Assembly (NCBI GenBank): GCA_964581485.1
Contig: CAZOOQ010000001.1
Coordinates: 8,529-64,273 of the forward strand
Direction of reading: 5' to 3'
DNA length: 55,745 bases
Origin: an uncultured Candidatus Saccharibacteria bacterium
GTDB taxonomy: Bacteria > Patescibacteriota > Saccharimonadia > Saccharimonadales > Saccharimonadaceae
Shown: positions 1 to 55,745 of the stretch, piece by piece
Layout of the letters: each line of letters opens with the position of its first letter
How positions within the stretch are numbered: the first letter of the stretch is position 1
The notes under the pieces: generated by a model
Seen by the model: only the letters and a program-made list of their open reading frames with translations
Told to the model about the DNA's origin: nothing
Databases searched by the model: none
Made by a program: the position numbers and the translations under genes

Positions 1-1058
1 TTTTTGTTCGGCACTTCGATACCGACTGCTTTTTGCCCAGGAATCGGCGCTTCCATACGCAGCGAGCTCGCCGCGAGGTTGAGCGCGATATTGGTCTCGA
101 GCGCCGTGATGCGATTGAGCTTGATACCAGCTGGAGGTTTCAGAGTATACTGGGTGACTTTCGGGCCAATATTTGCGCCTTCCATCTCGACATCGATACT
201 AAATTCGCGCAACGTATCCTGGATGATATGGGCGTTTTGTTGGATATCGCCAGCGTCGGCTGGTGATTGCTTTTTCTCGAGGAGATCGAGCGCTGGGAAC
301 TTCCAATTTGGGTCGGTAACCGCCAGCATCGCGGCTTTTTCTTCGGCTTCTTTGTCAGGCTTGACGCTGTTGCGGAGGCTCGCGAGCCGGGCTTTCTTCT
401 GATCCTCTGGAGTGAGCATCGGGACACCAGCATTGAGTTTGAAGTCGCTGAGCGGCGTGCTCTGTTTGGTGTCTTCGGCAGCGGCTTTGCGCATCACCTC
501 AACATTTGCTTTGTCTTCGGCCTGAACGCCACGGCCAAACAGCCCGCCAATCCAACTAAAGACCGAGTCAAACGATATGCGCAACACAAATAATGTCGTC
601 ACGATGATGAGCAGAAGGTACAAAAACGCCGCCACTGGTACGTTGACCAGTGAAGTCATGAAGCTATTGAGCGTGTCACCCACGACGCCACCGGTCGTCG
701 CCTGGCCATCCTGGCGCAGTAGTCCAAATAGCCCAGCAAACCAAGCGATGAGCAGGAGCGAAGCGAATTTAATGACGAGCGGCAGCTTGTTGTTCTCGAC
801 ACGAAACACTGCGATACCAACGTAGACGGCGACAAACGGCAGTACATAGACTGCATAGCCGATAGTGCGCAGCGCAGCGTCACGGATGACCGTAAATACT
901 GGCCCACTGCCGCCAAACCATGACACGACGAGCAAGAATGAAAACGCAATCAACACGACTGCGAGCACTTGTGACCAAAAGCCCGTCGGCAACGTATGTT
1001 GCGGCGCGTCTGATTTTTTGCTTTTGCGTCCCCTATTTGCTGGTTTTTTTCTAGCCAT
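1..1058 (-). CDS. ftsK: DNA translocase FtsK, N-terminal part (runs off the window start)
   Basis: Manual translation from ATG at 1058: MARKKPANRGRKSKK, then several TM helices, then the alpha-domain motif VGPKVTQYTLKPPAGIKLNRITALETNIALNLAASSLRMEAPIPGQKAVGIEVPNK. Not in the ORF track because it has no stop inside the window. Confidence 0.93.
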   Translation of the reverse strand, partial: MARKKPANRGRKSKKSDAPQHTLPTGFWSQVLAVVLIAFSFLLVVSWFGGSGPVFTVIRDAALRTIGYAVYVLPFVAVYVGIAVFRVENNKLPLVIKFASLLLIAWFAGLFGLLRQDGQATTGGVVGDTLNSFMTSLVNVPVAAFLYLLLIIVTTLFVLRISFDSVFSWIGGLFGRGVQAEDKANVEVMRKAAAEDTKQSTPLSDFKLNAGVPMLTPEDQKKARLASLRNSVKPDKEAEEKAAMLAVTDPNWKFPALDLLEKKQSPADAGDIQQNAHIIQDTLREFSIDVEMEGANIGPKVTQYTLKPPAGIKLNRITALETNIALNLAASSLRMEAPIPGQKAVGIEVPNK

Positions 1059-1157
1059 AACTATTGTTCTATTGTACTCTGTTTGTTATCTGAAGAGTAT
1101 GGTTACATTGTAGCATAAATTACTACAAAATGCAAGAGTCGCTTATACTTATGGCAG

Positions 1158-1490
1158 CTACTCGTCGGTAGCCAAGGCATCTTTGAGTCGTAACTGTGAG
1201 CGGCGAACTGTTTTTGTGATGACACCACCGGGATTGCGACGATAGTAGATAATCGCTGACAACATCATACTGTAATAGAGTACCCATGAGGACGACACGG
1301 CAATCAAGACGGGGTTTTTGTGGCTAATAATATAGAGCAAGCAGATAAACTGCGACCCAAGCCAGCCACCCCAGGTGACTAGGTTCATCTCGTCAGATGA
1401 TTTTTTGCGAATAATCTCAATCAGCTGCGGTAGCCCAGCGGCAAGCTGCACGAAACAGGCGATTGAGTAAGCGATAGCGAGAAATTCCAT
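1158..1490 (-). CDS. PQ-loop / SemiSWEET-like small transporter
   Basis: 110 aa, three hydrophobic helices, GLPQLIEIIRKKSSDEMNL PQ-loop motif. Confidence 0.75.
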   Translation of the reverse strand: MEFLAIAYSIACFVQLAAGLPQLIEIIRKKSSDEMNLVTWGGWLGSQFICLLYIISHKNPVLIAVSSSWVLYYSMMLSAIIYYRRNPGGVITKTVRRSQLRLKDALATDE

Positions 1491-1538
1491 GATGTTTTTG
1501 TGTGTATGATTGTTTGTGTTAAAAGGTTACTGTTCTAC

Positions 1539-1567
1539 ATAGTAGCATAAGCTTTATAAAATGTCAA
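1539..1567 (-). promoter_or_regulatory. sigma70-type promoter of the PQ-loop gene
   Basis: Minus strand TTGACA-17 nt-TACTAT, with extended -10 TGC. Confidence 0.7.
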
Positions 1568-1587
1568 TAAGGTGGCGATGGATAAAC

Positions 1588-1616
1588 AAAAATAAGCTCC
1601 AGAGAGGAGCTTATTT
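1588..1616 (-). terminator. Intrinsic terminator after rnj
   Basis: AAATAAGCTCC-agaga-GGAGCTTATTT inverted repeat with a U-tract on the minus strand. Confidence 0.75.
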
Positions 1617-1636
1617 GTAGTGTTGAACGATAGCCT

Positions 1637-3778
1637 CTAGTAGCCGCGAGCTTCGGGCTGACTGCGCGGCACAGTGGCTTCGCTGTCAGGGATTTGCTTT
1701 GGTGGAAACTTGCGAGGTGCACGTGGCGACACACCGATAACGCGTGGCTGGCCGCCCTGTGTCTGCTGGTCGTCAGCACGACTCCCCTGCTGCTGCCTGC
1801 CGCTGTTGCCGCCACCGCCGATCTCGTTGATAACCGGGATGACGATTGGGGTGCGACGCGTCTGGTCATAGAGGATGTGCGTGACTTCGTCTTTGATTTC
1901 TTTCTTGATGACATCGAGGTCGTATTTGCCAGCAAAGGCACGTGCGGCTTTTTGCTTGAGATAGGCACGAATCATTCCCATGAGCTCTTCGCTGTCACGC
2001 AGATAGATAAACCCACGACTGATGATATCCGGACTGGTAAGAAGACGCCCTGTGCCACGCTGAATGGTCAGCACCACGACGAACATGCCTTCCATACTCA
2101 TGTGGATACGGTCTTTGAGTACAACTTCAGAGACAATTGCCCCGCTATCGTCGTACATAGTACCACCGACTGGGATGCGACCGACTTTTTTGGCACCTTC
2201 ATGATCGAACTCGATGATGTCGCCGGCGTCGCAGACAAAGATGTTTTTGCGTGGGATACCGCATTCTTTTTCGGCGAGGCGTGCGTTGTGCACGAGCATG
2301 TGGAATTCACCGTGATACGGGATGTAGTAGGTCGGATTGACCGCTTCGATGACGCGAATGTGGTCTTCGTAGTAGCCGTGCCCTGAAAGGTGGAGTGGAC
2401 CGACACCAGTCAAGTGAGTCTTGCCGCTCTGGATGATTTCGCCACCCTCACGCATCAGACCATCGACGGTGCGGACGACGAACTTTTCATTGCCCGGGAT
2501 TGGGTTGGAGCTAAATACCACGACATCGGTGTTCTTGATCTTGATGTACTTGTGCGCACCAGTGGCCATACGGTTAAGCACGGCGCTAAATTCACCCTGG
2601 CTTCCGGTACAGACGATGGTGATCTTGCTGTCAGGCAGCTTGATGAGGTCTTCCATCTTCATGACGGTGTCTTTTGGCACTTTGATAACCCCGGTACGCA
2701 GAGCGACTTCGAGGTTCTGAATCATGCTGTAGCCTGCAAAAGCAACTTTGCGACCGTGCTTTTGGGCTTCATCGAGGATGAGCTGCATACGGTGTAGCTG
2801 GCTCGAGAAGCTACTGATAATCACGCGGCTGTTTGGGTATTTTTCCATGACTTCACCCATGCTGTGCTGGATATCAAATTCGCTGTGATTGTGCGTGCCG
2901 TCTGATTCACAGTTGGTCGATTCGTTCAGGAAGACGAGGAAGCCTTCTTTTTGCTGAATCTCACTGATGCGCGGGAAGTCAAAGGCTTTGCCGTCGACAG
3001 GGTTGTCCTCGATACGCCAGTCACCACTGGCCAGAATATTGCCGACAGGGGTGCGGATGACGACTGCTGTAGCATCAGGAATCGAGTGATTTACCCGAAT
3101 CAGCTCGATGCTAAATGAATCACCGATCTGTACAATTTCGTGTGCTTCGGGGTTGAGCTCATTGTAGTCAGGCTCGTAGCTGCCATCAGTCTCCTCCATG
3201 GTGCGTTGGAGCATACCGATAGTGAATCTACTGGCAAAGACTGGAGCTGGAATGCGCGGCACGAGGTGACGAAACGCGCCGATATGGTCGAGGTGTCCAT
3301 GCGTGAAGACATGACCGCGAATACGATGCTTGTTTTCTTCGAGCCAGGTGATATCTGGGGTGATGTAGTTGATACCAGGATAGTCAGTACCTGGGAACAA
3401 GAAGCCCATGTCGATAACGAGGATGTCGTTGTCGTACTCGATAGCCGTCATGTTCTTGCCGATACCCATCTCGCCAACGCCACCGATAGGAATGATTTTC
3501 AGGGTTGGGCGTGGAGCGCGTGAGCGCTTGGGCTGGTCGGCCAGGCTAAATTGCTTGCCATCGTAGCCGTTGTAGATAGATTTGTTCACCGGCACATTGA
3601 TGATGTGTTGGCTCGCCTGCATGTTGACGCCCTCGGAGGTGCGTCGCTGCGCACGAAATACTTCACCCTTGCGTGTGGTCGTGGCGTTGAGTACGCTGTT
3701 GTTTGATTTTTGCTTGGCCTGCATCGGCCGTTTTGAGGCATCGTCTGCCTGAGGTTTTGAGAGTCTTCGTTGACCCAT
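1637..3778 (-). CDS. rnj: Ribonuclease J
   Basis: PIGGVGEMGIGKNM, THGHLDHIG metallo-beta-lactamase motif, HSIPD, GSQGE, HLSGH, PYHGE. Confidence 0.96.
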   Translation of the reverse strand: MGQRRLSKPQADDASKRPMQAKQKSNNSVLNATTTRKGEVFRAQRRTSEGVNMQASQHIINVPVNKSIYNGYDGKQFSLADQPKRSRAPRPTLKIIPIGGVGEMGIGKNMTAIEYDNDILVIDMGFLFPGTDYPGINYITPDITWLEENKHRIRGHVFTHGHLDHIGAFRHLVPRIPAPVFASRFTIGMLQRTMEETDGSYEPDYNELNPEAHEIVQIGDSFSIELIRVNHSIPDATAVVIRTPVGNILASGDWRIEDNPVDGKAFDFPRISEIQQKEGFLVFLNESTNCESDGTHNHSEFDIQHSMGEVMEKYPNSRVIISSFSSQLHRMQLILDEAQKHGRKVAFAGYSMIQNLEVALRTGVIKVPKDTVMKMEDLIKLPDSKITIVCTGSQGEFSAVLNRMATGAHKYIKIKNTDVVVFSSNPIPGNEKFVVRTVDGLMREGGEIIQSGKTHLTGVGPLHLSGHGYYEDHIRVIEAVNPTYYIPYHGEFHMLVHNARLAEKECGIPRKNIFVCDAGDIIEFDHEGAKKVGRIPVGGTMYDDSGAIVSEVVLKDRIHMSMEGMFVVVLTIQRGTGRLLTSPDIISRGFIYLRDSEELMGMIRAYLKQKAARAFAGKYDLDVIKKEIKDEVTHILYDQTRRTPIVIPVINEIGGGGNSGRQQQGSRADDQQTQGGQPRVIGVSPRAPRKFPPKQIPDSEATVPRSQPEARGY

Positions 3779-3889
3779 AAATTATTTTTCTCCTTTTAGA
3801 TTGTATAAATAATTTCAAAGTAATATTGATAAGACAAGAGAGGTGTACTGGATGAGAAAAGTCTGTCCCCTCTCTTTGCTGTTAGATGT

Positions 3890-3918
3890 ATTGTAATAAA
3901 AAGTACCGAAAATTGCAA
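3890..3918 (-). promoter_or_regulatory. sigma70-type promoter of rnj
   Basis: Minus strand TTGCAA-17 nt-TACAAT. Confidence 0.6.
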
Positions 3919-4041
3919 CTATCAGTGCCACACTAATCCGTACTGCCAAACAACACAAAATAGTGAAAAATATTGCATCGCTCCATGCGGGCCACTAGTA
4001 CAGTAATCCCTAACATCAGTTGAATACAAGGAGTTACATAC

Positions 4042-4233
4042 ATGGCAGACGTCATCGTGGAAAAAGAAGGCAATAGCAGCAATAGTGGAGTTATCGTAGC
4101 AATCGTGGCAATCGTGCTACTTGTGCTTGCAGCGATCTATTTCCTCCCGATGCTCATGAACGGCAACAATACAGCCGCTCCAGCACCGGCGGTACCAGCA
4201 CCTACCGTTACTACGCCTACCCCCGCACCATAG
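4042..4233 (+). CDS. Small single-pass membrane protein with Pro/Ala/Thr tail
   Basis: AAGGAG SD upstream, one clear TM helix, followed by a hairpin at 4252-4278. Confidence 0.75.
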   Translation: MADVIVEKEGNSSNSGVIVAIVAIVLLVLAAIYFLPMLMNGNNTAAPAPAVPAPTVTTPTPAP

Positions 4234-4305
4234 CTACAGTAGTCAACTCGTGATTACCCCGCGAGAAGTGGGTAGTCTTCCCTATCTTACCAAATACCTG
4301 CTCCG

Positions 4306-6966
4306 TTATCGGTGTAGGTATTTTGTGTAGCGCTGCCTATACAGCAGGCACGTAGCGATGAGTATACTACAGATGGCAACTGCACCGCTAGCATATAGGC
4401 TTGCACCAGCCGCAGCTAAGTTGCCGCTATCTGCTTGAGAATCTTCTGTCGCTGGCGCTCCAGCGATCGTGAGTGTCTGTGTAATCGTCGATGTATTGCC
4501 TGCTACATCGATAGCAGTGATGAGCACGCTATACTCACCAGCAGCGAGCGGTACCAAAGCACCAGCGGCAAGCACCCAGGTTCCATCGCCGTTGTTTGTG
4601 GCCTCGTAATTCACACCGTTTACAGTGACTTGTACTGTTGCGCCTGGTTCAGATATGGTACCGCTGAGCTGAGGTGAAGCACTTGTGGACTGAGTCGTGC
4701 TCAAGTCGACAGTTGGCTGGAGGGTGTCGATAGTGATAGTTAGAGAAGGAGACGCTTGTGAGGTGCTGCCCCTCACATTAGTTTCAGTGTAATAGAATAT
4801 GTGAGAGCCGTCTTCAAGCGGACCAACTGTCACCTCTAATGCTCCCGCCATATGACAGGTGGCCGTCTCGTATGCAATCGTGTTGACATAGAGGGTCAGT
4901 GTCGTATCGGTAGCACAACAGATGAGCACTAGTGTAAGAGTGCTGCGATTGGTGATATTGTCACCGATGCCACTAGTATCAGAGTCTTCATGCAAACCAG
5001 GTGCATTACTAGGAGTAGCCGGAGGGTCATTGTCAGTCCACTGAGCGTAGAGTGCCATGTCACCATTCATCGTGATAGTGCTACCAGAAGCATACTGAGT
5101 GCCAGAACCGTCAGCGACAGTATTCCAGCCAGCAAAGCTGTAGCCTGTCTTTGCGAGTGTGCCGGCAGTTGCAGCAGTAGTGGTCGAACCGGCGGCGTAT
5201 GACTCGCTAGCCGGAGGAACGGTGCCGCTCGTATTACCATTGCCGCTGTAGCTAAGTATATACAGGTCGTTGATCGTAAAGGTAAACGTCTTGTCCATTA
5301 TTTCTCCGACAGCATTGGTGATACGAACACAGACGGTGAGCGTCGGGATGACTTCGTAGTCAGGAGATGCGACGAGCGACAGTTCGTCGTTGCTGGCGCC
5401 AGTGATGGCAAACATACTGTCGTGAGTACCCCTGGTGGTACAGGTGAAAGTGTACGTAAATGCCTTGTCGCCCTCGGGTACAGTATCGATAGTCGTAAGC
5501 GTGCCAAGTATATAAGGAGTGGTGCTTGAGGCAGCCGTATTCTCTTCCACACTGGTAGATCCTGTGAAGGTCATCGCTGTTGGTGCGTAGGCAGCACAGT
5601 TCTGTCCGGCATCTGTGATGGTCCAGCCGTAGGTACTGATGATGCTGGCGCGTTCAGCGCTGGCTAGACAGTAGGTTCGTCCTTGCGCGCCAAGGGATAC
5701 GCTTGGCTTAAGTGTTTGCGTACTCCATGCCTTGAGGGTGGCGTCGTAGTTAGGGGTGGAGATGGCGGAGTTATTAAGCATATACACAGCAAGTGCCACT
5801 TTGGATATATTCCAGTTCGCTAGCGATTGGTTGAAGCTTCTGGCGCCGTTGAACGCATAGCTCATATCGGTAACCTTGCCTGTGTCCCAAGAGCCGATGG
5901 GTTGGTTGAAGCTGGTGGCGCTGGAGAGTATGGCATACATATTAGCTACGCTGCCTGTGTCCCAAGAGCCGATGGGTTGGTTGAAGCTGGTGGCGTTGGC
6001 GAACATACTAAGCATACTAGTGACATTGGTGGTATTCCAGTTTAGCGGTGCGGTAGAGTTGCCAGCTGGCTGGCCGTTGTTGAAGGCTGAGGCGTTGGTG
6101 AACATATTGCTCATACTCGTGACATTGGCAGTGTCCCAAGAGCCGATGGGTTGGTTGAAGCTGGTGGCGTTGGCGAACATACTAAGCATACTAGTGACAT
6201 TGGTGGTATTCCAGTTTAGCGGTGCGGTAGAGTTGCCAGCTGGCTGGCCGTTGTTGAAGGCTGAGGCGTTGGTGAACATGCCGCTCATATTAATAACCTT
6301 GCCTGTGTCCCAAGAGCCGATGGGCTAGTTGAAGTTAGTGGCGCCGGAAAACATACTGCTCATATCGGCAATACTGCTCGTCTCCCAGTTCCAGCTAGCG
6401 TTCTCACCAATGAGGTTCGTAGTGCCTGTAAACATTGTGCTCAAACTGGTGGCACTAGTGAGATTCGGCGTGTCGGTAGCCACGACATCCATGTTTGCAG
6501 TGCCATAAAAGGCACTTTGCATGCTCGCCCAGATACCCGTACCCCATTGGTTGATCTGGAGAAGCTTGAGACGGTCATTGGCATTATTATTCGCGAAATA
6601 TATACGCGGGAAAGTGCCGCCGATACGAACAGTATACGTGCCGGCTGTGGCATAGTTGCAAGTATAACTGCCTGTCTGTCCGCTAGCGTCGACTACGCCG
6701 TCATTGTTGCAGTCGACTGTATAATTGTACCCAGTGCCAGTCGTCGGGATGCGAAACTGTGTCGCACCAGAGCTACCGGTACTGAGGTTGTCGGTCTTGA
6801 CAGTGATGACGAAGTCAGTGGTATTGATCGCATCGGCTTTGACGCGAGTGGTCAGTTGGCCAGATAGCAGTACTGCTGCGAGTCCTACGACAATCGCAGT
6901 GCTAGCGATAGCTATTTTTAATACGATGCTGTGTTGAATAAATGATTTTTGTATTACGATACCCAC
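4306..6966 (-). pseudogene. BspA/DUF285-repeat surface protein (cadherin-like, InlB B-repeat and Ig-like domains, C-terminal anchor) interrupted by an in-frame TAG at 6325-6327
   Basis: ORFs 6325..6966 and 4306..6288 are in the same frame. The junction reads FN*PIGSWDTG where sister repeats read FNQPIGSWDT. N-terminal signal/TM; C-terminal LAAAG + TM + basic tail. Confidence 0.85.
5957..6279. repeat. Intragenic tandem duplication, 174-nt period
   Basis: 5957-6105 and 6131-6279 are identical by eye; partial further copies start near 5882 and 6305. Confidence 0.9.
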
Positions 6967-7058
6967 GTCAGTCCCCTCTTTGTTTTTGTAGAGTTGCTAG
7001 AGATTATACTACATGGAGTATATAAGCTCAAGCGTATAGGGCTGTCGCGACGAGTACT

Positions 7059-7637
7059 CTAGCTACCTGCCTTTCCGAAATTTTTTGTCATGTTTATAAA
7101 ATCTTCCATAAGTACGGTGCGCATGGAGCCGTTATAGAGTGCGGCTGCGGGGTGATAGAGCGGCACGATAAGGAGCTCTCGGTCGTGGCAGCGAACGGTG
7201 CGTGGCTTGCCGTGATCGCGTGATATCTGTAAATCTGGGATGAAATATGCCCCACTGTGTCGACCAAGCGTCACGATAACTTTCGGCTGGATAATGTCGA
7301 GTTGCTGGAGGAGATACGGCCAAAAGGCCTTTTTCTCCTCGGGCAGTGGGTCGCGGTTGTTTGGCGGGCGGTACTTGACGATATTGGTGATGTAGACGCC
7401 TTCCCTGTTCATGCCTGCTGCTGCGAGCATTTCATCCAAGAATTTCCCGCTCGCACCGACAAATGGCCGGCCCTGGATGTCTTCTTGCTTGCCGGGCGCT
7501 TCGCCGATGAAGACAATGTCAGCATCGAGATTCCCCTCACCCAAGACGAGTTGTGTCGCTTGGTCGCCCAGCTCAGGACACACTACAGCCGCTAAAAGCT
7601 GCTGCTCGAGTACGTCCATCTGCTGACGCTTGGTCAC
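7059..7637 (-). CDS. udg: Uracil-DNA glycosylase, family 4
   Basis: GEAPG, GRPFVG, RPPNNRDP and YHPAA motifs. Confidence 0.93.
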   Translation of the reverse strand: MTKRQQMDVLEQQLLAAVVCPELGDQATQLVLGEGNLDADIVFIGEAPGKQEDIQGRPFVGASGKFLDEMLAAAGMNREGVYITNIVKYRPPNNRDPLPEEKKAFWPYLLQQLDIIQPKVIVTLGRHSGAYFIPDLQISRDHGKPRTVRCHDRELLIVPLYHPAAALYNGSMRTVLMEDFINMTKNFGKAGS

Positions 7638-7651
7638 AAGAGAAATAGTCC

Positions 7652-7810
7652 CTATTTCTTTTTCTTGCCGTTTTCGCCGACCGGCTTGGTATCAAATTTA
7701 CTCAACACCCAGCCGACTATTACTGGCAGTAGCCATGCGAGCAGCTGCTGCACTCTCGGATTGCGCAGCAGTGAACCGATTTTTTGTACTTTAGAATTAG
7801 TTGTTGCCAT
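7652..7810 (-). CDS. 52-aa small membrane-associated protein (below ORF-track cutoff)
   Basis: MATTNSKVQKIGSLLRNPRVQQLLAWLLPVIVGWVLSKFDTKPVGENGKKKK; TAGAAT 7 nt before the ATG; fills the gap between neighbours. Confidence 0.65.
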   Translation of the reverse strand: MATTNSKVQKIGSLLRNPRVQQLLAWLLPVIVGWVLSKFDTKPVGENGKKKK

Positions 7811-7863
7811 ATCGTTTATTCTAGCTCATGATTTCGTGGGAATCTGTAATGATTTTCACCAAT

Positions 7864-8181
7864 TTAATGCAGCATGAGGTATGAGAACACATCTGGAAAG
7901 AAAACTTTGAGAATCATAAAGAAAATAAACAATGCCCCAACCATGCCGTAGACGATAAGGCGATGCTTTTTTCCTCTAGCACTGTCGTCACGAGCCGCGG
8001 CTACAACCCCAAAGCGCATCATCCAAATCACTGCACCGCACACTACTGCCCAGGCCAGTATGCCAGGTACATCATCGCCACTAAACTGGTAGCCTTTAGC
8101 AGCTGCGGCCACCAGCGCATTCGCCACCAGAATTGCGACGACAATCCACCCGGGGTTTACTGAGCGCGTGAGCCAAGACAT
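7864..8181 (-). CDS. Hypothetical membrane protein (3 TM)
   Basis: 105 aa hydrophobic ORF directly after pnp, with GAGG upstream. Confidence 0.7.
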   Translation of the reverse strand: MSWLTRSVNPGWIVVAILVANALVAAAAKGYQFSGDDVPGILAWAVVCGAVIWMMRFGVVAAARDDSARGKKHRLIVYGMVGALFIFFMILKVFFPDVFSYLMLH

Positions 8182-8199
8182 CGTTACATGACCTCTCTT

Positions 8200-10320
8200 C
8201 TACTTTTGCTCAACACCCTTCATAGTGAGACTCAGGCGGCCGCGCTCGTCGATACCGCTGAGGAGGACGTTCACCATTTGGCCTTCTGTGAGAACATCCG
8301 TCACATTCTCGACGCGTGCGTCAGAGATTTGTGAGATGTGCAGCATGCCGTCGGTGCCAGGCATGATGTTTACAAAGGCACCAAAGTCTTTGATAGTGAC
8401 GACTTTGCCCGTGTAAATCTTGCCAACTTCTGGCTCTTCGGTCAGGCCGCGAATCCATTCGAGGGCGCGCTCGATACTCTCGGTATCGTTGCTCGCAACC
8501 GTGATAAGACCGTCGTCCTTGATATCAATCATGGCGCCAGTCTCGCTGGTAATCTTGTTGATAGTTTCGCCACCCTTACCGATGACCGCACCGATCTTCT
8601 CTGGGTTGATCTTGATCTTTTCGATACGTGGTGCGTATGGACTGAGCGCTTCGCGTGGTGCACTGATAGTCTCGACCATGTGCTTCAGGATATGCGTGCG
8701 ACCGGGAGTCGACTGCTTGATTGCATCGGCCAATACTTCGACAGGTAGACCGTGGACTTTCATGTCCATCTGAACAGCCGTGATGCCTTTTTCGGTACCG
8801 GTGACCTTGAAGTCCATATCGCCTGCGAAATCTTCAGCATCAGCGATGTCGCTGAGCACATAGTGCTTGTCGCCGTCGACCATCAGACCCATGGCGATAC
8901 CCGCGACTGGTCGCTTGAGCGGCACACCAGCGTCCATGAGGGCGAGGGTTGAACTACAGGTAGCGGCCATACTGGTCGAACCGTTCTGGCTCATGATTTC
9001 AGTGACGCTACGGATAGCGTATGGGAATTCTTCTTCGGTTGGCAACACTGGGATGAGTGCACGCTCGGCAAGGTAGCCGTGGCCAATTTCGCGGCGGCCT
9101 GGGCTACCGAGGCGACGCACTTCGCCGACCGTGTAGCCTGGGGCATTGTAGTGGTGCATGTAGCGGCGTTCGCCGTCGGTGACTTCCATGGTATCGACGA
9201 TTTGCGCATAGCTGAGTGGCGCGAGCGTGACGATATTCATGCCCTGCGTCACACCACGAGTGAACAGACCCGAGCCGTGGGCGCGCGGCAAGAAGCCAAC
9301 TTCGCTACTGAGCACACGGATTTCGTCGAGCTTGCGGCCATCTGGGCGCAGCCCTTCCTCGACGATGCCACGACGCACGTCTTTGTGGAGCGCCATGGTG
9401 AAGGCCTCGTCGTATTCATCGCGAAGTTTGGCGTAGTCTTCTTCGCCAACCTTCTCGGTCATGTCAGCGTGGAACGCCCAGCGCAGTTCGTTGACGACAT
9501 TGTTGCGCTCTGGGTAGTCTTTGCGGATGTCTGAACCAAATTTGCCGTCGACCCATGAGTCGACTGCCTTTTGGATGTCTTCGTTTGGTAGGACTAGCTC
9601 GAACTCTTGTGCGACTGGCGCGACTTTTTCGGCCAGTTCACGCTGCAATTTGATGGCTGGCTGGAGGGCTTTATATGCCCATTCCATCGCGGCGACCAGT
9701 GTGTCTTCAGAGACTTCGTTTGCGCCGGCTTCGACCATGGTGATACCACTCTCGATACCCGCTACGACGAGGTCGAGGTCGCTTTGTTCGCGCTCTTCTG
9801 GGTTTAGAAATGCTTTGAATTCGCCGTTGACCTGACCGACGCGTAGTCCGGCGACTGGGCCATCAAATGGCGTACCAGTGAGCATGAGCGCGGCGCTCGC
9901 AGCGATCATGGCGACCATGTCGGGACGGAAGTTTGGATCCATACTCAGCACACTGCTGACGACTTGGACCTCTTGGCGATAACCCTTTGGAAATAGTGGT
10001 CGAATCGGACGGTCGATGAGACGGCCGATCAAAATCGCTTCGTCGCTCGGACGGCCTTCGCGCTTGATGAAACGGCTACCACTGATCTTGCCGGCTGCAT
10101 ACATTTTTTCTTCATAGTCGATGCTGAGCGGGAAATAGTCCATCATGACTGGTCGTGAACCGACCTGCACGCTACCGAGGACGACCGTGTCGCCGTACGT
10201 CACCAGCACGCTAGCGGTGGTACGAAATCCAACACGGTTGACTTCGAGTGTGAGCGGTTTGCCGCATAGTTCAGTGGTAACAGAAATAATATCCTTGCCA
10301 CTAGGGTTGATAATTGACAT
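8200..10320 (-). CDS. pnp: Polyribonucleotide nucleotidyltransferase (PNPase)
   Basis: RLIDRPIRPLF, RREIGHG, GDMDFKV, KH and S1 domains. Confidence 0.97.
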   Translation of the reverse strand: MSIINPSGKDIISVTTELCGKPLTLEVNRVGFRTTASVLVTYGDTVVLGSVQVGSRPVMMDYFPLSIDYEEKMYAAGKISGSRFIKREGRPSDEAILIGRLIDRPIRPLFPKGYRQEVQVVSSVLSMDPNFRPDMVAMIAASAALMLTGTPFDGPVAGLRVGQVNGEFKAFLNPEEREQSDLDLVVAGIESGITMVEAGANEVSEDTLVAAMEWAYKALQPAIKLQRELAEKVAPVAQEFELVLPNEDIQKAVDSWVDGKFGSDIRKDYPERNNVVNELRWAFHADMTEKVGEEDYAKLRDEYDEAFTMALHKDVRRGIVEEGLRPDGRKLDEIRVLSSEVGFLPRAHGSGLFTRGVTQGMNIVTLAPLSYAQIVDTMEVTDGERRYMHHYNAPGYTVGEVRRLGSPGRREIGHGYLAERALIPVLPTEEEFPYAIRSVTEIMSQNGSTSMAATCSSTLALMDAGVPLKRPVAGIAMGLMVDGDKHYVLSDIADAEDFAGDMDFKVTGTEKGITAVQMDMKVHGLPVEVLADAIKQSTPGRTHILKHMVETISAPREALSPYAPRIEKIKINPEKIGAVIGKGGETINKITSETGAMIDIKDDGLITVASNDTESIERALEWIRGLTEEPEVGKIYTGKVVTIKDFGAFVNIMPGTDGMLHISQISDARVENVTDVLTEGQMVNVLLSGIDERGRLSLTMKGVEQK

Positions 10321-10458
10321 TGTATGTCTCCTTTCATGTGAGCGTAGAGAGTAACAGGGAGAAACTTTCTTACAAATAGAAAACTTCTATCTATCACCAT
10401 CTACACATTGTTCGATTCTCATTATATCACGCGCTCAACAATTTTATTTGTGCGGGGA

Positions 10459-12159
10459 CTACTTCTGCTCTGGTTCTTTCCCTTTGAACATTGATCGAAG
10501 CAGGCCTTTGACTAGCTCTTGGCTTTCGGACGCAGCTCTGCCGAGAGTAGAGTTGGCATGAGGATTTTCACGCAATATCATTGATTCAGGTTTAATTCCT
10601 TGCTTCTGGATTGCATTGACATACGAGAGTGCTTCGTCAGTTAGCTGCACATCGCCAGGCGTGAGCTTATTTGGATCAATACCCAAACTTCGGAACACCT
10701 CAAGGAAGGCTGGATTTGAGCGGATATACGAAGTAGCAAACCTCATCGCGTCTTGCTGCTGACGCATGAGCATCTGTTCTGGAGTTAATCTTGGCGAAGG
10801 CACTTTCTCCGCTGGCGCAGTCTGCTTATTAGCCATCTGCTCTACCACGGGTGAGTTATCTAGCGTCTCTAGAGGCTGTTCTGCTTTGTCGCTAGTATCT
10901 TCTTCAGTTAGGACTTCAGACTGCCCTATTTCACTAGAATCGGTAGTCTTATCAAGTTCACTCGGCTCGTTCTCGAGTGCAGCATTTGCCTCTGCCAGTA
11001 CCGCTTCAACAAGAGGCGCCTGCTCTTCGGTCGCCGACTCTCCATCAATAGTGACTTCTGGTTTAGGTGTTTGCGGGTCGGCAACTTCAACCTTATGTAT
11101 TTCACCAGTTGAGTCATCCTTTACGATCACTTCAACATTGCCTAATGAGCCGTCAGGCAGCACTTCAATCACCATGTCGAGCCCGTCATCGAGATGTCCA
11201 CGCTCGCGGTATATCAAGCCTTTCTCTGCATCATCAATCAATTCCTCTTCAAATGGCTTTCGAGTGAGCGCGTTCTCGGCTAGGTTGCCCGCTGCAGCAC
11301 CAATACGCTGCGCCTCTGCCTCACTCATGCGCTGCTCAACTTCACTTTGGTTCATCGTCTCACCAGTGGTGGCATGGGTAAAGGTTGCAGCTTCAGTATC
11401 TGGGCCTGTATAGCGCGGGACTTCTGCAGTGCCTTTGAGCATATCTAGCAATCCTTCGCGTCCATATTTCTCGAGGCTCGCCTCGCGCAGAGCCGGGTTC
11501 ATGGCATCAAGCAACTCTGTATCCGCCGCATCTTTTTCTGCCTTTGCGGACTTATACTCAGCCCGCTGATCGGCCATGGACTTCTTTCCGCGCTTTGCTT
11601 GCTCGGCGCGATCTTTTGCATTCGCCTCTGCCCACTGCTCGTCTGTCCACATCTTGCCGTCAGTCTCCTGGTATATGTGGCGAACTGGGCGCTTGTAGGG
11701 GTTATCAACGACTGCTGGCTCAGGTTTTTTCGCGGCATTCGCCAGGTGAGCCTGCACTGCTTCAGATGATACGCGTGGTCCAGCGGCAATAGCAGCGACC
11801 TCCGTATCTGACATCGGCTGCATGGCAGCGGGTGGAGTATCTAGGCCGTCGATTGGAGCATCGACAATACCCCGAGCAGCACGCTCGGCACGAACCGCAC
11901 GCACTCTGTTCTGAATATCTGGGTTCATCGACTGGAAGTCTAGACGTGGACCTGCAGTTTTTGGCATCTCAAGATCGGGAGTGCCCTTGCCTAGCTGTCC
12001 ACTGCGAAGCGCTTCGGCTATAGTAGCATTGGTTTCGGTATTGATCTGCTGGCGATTTGCCTCTAGGCTTGCTTGAAGGGAGGCAATATCTTCGGCACTA
12101 AACATACTGCCACCGGTTGATGGTTGCTTGTCGGGAGTATTATTGAGCAGTTCAGGCAT
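10459..12159 (-). CDS. Hypothetical acidic, largely low-complexity protein (566 aa)
   Basis: Long ORF with its own TTGACA-17-TACTGT promoter; no family motif recognised. Confidence 0.75.
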   Translation of the reverse strand: MPELLNNTPDKQPSTGGSMFSAEDIASLQASLEANRQQINTETNATIAEALRSGQLGKGTPDLEMPKTAGPRLDFQSMNPDIQNRVRAVRAERAARGIVDAPIDGLDTPPAAMQPMSDTEVAAIAAGPRVSSEAVQAHLANAAKKPEPAVVDNPYKRPVRHIYQETDGKMWTDEQWAEANAKDRAEQAKRGKKSMADQRAEYKSAKAEKDAADTELLDAMNPALREASLEKYGREGLLDMLKGTAEVPRYTGPDTEAATFTHATTGETMNQSEVEQRMSEAEAQRIGAAAGNLAENALTRKPFEEELIDDAEKGLIYRERGHLDDGLDMVIEVLPDGSLGNVEVIVKDDSTGEIHKVEVADPQTPKPEVTIDGESATEEQAPLVEAVLAEANAALENEPSELDKTTDSSEIGQSEVLTEEDTSDKAEQPLETLDNSPVVEQMANKQTAPAEKVPSPRLTPEQMLMRQQQDAMRFATSYIRSNPAFLEVFRSLGIDPNKLTPGDVQLTDEALSYVNAIQKQGIKPESMILRENPHANSTLGRAASESQELVKGLLRSMFKGKEPEQK

Positions 12160-12188
12160 ATGTTTGTTTTGTAGTGTTTACTATATTT

Positions 12189-12217
12189 ACAGTAGCATAC
12201 CTCTGTTATTTTGTCAA
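12189..12217 (-). promoter_or_regulatory. sigma70-type promoter of the 566-aa orphan
   Basis: Minus strand TTGACA-17 nt-TACTGT, with extended TGC. Confidence 0.6.
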
Positions 12218-12304
12218 GAGGACGTAGCTAGTGACGTTCGCGTACATAGCACGTGTAGACGATCAATGACTTGTTTTCTGGTATAGCACCCCTATACTGA
12301 ACAT

Positions 12305-12856
12305 ATGAATACGACAACTTACCAAGCGCTCTACAGCGCTGAACAAATCAACACACGCATCGATGAACTAGCTGCCGAAATTGTGCGGGAGTATACAGAT
12401 ACATCTCCCCTGTTTGTAGCGCTGCTTCGCGGAGCGAATCCGTTTGCGAGTAAATTGATGGTTGCGATTACACACCTGGCGCCAGATTTTCACCCAGAGC
12501 TGGACTATATGATGGTGAGCACGTATGGCGAGGGTCATGTTGCCAAGCAGCCAGTCGTGGTGACCGATCTCGCGCCGACGACTTCAGTCGTTGGCCGCGA
12601 TGTCGTGATTATCGACGACGTGATCGACCTTGGCATCACCTCTGAATTCGTGGCTTCGCTCATGAAAGAGCGTGGCGCCTCGAGCGTGAAGCTGGCCGTC
12701 CTCGCGAGCAAAGATGTACCGTTGCGAACTTCCACGGCAGACTACGTCGGGTTTACAGCTGGTGACAAATGGCTCGTCGGCATGGGTCTGGACGACGCAA
12801 AAAGTGGCGTCGAGCACTATCGCTGGCTGGAAGAGATTTGGGAAATCAAGCGCTAG
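12305..12856 (+). CDS. hpt: Hypoxanthine phosphoribosyltransferase-like PRTase
   Basis: LLRGA, VVIIDDVIDLGIT PRPP-binding loop, LVGMGLD. Confidence 0.85.
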   Translation: MNTTTYQALYSAEQINTRIDELAAEIVREYTDTSPLFVALLRGANPFASKLMVAITHLAPDFHPELDYMMVSTYGEGHVAKQPVVVTDLAPTTSVVGRDVVIIDDVIDLGITSEFVASLMKERGASSVKLAVLASKDVPLRTSTADYVGFTAGDKWLVGMGLDDAKSGVEHYRWLEEIWEIKR

Positions 12857-13322
12857 TCAAAATTTTCAGTAGATTCTTATGCAAACGCTCGATGCGACCG
12901 GTAGGCATGATATGCTCGCGCAGTTGCGCGCGGGAGAGTTTGCTCTCGGGTGTGAGATCACGGACGTGGAGTGAGCAGTCGAGGTCGGCGCAGACGAGAT
13001 ACGAGACGGTGCGTTTGTCGCCTTTTGGCAAAGTGATGCGCGCGGCATTGCTCCCCCGCTGCCAGGTGGCGCAGATGTCGCAGATGATGCCGTCGGTACG
13101 ACCTGTGCTGCTGGCGGCTTTACGAGCAAGTGAAAAAGGATGGTACTTGTCGCCCAACAACAGCACTCCTTCGCTGCGAGACTTGTTCATAATGGCCAAA
13201 AAATCGCGCTCTTCAACATCCGCAATCTCACTGGGTACGTAGCGCAACTCGCGAATAATACGAGGCTTGACACGAGCAGCTTTAAGAGCCGTCGTAAGGT
13301 CAGTAGTGCTTGGCAGCTTCAT
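12846..13322 (-). CDS. FBP C-terminal treble-clef zinc-finger protein
   Basis: CDIC...YLVCADLDCSLHVR four-Cys pattern typical of the FBP_C/FusB-like family. Confidence 0.75.
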   Translation of the reverse strand: MKLPSTTDLTTALKAARVKPRIIRELRYVPSEIADVEERDFLAIMNKSRSEGVLLLGDKYHPFSLARKAASSTGRTDGIICDICATWQRGSNAARITLPKGDKRTVSYLVCADLDCSLHVRDLTPESKLSRAQLREHIMPTGRIERLHKNLLKILTSA

Positions 13323-13345
13323 AGCGCCAGTATACTATGCAACAG

Positions 13346-14737
13346 TCAGTCATCACCATGTGTATTTTGACCAGCCACCCCATCAGCGAGTGCTCGCGCC
13401 AATGCTTTTGATGCAACCGGCATATCTGCTGATGTGACCAGTTTGCCACGATGTTTTTCTGGCTTATCTTTTGACGATACGCCATTTATCTCTATAGAAT
13501 CAACCATATAGTTGGTGGCATCGATTTTCTTATCAACTTCTATTGCTAGCCTGCAATCTTTAATAAGCACATTCTGCAAACTGACCTTTTTATTGACAAT
13601 AAGCGCAGACCCGATCTGAACCACCTGACCGGCTTCGTACTTAAACGATTCTCTACCCCCATTGTTTGTATCTCCCACAACAACCAGCTTGCCGTCACCC
13701 TCAACACGGAGTCTCATAGATCTACTGCGAGAACCGTATCCATTTTCTTTACTCCAAATATACCCAAGACGTAAGGTAATCTCCATGCCAGGCAAAAACC
13801 GAACCGTATCGATGCCTGTCGTGGTAAATCGCGAAATAATGCGTTCATAAATTAATTCCTTAGGCATTTGATGGGTATCATATGCCATCAAGGTCATGAG
13901 ATTCTGGCTAAATATCTCCAGAGCCTCCCGCTGTGCTGTGCTCACTTGCTCATTTGGCTTACGGCTTCGTAGCAGCTCGGCAACCTGAGCAATTTCCTGT
14001 GCCCCCTTGTTATCGAGCTCGGCCTGAGTGAGGCGGCCTTCTTCTTCAAGCAATACTGCCTTCATCTTTACGTCATGGTTCGCTTCCATGTCAGCTCGTA
14101 ATTGCTTGCGGTGTTTTTTGTAATCAGGCGCTTGCTCGAGGAGCTTTTTGCGCTCCTGCCGGTAGTTATCGGTAGCAAACTCTTCATTAATATCTGCTTC
14201 GGCTTCTGCAACCAGCTCCATTTGTAGTTGTTTATCAACTTCTGCACGAACAGAGTCGGCAATGTCGTCATAGGTGCCATCATGAGTAAACACTTCGTGC
14301 CAGTCGGCTTTTATTTGTGCTAGCTCTGCAGGGCTAATCGCAGCTCGATATTCGTTCTCACGCTTCGCCAGTATCTCATCGGCAGTGCTTTGCACGGCTC
14401 GTTCGGTTGCTTCTTTGAGTACTTTTGCTCTCACCGCCTCATCGGCCATAAAATCTATTTCGCCGGCAGCGCGCATCCGCTCGAATTCCGCATACACCGC
14501 ATCAGCGATCGGCCCTTTACGCACCTTGTCTTTTAGCTCATCAACGGTACGACTGTATGAATGAAGCGATTCACTATTCATCTTGAGCACACGCTCAAGG
14601 CTATCGATACTCGTTAGCGCCGCATCGAGCTGCTCTCGTAGAGTCTCATTTTCGCGGTTAACATCGTCGATCGTTGCCCATGCTTCTTGACGTACTTTTT
14701 GTGCAAGTTCGGCAGCTGATGGCCCAAATAAACCCAT
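13346..14737 (-). CDS. Hypothetical coiled-coil protein (463 aa)
   Basis: Long ORF, E/K/R-rich helical N-terminal two-thirds, beta-rich C-terminus. Confidence 0.75.
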   Translation of the reverse strand: MGLFGPSAAELAQKVRQEAWATIDDVNRENETLREQLDAALTSIDSLERVLKMNSESLHSYSRTVDELKDKVRKGPIADAVYAEFERMRAAGEIDFMADEAVRAKVLKEATERAVQSTADEILAKRENEYRAAISPAELAQIKADWHEVFTHDGTYDDIADSVRAEVDKQLQMELVAEAEADINEEFATDNYRQERKKLLEQAPDYKKHRKQLRADMEANHDVKMKAVLLEEEGRLTQAELDNKGAQEIAQVAELLRSRKPNEQVSTAQREALEIFSQNLMTLMAYDTHQMPKELIYERIISRFTTTGIDTVRFLPGMEITLRLGYIWSKENGYGSRSRSMRLRVEGDGKLVVVGDTNNGGRESFKYEAGQVVQIGSALIVNKKVSLQNVLIKDCRLAIEVDKKIDATNYMVDSIEINGVSSKDKPEKHRGKLVTSADMPVASKALARALADGVAGQNTHGDD

Positions 14738-14975
14738 AGAATATACTTTCCCTGCCCGACTGAGCTTATAATGACGTTGTCTGACTTGAAGTGCTCTCCA
14801 CCTATTTGATTAGGTAAAGATGTATTCAATCACCTCGTCGCCACGGCGAGAGAGGTTGTCGATACCATCAAGTTCTGCTGAATTCCCACCTGAAATATCT
14901 TGTGAATTCATAGTTCTATTGGTTATTTTACCACTTATTTGTTTTTATTGCAATAGATACGTATAGAATACTAGG

Positions 14976-15647
14976 TTAGGCAAGACTGACGTTCTCGACT
15001 GCCCAGTCGAGGGCTGCACGAGTGCGCTCACGAGCCTCGATAGATTTGCGCGTTGGGCGATCGTCTCGCCACCAGCGATTCCAGGACCAAGAATTCGGAT
15101 TAAGACATTCGAAGCACTCTTTGTGATGCAGGTTGCTGTTAAAAAACGTGTCGTTTCGCTCGGTATACACGTAGGTGTAGCCGACTTTTTCGATGGCTTT
15201 TTTGCTGGCTTCGTTGCCTTCATATACCGCAGATTTCAGCCGGACGATCGCCAGCTGCTCGAAGGCAAACCACGTACGAGCTTTGTGACAAGCACTCGCG
15301 ATACCCTTGCCCCAGTACGATGTACCGACAATACTGATACCCGTCGTGGCCTGCTTGAGCGGCTCGAGCTCGATATCCATGAGACTGGTGCTACCTACCA
15401 GCGTGCGAGCACCGTTTTCACAGACCCAGATACCCCAAACCATATTTGCTTTGTCTCGAATCATTTTGTCGTACCACTCTCCTTCGGTTTCGGCCGTTTC
15501 GACTCCGCGACCCCCAAGGTATTTTGTGACCGACATTTGCGCCAAGCCTGGCACAAACACTGCGATCGCCTCTTCACGATTAAACGGCGCCATTTCGATG
15601 TCGAGTCCGCTATCGGTGTTGAATTTCATGATCGGTCCAAGTGCCAT
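14976..15647 (-). CDS. GNAT N-acetyltransferase, RimJ/RimL-like
   Basis: YWGKGIAS acetyl-CoA motif, NEASKKAIEKVGY. Confidence 0.85.
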   Translation of the reverse strand: MALGPIMKFNTDSGLDIEMAPFNREEAIAVFVPGLAQMSVTKYLGGRGVETAETEGEWYDKMIRDKANMVWGIWVCENGARTLVGSTSLMDIELEPLKQATTGISIVGTSYWGKGIASACHKARTWFAFEQLAIVRLKSAVYEGNEASKKAIEKVGYTYVYTERNDTFFNSNLHHKECFECLNPNSWSWNRWWRDDRPTRKSIEARERTRAALDWAVENVSLA

Positions 15648-15826
15648 AATATGTCTCCTATGTGTATAAATATAGCACGAAAATGTGATTAGACAACACT
15701 ATATGAGCATTTCTACTTCAATTACATGCACTCCATAGCGGGCTTGGTATTCGTGCAAGCAACATTTGTCGCACTTCACATAACGGCGCTTTAAGCACCA
15801 GCGCTGAACTGCCAAGCTACAAAGTA

Positions 15827-16213
15827 CTACGGCTCTTTTTTCATCGCAATTTTTTGGACGAAACCAGCGATGATAATGTCTTTGCCTTTGTTGCCGACGA
15901 TTTTGCCTTTGTCGTAGAACTTCGTGTACGTGCCATCAGCGCATTTGATGCGATATTCGGTTTCATAGGTAGGTTTGGTGCCGTCCATATGGTCGCGCAT
16001 GTTTTGCATGATTTTCTCGTAATCATCGGGGTGTACGAGGTCAGTAAATTGCTTGTAGTGATTGTAGTGCTCGTCACTACGGCCAAGCATTTTGAGCTTG
16101 TTGGGGCTGTACATGATCATGCCGCTGGGAAGTTCCATCCACCACCAAGCGATATCCGCAGCCTCAAAAGCAGATTCCATCATATAGAGCTGTTCGGAGT
16201 CGTTTATATTCAT
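15827..16213 (-). CDS. Stand-alone PAS domain protein
   Basis: WWWME, KMLG, VHPDD, EYRIKCADG (PAS_3 pattern). Start moved to ATG 16213, which is 7 nt after TACAGT. Confidence 0.85.
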   Translation of the reverse strand: MNINDSEQLYMMESAFEAADIAWWWMELPSGMIMYSPNKLKMLGRSDEHYNHYKQFTDLVHPDDYEKIMQNMRDHMDGTKPTYETEYRIKCADGTYTKFYDKGKIVGNKGKDIIIAGFVQKIAMKKEP

Positions 16214-16325
16214 TCCCCTCACTGTACAGTGCTGTGGATAAATAGCAATGATAAAATGTAGCCGACCACTGGAAAAAATGTCCGATTTATGATACGATGT
16301 ACTACACAAAAGCACTAAAATACAC

Positions 16326-18191
16326 ATGAAAAAACCTCATACACGCATCATCCGTCGTGGCTTGCAGCTACTGAAGCGCCGCAAAGCGCTTGTGTTTGGT
16401 GGAACGATAGGACTCATCTCTGTTGGAATGCTGAGCTTTTTTGTGCTCAAGACTTCTCTACCCGTCACCGTCAACTACACTGGCAACGATGTCAAAGTTG
16501 ATCAGCCGATTACGATTTCGCTCAGTCAGTATCTGCGTATAATCGATACTTCTCGGATAACAATGACGCCAGCTGTCGCAGGTACTTGGCATCTCGAACG
16601 AAAAGGTATCGTGAGCAAAGACATGCTGGTGTTCACCCCGAAAACATACTTCCGAGAGGACACAAAATACACGGTCACTCTCCCACAAGCGCAACGCGTG
16701 TTTGGGGCCGAGACACCGCTTCCCCCAGTGAGTTTCGTAACAGAAAAAGCCCCGTCTCTCGCAGTGACCGACATGGCTACCTGGACCGACAATCAGACAA
16801 TTGCGGCTGACGCCGTGTTTTCGGCGAGTCTCGTATCAGCAAACCGCCACCTGAGGACACTTGAGTTGCGCACCTCGCCCTCAATTGCAACAACGCCTAC
16901 CGTGCAGCACGACAAAGATTACACCTGGACACCCACTGCTTTGCTCCCACACGGCACCACAGTTACACTCGAGCTGTTCGACACAAAGAACCAGCAGTCA
17001 CTGCTCAAAAAATCAGTCCGTATCGCGGCAGAACCGAGCTTGACCTCACCACTACACCGTCGCAACGTCGACGAGCGCGACAACATCGTGCTGACATTTG
17101 CCCAAGGAATCGACCACTCGGCTGCGACGATTACTTTTGATGTTCCCGGCAAAGGAATGTGGCAAAACGATACGACCTATGCCTTCTCACCAGACAAGCT
17201 CGCGCCGAATACCACCTATCACTACACCATCGAAAAAAACCTCCGCAGCAAAGAAGGAGGTATCTTGCAGGCAGATATTGTCGACGACTTTGCGACGATT
17301 GGACCGATTGCGGTGGTCGCGACATCTCCGCGCGGCAACGATCTCGCACAGGCTAGCCAAGTGATCTCCTTTACGTTCAATCGACCAGTGGATCGTGCGT
17401 CGGCCGAGCAACGACTATCTATTTCGTCCGGCACGATTACAAATAAGTCGTGGAGCGGCAATACACTCTCGGCGACAGTCACGAATCTTGGATTTCAGCA
17501 GACGGTCACCGCAAGTATCGCCGCTGGCGTGGCGAACGCTACTTTTGGCGTACCAAGCACTCGCCCCTACTCGCTCTCCTTTACGACCGAGGTACGGTCA
17601 GCCAAACTCGCCATCCCGTTCTTTCGGCAACAGTATGCAGGGTCATGTACCGCCGCGGCGCTGCGCATGATTCTCGCATACAGAGGCACTTCGGCCGACG
17701 ATATGAGCATCGTCCAGCAAATGGGTTATAATCCTCGGCCGCGCGACAACAGTACCGATCCCGCCACTTGGGACGATCCGCAGCAGATGTTTGTTGGCGA
17801 CATCAATGGGTCGATTATTGCCGGCACAGGAGCAGGACCTGATGCCCCACCAGTTGCCAAGGCAGCTCGAGCGTATGGGCGCAGCGCTTCAGCAGTCACC
17901 GGAATTGGCAGTGGCTGGATCGCGCAGCAAGTCTATGCAGGCAACCCCGTCATCATGTTTGGAGCATTTCGAGCGACCGGCATGACCTCTTGGCAAACAC
18001 CTTCGGGTCGCACCGCCACCATGAACCTCACTGGCCACGCGACGACAGTAATCGGCGTCAAGGGAGAGCCTTCGGCACCACTCGGGTTTTGGGTACACGA
18101 CCCGATGAATGGCGCTGCATACTGGAGCGTCGCAGCGGTCGAAGCAAACATTGCGCGCGACCCCTACCGCCAAGCAGTTGTTGTCTACTAA
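16326..18191 (+). CDS. Membrane-anchored Ig-like repeat protein with C-terminal C39-like peptidase
   Basis: N-terminal TM, SbsA/Big_5-like repeats (ITISLSQ, IVLTFAQ, ISFTFNRPVD), QQYAGSCTAAAL...GH...HDP catalytic pattern. Confidence 0.85.
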   Translation: MKKPHTRIIRRGLQLLKRRKALVFGGTIGLISVGMLSFFVLKTSLPVTVNYTGNDVKVDQPITISLSQYLRIIDTSRITMTPAVAGTWHLERKGIVSKDMLVFTPKTYFREDTKYTVTLPQAQRVFGAETPLPPVSFVTEKAPSLAVTDMATWTDNQTIAADAVFSASLVSANRHLRTLELRTSPSIATTPTVQHDKDYTWTPTALLPHGTTVTLELFDTKNQQSLLKKSVRIAAEPSLTSPLHRRNVDERDNIVLTFAQGIDHSAATITFDVPGKGMWQNDTTYAFSPDKLAPNTTYHYTIEKNLRSKEGGILQADIVDDFATIGPIAVVATSPRGNDLAQASQVISFTFNRPVDRASAEQRLSISSGTITNKSWSGNTLSATVTNLGFQQTVTASIAAGVANATFGVPSTRPYSLSFTTEVRSAKLAIPFFRQQYAGSCTAAALRMILAYRGTSADDMSIVQQMGYNPRPRDNSTDPATWDDPQQMFVGDINGSIIAGTGAGPDAPPVAKAARAYGRSASAVTGIGSGWIAQQVYAGNPVIMFGAFRATGMTSWQTPSGRTATMNLTGHATTVIGVKGEPSAPLGFWVHDPMNGAAYWSVAAVEANIARDPYRQAVVVY

Positions 18192-18215
18192 AAACTCCCT
18201 CTGGGTGGAGGGAGT
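18190..18215 (-). terminator. Intrinsic terminator of rpsO (possibly bidirectional)
   Basis: ACTCCCTC-tgggtg-GAGGGAGT stem with an A-tract on the left, between convergent genes. Confidence 0.75.
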
Positions 18216-18225
18216 GTTCTGGTGG

Positions 18226-18492
18226 CTACTTGCGTAGACCGAGTTTGTCGAGTACTGCTTTGTAGGCTTCGAAGTCCGTATTTTCGAGGTATTTCAGCAA
18301 TTTTTTACGTTTGCCTACCATCTGAATCAAGCCACGGCGCGCCATGTTGTCGTGCTTATTGGCCTTGAGATGTTCAGTCACCTCTTTGATACGAGCCGTC
18401 AAAATTGATACCTGAGCTTGTGGGCTCCCGACATCATTCTTGTCAACCTGAGTCAAAGCAATAGCTTTCGCTTTGTTATCCTTTGTTATCAT
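18226..18492 (-). CDS. rpsO: 30S ribosomal protein S15
   Basis: DVGSPQAQVSILT, HLKANKHD, RRGLIQMVGKRKKLLKYL. Confidence 0.97.
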   Translation of the reverse strand: MITKDNKAKAIALTQVDKNDVGSPQAQVSILTARIKEVTEHLKANKHDNMARRGLIQMVGKRKKLLKYLENTDFEAYKAVLDKLGLRK

Positions 18493-18518
18493 AGCTAGTG
18501 ATTGTACCAGATTGTAGG

Positions 18519-19175
18519 TTAGTTTTCAATACCAAGGTCAGGAAGTGTCTTTGCATTGCCAACACTCCACTCAGCAATACGCGTGCGACGCAACTGACTA
18601 CAGTAGGCGCCCGTACTGAGCGCTGCACCGATGTCGACTGCAAGACTACGAATATAGGTGCCGCTGCTGACGTGAGTGCGAATTTTTATCGCTGGATAGA
18701 CATAGTCGAGTAGATCGAGTGAATATACCTGCACGGTGCGTTCGGGCATCTCGACCTCTTCGCCGTTTCGAGCGAGCTTATAGGCGCGCTGGCCATTGAT
18801 TTTGATAGCACTAAAGATGGGTGGGCGCTGAGTGATTTGACCACGAAACTGCGCAAGCACCGCCTCAATGTCGTCCCGCGTGGGCTGGCGATCACTCACT
18901 TTTGTGAGCTCCCCCTCGGGGTCACCTGTACTGCTAGTTTGACCGAGGATAATCGTTGTTTCGTACACCTTGTCGAGCTTCGAGTATTGCTGCGCATTGC
19001 GGCACTCCTTGCCCGTCACGAGAATCATCAAGCCAGTCGCAAAGGGATCGAGCGTACCCGTATGCCCGACTTTGACTTTGTGCCCCGCTTGCTGCGACAG
19101 CACTCGCCGTACTCTTGCAACGACACCAAAACTGGTCATCCCAGCTGGTTTGTCAATAAAAAGAATGCTATCCAT
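18519..19175 (-). CDS. truB: tRNA pseudouridine(55) synthase
   Basis: KVGHTGTLDPFATG, SSGTYIRSL; lacks the C-terminal PUA domain. Confidence 0.96.
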   Translation of the reverse strand: MDSILFIDKPAGMTSFGVVARVRRVLSQQAGHKVKVGHTGTLDPFATGLMILVTGKECRNAQQYSKLDKVYETTIILGQTSSTGDPEGELTKVSDRQPTRDDIEAVLAQFRGQITQRPPIFSAIKINGQRAYKLARNGEEVEMPERTVQVYSLDLLDYVYPAIKIRTHVSSGTYIRSLAVDIGAALSTGAYCSQLRRTRIAEWSVGNAKTLPDLGIEN

Positions 19176-19201
19176 ATCTCTCCGATTGTAGCAGAGTAGC
19201 G

Positions 19202-21022
19202 CTACTGCCCAGGAATCCGGAACTGTGCTGGATCGGCAGCACCTGGCTCAGATGGACCAGAACCAATCGGACCGATTGAAGCGAGTGGCGGAAGCATGTC
19301 ACCCAGCGTTGTACCAGGAACTGGCGTGGTGTCAGGGTTGCTTGGCAATGGAGGTAGTGTCGAAAAATCAGGCATGGGTGGCAAAGCAGGCATAGGTGGT
19401 AAATCGACCGAAGGATCGACTGGCGTTGTCGCATCTGTCAGTGGAGCTACCCCTGTCATCGACGGTGCAACTGCGGCATTTACAGCGGCCAAAGCCTCCT
19501 CTTGTTGCGTGCGCGCCTGAGCGTCAATCTCAGCGAGCGTTGGTGGTGCAACAGTCGGCGCAGGCGGTTGAATCGCACCAATAGACTGCGCTACCGAAGC
19601 AGCCTGGCTGTTTTGTGAGAGGATATCGGGTATCGACGGTTCACTAGTATCAGCAGCACTAGCGGCATTGAGAGGCGTATGGAACGCTGGCTCTTCGCTG
19701 ACATAGCCAGTAGAGCTATGGCTCAGAATTGTTCGATTTCGGTCTTTTTCGAGCTCGCGTTGCTTGTCGGCAGCAGCTTGCTCAGTGGTGGCATTGAGCG
19801 TCCCCCCTATCGAAGGCCCACCAAGAGAACTCGGTGATGAGTGCGACGAGTCAGATGTCGGCACGGCGCTTAGAGGCGTCAAGGCAGGCGTCACTGCAAT
19901 ACTCGGTAGTTCCGCCGCTAGCTCTTGCTCAGCTTGCTCAACCTGTTCAGCTTGTGAAGTATCGGCTGTTACTGGAGTAGCCTTTGTCTGTAGCTCGGTT
20001 TTGGCCTCATTAAAGGCTTCGGCAGACTGCTTCTCAGCTACTAGTCTTCTAGCCTCGTCGACTGCATCCTCAGGTGGATGCCCGACGACTAGCGAGCCGT
20101 CTGCTGCCAAGCCTTCTTCTTTTGGCGGCTCTGGCGCCGTAGGCTCTGTGGCTGCTGGTGGCGTAGATGAGGCGCTGCCACGATCAACTTTCGCTGATTC
20201 GCCTTCTTTGAGGTCGCCTGTCGTAGTTTTTGGTGGTGTAGGTGTTGCTGTCTCTGAGGCTGAGGGCTCGCTAACTTGTAGTTTTGTCGCAATCAGCTGC
20301 TGATTTGCACCGGCTGCCATCAACTGCGCAGCGGTCGTCATCACTTTTGAACTTGTTTTGTTGTTGCTAAATCGCTCGGTAGCCGCAACGATACCGGTCA
20401 AAAATGCAGTCGCAATCTGCTCATCGACAAGGTTCTTGTCTGTCTTCATTGCATCAGCGAGTTCGACGAGCATTTCTGAATAACTACTTGAGTCGTTAGC
20501 GGTCCATTCGAGTCCACCGAGCTGAGTAGCTTCACCAAGCGAAATTGCCGCGACCGTTGCATCGTGCAAAATTCGTCCGTGGCTCTCGAGTGCTTTGTCG
20601 AGGTCTTTCTCTGTCTTCACGCCAATAGCCAGCACCATTTCGACATTATAGTCTCCCTGACTGAAGTCAAGGTCTTTCTCAGAAATCGTTGTGCGGTACG
20701 GCGTGATAAATATTTTCACCATGTCATCGACAACTTTGTAGCGCAAATGGTCGGCTTTTTCTTTGTCGAGTGCAATGATGAAATCTCGCAGGCTATCTAC
20801 TGTATCTTCAAACGTCTTTTCTGGCTCCAAGAAACTAATAGCAGGGGGAACGTGTCCACTAAACACCGCTGTGGCATGCTTGCCAAGCTTGTTGAGCAGA
20901 AGTGTGATACCAAGCGCCGCACTGAGTTCGTCGACCGAAGGGTCACTACTCACGGTCACGAGAATATTGTTGCTATCTTTGAGCTTGTCGACAATCTGTT
21001 GTTTGATGCTTGATTCTGCCAT
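19202..21022 (-). CDS. Degenerate DHH-family (NrnA-like) protein with long Pro/Ala-rich C-terminal tail
   Basis: N-terminal DHH fold pattern (ILVT..DPSVDELSAA, GIVAATERF) without the DHH motif; lies upstream of truB. Start moved to 21022 because a -10 box overlaps the GTG at 21064. Confidence 0.7.
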   Translation of the reverse strand: MAESSIKQQIVDKLKDSNNILVTVSSDPSVDELSAALGITLLLNKLGKHATAVFSGHVPPAISFLEPEKTFEDTVDSLRDFIIALDKEKADHLRYKVVDDMVKIFITPYRTTISEKDLDFSQGDYNVEMVLAIGVKTEKDLDKALESHGRILHDATVAAISLGEATQLGGLEWTANDSSSYSEMLVELADAMKTDKNLVDEQIATAFLTGIVAATERFSNNKTSSKVMTTAAQLMAAGANQQLIATKLQVSEPSASETATPTPPKTTTGDLKEGESAKVDRGSASSTPPAATEPTAPEPPKEEGLAADGSLVVGHPPEDAVDEARRLVAEKQSAEAFNEAKTELQTKATPVTADTSQAEQVEQAEQELAAELPSIAVTPALTPLSAVPTSDSSHSSPSSLGGPSIGGTLNATTEQAAADKQRELEKDRNRTILSHSSTGYVSEEPAFHTPLNAASAADTSEPSIPDILSQNSQAASVAQSIGAIQPPAPTVAPPTLAEIDAQARTQQEEALAAVNAAVAPSMTGVAPLTDATTPVDPSVDLPPMPALPPMPDFSTLPPLPSNPDTTPVPGTTLGDMLPPLASIGPIGSGPSEPGAADPAQFRIPGQ

Positions 21023-21062
21023 GGTATTTCCTATTGTTTGTCTGTTATGAGAATTTGTAGTC

Positions 21063-21135
21063 ACTATACCATAAGTGTTTTCAGTATGTCAATGATATTC
21101 GCCCACTTTACAAACAGAGGTTTTTCATCTATAAT
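21063..21135. promoter_or_regulatory. Divergent sigma70-type promoters (DHH-like gene and rpsT)
   Basis: Minus: TTGACA-18-TATAGT (21063-21092). Plus: TTTACA-17-TATAAT (21107-21135). Confidence 0.65.
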
Positions 21136-21183
21136 CGACCGTTGATTGTAATAGTAAGCAAAACGTGAGAAAAAGGAAGCACT

Positions 21184-21591
21184 ATGCCCATCATCAAATC
21201 AGCCATCAAACGCATGAAGCAGACCGCCAAACGCCGCGACCGCAACGTCGGTATCAAGCGTGATATCAAGTCTGCAGTGAAGGCATTTGTCGCCAAACCA
21301 ACTGCCGAGGCTCTCAGCGCCGCTCAGAGCGAGCTCGACACCGCCGTCAAGAAAAAACTCATGAAAAAAGCCACCGCAAGCCGCCGCAAGTCTGCTCTCG
21401 CAAAGGCCGCCAAAGAAGCCGGCGTGAAGATGCCAACTAGCAAAGCGAAAAAAGCCGCACCAAAGGCAGCCGCAAAACCAGCTGCTAAGCCTACAACTGC
21501 CAAAAAAGCACCAGCCAAAGCCGCTGCAAAACCAGCCGCAAAGCCTGCCGCCAAGAAACCAGCTGCAAAAAAGCCCGCAGCCAAAAAGTAA
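21184..21591 (+). CDS. rpsT: 30S ribosomal protein S20 with Lys/Ala/Pro-rich C-terminal extension
   Basis: MPIIKSAIKRMKQ, LDTAVKKKLMKKATASRRKS; divergent/convergent context next to holA. Confidence 0.95.
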   Translation: MPIIKSAIKRMKQTAKRRDRNVGIKRDIKSAVKAFVAKPTAEALSAAQSELDTAVKKKLMKKATASRRKSALAKAAKEAGVKMPTSKAKKAAPKAAAKPAAKPTTAKKAPAKAAAKPAAKPAAKKPAAKKPAAKK

Positions 21592-21597
21592 CCTCCC

Positions 21598-21621
21598 TCC
21601 CCGCCACTGGCGGGGATTTTT
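21598..21621 (+). terminator. Intrinsic terminator of rpsT
   Basis: TCCCCGCC-act-GGCGGGGA followed by TTTTT. Confidence 0.85.
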
Positions 21622-21639
21622 AGTGCTACTAAGGTGTGG

Positions 21640-21757
21640 GTCGGTCTTATTTTCATTTTGAACCACTGACAATCATCGCTACCATCCTAAAGATTCCTGG
21701 CGCCAGCCCAAGATTCTTTAGGATGGTACGGTGGTGAAAAATGAAAATAAGACTGAC
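21640..21757 (+). other. 118-nt imperfect palindrome (candidate structured RNA or miniature repeat element)
   Basis: 19/20 outer arms (21640-59 / 21738-57) and perfect 14-bp inner arms (21680-93 / 21715-28). Confidence 0.6.
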
Positions 21758-21772
21758 TAGTGTGTCAATAAT

Positions 21773-22696
21773 TTACCGCAACGTCACTGCCATCACAAAT
21801 CGGTCAACCGCTTCCCACGGTGTAACTTCAGACAATTTCGCCCGCGCATCGAGGTCGGCCAGGAGTTGCGTCAGTGTGCGTAGTTCACTGCGCGAAATAT
21901 CCCGAGACTGCGCACGGAGCTTGCCGAGCACATACGGGTGGATAGACAGCTCCCCCGCTGCCGGTCCAGCCATCGCCACACCAACGAGCTGGCACCACTG
22001 ACTGGCAATCGCACCAAATGCACGGTACGGGTCTTCTGTAGTGTGCAGCTGCTCCAAGATCACCTGTGCGCCGTGCGCATCCCGAGCAATCGCGAGCTCC
22101 ATCAAGCGAAAGATCGTCTCGCCAGGTGCGGGTGGCAGCACAGCAGCAATCGAATCATCGTTGACCGTATCGAGTACACTCAGCGCTCTCAGCGCCTGCA
22201 CAAGCTGCATCTGATCGATGATATACTGGCCAGCTCTTTCGCTCGGTACTTGCGCACGCTGCACCATATCACGAATTTGGGCGGGCGAGATCTTCACTTT
22301 CTGAGCACTCGCGAGCTTACCGAGCCACTCTTCAGCGAGTCGAACATCTCGACTAGACCAGTGATCGCTTAGAGTAACCTTCGCGACTTTGACCAGGTCT
22401 TTATACGCCTTGGTGCGCTTATCGATTTTTGATTCGACCAATACAATCGTCGTGTCATCCGACACATCACCTGCCCATTCGACCAACGTCTCCCAGAGAT
22501 CTTGTCGCTCCGACAGCTGCTTGACGATAACCGTCCGCTGCGTCGCAAACAGCGTTCCACCACGCACAATATCGCTCAGTGTCGATTCGCTCAGCTGTGC
22601 GACATCGATTGTTTCGATTTCTGGGGCGTCTTGGGTTAAGCGCTGTAATTCTTGCGCCACTTTGTATGTATTTTCTCCAAGTAGTAGATATATCAC
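21773..22696 (-). CDS. holA: DNA polymerase III subunit delta
   Basis: MIYLLLGEN start, TLFATQRTVIVK, DKRTKAYK, IHPYV; adjacent to rpsT. Confidence 0.85.
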   Translation of the reverse strand: MIYLLLGENTYKVAQELQRLTQDAPEIETIDVAQLSESTLSDIVRGGTLFATQRTVIVKQLSERQDLWETLVEWAGDVSDDTTIVLVESKIDKRTKAYKDLVKVAKVTLSDHWSSRDVRLAEEWLGKLASAQKVKISPAQIRDMVQRAQVPSERAGQYIIDQMQLVQALRALSVLDTVNDDSIAAVLPPAPGETIFRLMELAIARDAHGAQVILEQLHTTEDPYRAFGAIASQWCQLVGVAMAGPAAGELSIHPYVLGKLRAQSRDISRSELRTLTQLLADLDARAKLSEVTPWEAVDRFVMAVTLR

Positions 22697-22702
22697 TATC
22701 TG

Positions 22703-23596
22703 TTATTGTACCACTTGGCAGATCGGACAGTAGTGCGTGCCGCGACCTGCGGTGCGGGTTTTTTCGATAGTAGTGCCACAACGCGGGCATGGGCTACCTT
22801 CTTTGCGAAAGACGCGCGCAAAATCGATGTAGCTGCCACGCTTGCCCTCGGCATTGACATAATTACGGTCAGTGCTACCACCTTTTTCGATGCTGAGATT
22901 CATGACGTATTTGATTTCATCGAGAAGTAGTGCCAATTGCTCATCTGAGACAACTTTTACTCTCGTCGCAGGATGAATCTGTGCTCCCCATAGCGACTCG
23001 TCAGCATAGATATTCCCCACTCCCGCCAGTACGGTCTGATCGAGAATCGCCGCTTTGACTGTTGTGCCACTGCGTCGACGAATGCGGAGAATAAATTCTT
23101 TGCTCGTAAATGAATCTTCGAGTGGCTCCGGACCCACACGCTGCATGAAATCGATATTCGGTACTTCCATCGCTGGATAGAGCTTCACCCAGCCAAACTT
23201 GCGCTGGTCATTGAAGTACAAATGACTCCCATCTTGGAAGGTTATTTCTACTCTCGTAGAGTTGTCTGGGAGCCTATCAATAAGACTGTCGGTAGGGTGA
23301 CCACCGCCGAAACGGCTTGTCGGTAGTTCTGCGCTATTATCTCGAATAAACACTAGTTGGCCTGTCATCTTGAGATGAATGACGAGCATGTAGTCGGTCG
23401 AGAGATCGATGAGTAATACTTTTGCGCGGCGACGAACTGCGGTGATAGTCGACTGCAACAAAAATTGCGCCACACTCAACGGGTCATTTGGGAAGCTTTT
23501 CGGTGAATCAAAAACTTGCACACCCGCAACAGATTTGCCGATGATTAACTCCGCAAGCCCTCGGCGGACAGTTTCTACTTCTGGTAGCTCAGGCAT
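22703..23596 (-). CDS. mutM: Formamidopyrimidine-DNA glycosylase
   Basis: MPELPEVE, HLKMTG, GVGNIYADE, C-terminal CPRC/CPICQ zinc finger. Confidence 0.97.
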   Translation of the reverse strand: MPELPEVETVRRGLAELIIGKSVAGVQVFDSPKSFPNDPLSVAQFLLQSTITAVRRRAKVLLIDLSTDYMLVIHLKMTGQLVFIRDNSAELPTSRFGGGHPTDSLIDRLPDNSTRVEITFQDGSHLYFNDQRKFGWVKLYPAMEVPNIDFMQRVGPEPLEDSFTSKEFILRIRRRSGTTVKAAILDQTVLAGVGNIYADESLWGAQIHPATRVKVVSDEQLALLLDEIKYVMNLSIEKGGSTDRNYVNAEGKRGSYIDFARVFRKEGSPCPRCGTTIEKTRTAGRGTHYCPICQVVQ

Positions 23597-23629
23597 GCTC
23601 CTAGTATAGCAGTCGCGTTGCCTGGTTGC

Positions 23630-24433
23630 TTAGGCGACCAGTGTATCGGTGTCTGTTTGTATAATTGCGGCGGTTGCTTTGGCAACATCTTGTGCACGAT
23701 ACATTACAGCATTGTGACCAGCACGAATCGGCGAGTTCGATGTGTCGAGGGTATACAGTGAAAAGCCTGCATGAGCGAGACCGAGCCTCACCTCATCCGC
23801 CCGAATCAATCGGTCGTGCGGAAACAGTAAGGCGTCTCGCTTGATGTGCTCGTCAAGATTTCGTGCTTCATGTGCCACACGATACTGACTGGCGACAATA
23901 GCAGCTCTCAGGAGCTGGTCGGGGCGGCTCGATACTAGATAGTCGATACCATCGAGCACTGCACGAAGCTCACTCGCTATCAGGTGATTTCCCGGGCGCT
24001 CTCGCAAACTCGAGATTGCATACATCGGGTGCACACCACCATAGCCAGCTGGCTGCATCAAGAGTAGTCCAGATATACCTTCTGGCTCATGCAACGCTGC
24101 CATTGTTGCATGCATCCCACCAAGCGAATGGCCCGCTAGTCGCACAGGTCGCTGTGTGCTCTGTGCAATATCTCGTACTACCGACAACACCTCCTGAGTG
24201 CAGAGCGGCGAAGCGCCTTCGTGTGCCATGGTTGCGGCGGCAATTCCACTACTGGCCAAATCACGAGCATAGGGGTTGTACAACCGACGCTTGGCCATTA
24301 TACCCGGCACCGTCAGTACGATTTCGTCACACATACTCTCCTCAGGCGTGCGAAGCGTATAGTGCACCAACCGCTCACCCACTGCGCGTACAACATCTCT
24401 TTTGGTGTAGTGTTGTCGCTCGAGTGACTGCAT
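23630..24433 (-). CDS. Alpha/beta hydrolase
   Basis: GHSLGG nucleophile elbow, C-terminal GH; ATG 24433 lies 6 nt after TATAAC. Confidence 0.8.
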   Translation of the reverse strand: MQSLERQHYTKRDVVRAVGERLVHYTLRTPEESMCDEIVLTVPGIMAKRRLYNPYARDLASSGIAAATMAHEGASPLCTQEVLSVVRDIAQSTQRPVRLAGHSLGGMHATMAALHEPEGISGLLLMQPAGYGGVHPMYAISSLRERPGNHLIASELRAVLDGIDYLVSSRPDQLLRAAIVASQYRVAHEARNLDEHIKRDALLFPHDRLIRADEVRLGLAHAGFSLYTLDTSNSPIRAGHNAVMYRAQDVAKATAAIIQTDTDTLVA

Positions 24434-24469
24434 ACTCAAGTTATAGCACTAGCGACTTGGTGATTCAAG

Positions 24470-24910
24470 TTACTGCGATTTTGCTTTGATTGCTTGCGAT
24501 ACTTTACTGTCGTCGCGTAGGTTTTGCCAAAAGGCTACTTGGCTTGATTTGATGGCAATGCTATCTTGCGGCCCATATACCTGGTCTTTCACCCTCACGA
24601 GCATGGTCTGTGCTGGTTTTGCGCTCCCATCTTCGTTTTTTTCTTGTGGCTGCGTTGTCTGCTCTATGTACGGAGAGTCTAGGTACAGGTAATCACCGTT
24701 GGTATTTTTGAGGTGACCAAAATACGTTTGTCCGTTTACCAGCGACACTACCTGATAGGCCGACGAGTCAATCTGCATCGATGACTGTCGATACTTAAGA
24801 ACGCTCACCGTCGCAATAAAGGCGATTGCAACCACCGCCGCTACGAGAACAATCAAGTACGGCTTCTTCAGGGTCCATAGTCGAAACGTATGTGTCTTAC
24901 CATTTTTCAT
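24470..24910 (-). CDS. Membrane-anchored hypothetical protein (YQxVxLxNGQxYFG type, possibly Sm-like beta fold)
   Basis: N-terminal TM, then YQVVSLVNGQTYFGHL...YGPQD...FWQNL. Confidence 0.75.
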   Translation of the reverse strand: MKNGKTHTFRLWTLKKPYLIVLVAAVVAIAFIATVSVLKYRQSSMQIDSSAYQVVSLVNGQTYFGHLKNTNGDYLYLDSPYIEQTTQPQEKNEDGSAKPAQTMLVRVKDQVYGPQDSIAIKSSQVAFWQNLRDDSKVSQAIKAKSQ

Positions 24911-24940
24911 TGTGTCTTATTATATCCTATCTATCGTGTG

Positions 24941-25306
24941 TTATTTTGATGCAGGCATCTGAGGGGTGTCAATCATAACAGGCTGAATATCAACAATACG
25001 GTCTTTTGAAGGGCGATAAATGATGGCTTTTTTGTGCTGTTGATAAACGAGGACCTTGTCGCCTGCCTCGGTTTGCTTCAGAAACTCGCTAGAGACTTTT
25101 TTGGGGTCTGTCACCGTGAGAAGGGCTGGTGTTTCGTCTGATGGCAACAGCATATGTCGCGCGACCTCCGAGGTAATCGTCTCGACATCACTTCCTTGTG
25201 GTCGATTCGTATAATAATACGCTGCCGCGACAGAGACAACAACTACGACAATCAGCAGCAAGCTAACCCAAAGTTTGCGTGACTGGCGTCTAGTTGTCGC
25301 TTTCAA
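24941..25306 (-). CDS. Membrane-anchored hypothetical protein
   Basis: N-terminal TM, LPSDETPALLTVTD, GDKVLVY, KAIIYRPS; TTG start overlaps the upstream gene's end. Confidence 0.75.
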   Translation of the reverse strand: MKATTRRQSRKLWVSLLLIVVVVVSVAAAYYYTNRPQGSDVETITSEVARHMLLPSDETPALLTVTDPKKVSSEFLKQTEAGDKVLVYQQHKKAIIYRPSKDRIVDIQPVMIDTPQMPASK

Positions 25307-27335
25307 GATACCATCCCGAAAAGTTTAATATAGCGGCGGCGGCCGTGGTGTTATTGGTAATCCAAAAGTGCGGTGCCAAGAAGATTGTGTTTGCGGGGAT
25401 GTTTGACGCGAGAGAACCGCTTACTGAAGCATTGGTCGTGATATTCTTTAAGCGGTAGCCGATCGACGTGCCATTTGGTGCCGAAAACAGGGCGAGCTCG
25501 TAGATGTCGGTCGTATTGAGCGGCAATGTTGCACCGAGATCAGTGACCGTTGGAGCGGCTGCCGCGACATTGGCAATGAGCTGCCAGTTTCCTGTATTAG
25601 TGTTAAACCCAACCCCGACTTTATTTCCAGCTGTGCTCGTCAACGGGTCAACATTCGTCGGCGCAGTTATTACGTCACTCAGACCAACAAACCCTCTGTT
25701 GCCTGCGACCAACGCGCTAGTGCCAAATCGAATCGTATAAAAGAACCCGCCTCGCCCGGCTGCATTGCCTCGCCATACTTGCTGGACGCTTTGGCGGTGA
25801 GACGCGACAGTACCTGCCGTTGCCCCACTGCTAAATGTTGCTCGCCGTATTGAGCTAAGATGGCTAGTAGTGGTTGGTGTCGGATTCGCTGCGGTACCTG
25901 TATTGGTAAATGTCGTACCAAAACCACCAACAAATGTCGTGAGCGTTGTCCCACCGGCCGGCATGATCATTGACACCCTATTAAAACCAAGACTCGCTTG
26001 CATCGGTGTATCCACACCCGACGGTCCGATCCACTTCGGCATGACACGGCCAGCGATGTCCTTTGCGTATATTCTCAAGTTTCCTGCCGCAGGAGCCGCT
26101 GGGTCGTTCTGAGCTGCAAGCTGCAGACCACCCGACTGGATATCCATACCGATGTCCCAACCAGTGCCAACTGCCACTGCTACCTCTGTGCCGGCACCGA
26201 GAGTCGTTGGACCATCCAACTTCAACCCATTGGCTCGCACGCCGGCAGCAGGTCCGGTGGGATTGGCGACGATCCGTACGCCATTCCAGGTCCCGCCACT
26301 CGTGCCGCCCGGTGTGAAATCAACTCGCACGCCCGAACCTTCGACTGCCGCCGCGCCGCCAGCATAATTCACCGCGAGGCCATTTGCGTTGGCAGTCACG
26401 GTTGGGTTCGCCGAATTATCAATAGTAAATAGCGAGCTGGTTGGTGTCGCGCCTGCCAGCACTCTCACTCCCTTGGCTGCGGTAGTCGTGATTGTCGCAG
26501 GGCTCGTGGAATTGTCGTATGCCATCTGCAATGTAGTCGCACTAGTTGCCCCGCAATCACCCCAGCTGCCACCCTGGTAACAACGGAACTTGTTGCTCGT
26601 CGAGTTGTAGTACATACCTCCATTGGTTGAGAGTGCGCCCGCTCCTGGGTCGGAAGTGTTGCTGTCGAGCACGAGTACCTGGGCAGTGGTGTCAGCTGCA
26701 CCGATTTTTACGAGAGAATTTGTGGTATCGACTGTAAAAATATTTGATCCGCTCGAGCCTACCGTAAACGCAGCGCCACTCGCAACATTGACGCCGAGAG
26801 TACCCGTGAAGCTGGTGTTTGACCCGGTTTGTGCAAATGCCGATGAGTCTAGGCCGTCGAGCGTATCTGAATTGAAGGCATACGCACTAGCACCCAGTGG
26901 GTTGCGTGGAGTCATGGGACCTTCGGAGTAGGCTTCACAAGCAGCAGTGGTACAAGTAGCCGTAGCGGGGGTTGGCAGTTCAATCTCAAAGTAGATTTTG
27001 TTGCTATTGTTGAACATGCCGACCGGAAGGCCAACTACATCACCCAGCTGCACGCTAAAGAGCCCGCCTGATGTCACCTTTACTCCCGTGGTGGCCGAAT
27101 TCGCACGCTGCTCTGCCCAGAGCTGCGTGCCGGCACTCGCGGCATCAAAAATACGAAACTTCATGTTGTAGTTGCCCGAAGCCATAGGGTTGCCATTCAC
27201 GTCGGTCAGACGACCCTGAAAGTTCATCTTGTATGGAATTGATTGTGCGGCAAAAACAGGGGTAGAAAACGCAAAAAACGCCACAGCAGCAGCAAACGCT
27301 GGTAGCGTAAACAATACCATCAATGCTTTTCGCAT
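25290..27335 (-). CDS. Secreted Gly/Thr/Ala-rich fibre/adhesin-like protein (681 aa)
   Basis: Signal peptide, MNFQGRLTD N-terminal module, GGMYYNSTSNKFRCYQGGSW repeat-like motif, beta-rich C-terminal domain. Confidence 0.8.
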   Translation of the reverse strand: MRKALMVLFTLPAFAAAVAFFAFSTPVFAAQSIPYKMNFQGRLTDVNGNPMASGNYNMKFRIFDAASAGTQLWAEQRANSATTGVKVTSGGLFSVQLGDVVGLPVGMFNNSNKIYFEIELPTPATATCTTAACEAYSEGPMTPRNPLGASAYAFNSDTLDGLDSSAFAQTGSNTSFTGTLGVNVASGAAFTVGSSGSNIFTVDTTNSLVKIGAADTTAQVLVLDSNTSDPGAGALSTNGGMYYNSTSNKFRCYQGGSWGDCGATSATTLQMAYDNSTSPATITTTAAKGVRVLAGATPTSSLFTIDNSANPTVTANANGLAVNYAGGAAAVEGSGVRVDFTPGGTSGGTWNGVRIVANPTGPAAGVRANGLKLDGPTTLGAGTEVAVAVGTGWDIGMDIQSGGLQLAAQNDPAAPAAGNLRIYAKDIAGRVMPKWIGPSGVDTPMQASLGFNRVSMIMPAGGTTLTTFVGGFGTTFTNTGTAANPTPTTTSHLSSIRRATFSSGATAGTVASHRQSVQQVWRGNAAGRGGFFYTIRFGTSALVAGNRGFVGLSDVITAPTNVDPLTSTAGNKVGVGFNTNTGNWQLIANVAAAAPTVTDLGATLPLNTTDIYELALFSAPNGTSIGYRLKNITTNASVSGSLASNIPANTIFLAPHFWITNNTTAAAAILNFSGWYLESDN

Positions 27336-27401
27336 GGTGTCGATGTCAGGTCCCCTATCTATACAAACTCCACACTACCTCTGTAGTATGGCTTATCTTC
27401 T

Positions 27402-27430
27402 ACTATACTGCTTATGCAAACAACTTACAA
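27402..27430 (-). promoter_or_regulatory. Promoter of the fibre-like gene with a shared 13-bp motif
   Basis: Minus strand TTGTAA-17-TATAGT containing GCATAAGCAGTAT. Confidence 0.5.
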
Positions 27431-27438
27431 GATATAGA

Positions 27439-28287
27439 CTAGGGTTTTTTGACGCGTCGACGCTGCCGTATGACTACCCAACCAAACAGTCCTATCGCCA
27501 CAATAATTAGCGGCAAAAGCCACCGCCAATAGCCAGTTGCTGCTACTATAGGTACTATTTGCCTGCTATCCCCTGCTTGCACAGTGAACCATATCAGTCC
27601 GACAAAATCTCCTGGTGCACGGTAGCTGACTTCTCGTGAGCGCCCCGCCATTACCAGTGGACCCGACATGTCTTTCTGGCCGTAGGGACGAGTCAGCACT
27701 GACATCTGCGGAAAAAAGCCAGTCTTCTTGGTATCAGGGTCAGTATTTGTCACCCGCCAATTGGCATTGAGGCTGTCCCCAATCTGCAATAGTGGTGCTT
27801 GCAACAGGCTGATTGCGGCATGACGACCGGGTGGTGTGCCGTTCTGAATGACAACTAGTGTACCGACACGCACCGATTGGGCAACTCCAGCCTGCGCCGC
27901 GACATCGGTCTTTGCCATGATTGCCGCAAAGCTATCGCCGGTGGCAAGCTTTGTTCCGTCGATCAAAAAGAAGATACGGGCCGCCTCACCCGGCAACAGT
28001 TCGACCTCTGTTAGATCAAGCTGTATTCCTTGCTGCAAACGAGTATCCTCAAAAAAGGTGAGATCTCCGTGATCGTCAGTCTGACGAAATCCTACCACCT
28101 CAAAGTGAACGGTAGCAGTAGCATGATCGGTGTTGATAATATCAACATAGCCTTTTTTCTTTTCGCCAGACTGGAGAGTCGCCCTGTAGTCAAGCGGTGC
28201 AATCCGCAAAGAGCTTGCGTGCGTTAGCAATGGCGCACAGAGTGTCACTACAACTGCCAGTACCGAGGCAGCAACGTAGCGCCTCAT
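27439..28287 (-). CDS. DUF916/WxL-interacting-like two-domain protein with C-terminal TM anchor
   Basis: Signal peptide, SLRIAP...GEKKKGYVDIIN, second Ig-like domain, C-terminal TM + RQRRRVKK. Confidence 0.7.
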   Translation of the reverse strand: MRRYVAASVLAVVVTLCAPLLTHASSLRIAPLDYRATLQSGEKKKGYVDIINTDHATATVHFEVVGFRQTDDHGDLTFFEDTRLQQGIQLDLTEVELLPGEAARIFFLIDGTKLATGDSFAAIMAKTDVAAQAGVAQSVRVGTLVVIQNGTPPGRHAAISLLQAPLLQIGDSLNANWRVTNTDPDTKKTGFFPQMSVLTRPYGQKDMSGPLVMAGRSREVSYRAPGDFVGLIWFTVQAGDSRQIVPIVAATGYWRWLLPLIIVAIGLFGWVVIRQRRRVKKP

Positions 28288-29615
28288 GGAGTGATAGTGC
28301 CTGTTAGTGTCACAGTATTTGAATACGGTGTCGCAGTGACAGCTTGTGACGCGGGGACGTCGAGTCGCAATTTTAGCGTCACGTAGTCGGGTGTGGCTTG
28401 CTGACCAGCCCGACTATAAAACGTCGTAGCAGCACCAGGAAACGCAGCGTAATTATTGCCGCCGCTCCATACGCCAGGAATTGCCGTGGCATTGGTTGCC
28501 GAAAGCGTAAACCCAAGCCCTTTGGTTGTTCCTTCGGTCCAGGGTGTAGGGGCAGCGATTGTCCCAGACACGCTCGGCACTGTATAGGCACCACTCGTGA
28601 GGTTGTTATTTTGACTAATCGCCAGTAGGTAGCTCGGTGCATCGGTCAGCACAATTGCATCAGCCAACGTAGTGTTCGAGGTGCCCGGCACGACTGAACC
28701 TAGACTAACTCCGCTGCCTGTGCCCGCTGTCACACCTAGATATTCCGCCTCGACTTCATCAACACGCAGAGCGCGGCTAAACAACTTCACCTCGTCGAGG
28801 CTTCCCGTCAGACTGGTGCCATAGCGACTCACGCCAATCTTAAAGGGTTGCGCAGTACTGCCGATATTTGCTGGGGGCGTGCCTGATGCAGAAGCATTGG
28901 CAAGAACGCCATTTTCATAGCAGTTGAGGGTTGTGCCTTGCTTGACAAACACGATATGCATCCAAGCACCTGGAGTGACTGGGCTACAGTAGCGATAGAC
29001 GTTAATGTTGTTGAGAAAAATCAACGGTGCGCCATTGACCTGAGTGATAGCAAACCCACCGACACCATCCTGCCACTTCCCCATCACATCGTAAGCACCA
29101 GTAGTAGAATTTGTAAGTTGCCAGTAACTGATGGTAAAATCGCTACTCTGAAAATCGTACGGTGTGCTGTCAGTCATCACCGCAGCATTCGTCGATCCAT
29201 CGAGCTGCAAGCCGCCGCTTATTTTGCCTGCCGCAAAGGTTTGAGCTGCCAAATCGATGCGCTTGGCCTGCGCTGACTGATCGTACGTCGCCCTGCCGCC
29301 CGTCTCTTCAAACGGCCAATATCCCACCATACCTGATGGCTGTAGTGTCAATTGCAAACTGCGCGGAAGTTGCGCTGTATAGCCGATACCCAACTTGTAG
29401 CTCCCACCTGCGCCATCTCCAATCACACTCTCGCCGCCACTGCTTGTGAGCTTGTATGACGAAGAGCTACTACTGTCACCAAAACTATTGCCGAGAACAC
29501 TGGCGTCGATTGCGTAGCTCGTCGAGCTGAAGCGTGCAGCCGAGACTGAGCCAACAAATAGCAATGATATAGCCACCGCGATACCAACTACACTCCAAGA
29601 CATTATCCCTCTCAT
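28284..29615 (-). CDS. Secreted LamG-like jellyroll protein with WxL/pilin-like C-terminal domain
   Basis: Signal peptide, VGYWPFEE...GSLDEVKLFSRAL (LamG), C-terminal YSNTVTLTGTITP. Confidence 0.8.
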   Translation of the reverse strand: MRGIMSWSVVGIAVAISLLFVGSVSAARFSSTSYAIDASVLGNSFGDSSSSSSYKLTSSGGESVIGDGAGGSYKLGIGYTAQLPRSLQLTLQPSGMVGYWPFEETGGRATYDQSAQAKRIDLAAQTFAAGKISGGLQLDGSTNAAVMTDSTPYDFQSSDFTISYWQLTNSTTGAYDVMGKWQDGVGGFAITQVNGAPLIFLNNINVYRYCSPVTPGAWMHIVFVKQGTTLNCYENGVLANASASGTPPANIGSTAQPFKIGVSRYGTSLTGSLDEVKLFSRALRVDEVEAEYLGVTAGTGSGVSLGSVVPGTSNTTLADAIVLTDAPSYLLAISQNNNLTSGAYTVPSVSGTIAAPTPWTEGTTKGLGFTLSATNATAIPGVWSGGNNYAAFPGAATTFYSRAGQQATPDYVTLKLRLDVPASQAVTATPYSNTVTLTGTITP

Positions 29616-29636
29616 GGTTGTTTTTAGTATACCAGT

Positions 29637-30464
29637 TCACACAAAAAATAGCAGTGGAGCGAGCAGTAGTATCAATCCGATTATCCGCACAGGGAGGGTG
29701 TTTTTGGCTGAGCGTTTCGCGAGTGGCAGCAGCTTCAGTCGATGAAGCACCAGGTACACTACCCAAGGAAAGACTAACAGCGCCATACCGACTGACATCA
29801 CCACAAAACGCCATAGCATTGGGTTTGTCGCGCCGAATCCATCTCGTACCGATATAAATCCAAGCGTGGTCAACATCCCGTACGCCGCGTCAGTCATCAC
29901 CTTCATTGGTCCGTACGTTGATGCTTTATCGATCTGCTCACCAGTTTGCCGACGAAGTTGTCCTGCCGCCTGACTGGCGGTCTGCAGTGTGTGCGCTGCC
30001 TGTTGGCCAGGCGAATTCGTAGGCGTACCATTGCCTTGCGGAACGTACTTAACTGTTAGTATTGTCTCAATCTGGGAAGCGCTGTAGGCATCGATACCAA
30101 GCAACTTCACCTCATGCGTACCAGGGTCAACCACTATCGTCATCGTATAGGTAGATTGACCGACCGTCGTCGGTATTGTCGTGTAGAGTACGCCGTCGAT
30201 ATAGACCATAATTTGTGTAATGTTATGGATGGTACCAGTAATCGTCACTGTAGAAGTATGGACCACACCCGACAATGGGAGCGGATCGACGGTGAGCGCT
30301 GAGGGCAATCCATCGCGCACCGTCACTGTCACTACTTCATCGACTGCATAGGCTGGTAGCGGCAAGACAACAAACACCCCAAGCACCATCAAAATCACGA
30401 TGGTGCTGGAGCGTTTAACGATGTCGACGAACGGATGTCGACGACTTGCGGCGGCGCATGACAT
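29637..30464 (-). CDS. Ig-like domain membrane protein (start uncertain)
   Basis: Signal-like segment, TVTITGTI...PGTHEVKL Ig-like domain, two C-terminal TM helices. Confidence 0.7.
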   Translation of the reverse strand: MSCAAASRRHPFVDIVKRSSTIVILMVLGVFVVLPLPAYAVDEVVTVTVRDGLPSALTVDPLPLSGVVHTSTVTITGTIHNITQIMVYIDGVLYTTIPTTVGQSTYTMTIVVDPGTHEVKLLGIDAYSASQIETILTVKYVPQGNGTPTNSPGQQAAHTLQTASQAAGQLRRQTGEQIDKASTYGPMKVMTDAAYGMLTTLGFISVRDGFGATNPMLWRFVVMSVGMALLVFPWVVYLVLHRLKLLPLAKRSAKNTLPVRIIGLILLLAPLLFFV

Positions 30465-31329
30465 CGATAACTCCTAGCAGTATCCCTAATCCAATCACGA
30501 TAAACAACCAATTTGGTGCGATCAAGACGAGCTGGTTTTTTGTCTGAGTTTTGCCGAGCATCGTCACACCGACTGAAGTAGTGTAGAGGCCAAACCATGG
30601 TGAACCTTCCCAGGAGATATCGACAATCCTCGTTGTCTCGGGCAGAACATAGCGCTCTTCTTCATGGGAGTATTTTGTGTTGCCAAAGAGATCCTTGACG
30701 ACAATGCTTGACGTCACCGGGAAGTCACTGTTGCCGGTATTTTGTATTTCGACTGTACTCGTGAGCGGTGCATATGGTTGATACCACGGTGTTGAAATAC
30801 TTTTCAGCTCGCCCTTGACGGTATTGTTGCCTTTGACGGTGATATACACCACACACCCGACACGGCGCTTACGGACGATAGATCCTTGATTATCAGTCGG
30901 CTGCGTCTCCGAAAACAACACTCCGTAGTGTCCACCAGGCGAAGCATTCTCAGGTACACGAATCGTAAATGGCACCGTTAGTCGTTCGCGTGGTCCTGCG
31001 TGCCATTTCGCCTGCGAAAATGCCACCCATTTGTAGACATCGGCACGCGGTACGGTCGTGTCATCATAATTTGGATCATACGTTTTGTCCTGGACCGAAT
31101 ACGGCGCCGCATAGGTCGTAAAATCATATGGCGTCTGCCCGTCATTGAGAATAATATAGCTATCGTTAATAACCTCGCCTGGCTCAACCGTATAATGCTT
31201 GTCGACCGGAGATAGCGTGATGCTCGATAGCGGATCTTCGGCAAACGCACTGCTCGCCGTACTCATAGCCAATAACAGGGCTACCATAAGCCCTGTTATT
31301 GACTGAGAAAGTAATCTCCCGATAGTCAC
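30415..31329 (-). CDS. DUF916/WxL-interacting-like protein with C-terminal TM anchor
   Basis: SITLSPV...PGE, VPFTIRVPENASPGGHYG, IQNTGN, VLPETTR, C-terminal TM + RRRK. Confidence 0.8.
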   Translation of the reverse strand: MTIGRLLSQSITGLMVALLLAMSTASSAFAEDPLSSITLSPVDKHYTVEPGEVINDSYIILNDGQTPYDFTTYAAPYSVQDKTYDPNYDDTTVPRADVYKWVAFSQAKWHAGPRERLTVPFTIRVPENASPGGHYGVLFSETQPTDNQGSIVRKRRVGCVVYITVKGNNTVKGELKSISTPWYQPYAPLTSTVEIQNTGNSDFPVTSSIVVKDLFGNTKYSHEEERYVLPETTRIVDISWEGSPWFGLYTTSVGVTMLGKTQTKNQLVLIAPNWLFIVIGLGILLGVIDVMRRRKSSTSVRRHR

Positions 31330-31337
31330 CGTAATTC

Positions 31338-31940
31338 CTAGTTGGCAGTACCGGTGAAGGTGACAGTGGCGACATAGTCACCGGTTGCTTTGCTCATATC
31401 AGCTTTCGCGCCAAAGAACACATTGGTAGCGTCACCAGTTGGTGCAGCAGCCGCAGTAGTTTTGATTGTCGTGGCACTCGTTGGTACGGCTGCCCATTTG
31501 GTAGAGGTTGGGTTGGCAACGTCAGTTTGTGCCACTGTTGAACCTGATCCAAATCCAGTACCTGCCGTTACGTCATCGAAACGGAAACCCCACGCATTGT
31601 TGTCGAGTGCTACAGGTGCGGCAATCGTACCGGCTGTCGGCACGAGGTTGTTTGCTCCATTGACAAGGTTGGCGGTACCCGAAGCGATCTTGAGGGTGTA
31701 GCCAGCAGAGGAGTTCGTAGTCACTGTCACTGTGTCAGAAGCAGTGGTAGCCGACCCCGCCGACGTTGGGGTGATTGCGAGCAACACCGACCCAGTCGTC
31801 GTTGCGACGGTGATTGATTTTGCGATACGTGCAGTGACCGTTGTGGTATTTGCAGCATATGCCGATGGCGCCAATACCAGTCCGACGATAGCCGCGACTC
31901 CAGCGCTCAAAGCGAGAGATGATTTCATGCGTTGTTTCAT
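31338..31940 (-). CDS. Secreted WxL/pilin-like small subunit (200 aa)
   Basis: Signal peptide ending AYA, Thr/Ala-rich, VTTNSSAGYTL, C-terminal GDYVATVTFTGTAN; AAGGA SD and strong promoter. Confidence 0.75.
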   Translation of the reverse strand: MKQRMKSSLALSAGVAAIVGLVLAPSAYAANTTTVTARIAKSITVATTTGSVLLAITPTSAGSATTASDTVTVTTNSSAGYTLKIASGTANLVNGANNLVPTAGTIAAPVALDNNAWGFRFDDVTAGTGFGSGSTVAQTDVANPTSTKWAAVPTSATTIKTTAAAAPTGDATNVFFGAKADMSKATGDYVATVTFTGTAN

Positions 31941-31974
31941 ATTAGTTGTTGTTCCTTTTTTATTATCTGGGGTG

Positions 31975-32004
31975 ATTATCGCATACTGCTTATGCGTATG
32001 TCAA
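31975..32004 (-). promoter_or_regulatory. Promoter of the WxL-like operon with a palindromic operator-like site
   Basis: Minus strand TTGACA-18-GATAAT; spacer contains CGCATA-N5-TATGCG. Confidence 0.65.
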
Positions 32005-32576
32005 TTTTGTTTTTGTAGTAAATTGCGCAACAATTCTTTTGTCCGCGCGTTACTCGTATGCTGAATACTCGCCATACCAGCCACCTCAGCACCCTCGCAG
32101 TTGTCTGCGAGATCATCAATCATCACACATCGCCCCTCTGGCAGTCCCATCCGCTCTGCCGTCAAGGTAAATATCGCCGGATTAGGCTTGGCAAGTCCCT
32201 CTTGGTACGACAGCACTACGGTATCAAAAAGCTCATGCAGCTCATCACCAAATAGCTGCTGGATAGTCCGCTCACCAATATTGCTCAGCATCCCCATACG
32301 GTACTTGCCTGTCGCTTTGAGTTCGCGCACGTAGGCTACTAGCTCATCATTCCGGAGTTGTTTTTTGCGCATAATCACTTCAACCTCTTGCGCCGTCTTG
32401 CCTATTACTGCCGCTGTCTGCTCGAGGTGCTCATCGTAGGATATATAGCCGTAATCTTTTTGTAGGTTGATGTCATAGACCTCCTGCTCGCGGCCTTCTG
32501 GCGCCATCGATGCGAGCAACGTGAGACTGCCCCTATACAGTACGCCAAAGCAGTCAAAAATAATCCCCTCTATCAT
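32001..32576 (-). CDS. HAD-family phosphatase
   Basis: IIFDCFGVL, LSN, KPNP, MIDD motifs; true start ATG 32576 lies 6 nt after TATACT. Confidence 0.9.
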   Translation of the reverse strand: MIEGIIFDCFGVLYRGSLTLLASMAPEGREQEVYDINLQKDYGYISYDEHLEQTAAVIGKTAQEVEVIMRKKQLRNDELVAYVRELKATGKYRMGMLSNIGERTIQQLFGDELHELFDTVVLSYQEGLAKPNPAIFTLTAERMGLPEGRCVMIDDLADNCEGAEVAGMASIQHTSNARTKELLRNLLQKQN

Positions 32577-32637
32577 TCCTACAGTATAGCCTTGTCGCCC
32601 CTTCAGGCGCAAGCTAGGCTCGGCGCAGCCTTCCCTA

Positions 32638-33237
32638 CTAGTACACTTGATCAAAGATTGGCTTAAAGTCTGGCACTTGATTGACAAACAGCGCCTGAAT
32701 CTGCACCGGCTTGGCTGACATATCGCCTTTTGAACCAGCACAGGTCGACGTCCATTCAGACTGATCGGTCGTCCCGTCTTTTGCAGTTTCAAACACAAAC
32801 GCTAAGCCATGAGTTGCACAGACACCGCGAATATCGGCTTGTGTTGTACTACGAGTCTTGGTGATATCGGCATTTTGCAGTGCATAGACAAATTGCTCAT
32901 ACGCCTTAGGGTTGTTGTCATAGCTTTGCGTCGCGACGACTTGGTCGAGATAACCACTATATACCGTATAGCTGCGAGATTTTGGCGAGACAATGATTTG
33001 GTAGGACTGGAACTTTTCGTCAGCTACAATCGGACCGCGTACCGTCCATCGCACAGAACGATTGGTGCTGGTGTCCAGCAGCGAGCTCGCGATGCCTTCG
33101 GTGTGAGTCGCTGCATCGCCACTCGAATTACCGGCAACTATCATACGCCCAACAGTGACAATCGCAGCGATAACCAGTGCCACGACCAGCACCACCATGA
33201 TAAGCGGGAAAATTCTTGGATTGGAGCCTTTGTACAT
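32638..33237 (-). CDS. Membrane-anchored hypothetical protein
   Basis: N-terminal TM, VRGPIVADE, two Cys. Confidence 0.75.
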   Translation of the reverse strand: MYKGSNPRIFPLIMVVLVVALVIAAIVTVGRMIVAGNSSGDAATHTEGIASSLLDTSTNRSVRWTVRGPIVADEKFQSYQIIVSPKSRSYTVYSGYLDQVVATQSYDNNPKAYEQFVYALQNADITKTRSTTQADIRGVCATHGLAFVFETAKDGTTDQSEWTSTCAGSKGDMSAKPVQIQALFVNQVPDFKPIFDQVY

Positions 33238-33284
33238 GCTCCCATCATGCCACTACAGAGGCCAAAAGTAAAGCATCGCTCACC

Positions 33285-33992
33285 TCATGCTGCGACCGCT
33301 GCCGAAAAAGCAGCACCGCGATGACCAAGTGCAAATGCAACTGCTTGCCGATGCAGTGTTTCTCGCTCTACAGCTTCATGCGCCTCCCGCACTTCGGCAA
33401 CCATACGAATCATCGATTCAAGCGCGACGTAATCTTCGTAGTCTCGTGCTACCTGCATGCCTTCACGAAAGACCGCTCGTTCCATATAAAACGATTCGCT
33501 CAGCTGGCCTGCAAGCGCAATCTGCGTGTGCCGAGGTTGCCTACGAATCGCTTGCTGTGTCAGTGGCGGTTGGTTGCCATAATACGACGGCGCGAGTTGA
33601 AGCCACAGTTGTCGCCCTGCATCAACCGACGCAGACAGTACACGGTGTGTGATTTCTCTGCCGCTCTGCAAATTGGCTTCGGCCACCATCCACGAATGTG
33701 GGTCTTCAATCGGCCGCCAGTTATCCCTCCCGACATAGAGTACCGTCGCTAGCTCGGGATTGACGCCTGCAAATGTCGGCGTCGCATAGACATAGTGCTG
33801 GCCATCAATATCGCGCGTCGGCCATGGATGATCACCACTACGACGCACCTCAGGGTCGGGTGCACCGAGCCACACACACTTTGCATAATCATACGCCGCA
33901 AATCCGTCTGGCATATCATGCAAATCCTCTGCAAGCTCGTAGAGTGCTGGCTGATGTTGCGCCTTTGACTCATATGACATATGCGTACCCAC
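33285..33992 (-). CDS. Hypothetical protein (start may be the ATG at 33980)
   Basis: 235-aa ORF co-oriented with neighbours, filling the gap. Confidence 0.6.
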   Translation of the reverse strand: MGTHMSYESKAQHQPALYELAEDLHDMPDGFAAYDYAKCVWLGAPDPEVRRSGDHPWPTRDIDGQHYVYATPTFAGVNPELATVLYVGRDNWRPIEDPHSWMVAEANLQSGREITHRVLSASVDAGRQLWLQLAPSYYGNQPPLTQQAIRRQPRHTQIALAGQLSESFYMERAVFREGMQVARDYEDYVALESMIRMVAEVREAHEAVERETLHRQAVAFALGHRGAAFSAAVAA

Positions 33993-34073
33993 TTTCGCTG
34001 CGACACTGCACTATTTATGTTTTGAATGTCTGCTCTTGTAATACACCCTCAGGACGAAAAGCACAAGAGGTTT

Positions 34074-35078
34074 CTAGGAATACGTACCGAATTTTTTGTT
34101 GTATAGTCCGTGCTCGCGAATCAGCTGGTTTAACCTATCACGCATCGGCAGCGGATCAACAAATCGCCAGTCAGCCAAATCACCATAAAAATCAGGCAAA
34201 ATACACAGCACAATAATCGGCGTTTTCTCTTCGCCACGACCGTTGTACTCAATCACGTAGCCGCGCTCGTCACCCTCGAGCAACTCGCGCTCCGTCAACC
34301 TCCCCTGCTGCACCAACTGCTCCATACGACGGCGAAATGAGCTCGGTGTTTTGACATCGATATTGATATAGCGCAGGTCTTGCGGGTCCTGGATTTGCAC
34401 GTCGATTCCAAGTGCATCTTGCGCACGATCGGTCATACATGCGTTGAAGCCGTTTTCTTTGGCGGCGAGGTAGACTGCAACCTCGCGCGTCAAGCCACGA
34501 ATAATCGACGTCCACTGCTCGTCACTAAAGCACGGTGCACCGACGCGTTTGCACATACGATCAGCCGCCTGCTTTACCCGATCGGCAAAGGCTCGTCGTC
34601 TTTCGTCATTCAGCTCGAGTATTGTCGCTACTAGCGTGTCGTTGAAATCAATCAACTCAAACAATCGCTCTTGTTTGTTGCGGTAGCCGTGTGGAAATTG
34701 ATCCATTTGCTTCTGAGCTAGCACGGCGCGTGGGGCTTGCGCGAGTAGTGCCGTCAAACCATCGAGCGGGTCGTTGGTCGCACGAAATTTTGCCTGGAGT
34801 GATTCGATATAACGATCGAGCGCGTTTACTTCGGGGCGTCGCTGCAGTTTCGACGCCACTACTTGCTCGGCACAATCGAAGAAGTCTGTGCTACTACACA
34901 CATATTCGATTGGTGCGACCGGTTGCGCATACTGGCTATCGAGCCGTGTATCTCGCCCACGCACCTCACGATGACGGTAGCGCCGTAGCCCGTGTTTACG
35001 AAATCGTTTTGGTTTGAAATGCTGCCAGCGGCCGCGATATTTCTGAAACATGAGAAATCCTTTGTTTGTTTCTGCCAA
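34074..35078 (-). CDS. Hypothetical protein, possible PD-(D/E)XK nuclease-like C-terminal domain (start uncertain)
   Basis: 334-aa ORF with GLTRE...QDALGIDV...INIDVKT pattern. Confidence 0.6.
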   Translation of the reverse strand: MAETNKGFLMFQKYRGRWQHFKPKRFRKHGLRRYRHREVRGRDTRLDSQYAQPVAPIEYVCSSTDFFDCAEQVVASKLQRRPEVNALDRYIESLQAKFRATNDPLDGLTALLAQAPRAVLAQKQMDQFPHGYRNKQERLFELIDFNDTLVATILELNDERRRAFADRVKQAADRMCKRVGAPCFSDEQWTSIIRGLTREVAVYLAAKENGFNACMTDRAQDALGIDVQIQDPQDLRYINIDVKTPSSFRRRMEQLVQQGRLTERELLEGDERGYVIEYNGRGEEKTPIIVLCILPDFYGDLADWRFVDPLPMRDRLNQLIREHGLYNKKFGTYS

Positions 35079-35134
35079 TCAATGACTGGCATTAGTATAG
35101 CAGCCTAGCGTTATTTGTCGATATGCTTCGGCTA

Positions 35135-35569
35135 CTATAGACCGGTGCTGCCGTAGCCGCCATCGCCTCGCTGGGTGTCGTCGAGCTCGTCGACTTCATC
35201 CCACTCGACAGTCTCGTAGGCCTGCACGACCATCTGTGCGATACGCATGCCAGGCTCTACGGTGAATGCTTCGCTGCTGGTGTTGAGCAGTATCACGCCG
35301 ACTTCCCCGCGATAATCCGCGTCGATCGTCCCCACGCCGTTTGCCGGCATGATACCGTGCTTTGCGGCCATGCCACTGCGTGCGCGAATCTGCGCTTCGT
35401 AGCCGATGGGGAGCGCCATCGCAAATCCGGTCGGGATAATCGCCCGCTCGTGTGGCGCGATGGTGACTGGCGCATCGATGCACGCCGCCACATCCATCGC
35501 CGCCGCCCCCGCAGTTTGGTACTGTGGCATGACGGCGTTTTTGTGAAGTTTTTTGAAACTAACCTTCAC
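35135..35569 (-). CDS. dut: dUTP diphosphatase
   Basis: AAAMD, RARSG, GTIDADYRGE, RIAQ, RGDGGYGSTG. Confidence 0.96.
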   Translation of the reverse strand: MKVSFKKLHKNAVMPQYQTAGAAAMDVAACIDAPVTIAPHERAIIPTGFAMALPIGYEAQIRARSGMAAKHGIMPANGVGTIDADYRGEVGVILLNTSSEAFTVEPGMRIAQMVVQAYETVEWDEVDELDDTQRGDGGYGSTGL

Positions 35570-38233
35570 TTATACCTCTCCCCAATTTTCCCCCACGTGC
35601 ACATCGACCTGCAGGCGCACGCCGAGTTTGGGGTAGATGTTTTCCATAGTTTCGACCAGCATGGTGCTGATTTTTTCGGTCATGTCACGCGGACATTCGA
35701 TGAGGATGGAGTCGTGAATCTGCAAGAGTTGCATGCCGAGATAATTTGCGTCTGCAGAAGCCTCAGACGGCTGCGGCTTCGATGACATGCGAGGCGCAGA
35801 CGAGGACGGGCTCGAGGCGCTATGAGACATAGCGTGAGAGTCATCCGCAGCCTGCAACGACGCAGGTCGCGCAGTCCGCAGTCGTCGATCAACCTCGATC
35901 ATGGCCATCTTCATGAGGTCTGCCTCGGTGCCTTGTATCGGCATGTTCGCTGCGGCTCGTTCGGCTGCCTGGCGAACAACAAAGTTGCTCGACTTCACAT
36001 CGGGTGTCCAGCGGCGTCGACCAAAGAGTGTCTCGACAAATCCATCGTCGTGGGCCTTTTTCACGGTGTCGTCGATATACTTGCGGATGTTTGGTCGCAC
36101 CCGGAAATACTCGTCGATGAAGTGCTGTGCTTCCGTATAATTCATATTTGCCGCAGCGGCGAGTCCATGCTGGCTCATGCCGTAGAGTACGCCAAAATTC
36201 ACGACTTTGGCTTTGCGGCGCTGCTCTTTGGTGACGGCATCGAGCGGGACCTTGTAGACTTCCGCGGCAGTTTTGGTATGAATATCCGTGCCGGCATTGA
36301 AATCATTGATCATCTTTTCGTCACCCGCGAGCACGGCAGCGAGGCGCAGCTCAAACTGCGAATAGTCGGCGCTGACAAATACATTGCCTTCATCGGGAAT
36401 AAATGCGTCGCGAATTTGTCGACCAAGCTCGGTGCGAATTGGAATGTTCTGAAGATTAGGATCGGTACTACTCAGTCGCCCCGTTGCGGCGACGTCTTGG
36501 CGAAAATCAGTGTGGATACGCCCTGTATCATCGGCTTGTTCGGGCAATGTCTTCACATAGGTATTTTGGAGTTTGGTCAGTTCACGGAATTGTTCGATCA
36601 GCTCAATAATCGGGTGTTGTCCGCGCAACTTGTCGAGCTCTTTCTGGCCGGTACTGTAGCCCGTCTTGCCCTTCTTCACCCCCACGGTCGAGAGGCCAAG
36701 CTCTGTATACAAAATTTCTGCGAGCTGCGCGGGGCTCGCGATATTAAATTCCCGGCCTACCATGGCAAATATCGTCTTTTGAATCTCAGCGATGTCTTTG
36801 GTGAGCTTGGCATCCATGTCGGCGAGCTTGCTGCTATCGAGCTTGATGCCGCGATATTCCATGCGCGCCAGCACGGGAATGAGCGGAAAGTCCATCGTCC
36901 GTGCCACATGCGCGAGATCTGGCAGCGCGTCGAGTGCCTGCGATTGTTCGTCGTAGAGCGCCCAGATAGCGCTGATAGCCAGCTTCGGATCGTCGATCGA
37001 TTCCATGCCCACCAGGTCGCCGAGCTCACGGGATTTACGCAGCGGGTTCAGCAGGAATGATCCCTGCGCCGTATCGTGATGAACCTCTGGAAGTTGCTCT
37101 GCCCCGTCGCTCAGCAATTGCTTCAGAAACGGCTTGGTGTCGTGCCCTATCATTGGCACTTGTTCTAATATCTTGGCCGCTTCGGCACGCGGTAATTTGG
37201 CAGCTTTGTTGCGCTCGTGACTCAGCCATACATCATCGCCGTCTGGCCAGACGATAAGTTCTTTGGCCATCATCAGCACCGCCTTGGCGTGGCTCGCCGG
37301 CAATTCCTCCGCAGACTCTACAGTTGTCATGTCTTTTGTCGTGCTCGTTGGTGATGAATCACGCATGTGTTCAGGGAGGTTTCGTAGCAAACTACGAAAC
37401 TCAAGTTTGGTGAGTAATTCTTTTAACTTCGCCGTGTCGAGGTCGCTGGCATCCATATCCTGCAGGTCGAGTGCGATCGGCGCATCAAACCACAGCTCGG
37501 CAACTTTTTTGCTCACGTCGGCCATGTCCTTGCCGGCTTCGAGCTTGCGCCGCGTGGCGTCTTTGACTTGCCAGAGATTTTCGTAAATTCCTTCGATGGT
37601 TTCGTATTGTTGCAGCAGCTGCACCGCGGTCTTTTCGCCGATGCCAGGCACGCCGGGGATATTGTCGCTTGAGTCGCCCTTTAGAGCTTTGAGATCCAGG
37701 AACTGATCGACGCGAATGCCGTACTTTTCGGTGAAGCTCTCGGGTTTGAACAAATCGATATTCGTCAGGCCTTTTTTGAGCGCGTAGACGTGCACGAGTG
37801 GATTAATCGCCTGTAACGCATCGAGATCACTCGTGATGAGGCAGACTTCGATCCCCTGCTCGCTGGCTTTTTGTGCCAGTGTCGCCATGATGTCATCGGC
37901 TTCATAGTCATCCAGCTCGTAGAGCGGCCAGCCAAACGCTGCCAGCAGCTCGTGGAGTATCGGAATCTGCGCATAAAAATCCGCCGGTGCGGGCTTGCGA
38001 CCGGCTTTATACTCAGGATAAATCTCAAGGCGCTTGCGGATATTCGTCTTGGGCTTGTCCCAGGCGACACACACATAGTCCGGCTTCAGTTTCTTGAATA
38101 ATTCCAGGCTTAGTGCCGCAAATCCATACACCCCACCCGTTGGCGTGCCGTCGGCAGTGCTAAGATTTGGCATGGCATAATACCCACGATAAAACACACT
38201 CTTGCCATCAATAATCACCAACCGTTTCGCCAT
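35570..38233 (-). CDS. polA: DNA polymerase I
   Basis: 5'-3' exonuclease N-terminus (LVIIDG, YEADD, GDSSDNIPG), ADYSQFELR, KVVNFGVLYG, QIHD; start moved to ATG 38233, 6 nt after TATAAT. Confidence 0.97.
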   Translation of the reverse strand: MAKRLVIIDGKSVFYRGYYAMPNLSTADGTPTGGVYGFAALSLELFKKLKPDYVCVAWDKPKTNIRKRLEIYPEYKAGRKPAPADFYAQIPILHELLAAFGWPLYELDDYEADDIMATLAQKASEQGIEVCLITSDLDALQAINPLVHVYALKKGLTNIDLFKPESFTEKYGIRVDQFLDLKALKGDSSDNIPGVPGIGEKTAVQLLQQYETIEGIYENLWQVKDATRRKLEAGKDMADVSKKVAELWFDAPIALDLQDMDASDLDTAKLKELLTKLEFRSLLRNLPEHMRDSSPTSTTKDMTTVESAEELPASHAKAVLMMAKELIVWPDGDDVWLSHERNKAAKLPRAEAAKILEQVPMIGHDTKPFLKQLLSDGAEQLPEVHHDTAQGSFLLNPLRKSRELGDLVGMESIDDPKLAISAIWALYDEQSQALDALPDLAHVARTMDFPLIPVLARMEYRGIKLDSSKLADMDAKLTKDIAEIQKTIFAMVGREFNIASPAQLAEILYTELGLSTVGVKKGKTGYSTGQKELDKLRGQHPIIELIEQFRELTKLQNTYVKTLPEQADDTGRIHTDFRQDVAATGRLSSTDPNLQNIPIRTELGRQIRDAFIPDEGNVFVSADYSQFELRLAAVLAGDEKMINDFNAGTDIHTKTAAEVYKVPLDAVTKEQRRKAKVVNFGVLYGMSQHGLAAAANMNYTEAQHFIDEYFRVRPNIRKYIDDTVKKAHDDGFVETLFGRRRWTPDVKSSNFVVRQAAERAAANMPIQGTEADLMKMAMIEVDRRLRTARPASLQAADDSHAMSHSASSPSSSAPRMSSKPQPSEASADANYLGMQLLQIHDSILIECPRDMTEKISTMLVETMENIYPKLGVRLQVDVHVGENWGEV
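35747..35864. repeat. Palindromic in-frame insertion inside polA
   Basis: Nested inverted arms: TGCGTC-TGCAG / CTGCA-ac-GACGCA, GGCTGCGG-ATGAC / GTCATCCGCAGCC, CGCTATG / CATAGCG. Confidence 0.65.
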
Positions 38234-38331
38234 AGCTCTATTATACTCTAGTGCTGGAGATTGCAGCACCTGGCGTGCCGAACATGTCAATCTGAGCACC
38301 ACCTCTTCTGCCTGTCTGGTATCATAGTAGT

Positions 38332-38910
38332 ATGGCAGAACAAAAAACCAATACGAAGATCCTGGCCTTCGTCGGACTCACTGGCAGTGGCAAATCAGAG
38401 GCAGTGGAATATGTCACCAAAAAAGGCGTCCCGAAAGTGTATTTTGGTGGCGTCGTGCTCGATGCCATGACCGAAGCTGGCTTGGAGCACACTCAGGAAA
38501 ACGAAAAACCATTTCGCGAAGAACTCCGCGCCCGTGAAGGCAAAGATTTTGTCGTGCAGCGCATCATCACGCAGATTCAAGGTCTCATCGATGCCGGACA
38601 GCGCCGCATCGTGGCTAACGGCCTCTACACGTGGACCGAATACAAAACCCTCAAGAGCGCCTTTCCAGGTGAACTCACCGTCGTCGCAGTAGTTGCGCCA
38701 CGTCGACTGCGCCACCGCCGCCTGTCACAGCGCCCGATTCGCCCCCTGACACACGACGAGGCAAACAAGCGCGACTGGGCCGAGATAGAGAATCTCGAAA
38801 AAGGCGGACCGGTTGCAATTGCCGACTACTTCATTCACAACGACAGCGACCTCGAGACCCTCCACAAACAAATCGACACAGTTCTCGAAAGCACCAAATT
38901 CCTGGCCTAG
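38332..38910 (+). CDS. P-loop nucleotide kinase (dephospho-CoA kinase / AAA_17-like)
   Basis: VGLTGSGKS Walker A, RDWAEIE, ADYFIHN. Confidence 0.8.
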   Translation: MAEQKTNTKILAFVGLTGSGKSEAVEYVTKKGVPKVYFGGVVLDAMTEAGLEHTQENEKPFREELRAREGKDFVVQRIITQIQGLIDAGQRRIVANGLYTWTEYKTLKSAFPGELTVVAVVAPRRLRHRRLSQRPIRPLTHDEANKRDWAEIENLEKGGPVAIADYFIHNDSDLETLHKQIDTVLESTKFLA

Positions 38911-38935
38911 CACATACATGCATCACAACTTACAC

Positions 38936-38969
38936 AAAAGACCATCTCGTCGCCATGAGATGGTCTTTT
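38936..38969. terminator. Bidirectional intrinsic terminator
   Basis: AAAAGACCATCTC-8 nt-GAGATGGTCTTTT between convergent genes. Confidence 0.85.
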
Positions 38970-38984
38970 ATGTCAGCCGGGAGG

Positions 38985-39989
38985 TTATTGTAGATATTCG
39001 TAGAGTTTCTTGGCGTCTTTGTGCTTGCGAAGCTTGGCCAACGCCTTCGCCTCAATTTGGCGAATTCGCTCGCGCGTGACCGCAAACTCTTGGCCGACCT
39101 CTTCGAGGGTGTGGCTCTTGCCATTTTCCAGCCCAAATCGCATCTTGATGATTTTTTGCTCGCGCTCAGAAAGAGTCGAGAGAACTGACTGCACTTGCTC
39201 TTTGAGCAATTGATTGGCCGCTGATTCTTCAGGCGTAGCGCTGTCTTCGTCTTCGATGAAATCACCGAGCACGCTGTCTTCATCTTCGCCGTCGCGACCG
39301 ACACCAGCATCGAGACTCGAGATATCTTGCTTAATTTTGATGACATACTCGACTTTTTCGGGCTCCATCTCGAGCTCTTTGGCGAGTTCATCAATCGTCG
39401 GCTCGCGGTTGAGCTCCTGCGTCATACGGCGCTGTGTCCGCAACAATTTATTAATCGTTTCGACCATGTGCACCGGGATACGAATCGTGCGAGCTTGGTC
39501 GGCAATCGCGCGAGTAATCGCTTGGCGAATCCACCAGGTGGCGTAGGTGCTAAATTTAAATCCTTTGTCTGGGTCAAACTTCTCAACGGCGCGGAGTAGT
39601 CCCGTATGGCCCTCCTGAATCAAGTCAAGAAAGTCGAGACCTCGACCACTATAGCGCTTTGCAATCGAGACAACGAGACGCATGTTGGCCTCTGCCATTT
39701 TGTCTTTGGCGCGCTTCTCGCCGGCCACGACGCGCTGGGCCAATGCTAGCTCTTCGGCAGCACTCAGTAGCGGAATTTTGCCAATTTCACGCAGGTGGAG
39801 CCGTACCGAGTCGTCACTGATATCATCAAAATATTGTCCGGAGTTCAGGACGTCTTCTGGCGTGTCTTCATCTTCCTCATCGATCAGCTCATCTGGTGCT
39901 GGCTCAGCGATATCAGGAACAACCACCCCCTCTTCGTGCTCATCAGGTGTATCTTTTGTTACTTGGTCGTCATCGTTTGCCACGCGCAA
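38985..39989 (-). CDS. rpoD: RNA polymerase primary sigma factor
   Basis: [41 protein letters not shown]; downstream of dnaG. Confidence 0.96.
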
Positions 39990-41721
39990 TCTCCTTAATT
40001 AATACGTTGAGCTCCCGTCGCAACCGATCAGCTGTCGCTTCATCGCCAGCTTCTTCTGCGCTTCGGAGCTCATTCACTAGTGTATCTCTGGTTTGTTTCT
40101 TGTATTCGTGTTCTATCTGCCGTAGCAAGCGGGCTGTTTCAAAGTAGCGGTCATTTGCATCCCACTCAGCATATCGCGTGTCGGCACGTAATAATAGTAT
40201 TTTTACATACGTATCATACTTTTGCAAGCTTTTGGGGGTTTCAGTGATCTCTTCGCCACGGTGTTGTGCAATATAACGCGCCACCGCTTGTCGCTCTTCG
40301 CCGTGCAGGAGGTCAAATTGCAAATGCAGCAGCAACTCCTGGCTCGGCACATCAACCATTGTCAACGCGAGAAAGTTATCTTCGTTGGTATAATCTGGTT
40401 CAGTCGTCGGTTGCATATCACCTTTGACCGGTTTGAGACGCTTTTTTACACTCGTCTGTTCGGCCAGTTTCTCCTGTATCGCTTCGAGGCTCGTGCTGGT
40501 CATGGACGCTATCTTCTGCTCATAGTGCTCACGCTCCACCGGGTCGAAAAGTGACGCGACGATACCTAGCCCCGCCGAGGTGAAAGTGCGCTTACCCACT
40601 GCTGTCGACATGTCCACTCGCGAAGAGTACTGTGTCAGCACCCAATCGACTGCTGGTACTCGCGTCGTGATTGCTTTTTCCCAGTCAGCGGGATTTTTTT
40701 GAATCAACTCATCCGGATCCTTGGCGCCCTCAGGCATCGAGATAATAGTCAAATCAACACCGACTTTTGCGGCAATCGCAATTGCCCGCTCAGTCGCCGC
40801 GATACCCGCCTTATCGGCATCATATGCCAGTCGAACATCACCAGCCAGACGCTTTATCGCTTGTAGATGCTGCTCGGTCATAGCCGTACCCGCAGTCGCA
40901 ACCACTTGCTGTACCTTCGCTTGGTGCGAACTGACGACATCGAGATTTCCCTCTACCATGACGACATACTCAGTCGCCCGAATTGCCGCTTTTGCCTGAC
41001 TCAAGCCGAAGATATGCCGACTCTTGTCGTAAATCAGCGACTGCGGAGTGTTGAGATATTTTGGCGCACCTTCGACCTCACCGATGATCCGCCCCGTAAA
41101 GCCAATCACTTGCCCGCTCGCATCCATCAGCGGTATCATCAGTCGACCACGAAACAAATCGCCACCATACCGATTGGTCAGCCCAGCGTCAACCAGCTCT
41201 TTTTTGCTAAACCCCTTTTTGCTCAGTGCATTCACTAGGGCCTGACCGCTATCAGGCGCGTAGCCAATCAAAAAATCTGCTACTACCTGGCGGTTCAGTC
41301 GTCGCTGCTCCGAAACATACTGCATGGCTGTTTTGCTACGCAGCAAGCATTGTTGGTAGTACTTTGCTGCCCATACGTGCGCCTCATAGGCCCGTTTTTT
41401 GCGTCGTGCCAGCTCTTGACTGCCTTTTGACTCATACTGCGACAGGTCAACTCCCGCCTTGCGCGCCAGGTGCTCCAGCGCTGCCCGAAAGTCCATGCCT
41501 TCGACTTCCATCACAAATGAAAAAATATCACCGCCTTTGTTGCTCGAAAAATCATGCCAAATATTTTTGTCTGGGCTCACAAAAAAGCTCGGGGTCTTCT
41601 CGCCGCTAAACGGGCTCAGCCCCTTGAAATTGCGCCCTGCGCGCTTCAGCTCCACATACTCGCCAATCACATCTTCGATAGCGAGCCGTGCGCGCACCTC
41701 CTCTTTGGCGTCACCTTGCAT
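39970..41721 (-). CDS. dnaG: DNA primase
   Basis: EKTPSF, KYLNTP, VEGNLDV, YDADKAG, KDPDE; zinc-finger Cys residues replaced (LSPFSGE, WHDFSS). Confidence 0.96.
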
Positions 41722-41829
41722 ACGTTTCAGTATATCACCTCTATAGCTGAGTGACCTCTTGTCGACAGATGCAGTCTGGTTGCACGAGTCACTTCCCTCG
41801 CGTTACTTTTTATGCTTAAATGTGAACAT

Positions 41830-42663
41830 ATGAATTCGCAAGAGCCAACCAATCCTGCTCAACCCGCCCAGCCAGCACCTGGTAGCGGTCAGCTTCCTGC
41901 GCCACAACTTGCGCAGCCTGGTACAGGTGACTTTGGCACGCAACAACCCGTACCACAAGCTGCCTCTACTCAACCACAGCCAAACCTACAGCAGCCGCAA
42001 CCGCAGCCGCATCTACAACCACAGCCGCAGCCACTAGGCAGTCTGCAGTATGACGCCCCAAAGGATGAAGTCTATGCGGCTGACTACCTAGACCAGATCG
42101 CGCCACCCCAGCAAAAAGCAGCCAATCGTGTGGCGATTTTTGGTCTGATTGGTGGCGCCCTGACACTCGTTGCGCTCGCTTTTATGGTCATCTCGAGTCT
42201 TCAACCGCCGAGTTTTGCTAGTCTTGCACTACCACTACAGGCTCGCATCGCAACACTTCAGGAAGTCACAAAAGCGCAAAACAATCGCCTGTCTGATAAC
42301 ATGCTCAACAACACCAACTCAACACTCAACTCGACTCTTGGCACGATGAATACCGACTTCAATGCTATATTGGCTGAGAAAAAAATCAAGTCAGGTGATG
42401 ATCAAAAGAAGAAACTCAAACGAAGCGAGACGGCGTATATGGCTGAGCTCTCTACTGGATTGGAATCCGACTACCAACGAGGCGCCCTTGACCGAACTTA
42501 TACCAACAAGATGACCTATGAGCTCACCACTCTCAAGACCATGCTTACTCGTCTCAAAGCAAACACCAAAGATAGTGCAACAAAAAAGTTTATCGACGAA
42601 GCGCTCACTAATATTGATATGGTGCTCAAAATCTACGACAACTTTGCTGCTACCAAATCATAG
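41830..42663 (+). CDS. Membrane protein with Pro/Gln-rich N-terminus and helical extracellular domain
   Basis: QP-rich N-terminus, DYLDQIA, one TM, helical C-terminal bundle. Confidence 0.75.
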   Translation: MNSQEPTNPAQPAQPAPGSGQLPAPQLAQPGTGDFGTQQPVPQAASTQPQPNLQQPQPQPHLQPQPQPLGSLQYDAPKDEVYAADYLDQIAPPQQKAANRVAIFGLIGGALTLVALAFMVISSLQPPSFASLALPLQARIATLQEVTKAQNNRLSDNMLNNTNSTLNSTLGTMNTDFNAILAEKKIKSGDDQKKKLKRSETAYMAELSTGLESDYQRGALDRTYTNKMTYELTTLKTMLTRLKANTKDSATKKFIDEALTNIDMVLKIYDNFAATKS

Positions 42664-42710
42664 CTCAACTCTCGGCAAATCCGTGAGCTCTGTCTCTACA
42701 TTTGGTGCCG

Positions 42711-43049
42711 CTAATTAGTCACCAGCTGGTAGCTGAGTCGCGCCAAATCCTTGATCTCCTCATCACCAAGTTGCCCAGTGCAGATAATCGTATTCCAATG
42801 CTTTTTATTGAGGTGATACCCTGGTTGTACGCTCTCGTATTTCTCGCGTAGGGTCAGCGCGAGCTGTGGGTCACATTTCAAACTGACGCGCAGCGGTTTG
42901 CTGCCATCAGCGATAATCGCAAACAATTTCTCACTACCGCCTGCGTCTTTGCGGCCGACTTTGTAGACACTCGTTCCCTCGCCAAACGGATAGTCTAGCC
43001 AGGCATCTGGAAAACTCAACAGATATTCTTCGAGCTCTTTGTGCGTCAC
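42711..43049 (-). CDS. MmcQ/YjbR family DNA-binding protein
   Basis: DYPFG, LKCDP, PGYHLNKKHWN. Confidence 0.92.
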   Translation of the reverse strand: MTHKELEEYLLSFPDAWLDYPFGEGTSVYKVGRKDAGGSEKLFAIIADGSKPLRVSLKCDPQLALTLREKYESVQPGYHLNKKHWNTIICTGQLGDEEIKDLARLSYQLVTN

Positions 43050-43053
43050 GCTG

Positions 43054-43953
43054 CTAGAGCCAGCCTTTCTTGCGAAAATACAGTAGCATCACCACAGGAG
43101 TGAGCACGCACACGGCGATAAATAACCAAAATGCGAATGATGAATCAAACGGCATCTGCGTAAAATTAATCCCGCCCATACTGGCCACAAACGAAATCGG
43201 CAGGAAAATCGTTGCCACAAGCGTCAGTCGCTTCATGACGTCATTGAGCCGGTTGCTGACCATCGATAGATAGATGTCCTGCGCACTCGTCAGGAGGTCG
43301 CGAATGCCATCTACCAGCTCCCTCGAGCGCCACATGTAGTCATAGCTATCGCGCAGATACGGCGCAAATTTCGGGTCAATCGCGTGATACCGTCCATCGC
43401 TCAGACTCCCCAGCATCGACGTCGTCGGGAGTACCGAACGACGCAAGGTCGAGAGTAGTTTCTTGTAGGCAAACAGCCGCTTGAGCTGTGCTTCGTCGGG
43501 CTGTTTCATGATAGTATCCTCGGTGATGTCGATGACATCATCGATTTCATCAAGAATCGGTCCGTACAGGTCGGTCACAGCATCAGCGATACAGGCCAGC
43601 ACACCACTTGGTGAATTAAGCTTGTAGATACGCAGAACGATTTGCTCAACGAGATCTTCTGGCAATTCACCGGCATGCAGTGTTACGAGCTCTTTCGCAC
43701 CGAGCAACACCACCAAACGCTGCTGTCTCAGTGTCGTGCGATGTAATTTCGGCAGCAGGAACTGCACCATCAGCCACTTATCGCCCTCAACTACTTGCGG
43801 GATATTGCGACGATTCCCCAGCACGTGTAGCTGCAACTCAGTCAGCTCTAGCGGTGTGGCTGTCGCCAGCCAGTCCTGCGCCTTTGGCACCGTGATATCG
43901 CGCCAAATCCCCCGCACTACCTCTAATTCGTCTGTCGCTACTGTCTCCGCCAC
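43054..43953 (-). CDS. corA: CorA-family divalent cation transporter
   Basis: NDVMKRLTLVATIFLP, GIN (GMN variant) signature, two C-terminal TMs, RKKGWL. Confidence 0.9.
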   Translation of the reverse strand: MAETVATDELEVVRGIWRDITVPKAQDWLATATPLELTELQLHVLGNRRNIPQVVEGDKWLMVQFLLPKLHRTTLRQQRLVVLLGAKELVTLHAGELPEDLVEQIVLRIYKLNSPSGVLACIADAVTDLYGPILDEIDDVIDITEDTIMKQPDEAQLKRLFAYKKLLSTLRRSVLPTTSMLGSLSDGRYHAIDPKFAPYLRDSYDYMWRSRELVDGIRDLLTSAQDIYLSMVSNRLNDVMKRLTLVATIFLPISFVASMGGINFTQMPFDSSFAFWLFIAVCVLTPVVMLLYFRKKGWL

Positions 43954-43957
43954 TGCC

Positions 43958-44512
43958 TCACCCCTTCATCTTTCCTAGATAATATTTCAGTTCTTCGATA
44001 CTGCCTCTGATGTCTTCGACTGCTCGATGCGCTTCAGGCTTTGCAAACTTTTTCTTGTATTTGCCTTCCATTACCACTTTCCAGGCGCTGACATCGAGCA
44101 TGCGGTAGTGGAGTCTCGCCGCCAGTCGTGGCCAATAATGATCGATAAACTGCCGATCCATATGAATCGAATTTCCCGCCAAGAGCACTGGCGTACCTGT
44201 ATCGCAGTGTGCATCGATAAATTTTAGCAGCTCATCCTCAACTACCTCAAGCGCCACACCGCGCTCATTTTGCTCCATCAAATCCCCGCGCACTTCCGGA
44301 AACTGATCCCAAAATGCCGCGTTGCCAGCAAGCTTTTCCTCGAGCACCAGCCCATCATGTTTCACGATTCCTTCGTATGTACCGAGCTCCTTGAAGTCCC
44401 AATCCGTTACAATCGCCCCCACCTCGAGTATCTCATCATGCGCGGGTACAAGTCCCGTCATCTCGAGATCCACCCAGAGAATTTGTTTTGGTTTAAAGGC
44501 TGGCTTAGTCAT
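43958..44512 (-). CDS. orn: Oligoribonuclease
   Basis: WVDLEMTGL, LAGNSIHMDRQF, HYRMLDVS, HRAVEDI. Confidence 0.95.
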   Translation of the reverse strand: MTKPAFKPKQILWVDLEMTGLVPAHDEILEVGAIVTDWDFKELGTYEGIVKHDGLVLEEKLAGNAAFWDQFPEVRGDLMEQNERGVALEVVEDELLKFIDAHCDTGTPVLLAGNSIHMDRQFIDHYWPRLAARLHYRMLDVSAWKVVMEGKYKKKFAKPEAHRAVEDIRGSIEELKYYLGKMKG

Positions 44513-44519
44513 ACGTATA

Positions 44520-47416
44520 TTATACCCTAGCCATTTGCTTTACTTCATCGACCGTCAGTATCCGTACGTCTGTCTGGTCGTAGGTATAGCGAAACAGTAT
44601 TTGTCGGCCATCTCGAATAGTTAGTTTATGCGGCAATGAATTGGCAGCCGATATTGGAAATTCATAAATCATCGGTACCGCTTTATCGCCTTTGTAATGC
44701 AATTTATATATGGCACCACCGATTTCGATTTCAGTTGGCATATTCTCTTCTATGGTTCGGAGGTTTTCAGGGCTAATATATTGTACATAGGTGATACCGA
44801 GCGCGCGTATGTTAGCATCGAGCTCACCGACGCTCCCAGCATTTTCTGCTGCACCATGCACAATAGCTTTGAGGTCATGGTCGCTCAACAGCTCTTTGTC
44901 AAAATAGTAGTTTTGTTGTTTTTTTGGCACCCGCTTACTTAAATCTTCAAGCCAGCGCTTAAGTTGTCGTAGCTCTTTGAGGGCAGGGCCAGCCTTATCA
45001 TTTGCATACTCTGCGAGCAGCGCTGTCTTGTCGGGTGACGTCGCTCGATCTGTCGTTTTGCTTCTCCCAGTCCGCAGCCTCCCGATAAACGCATCGGTAA
45101 TGAGTTGCAAGCGCCCATCAGGCCCAACAGCGGTCAAGTGTCGTACATCTAATGCCTGTTGACCAAGTGCTCGCCGCACTGCAGTGCGCGACGTTAGGAA
45201 TCCCTTGTCGATGATATTGACCGTATCGCCATCGTGATTCATGTACCACCTTGGGTAACCAGCCACAATACTTTCTTTTGGCAACTGCATCGCAGCCATG
45301 ACGCTTCTTTTGCCGATTTGGCGATCAAACCCGTACTCCTTCTCTCGCTCAGGCCCCAAGATATTACGAAACCACACAAACGGCTGGTTATCCTGCTTCT
45401 CTCCGTAACGATCCACTTTTCTACGGCCGCGATTGACTCGTCGCCGCACTTCTTCGTAGACAAGATGAGGCATCCCCGTCAAAAATAATTCATGCAACCC
45501 TGCTCGCTCGCTCGCCGTCAACGTATTGCTTAGTCTATGCTCATTGTCGTATGCAATCCCGGCGCGCATACAAATTTTATGAAATTGCTTATACGCACGA
45601 ACAGCATTTGGCGCATCTATGCCACTCAAGCCGAGGCCATCGACGTCAACTGCCTCATCATTGAAATACTTTACCGCCCCCATAAACAGGTCGAGCTCTG
45701 CAGTGAAATCGTCTTTCGTTTCGGCGGACAGCCGTTCGTTTCGCTTCTCCAGCTTTTCTCCCCCTAGCCCACCAGCTTCAATCGCGGCTGCAATTGCGGC
45801 AATTTGTCTTTGCTGAGCTTCTGAGCCTTTTTCGAGCGCCTCAACAAGCGCCCGCGCCAACTCAGGTCGCAGTGGAAATACATCCATTTTCTTCCCGATA
45901 GCGGTCGCTCTATTTGCTCCGTCAACTGCACCCATCAGTCGTAGTACCGCGTAGGCTTCTTTGATTGTCCCCTGCGTCACTTTGTGAATCAAATAGGCAT
46001 TGAGCATGTAAAAATCTCTATCCATCGCAGCGGCACTCAGGACATTGCGTGTAATTACTGTGTGGTAGATATCTGCCGGAATATGCTCTTCGCGTACATC
46101 AGAGTGAAAAGGTACGAATTCTCCTAGCTCCACTCCTCGCCTCGACATACCTTCGATTGGAGTCGCCAAAAAGAACTTTGCGCCCGGAGTATCACGCCCG
46201 CCACGGCCCATCTGCTGTATCAATTCTGCTCGTGAACAAAGTCGCCGAGGCAACCCTGAGGCATTTTCGTCATCAAGCTCAGGGCTCTTTGTCCAGCCGT
46301 CGCTAATCACTCGGTCAAGACCTGGAATCGTCAGGCCCGACTGGCCTGCAGAGGTCGATACAATCACCGTGTGTACGCCAGGCTGATCAATACCATAGAA
46401 AATCTCTTGGCGCATCGCATCGTCTATTTTTGAAGCAATACCAGCACCTTTACTCGATCTCCGTAGCGCGCCTCTATCTCTTCTTGGATAGCCTTGACCG
46501 AGCGCTTCCCATCAGTAAATATCATCGTTTTATTGCCAGACTCTAGGCACTCTTCCGCAAATACATCAATCACACTTTTGTCAGGTCGCTCCAGCTGCTC
46601 GATTGTATGCGGCCTGCCTTCCACCGCGATACTTGGGATAGGCTTGCCATTGATAGGTGTGTACGCGTCTTGAATCTCTTTTTCATTGAGCGTCGCACTC
46701 ATAAGCACCATGTTCCACGACTCATGATCGGTCATCAACTCAGCCGCAGTCGCAATGGCAAACTCTGTTTCGATATTGCCTTCGTGCACTTCGTCCGCCA
46801 CGATGAGCACACGTTCATCTTGCCACTGCTCACGCAATTCCGGTGCGCGCTTTTTAAATACCGCCGATGTCATGACCTGAATGATACTTTCTGAGTGCAG
46901 CGTCGACCGCTCGGAGTGCGCCATACCGATGAGATGCTCTGGCATTGCGAGGCCTCGGTCGGTAAACTGCTGGCTCAACTCGGCTTCGATTCGTTCAGAA
47001 ATACCGTCAGTTGTGACCCGCCGTGGCTGCAAATACACAATCCTGTCGTACCCCATTTCAAGCGCATACTGCGCAAGCTGTGTTGACTTTCCACTGCCCG
47101 TTTCGCCCGCCAGCAAAGAGATGCGGTTCGTTGCAATCGTTTTCATGATGTCATGGCGGTATCGCTCGATTGGCAAATCCTTATTGCCAAAACTATGCCA
47201 CCCTTCCCTGCCTTGCTCAAACCGCGCTGTCCGCCACTGACGCTCCAGTTGGTCATAGCGAATTTTATCAAGCAATCTCTGCCGTTCAGTCTGCCCAATT
47301 TGGTAGGGAACGTTTGAAGCATCTAGCCTGACCTCACGCGAAGGACGATAACCGAATCGGTCAGACCCGGATATCCCTTTTATTGCTCGACCCTTGCTTT
47401 TTGGACTCATACTCAT
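44520..47416 (-). pseudogene. HrpA-like DEAH-box helicase split by a 1-nt frameshift near 46430
   Basis: Upstream ORF carries GETGSGKST, QPRR, DEVH, MSAT. Downstream ORF carries STSAGQSGLTIPG, QQMGRGGR and an HA2-like region, in the -1 frame. Confidence 0.8.
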
Positions 47417-47479
47417 CTCAGCTTAGCAGGGGTCGATAGAACATAAAACCTTGAGCGTGATACAAGCTTTGCGCTGCAC

Positions 47480-47507
47480 AAAAAACCGCCCATGCTTCAG
47501 GGCGGTT
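47480..47507 (-). terminator. Intrinsic terminator of mscL
   Basis: AACCGCCC-8 nt-GGGCGGTT with a U-tract on the minus strand. Confidence 0.8.
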
Positions 47508-47526
47508 CGTCATGATAGCAGAGAGG

Positions 47527-47910
47527 CTAATCTTTCTTCTTGTCCATACGGTCGAGCTTGGCCATGTGAATCACGAGGTACACCACGAGCGCAGTTGCCG
47601 TCAACGTGATGAGCGAGCTGAGGATCGCACCCCAGCCAATCGCAACTTCTGCGTGGTCGGCGGTCTTTTCCATGATGACCCATTTCACGCTGTTGAGGTC
47701 GACACCTTGTGTCATCAGTGCCACGATTGGCGACACGAGCTCATCGACAATCACCTTGACGCTCGCGCCAGCTGCGGTACCGATTGCCAGACCGACAGCC
47801 AGGCCCACGACACCTTGTTCACGAATAAAATTTAGGAACCCTGATCCGTGGCCAGTCGCCAATCCTTTGACGCGTGCCGCGCGGGTTGCTTGTCCATTTT
47901 TTGTTGCCAT
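47527..47910 (-). CDS. mscL: Large-conductance mechanosensitive channel
   Basis: FLNFIREQGVVGLAVGLAIG, two TM helices. Confidence 0.9.
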   Translation of the reverse strand: MATKNGQATRAARVKGLATGHGSGFLNFIREQGVVGLAVGLAIGTAAGASVKVIVDELVSPIVALMTQGVDLNSVKWVIMEKTADHAEVAIGWGAILSSLITLTATALVVYLVIHMAKLDRMDKKKD

Positions 47911-47988
47911 TACAACTTCTCTCCTGTGTTATTACTGGTGGAATTATATCGATATGATGTGAGAAAGGCAAGGAGGAGCAGTGCTGCA

Positions 47989-48022
47989 TGGGCGGGGACG
48001 CATACATCTGCGTCCCCGCCCA
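47989..48022. repeat. Perfect 14-bp GC-rich stem-loop without U-tract
   Basis: TGGGCGGGGACGCA-tacatc-TGCGTCCCCGCCCA. Confidence 0.85.
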
Positions 48023-48028
48023 CTGTTG

Positions 48029-48286
48029 TCAGTTAGCGTGCTTCAGCCGAAGGATGATCGGCCGCTCATCGTGGCCGATGTACTGCTGCCAGCAACGGTG
48101 ACGAGAGACCTTACCATCTCGAATCAACCGGCCCAGCGCGCGCTTGACCTGGGTGTTGCTCCAGGCCGAATTGAGGCCCAGCACTTCGATCAGCTCGCTT
48201 TCGCTGCACGCACGGACATCCGTGCCTGTGAGCTCGGCATCGCTGAGTCGGTCGAGAATCTCTGCCATCAAACAGCTGTCAGCCAT
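48029..48286 (-). CDS. Small protein, possible winged-helix fold
   Basis: Strong AAGGAGGAG SD, extended -10 TGATATAAT upstream, ELIEVLG...QVKRALGRLIRDGKV pattern. Confidence 0.6.
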   Translation of the reverse strand: MADSCLMAEILDRLSDAELTGTDVRACSESELIEVLGLNSAWSNTQVKRALGRLIRDGKVSRHRCWQQYIGHDERPIILRLKHAN

Positions 48287-48401
48287 TTGCTCCTCCTTGA
48301 AAGGTCCGAGAGCACCACGGTGGTGCCCTGTTGGGGGAAGTCTACTGCAAGGGATTGCGAGACTTCTGATAATATATTATATCATATATCCTTTATAAAT
48401 A

Positions 48402-50075
48402 CTAGAGTCGCTCTGGCGCAGCAATTCCCAGTAGCGCCAGCCCCTCGGCAAGTGTGTCCCGGTACATACTGGTTAGCCGGGCACGCTCACCCTCTCGTGC
48501 GTCACCTACTATTCTGGCTCGTTCATAAAATCGATTAAATTCTTGCGCGAGCTCATACAAGTAGTGGCAGATGCCATGCAGCGCGTACTCCGTCGCTGCG
48601 CGCTCAATCACTTCGTTGTACTCTCCGAGTTTTCGCAGCAAGACTCGCTCATCGGCATCATACTCAGCAGCAACCACTGGCTCAGCCGTCACTTTCGCCA
48701 GTATCGAGCAAGCCCGCGCATGCGCATACTGCAGGTACGGCCCGCTATTGCCCGCCAGGCTCACTGTCTCGTCGATATCAAAGGCGATATCACCGCCAAA
48801 TTTGTACTTCGCAAACGCATATTTGATCGCACCCAGCGTCACGGCATCGCGCTGCGACTCATCCTGCACCAGCTCTGCTACTTTTTCGCGAACTGCGTCG
48901 ATTGCTTCGACTGCGCGAGTGACGTTCCCCAGGCGTGAACTCATTTTTTGTCCATCGGCAAATTTCACTGTGCCGTTGGTGAGGTGCGTCATCGTACCCG
49001 CGAGCTCTGGACGAAATTCCTCTGCTGCTGCAAACACCACGCGCATATATTCTTTTTGGTCGTTCCCAGTGATCAAAATCCGCTGCGAGAAGTCATAATC
49101 AGCCTTTTCCAGCCAGATGACTCCGATATCTTTCGTCTCATAGGTCGGCAAACCCTGGCTCGTCACAAACACACGCGTGTGCAGGTGCTTACTCTCGTCG
49201 CCCTCGTATACCACCGCGCCTTCGGACCGCTTCAGCACGCCCTTTTCGAGCTGCTCCGCAACGACGTTCATACCGACTGGTGCTGTCTGACTTTCTGGGT
49301 AGTACTTCATATGATCGACTCGTATCAAGTCATAAAACGCCTCAAAATAATCAAAACTCCACTGCCGCGTCATCCAATATAGCTTCGCGAGGGGCGACTC
49401 ATGATCGTTGTCAGTGTGAAGTGCATACACGGCTTTGTTGAGTGCCACGATCTGCTCTTTTGCTGCCTCATCATCCTCATACGCAGCCGCGCCTTTGACA
49501 TACTGCTCGCTGATCCAGCGCGCCCGAGCAAACGCCTCTGCTGGCACCGTGTCGAGCTGCTCATAGGCATTTTCACCGAGCGTGGTTTGCATCCCGTAGA
49601 GGCATTTCGCGACGTGCAGCCCCACATCGCCACCAAAACTCGTGCGGTGCACGGTGGCACCTGCAGCTTCGAGCAGCCGCGCCAGCCCGTCGCCATACAT
49701 CGTCTGGTACAAATGGCCCGTATGCAATTCTTTGAAGGCATTTGGACAGCTGTATTCTTGGACGTACGTCTTGCCATCAAGTACGCGCTGCGGCGCTGCG
49801 GCTGCTAGTTCGTAGAGTGCCGCATCGCTCAGTCGCAGGTTGATAAACCCTGGACCCGCTACCGTGACCTCTGTGAACTGCCCATGCTCACGTAGTTTCT
49901 CAGCCAGAGCTTCCGCAATCTCTCGGGGATTTTTGCCCACCACTCGCGCTAGCTGCATGGCCGTATTTGTCGCTGCATCACCAAACTGCGCCTCAGGACG
50001 ATCAAGCGTCACCTCTACATCTTGCGAGTAGAGGTCACGTACAGCGTCGCCAATCAATAAACGAATAGACTCCAT
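48402..50075 (-). CDS. argS: Arginine--tRNA ligase
   Basis: AGPGFIN, EYSCPNAFKELHTGH, KMSSRLG, GNSGPYLQYAHAR. Confidence 0.97.
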   Translation of the reverse strand: MESIRLLIGDAVRDLYSQDVEVTLDRPEAQFGDAATNTAMQLARVVGKNPREIAEALAEKLREHGQFTEVTVAGPGFINLRLSDAALYELAAAAPQRVLDGKTYVQEYSCPNAFKELHTGHLYQTMYGDGLARLLEAAGATVHRTSFGGDVGLHVAKCLYGMQTTLGENAYEQLDTVPAEAFARARWISEQYVKGAAAYEDDEAAKEQIVALNKAVYALHTDNDHESPLAKLYWMTRQWSFDYFEAFYDLIRVDHMKYYPESQTAPVGMNVVAEQLEKGVLKRSEGAVVYEGDESKHLHTRVFVTSQGLPTYETKDIGVIWLEKADYDFSQRILITGNDQKEYMRVVFAAAEEFRPELAGTMTHLTNGTVKFADGQKMSSRLGNVTRAVEAIDAVREKVAELVQDESQRDAVTLGAIKYAFAKYKFGGDIAFDIDETVSLAGNSGPYLQYAHARACSILAKVTAEPVVAAEYDADERVLLRKLGEYNEVIERAATEYALHGICHYLYELAQEFNRFYERARIVGDAREGERARLTSMYRDTLAEGLALLGIAAPERL

Positions 50076-50118
50076 AACTGGAGCCTATTATACAACAGAG
50101 GCGGTTGCTTCGGGTTAT

Positions 50119-50280
50119 CTAAGCAGCCGCTTCTTCGTCAAATGCCAGCACTTCAGACTGGTTGTACACCGATACCGGTGCAATCCCACGAGAGTGCGCA
50201 CTGAGCAATACCGCACGAAGCATATCCGTATCGTCTTGCGTCAATGTGTCATCGATTTGTGTTTGTTTTTCTTCTGCCAT
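50119..50280 (-). CDS. 53-aa acidic small protein (below ORF-track cutoff)
   Basis: MAEEKQTQIDDTLTQDDTDMLRAVLLSAHSRGIAPVSVYNQSEVLAFDEEAAA; TGCTAATAT 6 nt before the ATG. Confidence 0.6.
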   Translation of the reverse strand: MAEEKQTQIDDTLTQDDTDMLRAVLLSAHSRGIAPVSVYNQSEVLAFDEEAAA

Positions 50281-50311
50281 AGTTTCATATTAGCACAAAC
50301 GGTATGAAATG

Positions 50312-51925
50312 TCAAGTAGTCTTAGAGTCACCTCTAGCTGCGCGGATGAGGCCAGAGAAGAGCGGGTGCGGACGCGTCGGGCGCGAGCGAAATTCGGGGT
50401 GAGCTTGGGTAGCGATGAAGTACGGGTGATCCACGGCTTCGACAAATTCGACGAGCTTGCCGTCGGGACTCGTACCGCTAATCACGAGACCGCCACACTC
50501 ATAGGCTTCGCGGTACTTCTGGTTCACCTCGTAGCGGTGGCGGTGGCGCTCGACGATGTCTTGCTCGCCGTAGAGTCGGTACGCAAGCGAATCGATGTCG
50601 AGGTGCGCGGGGTAATCCCCGAGTCGCAGCGTACCGCCGGTTGATTCTTTGCCTGCTTGGCCATCCATGATATAGACGACTGGTGCGCTGGTGTCTGCAT
50701 CAAATTCGGTGCTATTTGCGCCTTCGAGCCCGGCTTTGCGAGCGGCTGCGACGACCGCGACTTGCAGACCAAGGCAGATACCAAGATATGGCATATTGTG
50801 GTCGAGCGCGTAGCGGGCAGCTGCAATCTTGCCTTCGACGCCGCGCGTACCAAACCCACCAGGAACGAGCAATCCATCGACGGCAGCGAAATCTTCGTCG
50901 CCCGCCGTTTCTGCATTGATCCACTGCACCTCGAGACCTACTCCATCGCGCCAGGCGGCGGCCTTTAGCGCTTCGAGCACCGAGATGTAGGTGTCTTCGT
51001 TGTCCATGTATTTCGCGACCAGGCCGATACGCACCTCTTGGCTGACTGGCGCTAGCTGGCGCTCCAGCAGGTCTCGCCATTTGCTGAGGTCTGGTTTGTT
51101 GGTGGTGTGGGTAAACTTGTCGAGCAGGGGCATCAGACTGCTCTCTGCGATAATTTCTGGGATACGAAATACGCTGTCGACATTTGGCATCATGAGGACT
51201 GCTTCTTCTGGCACGCCGCCAAACATAGCGATTTTGCGGGCGATTGACTCTGGCGCCGGGTCGTCGGTGCGCACGATCACGACATCAGGCACGATGCCAA
51301 ATCCACGCAGATCGCTCAGCGCGTTCTGAGCTGGTTTGCTCTTGAATTCTTTGCTCGTCCCAATAAATGGCACGTAGACAACATGCACGTAGAGCGCGTT
51401 TTCGCGGCCGACTTTGCGACCAAATTCACGGATTGCTTCGACAAAGCTCAGGCCCTCGTAGTCGCCTACCGTGCCGCCGATTTCGACGAAATGCACGTCG
51501 CTGCCCTGGCTAGCTTCGATGATTGACTCCTGGATCGCTCCTGTCAGGTGAGGCACCAACTGGATAGTTTTGCCGCCAAATTTGCCAGCTCGCTCGTCGG
51601 CGATGAGGTCGCACAGCAGCCGCCCACTGAGCGTGGCGTTTTTTTGCTCGAGCTCGATATCGAGAAATCGTTCGTAGTGACCCAGATCGAGATCAGTCTC
51701 GGCGCCGTCCTTCGTCACGAAGCACTCGCCATGCTCCGCAGGATTCAAAAGACCCGCATCTACATTGAGATACGGGTCGCATTTTTGAATAGAAACAGTC
51801 AGGCCCTTGGCCTTGAGCACAGCACCCATGCTGGCCGCGGTAATTCCCTTTCCTACCCCGGAGAGAACACCCCCTGTCACGAAAATATATTGTGTCTTTT
51901 TGTCCATGTGATTCTTCACCCCCAT
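50312..51925 (-). CDS. pyrG: CTP synthase (start 51925 or 51907)
   Basis: TGGVLSGVGKG, KCDPYLNVD, PGGFG, GICLG, ERHRHRYE, QAHPEF. Confidence 0.97.
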   Translation of the reverse strand: MGVKNHMDKKTQYIFVTGGVLSGVGKGITAASMGAVLKAKGLTVSIQKCDPYLNVDAGLLNPAEHGECFVTKDGAETDLDLGHYERFLDIELEQKNATLSGRLLCDLIADERAGKFGGKTIQLVPHLTGAIQESIIEASQGSDVHFVEIGGTVGDYEGLSFVEAIREFGRKVGRENALYVHVVYVPFIGTSKEFKSKPAQNALSDLRGFGIVPDVVIVRTDDPAPESIARKIAMFGGVPEEAVLMMPNVDSVFRIPEIIAESSLMPLLDKFTHTTNKPDLSKWRDLLERQLAPVSQEVRIGLVAKYMDNEDTYISVLEALKAAAWRDGVGLEVQWINAETAGDEDFAAVDGLLVPGGFGTRGVEGKIAAARYALDHNMPYLGICLGLQVAVVAAARKAGLEGANSTEFDADTSAPVVYIMDGQAGKESTGGTLRLGDYPAHLDIDSLAYRLYGEQDIVERHRHRYEVNQKYREAYECGGLVISGTSPDGKLVEFVEAVDHPYFIATQAHPEFRSRPTRPHPLFSGLIRAARGDSKTT

Positions 51926-52073
51926 GGAATTCCAATATAGCACGAAGTCAGTCTTCTACGCTATATCTAGCGTGCTATGTTGTACATTCTACCCTACACC
52001 TAGTGGAAAGTCTTCAAGGCAGTCGCACGCATAGCGCGACTTCAAGAGGAGCGACTTCGGTTGTTTTCACAAT

Positions 52074-52877
52074 TTATGAAGAGCCGACCTGGAGCAACAT
52101 CATACTCACTGCCACCGCTACCATACCACCGAGCATGCCGTATATTGATTGGTGGTCGTGCGTTTGGTAACGCTTGGCAGCGGGCAACAGCTCGTCCAGC
52201 GCGATAAATACCATCATGCCGGCCGTGAGTCCGTAGAGCAGGCCGAAGAACTCTTGTGAGACCACGTGCGACACTAGCAGTACACCCACTAGTGCTCCGA
52301 TAGGCTCTGTTAGCCCAGATAGGGTCGCCCACCAAAACGCCTTTTTGCGGCTCTTGGTAGCGGCATATACTGGTGCCGCCACCGCGATACCTTCGGGGAT
52401 GTTATGGATGGCAATCGCTACCGCCAGCGGCAACCCCACCGAGATGCTCTGGTAGCTCGCAAAAAACGTCGACATGCCCTCTGGAAAGTTATGTAGCGCC
52501 AGCACGACGCCGACCAATATACCACTGCGCATCAGCCGCTTGCCGTCGCGCACTTCGCTCTTGCTGCGCGTTTCTTCGCGACCCTCGATTTCGGCTGGAT
52601 TCACCGACTTTGGCACGACGCGGTCAATCAGCAGCACCAGCGCAATCCCTGCAAAAAACGCCAAGAACGTGAGTAGCTGCGCGTGCAAATCGCCGCCAAA
52701 GCTCTTCAGTCCAATTGGAAGTAATTCAACAAACGATACAAACACCATCGCCCCCGCCGCGAAGGCCAGGCTCATCGCCACAAACCCACGCTCGACACCG
52801 CGCCGATGTGTCGCGAGCAAGCCACCGATCGAGGTCGCTAGGCCCGCCGCAAGAGAAAGCAAAAATGCCACTATCAT
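52074..52877 (-). CDS. zupT: ZIP-family metal transporter
   Basis: HNFPEG and HNIPEG motifs, eight TM helices. Confidence 0.92.
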   Translation of the reverse strand: MIVAFLLSLAAGLATSIGGLLATHRRGVERGFVAMSLAFAAGAMVFVSFVELLPIGLKSFGGDLHAQLLTFLAFFAGIALVLLIDRVVPKSVNPAEIEGREETRSKSEVRDGKRLMRSGILVGVVLALHNFPEGMSTFFASYQSISVGLPLAVAIAIHNIPEGIAVAAPVYAATKSRKKAFWWATLSGLTEPIGALVGVLLVSHVVSQEFFGLLYGLTAGMMVFIALDELLPAAKRYQTHDHQSIYGMLGGMVAVAVSMMLLQVGSS

Positions 52878-52947
52878 GGCTTTATTGTAGCGCTATCTCG
52901 GCACACCTCAAAGAACAGTCACGACCCACTATCAATCAGCCTCCATA

Positions 52948-53385
52948 CTAGTGGCGCTGAGCATCAGTATTCTGAAAAAAATGTTCGAGTTGACGGTCGC
53001 GCTGTTCGTGTGTCATCTGGCCATTTGCCCGCGCCCAGTTATCTTCGGCGATGCGGGTGATAGCTTGCCCGCCAAACAATACCGCAGCGAGTATCAGATT
53101 GACTAGTACTATCGCGACCGGCAATCTCGCAGACAACTGCAGAGTCCTCTCCTGTCGATAGAGTTGCGCAATACTCATGACAGCGATACCAAGCAGCGCC
53201 AGAAACACCACAACGCCGGGAATAACCGCATGACTGAGATACGCAAGCGGCTGCCATACATCGATATTGTTGGGGTTGGCGAGCTTAAACAAACTCCCCG
53301 ACAGTGTGCCGACAGCCATTGCGGCAGGAAAAGCTATCGCCGCACAGCATATCGCAAGTGATCGGTGGCGCAAAGATTTCTTCAT
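52948..53385 (-). CDS. Hypothetical membrane protein (3 TM)
   Basis: GAGGAG SD, TGCTATACT upstream, hydrophobic helices. Confidence 0.7.
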   Translation of the reverse strand: MKKSLRHRSLAICCAAIAFPAAMAVGTLSGSLFKLANPNNIDVWQPLAYLSHAVIPGVVVFLALLGIAVMSIAQLYRQERTLQLSARLPVAIVLVNLILAAVLFGGQAITRIAEDNWARANGQMTHEQRDRQLEHFFQNTDAQRH

Positions 53386-53745
53386 ATCACATCTCCTCGT
53401 TTAGTGTCTCTAGTATAGCAAACAGACACTTCAAGTACCCTTCAGCACCACAAAAGCTACAAAAAGGATAATCCCTTAACAGATGAGCTAACTTGCCAAA
53501 CACTTGTGGATGGTCAGTCAGAAATAATAGTCTGTAGCGGTTCATCTAGCGCAATGCGCGGCCAGGCAACAACTTTACGGGATCGCCGTATAAATATCGC
53601 AGCTGATAGACGCCGTTGTGCCGAACGCTGCGCGTGGTACATGTCACGCATCGACTGCGCACAGGTAGCGCCTAATTTTGTAGCGCTGCAGGCACTTCAT
53701 TGATATCGATGTTGACAAATTTTACTTCGATCTCAGGTGTCGTAG

Positions 53746-54792
53746 CTATTTGTCATCATTTTCGGCTGGCTCGTTCTCGGTGCCATCCGTCGTGTTCTTG
53801 AGTTTTGCCTCGGCGTTGCCGGCATTTACTTCGTAGCTGGTGTTGGTGCTCTCAAAGAAATTCACGAGTTCATAGGTGTCATTTGCTGTCGCCATCCACT
53901 TGGCGGGGTTACTGACGTTGAAATGTGGCTCAAACCCGAGCTCTTCGAGGCGGCGGTCAGTCAGATACTTGACGTATTGGTTGATGTAATCGGCGTTGAG
54001 ACCCAAGATGCCATTTGGCAAGAGGGCTTTGTTGTATTCCTCTTCCATCGCCACACCGTCGAGGATCATTTGCTTGATTTCCTCGGCGAACTCTTCGTCC
54101 TGCAAGTCTTCGTTTTCTTCGATGGTGGTCAGGATGAGGTTGATACCGAATTTCAAGTGCAATGATTCATCGCGAACAATCCAGTCGATGAGACTACCAA
54201 AGTTTCGGAGCAAGTTTCGTTGTCGGAAAGACAACGCTACCATGAAGCCCGAGTAGAACCAGATCCCTTCGAGAATAATATTGTAGGCAATAAGGTTTCG
54301 GATGAAGTCTTTTTTGCCTTCAGTCGTCGTGATATCCATGGTGTCTTCGGTCATGCGCTTGATAAAGCGTGTCTCGAACTCTTCTTTCTTGGCCATGGTG
54401 GCTTCGTCGACGTGTGCTGCGTAGGCTTGCTCACGGTCGATTGGGAATGTCTCGAGGACGTACTCAAACGCCATACAGTGGTTCGCTTCTTCCCACATCT
54501 GCTTGGCGAGGTACAAGTGACACTCGGCAGCATTGACGTATGGGTACACACCAAAAGCCAATGCTTTGTTCACCAGTAGCTCGTTTGGGTTGAAATAGCT
54601 CATCAGGAAGGTCACGGCGTGGCGCTCTTCGTCGCTCATTTTCTCCCAGTCGGCGAGGTCTTGTGCTAGCTGGATTTCGTTTGGAAACCACGTATTTGCC
54701 ACCGCCTGGTTGTACAAATCCATCGCCCACGGATAATGAATCGGCTTGAGCAGCAAGCCATCCTGAATGCCTGATCCTAAAATTTTTGCCAT
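53746..54792 (-). CDS. nrdB: Ribonucleotide reductase beta subunit, class Ic-like
   Basis: YPWA, EEANH, EGIWFYSGF, RDESLH, NFFE; Glu at ligand 1 and Phe at the radical-Tyr position. Confidence 0.95.
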   Translation of the reverse strand: MAKILGSGIQDGLLLKPIHYPWAMDLYNQAVANTWFPNEIQLAQDLADWEKMSDEERHAVTFLMSYFNPNELLVNKALAFGVYPYVNAAECHLYLAKQMWEEANHCMAFEYVLETFPIDREQAYAAHVDEATMAKKEEFETRFIKRMTEDTMDITTTEGKKDFIRNLIAYNIILEGIWFYSGFMVALSFRQRNLLRNFGSLIDWIVRDESLHLKFGINLILTTIEENEDLQDEEFAEEIKQMILDGVAMEEEYNKALLPNGILGLNADYINQYVKYLTDRRLEELGFEPHFNVSNPAKWMATANDTYELVNFFESTNTSYEVNAGNAEAKLKNTTDGTENEPAENDDK

Positions 54793-54801
54793 ATACCCCT
54801 C

Positions 54802-55041
54802 CTATTCCTTATTTACTTTGTCGAGATCTTCGAGCTCACTCCATGCAGCATCAAGTTGATCTGCAAAATACACCCTGCTCTCTTCGAGCTCGCACTTTGT
54901 GCTTGGTGTTGCACCGATTGGATTTGCAAGATTCTTCTCAAGCTCAAATAGTGCCATTACCGCGCCGTACATCGTCGACAGCAATCGTTCTCGTCGCCCG
55001 TACAACGCCTCAGTATCTGAATGTTTACGGCTATATTCCAT
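54802..55041 (-). CDS. Hypothetical small helical protein
   Basis: 79 aa, AGGA upstream, co-oriented within the nrd operon. Confidence 0.6.
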   Translation of the reverse strand: MEYSRKHSDTEALYGRRERLLSTMYGAVMALFELEKNLANPIGATPSTKCELEESRVYFADQLDAAWSELEDLDKVNKE

Positions 55042-55085
55042 ATATGTATCCTATCAATCACGCTGCGTTAGCGCGAGCATGAGCA

Positions 55086-55298
55086 CTACGATGCACTGAG
55101 CTCCATATCGAGTAGCGTTGATTGCCCCATTTGAGCATTGATGCGCTCCATCCGCTCTTTGAGAGCTTCTATCACCTCTGGAATTGGTGGCTGATTGGGG
55201 TCAATAATCGCGACACCTTGTGGTCCTAGCTCAACGCGGCTGTTAGGACGACTAGCTTGCAAGTCAAGAAATCCATCGGTAAGTTCAAACTTTGGCAT
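55086..55298 (-). CDS. Hypothetical small protein
   Basis: ATG overlaps the upstream stop (TAATG); MPKFELTDGFLDLQ... Confidence 0.6.
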   Translation of the reverse strand: MPKFELTDGFLDLQASRPNSRVELGPQGVAIIDPNQPPIPEVIEALKERMERINAQMGQSTLLDMELSAS

Positions 55299-55471
55299 TA
55301 TTGGCACCCCTCACACATCGTCAAATCTGCTGGATCGATTGGTGCTGCTACTTCACCACGAGAGCGCGCTTCGGCATCGGCCGTCGCTTGTGCTTCTTTC
55401 ATGGCGATGTCGATTGCTGCCAATTTTTCTTCTAGTGTCATGTTGTCGTTTACGATTGCGCTTGCATTCAT
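55298..55471 (-). CDS. 57-aa stand-alone NrdA-tail-like CxxC protein
   Basis: MNASAIVNDNMTLEEKLAAIDIAMKEAQATADAEARSRGEVAAPIDPADLTMCEGCQ; AGGGGG SD-like site; directly downstream of nrdA. Confidence 0.85.
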   Translation of the reverse strand: MNASAIVNDNMTLEEKLAAIDIAMKEAQATADAEARSRGEVAAPIDPADLTMCEGCQ

Positions 55472-55542
55472 GGTTGTTCCCCCTATTTTTTGCTTGGATT
55501 AGTTATACGTTGATTCGCTGTTCTTTATCCGTCGGTCATCTG

Positions 55543-55745
55543 CTACACTGCCTGTTTCTTGGCGAAGCCGAATCCGACTTTTTTGCCACCAGATTTTGCG
55601 ATTTCTTCGGTTTTGTTCACTCTCGTCGTGCTTTGTTCGGCCTGGTGCCGCGGCTTCATGTGCAGATAGTAGGTCGTTTTGAGGCCGCGTTTCCAGGCTT
55701 CCATATAGACTTTTTCCATGTCGTCGATACTACGTGTGTCGAGGT
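55543..55745 (-). CDS. nrdA: Ribonucleotide reductase alpha subunit, C-terminal 66 aa (runs off the window end)
   Basis: Manual translation: ...VYMEAWKRGLKTTYYLHMKPRHQAEQSTTRVNKTEEIAKSGGKKVGFGFAKKQAV*, containing the GLKTxYY motif. Confidence 0.93.
   Translation of the reverse strand, partial: LDTRSIDDMEKVYMEAWKRGLKTTYYLHMKPRHQAEQSTTRVNKTEEIAKSGGKKVGFGFAKKQAV

Follow-up and report, generated by a model that had tools for sequence, protein, structure and literature searches.

A candidate detached redox tail of class I ribonucleotide reductase encoded beside a cysteine-less NrdA in Saccharibacteria

Genes at the locus

The window analysed in this study, i.e., the whole stretch of 55,745 nucleotides from an uncultured Candidatus Saccharibacteria bacterium, closes with a ribonucleotide reductase (RNR) locus read from the minus strand. 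Its last 203 bases (55543..55745) hold the 3' end of nrdA, a gene for a class I RNR alpha subunit of the NF005101/PRK06539 type that runs off the contig; this part encodes the last barrel strand (profile match to PF02867 positions 499-523), the YY pair and a Cys-less tail. Within the final 66 residues, GLKTTYY is followed by a tail that reaches a conserved GFGFAK (ending GFGFAKKQAV before the stop), with zero Cys. The remainder of nrdA was located at the end of contig C10 as a 758-codon frame, the two contig ends overlapping by 69 nt with 65 matches. The family of the window's nrdA was assigned via this contig and a close relative, L039, which score 1212.7 bits (C10 part) and 1291 bits, respectively, against an NF005101/PRK06539 cut-off of 988. 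The architecture of this NrdA is an ATP cone plus a barrel, with the barrel whole in one ORF of about 800 aa.

A 57-codon ORF (55298..55471) begins 71 nt past the nrdA stop and is preceded by a Shine-Dalgarno-like AGGGGGA (55478..55484), 6 nt before its ATG; similar G-rich sites also precede many homologues of this gene. The encoded peptide combines a predicted helix (residues 13-38), a linker and a terminal P-I-D-P-x5-C-x-x-C-Q, and its redox core (residues 44-57, 55301..55342) is homologous to the C-terminus of fused NrdA relatives. The ORF lies in a different frame from nrdA, and the 71-nt gap contains two more stops in the nrdA frame as well as a stop in the peptide frame 10 codons before the peptide ATG. 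Thus, the layout on which the original prediction was built (NrdA ending without Cys, a 57-aa ORF 71 nt downstream, an SD-like site) is present in full in the DNA.

Two further small ORFs, of 70 codons (55086..55298; its ATG overlaps the peptide stop in TAATG) and 79 codons (54802..55041), are lineage-specific inserts between the peptide gene and nrdB. Each has a homologue in just one other of 442 loci (L004; 56% and 62% identical, respectively), and both were rejected on this ground as parts of a conserved system. Other loci carry different small ORFs at the same spot, which therefore looks like an insertion hot spot.

The nrdB gene (53746..54792) encodes an RNR beta subunit of 348 aa. Aligned to its best match, PDB 1syy (E=3.6e-66), which we take to be the Chlamydia R2, this NrdB replaces the radical Tyr with Phe and the first Asp ligand with Glu, and by these sequence features it carries the class Ic signature. 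The Phe is shared by all 129 of the 129 frames for an NrdB of this type in the loci compared. Class Ic beta subunits are described as using a Mn(IV)/Fe(III) cofactor (PMC4009431). Downstream of nrdB follow genes for a ZIP-family metal transporter (PF02535; 52074-52877) and a CTP-synthase-like protein (50312-51943), both on the minus strand; at another locus (L432), a ZIP-like gene stands directly after the peptide gene, which is of possible interest for a Mn/Fe enzyme.

The own genome (78% complete) encodes a thioredoxin (WCPPC), a glutaredoxin/NrdH-like protein and a thioredoxin-reductase-like protein, the latter just under the cut-off. Searches of the same 78% complete genome for a PF02867 gene other than nrdA, for NrdD or another class III RNR and for a second copy of the peptide returned none.

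Cysteine-less NrdA and the accompanying peptide gene

Across 46 NrdAs (L039 numbering), C230, N442, C444, E446, C459, Y761 and Y762 are invariant; from their E. coli equivalents we take these to include the active-site Cys pair, the N-x-C-x-E finger loop and the YY radical-transfer pair. C230, C444 and C459 are the only invariant cysteines, the NrdA of the window has these three catalytic residues plus two isolated non-conserved Cys, and seven of 47 full-length NrdAs have the three catalytic Cys and no others. A Cys pair relocated elsewhere in NrdA, which the original prediction had proposed to look for, is thereby ruled out.

The absence of Cys from the NrdA tail is a general feature of the loci that carry the peptide. 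Among 79 nrdA ends adjoining the peptide gene (drawn from 83 peptide-bearing loci, many of them near-identical and hence not independent), none has a Cys after KTTYY and nearly all finish in GFGF. A Cys-less GFG tail is likewise present in 120 of 120 nearest relatives of a Pontimonas-like NrdA, in a search that was seeded with such a tail. In a control set of 150 distant NrdA representatives, 36 of which were not scorable, 107 end in a Cys pair and seven lack Cys, two of these belonging to the present subfamily. A published survey gives a terminal CxxC for 1737 of 2022 class I sequences (PMC9531940). A canonical feature of class I alpha subunits, the redox Cys pair on the C-terminal tail of their own chain, is absent from this NrdA. 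In phage and plasmid collections, all matches to it fall under 60% identity.

Several lines of evidence identify the 57-codon ORF as a genuine gene. The pattern DP-x5-CxxC[QE]-stop occurs once among the 52,059 six-frame stops of the genome, namely in this ORF. A comparison with 17 ungapped homologues yielded pN/pS values of 0.04-0.34, with 514 of 858 differences at third codon positions; the ORF is under purifying selection. A single-query search with the peptide gave a match in 36/36 genomes of the same genus and in 0/24 genomes of other families, and 46 homologues share invariant K16, L17, I20, P44, D46, P47, C53 and C56. The peptide profile matches 3294 protein clusters. A Pfam domain is absent from all 120 that were listed, and those with a name are almost all called 'hypothetical'. 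The best 80 of 332 related genome loci belong mostly to Saccharibacteria or Patescibacteria. No family name for the peptide was found in Pfam, NCBIfam, PHROGs or the protein atlas (the latter queried via homologue P0001). Its AlphaFold model consists of a helix (13-38), a linker, a short helix (47-51) ahead of the Cys pair and a loose tail.

The pairing of peptide and NrdA was assessed in 121 genomes of the family (120 at >=95% completeness plus the own genome). NrdA of the NF005101 type is above the cut-off in 70 of these and the peptide profile matches in 73, with all 70 contained within the 73, while 48 genomes have neither. The three additional peptide-positive genomes comprise two (G556 and G587) in which a Cys-less nrdA end is cut by the contig edge and one (G593) with only a Cys-less remnant of the helix. 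These genomes are kin and the pairing partly reflects operon linkage; since kin are not independent, no test statistic is given for the co-occurrence. The expectation that the ORF would be conserved beside Cys-less NrdA is borne out both by the 79 Cys-free ends and by the peptide matches in 70/70 genomes with this NrdA. In a separate order-wide sample, a strong peptide match was obtained in three of 120 other genomes. The 30 best PF02867 loci in a set of 79 genomes comprise three with this NrdA and the peptide, one that is cut, and 26 that encode long proteins with a Cys-rich zinc-finger-like end, presumably class II NrdJ as judged by motifs.

Some variants of the peptide gene were also observed in this survey. 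A second copy of the peptide helix, a paralogue that ends in C-x-x-C-V and has no DP motif, is located just upstream of pyrG at L435 (genome G524). The Cys-less remnant in G593 (L433) is of the same paralogue type and is also located just upstream of pyrG; this NrdA was not found in that genome. At L436 (G036), frameshifts interrupt all three genes (nrdA, the peptide gene and nrdB), most probably through read errors of that assembly.

Fused, short and phage-borne forms of the tail

NrdAs of the same NF005101/PRK06539 subfamily and operon type, in Parcubacteria and in Aeromicrobium/Nocardioides-like actinobacteria, end in the same P-x-D-P-x5-CxxCQ on their own chain; like the peptide, these fused tails are predicted to be flexible, with a short helix just before the Cys pair. 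The peptide differs from them by its own N-terminal helix (in Saccharibacteria) and by being spread alone by phages. Two genomes from other families of the phylum (L159 and L163) encode such a fused NrdA, with GFG motifs in the tail and a terminal P-V-D-P-x5-CESCQ. The original prediction had regarded GFGF as a new terminus; GFG or KGF-like motifs lie within the tails of fused relatives, and the idea of a newly invented end is therefore rejected. A motif scan of metagenomes gave, among those listed, 81 matches in 80 loci: 14 are fused to such an NrdA, 12 are free ORFs beside Cys-less NrdAs and 55 have no nrdA in the fetched DNA (some of them by chance). The 12 free ORFs divide equally into six of the long helix form and six of a short form of 22-40 residues, and in four of the latter the start overlaps or touches the nrdA stop. 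This helix-less short form is located between nrdA and nrdB in Microbacteriaceae-like contigs. The NrdB clusters of short-form loci are mostly from Microbacteriaceae (Pontimonas, Leifsonia, Homoserinimonas, Glaciihabitans) but also from Cellulomonas, and those of fused loci are from Aeromicrobium, Nocardioides, Serinicoccus and Parcubacteria.

In profile-profile comparison, the peptide matches the 18 C-terminal columns of an alignment of mixed NrdAs (E=0.0003, probability only 40%, 16 columns covered). A quick tree of 30 hand-picked NrdA cores without tails (nine long-split, three short-split, 14 fused, four outgroup) placed the long-split and the short-split sequences in supported clades, both inside the fused forms, with the short-split clade as sister to two fused actinobacterial sequences. 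This topology needs two changes, either two fissions or one fission and one re-fusion. Among 28 longer proteins matching the peptide profile, no NrdA fusion was found, the matches being read-through or chimeric-looking calls and unrelated helical repeats; this is a weak test because fused tails share only the last 14 residues with the peptide. A different combination is present at L169 (G270), where the NrdA comes from another subfamily and has retained its Cys tail, and a free short ORF with nearly the same tail follows nrdB, about 1.1 kb past the nrdA stop.

Phages carry the tail as well. The long form is encoded among phage genes on 16 viral contigs, with an RNR barrel in none of the 15 searched (0/7 at >=90% complete). 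The motif scan of viral contigs gave, among those listed, 80 loci; the match sits in a closed frame no longer than 85 codons in 72 of them, and a fusion to NrdA was seen in none. An RNR barrel was found in 0/50 of these records searched (0/14 near-complete). For both sets together, nrdA was found in none of 65 records from phages with a tail peptide. Most phage versions are without the helix. Weak and unannotated tblastn matches occur in Pontimonas and Clavibacter phages; in phage phiPsal1, a short tail gene is unannotated. The same DP-x5-CxxCQ end is found on a phage glutaredoxin (L196:604-900, minus strand; a cluster of 73, with the tail kept in all eight members read) and on a phage thioredoxin (L249:604-1083, minus strand). 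These redoxin-tail fusions in phage contigs suggest a role in electron transfer. One phage (L024:4001-4308, plus strand) has two tandem tail peptides, a helix form of 55 aa and a form of 46 aa, with a stop/start overlap.

Overall, the fused relatives, the tree and the redoxin fusions support the view, advanced in the original prediction, that the NrdA tail has become detached as a separate protein; the function of a trans-acting shuttle is the part of that view that we infer.

Proposed role and known systems

Turnover of class I RNR is described as oxidising the active-site Cys pair, which is re-reduced by the tail pair, itself reduced by redoxins (PMC11903788; PMC4390871), and the pocket of the active site is reported to be too small to admit a redoxin (PMC4390871). 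Since redoxins cannot directly reach the turnover disulfide, a flexible Cys pair must enter the class I active site. The peptide quite likely works in trans as a dithiol shuttle that links thioredoxin/glutaredoxin to the active site, its last 14 residues doing the job of the tail. This is supported by the absence of the tail from NrdA, the lack of a substitute Cys pair and the presence of a selected gene that is homologous to the fused tail and accompanies this type of NrdA. In such a cycle, thioredoxin or the glutaredoxin/NrdH-like protein would reduce C53-C56 of the peptide, the DP-x5-CxxCQ end would then enter the emptied substrate site and reduce the C230-C459 disulfide (L039 numbering), and the oxidised peptide would go back to the redoxin. 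In yeast, the R1 tail reportedly acts on a neighbouring subunit, a point that carries no weight in the present argument.

The peptide may be a bound third subunit or a diffusible shuttle. The Saccharibacteria-specific helix, which is absent in short forms, would likely stabilise the peptide or tether it non-covalently. The original prediction suggested docking through this helix or through the GFGF end; as the helix is missing from Microbacteriaceae-like and most phage versions, it cannot be a general requirement. The GFGF end that NrdA retains is a candidate for docking, be it of the peptide, a redoxin or beta. When NrdA and the peptide were modelled as a complex (L039 pair, alignments A2 and A3), the score was 0.02 against a mark of 0.32, which counts neither for nor against an interaction. 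For a fused relative (L358), the AlphaFold model stays below pLDDT 50 across residues 770-850, a stretch that holds both GFG and the Cys tail, and a docking site was therefore not obtained from this model.

Considerations that weigh against a trans shuttle include the lower effective concentration of a tail without a tether, at a cost in kinetics, and the presence of free copies where they are not obviously needed, i.e., beside the tail-bearing NrdA of L169 and in nrdA-less phages. The latter observation would also fit the main alternative, in which the peptide, although derived from a tail, now regulates the enzyme by occupying the active site or by binding metal through its CxxC. It would then be an inhibitor, a redox sensor or a helper of the cofactor, and the re-reduction of NrdA would fall directly to a redoxin docked on the GFGF end or to small thiols. 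In B. subtilis RNR, binding of the tail and binding of the substrate are reported as mutually exclusive (PMC11903788), as would suit an occupant of the active site. In vitro, the active site can reportedly be reduced by small dithiols in the absence of the tail (PMC4078304), which makes a bypass chemically possible. We nevertheless regard a purely regulatory peptide as unlikely: in the 121-genome sample it accompanies every Cys-less NrdA of this type, its two Cys never vary and stand at the terminus, as they do in fused tails, the glutaredoxin and thioredoxin fusions point to electron transfer, and a redoxin acting directly would face the size limit of the pocket mentioned above (PMC4390871).

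Far less probable is a reconstitution of a covalent full-length NrdA by frameshifting, readthrough, ribosomal bypass or protein ligation, with the tail acting in cis, despite some loci where the gap is just 8-25 nt or stop and start overlap. Two gene orders exist, nrdA-peptide-nrdB (gap 8-124 nt) and nrdA-nrdB-(gene)-peptide (gap 1094-1655 nt); a whole nrdB thus stands between nrdA and the peptide in many loci, gaps range over 8-1655 nt with all frames represented, and recoding is therefore excluded. The stops in both frames of the window's gap, which the original prediction had already cited against readthrough and frameshift, agree with these gene orders, and the peptide ORF has its own start and SD-like site and is carried alone by phages. 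An assembly or sequencing error at the contig end, or a decaying remnant, can be practically dismissed, even though the peptide ORF lies 270 nt from the contig end and nrdA is broken across two contigs, as the identical arrangement recurs in single-contig genomes and across the family and the peptide is under purifying selection with 3294 homologous protein clusters.

Extending the shuttle reading beyond this locus, we tentatively propose that unfolded dithiol microproteins of 22-70 residues may serve as a free dedicated third component of class I RNR in Saccharibacteria and Microbacteriaceae, where repeated fission events would have produced them; reductase-less phages might carry them, alone or fused to a redoxin, as some of the smallest auxiliary metabolic genes, lifting a re-reduction limit on host dNTP synthesis. 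In RNR-less phages, the peptide would supply or tune the split enzyme of the host, which points to a new kind of phage-host metabolic contact. To our knowledge, a tethered Cys tail has been treated as near-universal in class I RNR. A natural untethered tail would make the re-reduction half-cycle testable by titration; the amount of tail, its mutations and the trapping of intermediates could all be controlled independently of the enzyme. It would also provide a likely function for thousands of 'hypothetical' proteins (the 3294 clusters) and for genes of 22-30 codons missed by annotation, and may account for some of the 285 class I sequences, among the 2022 surveyed in print (PMC9531940), that have no CxxC at their end.

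A search of the open literature (subscription papers and supplements being outside its scope) found no description of a separate class I tail, in line with the original prediction, to which no description of the arrangement was known; the RNR C-terminus surveys, in the portions available to us, discuss Cys-less ends for class II only (PMC9669993; bioRxiv 10.1101/2022.04.23.489257). The covalent class I tail (e.g., C695/C698 of B. subtilis NrdE) is the same-chain counterpart of the peptide, which here has its own gene, sometimes downstream of nrdB. Thioredoxin, glutaredoxin and NrdH are likewise small CxxC proteins that feed electrons to RNR, and fusions of such proteins to the tail occur in two phage families; the peptide differs in having no thioredoxin fold (no Pfam or NCBIfam match; a model of a long helix and a loose tail) and in carrying CxxC at its extreme C-terminus rather than where a helix begins, and it would act one step downstream of them. 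The phage NrdA-a/NrdA-b pair split by mobE is similarly a class I large subunit made from two polypeptides with new terminal sequences, but there the enzyme is reported to be cut into two large pieces by a mobile element, a homing endonuclease (PMC3045599), whereas here the barrel is whole, only the redox tail is separate and the 71-nt gap holds no endonuclease gene.

The closest functional precedent is the class II NrdJa/NrdJb of Pseudomonas aeruginosa, in which a second polypeptide likewise bears the redox Cys and acts in trans for the catalytic chain, NrdJb being reported to carry dithiol exchange for NrdJa (PMC4520616). That system is B12-dependent, and NrdJb is described as a folded domain of 150-220 residues with six conserved Cys and no similarity to the class I tail (PMC5704485), whereas the present peptides have 22-70 residues and a single CxxC. 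The defining features of NrdJa/NrdJb are absent from the window, where a class I alpha is accompanied by nrdB and the second chain has 57 aa and two Cys. Most other families of the order (L130-L155) have a long RNR with a Cys-rich end, which we read as class II NrdJ; this gene is often followed by a conserved ORF of 86-95 aa, without CxxC in the part read, that looks thioredoxin-like.
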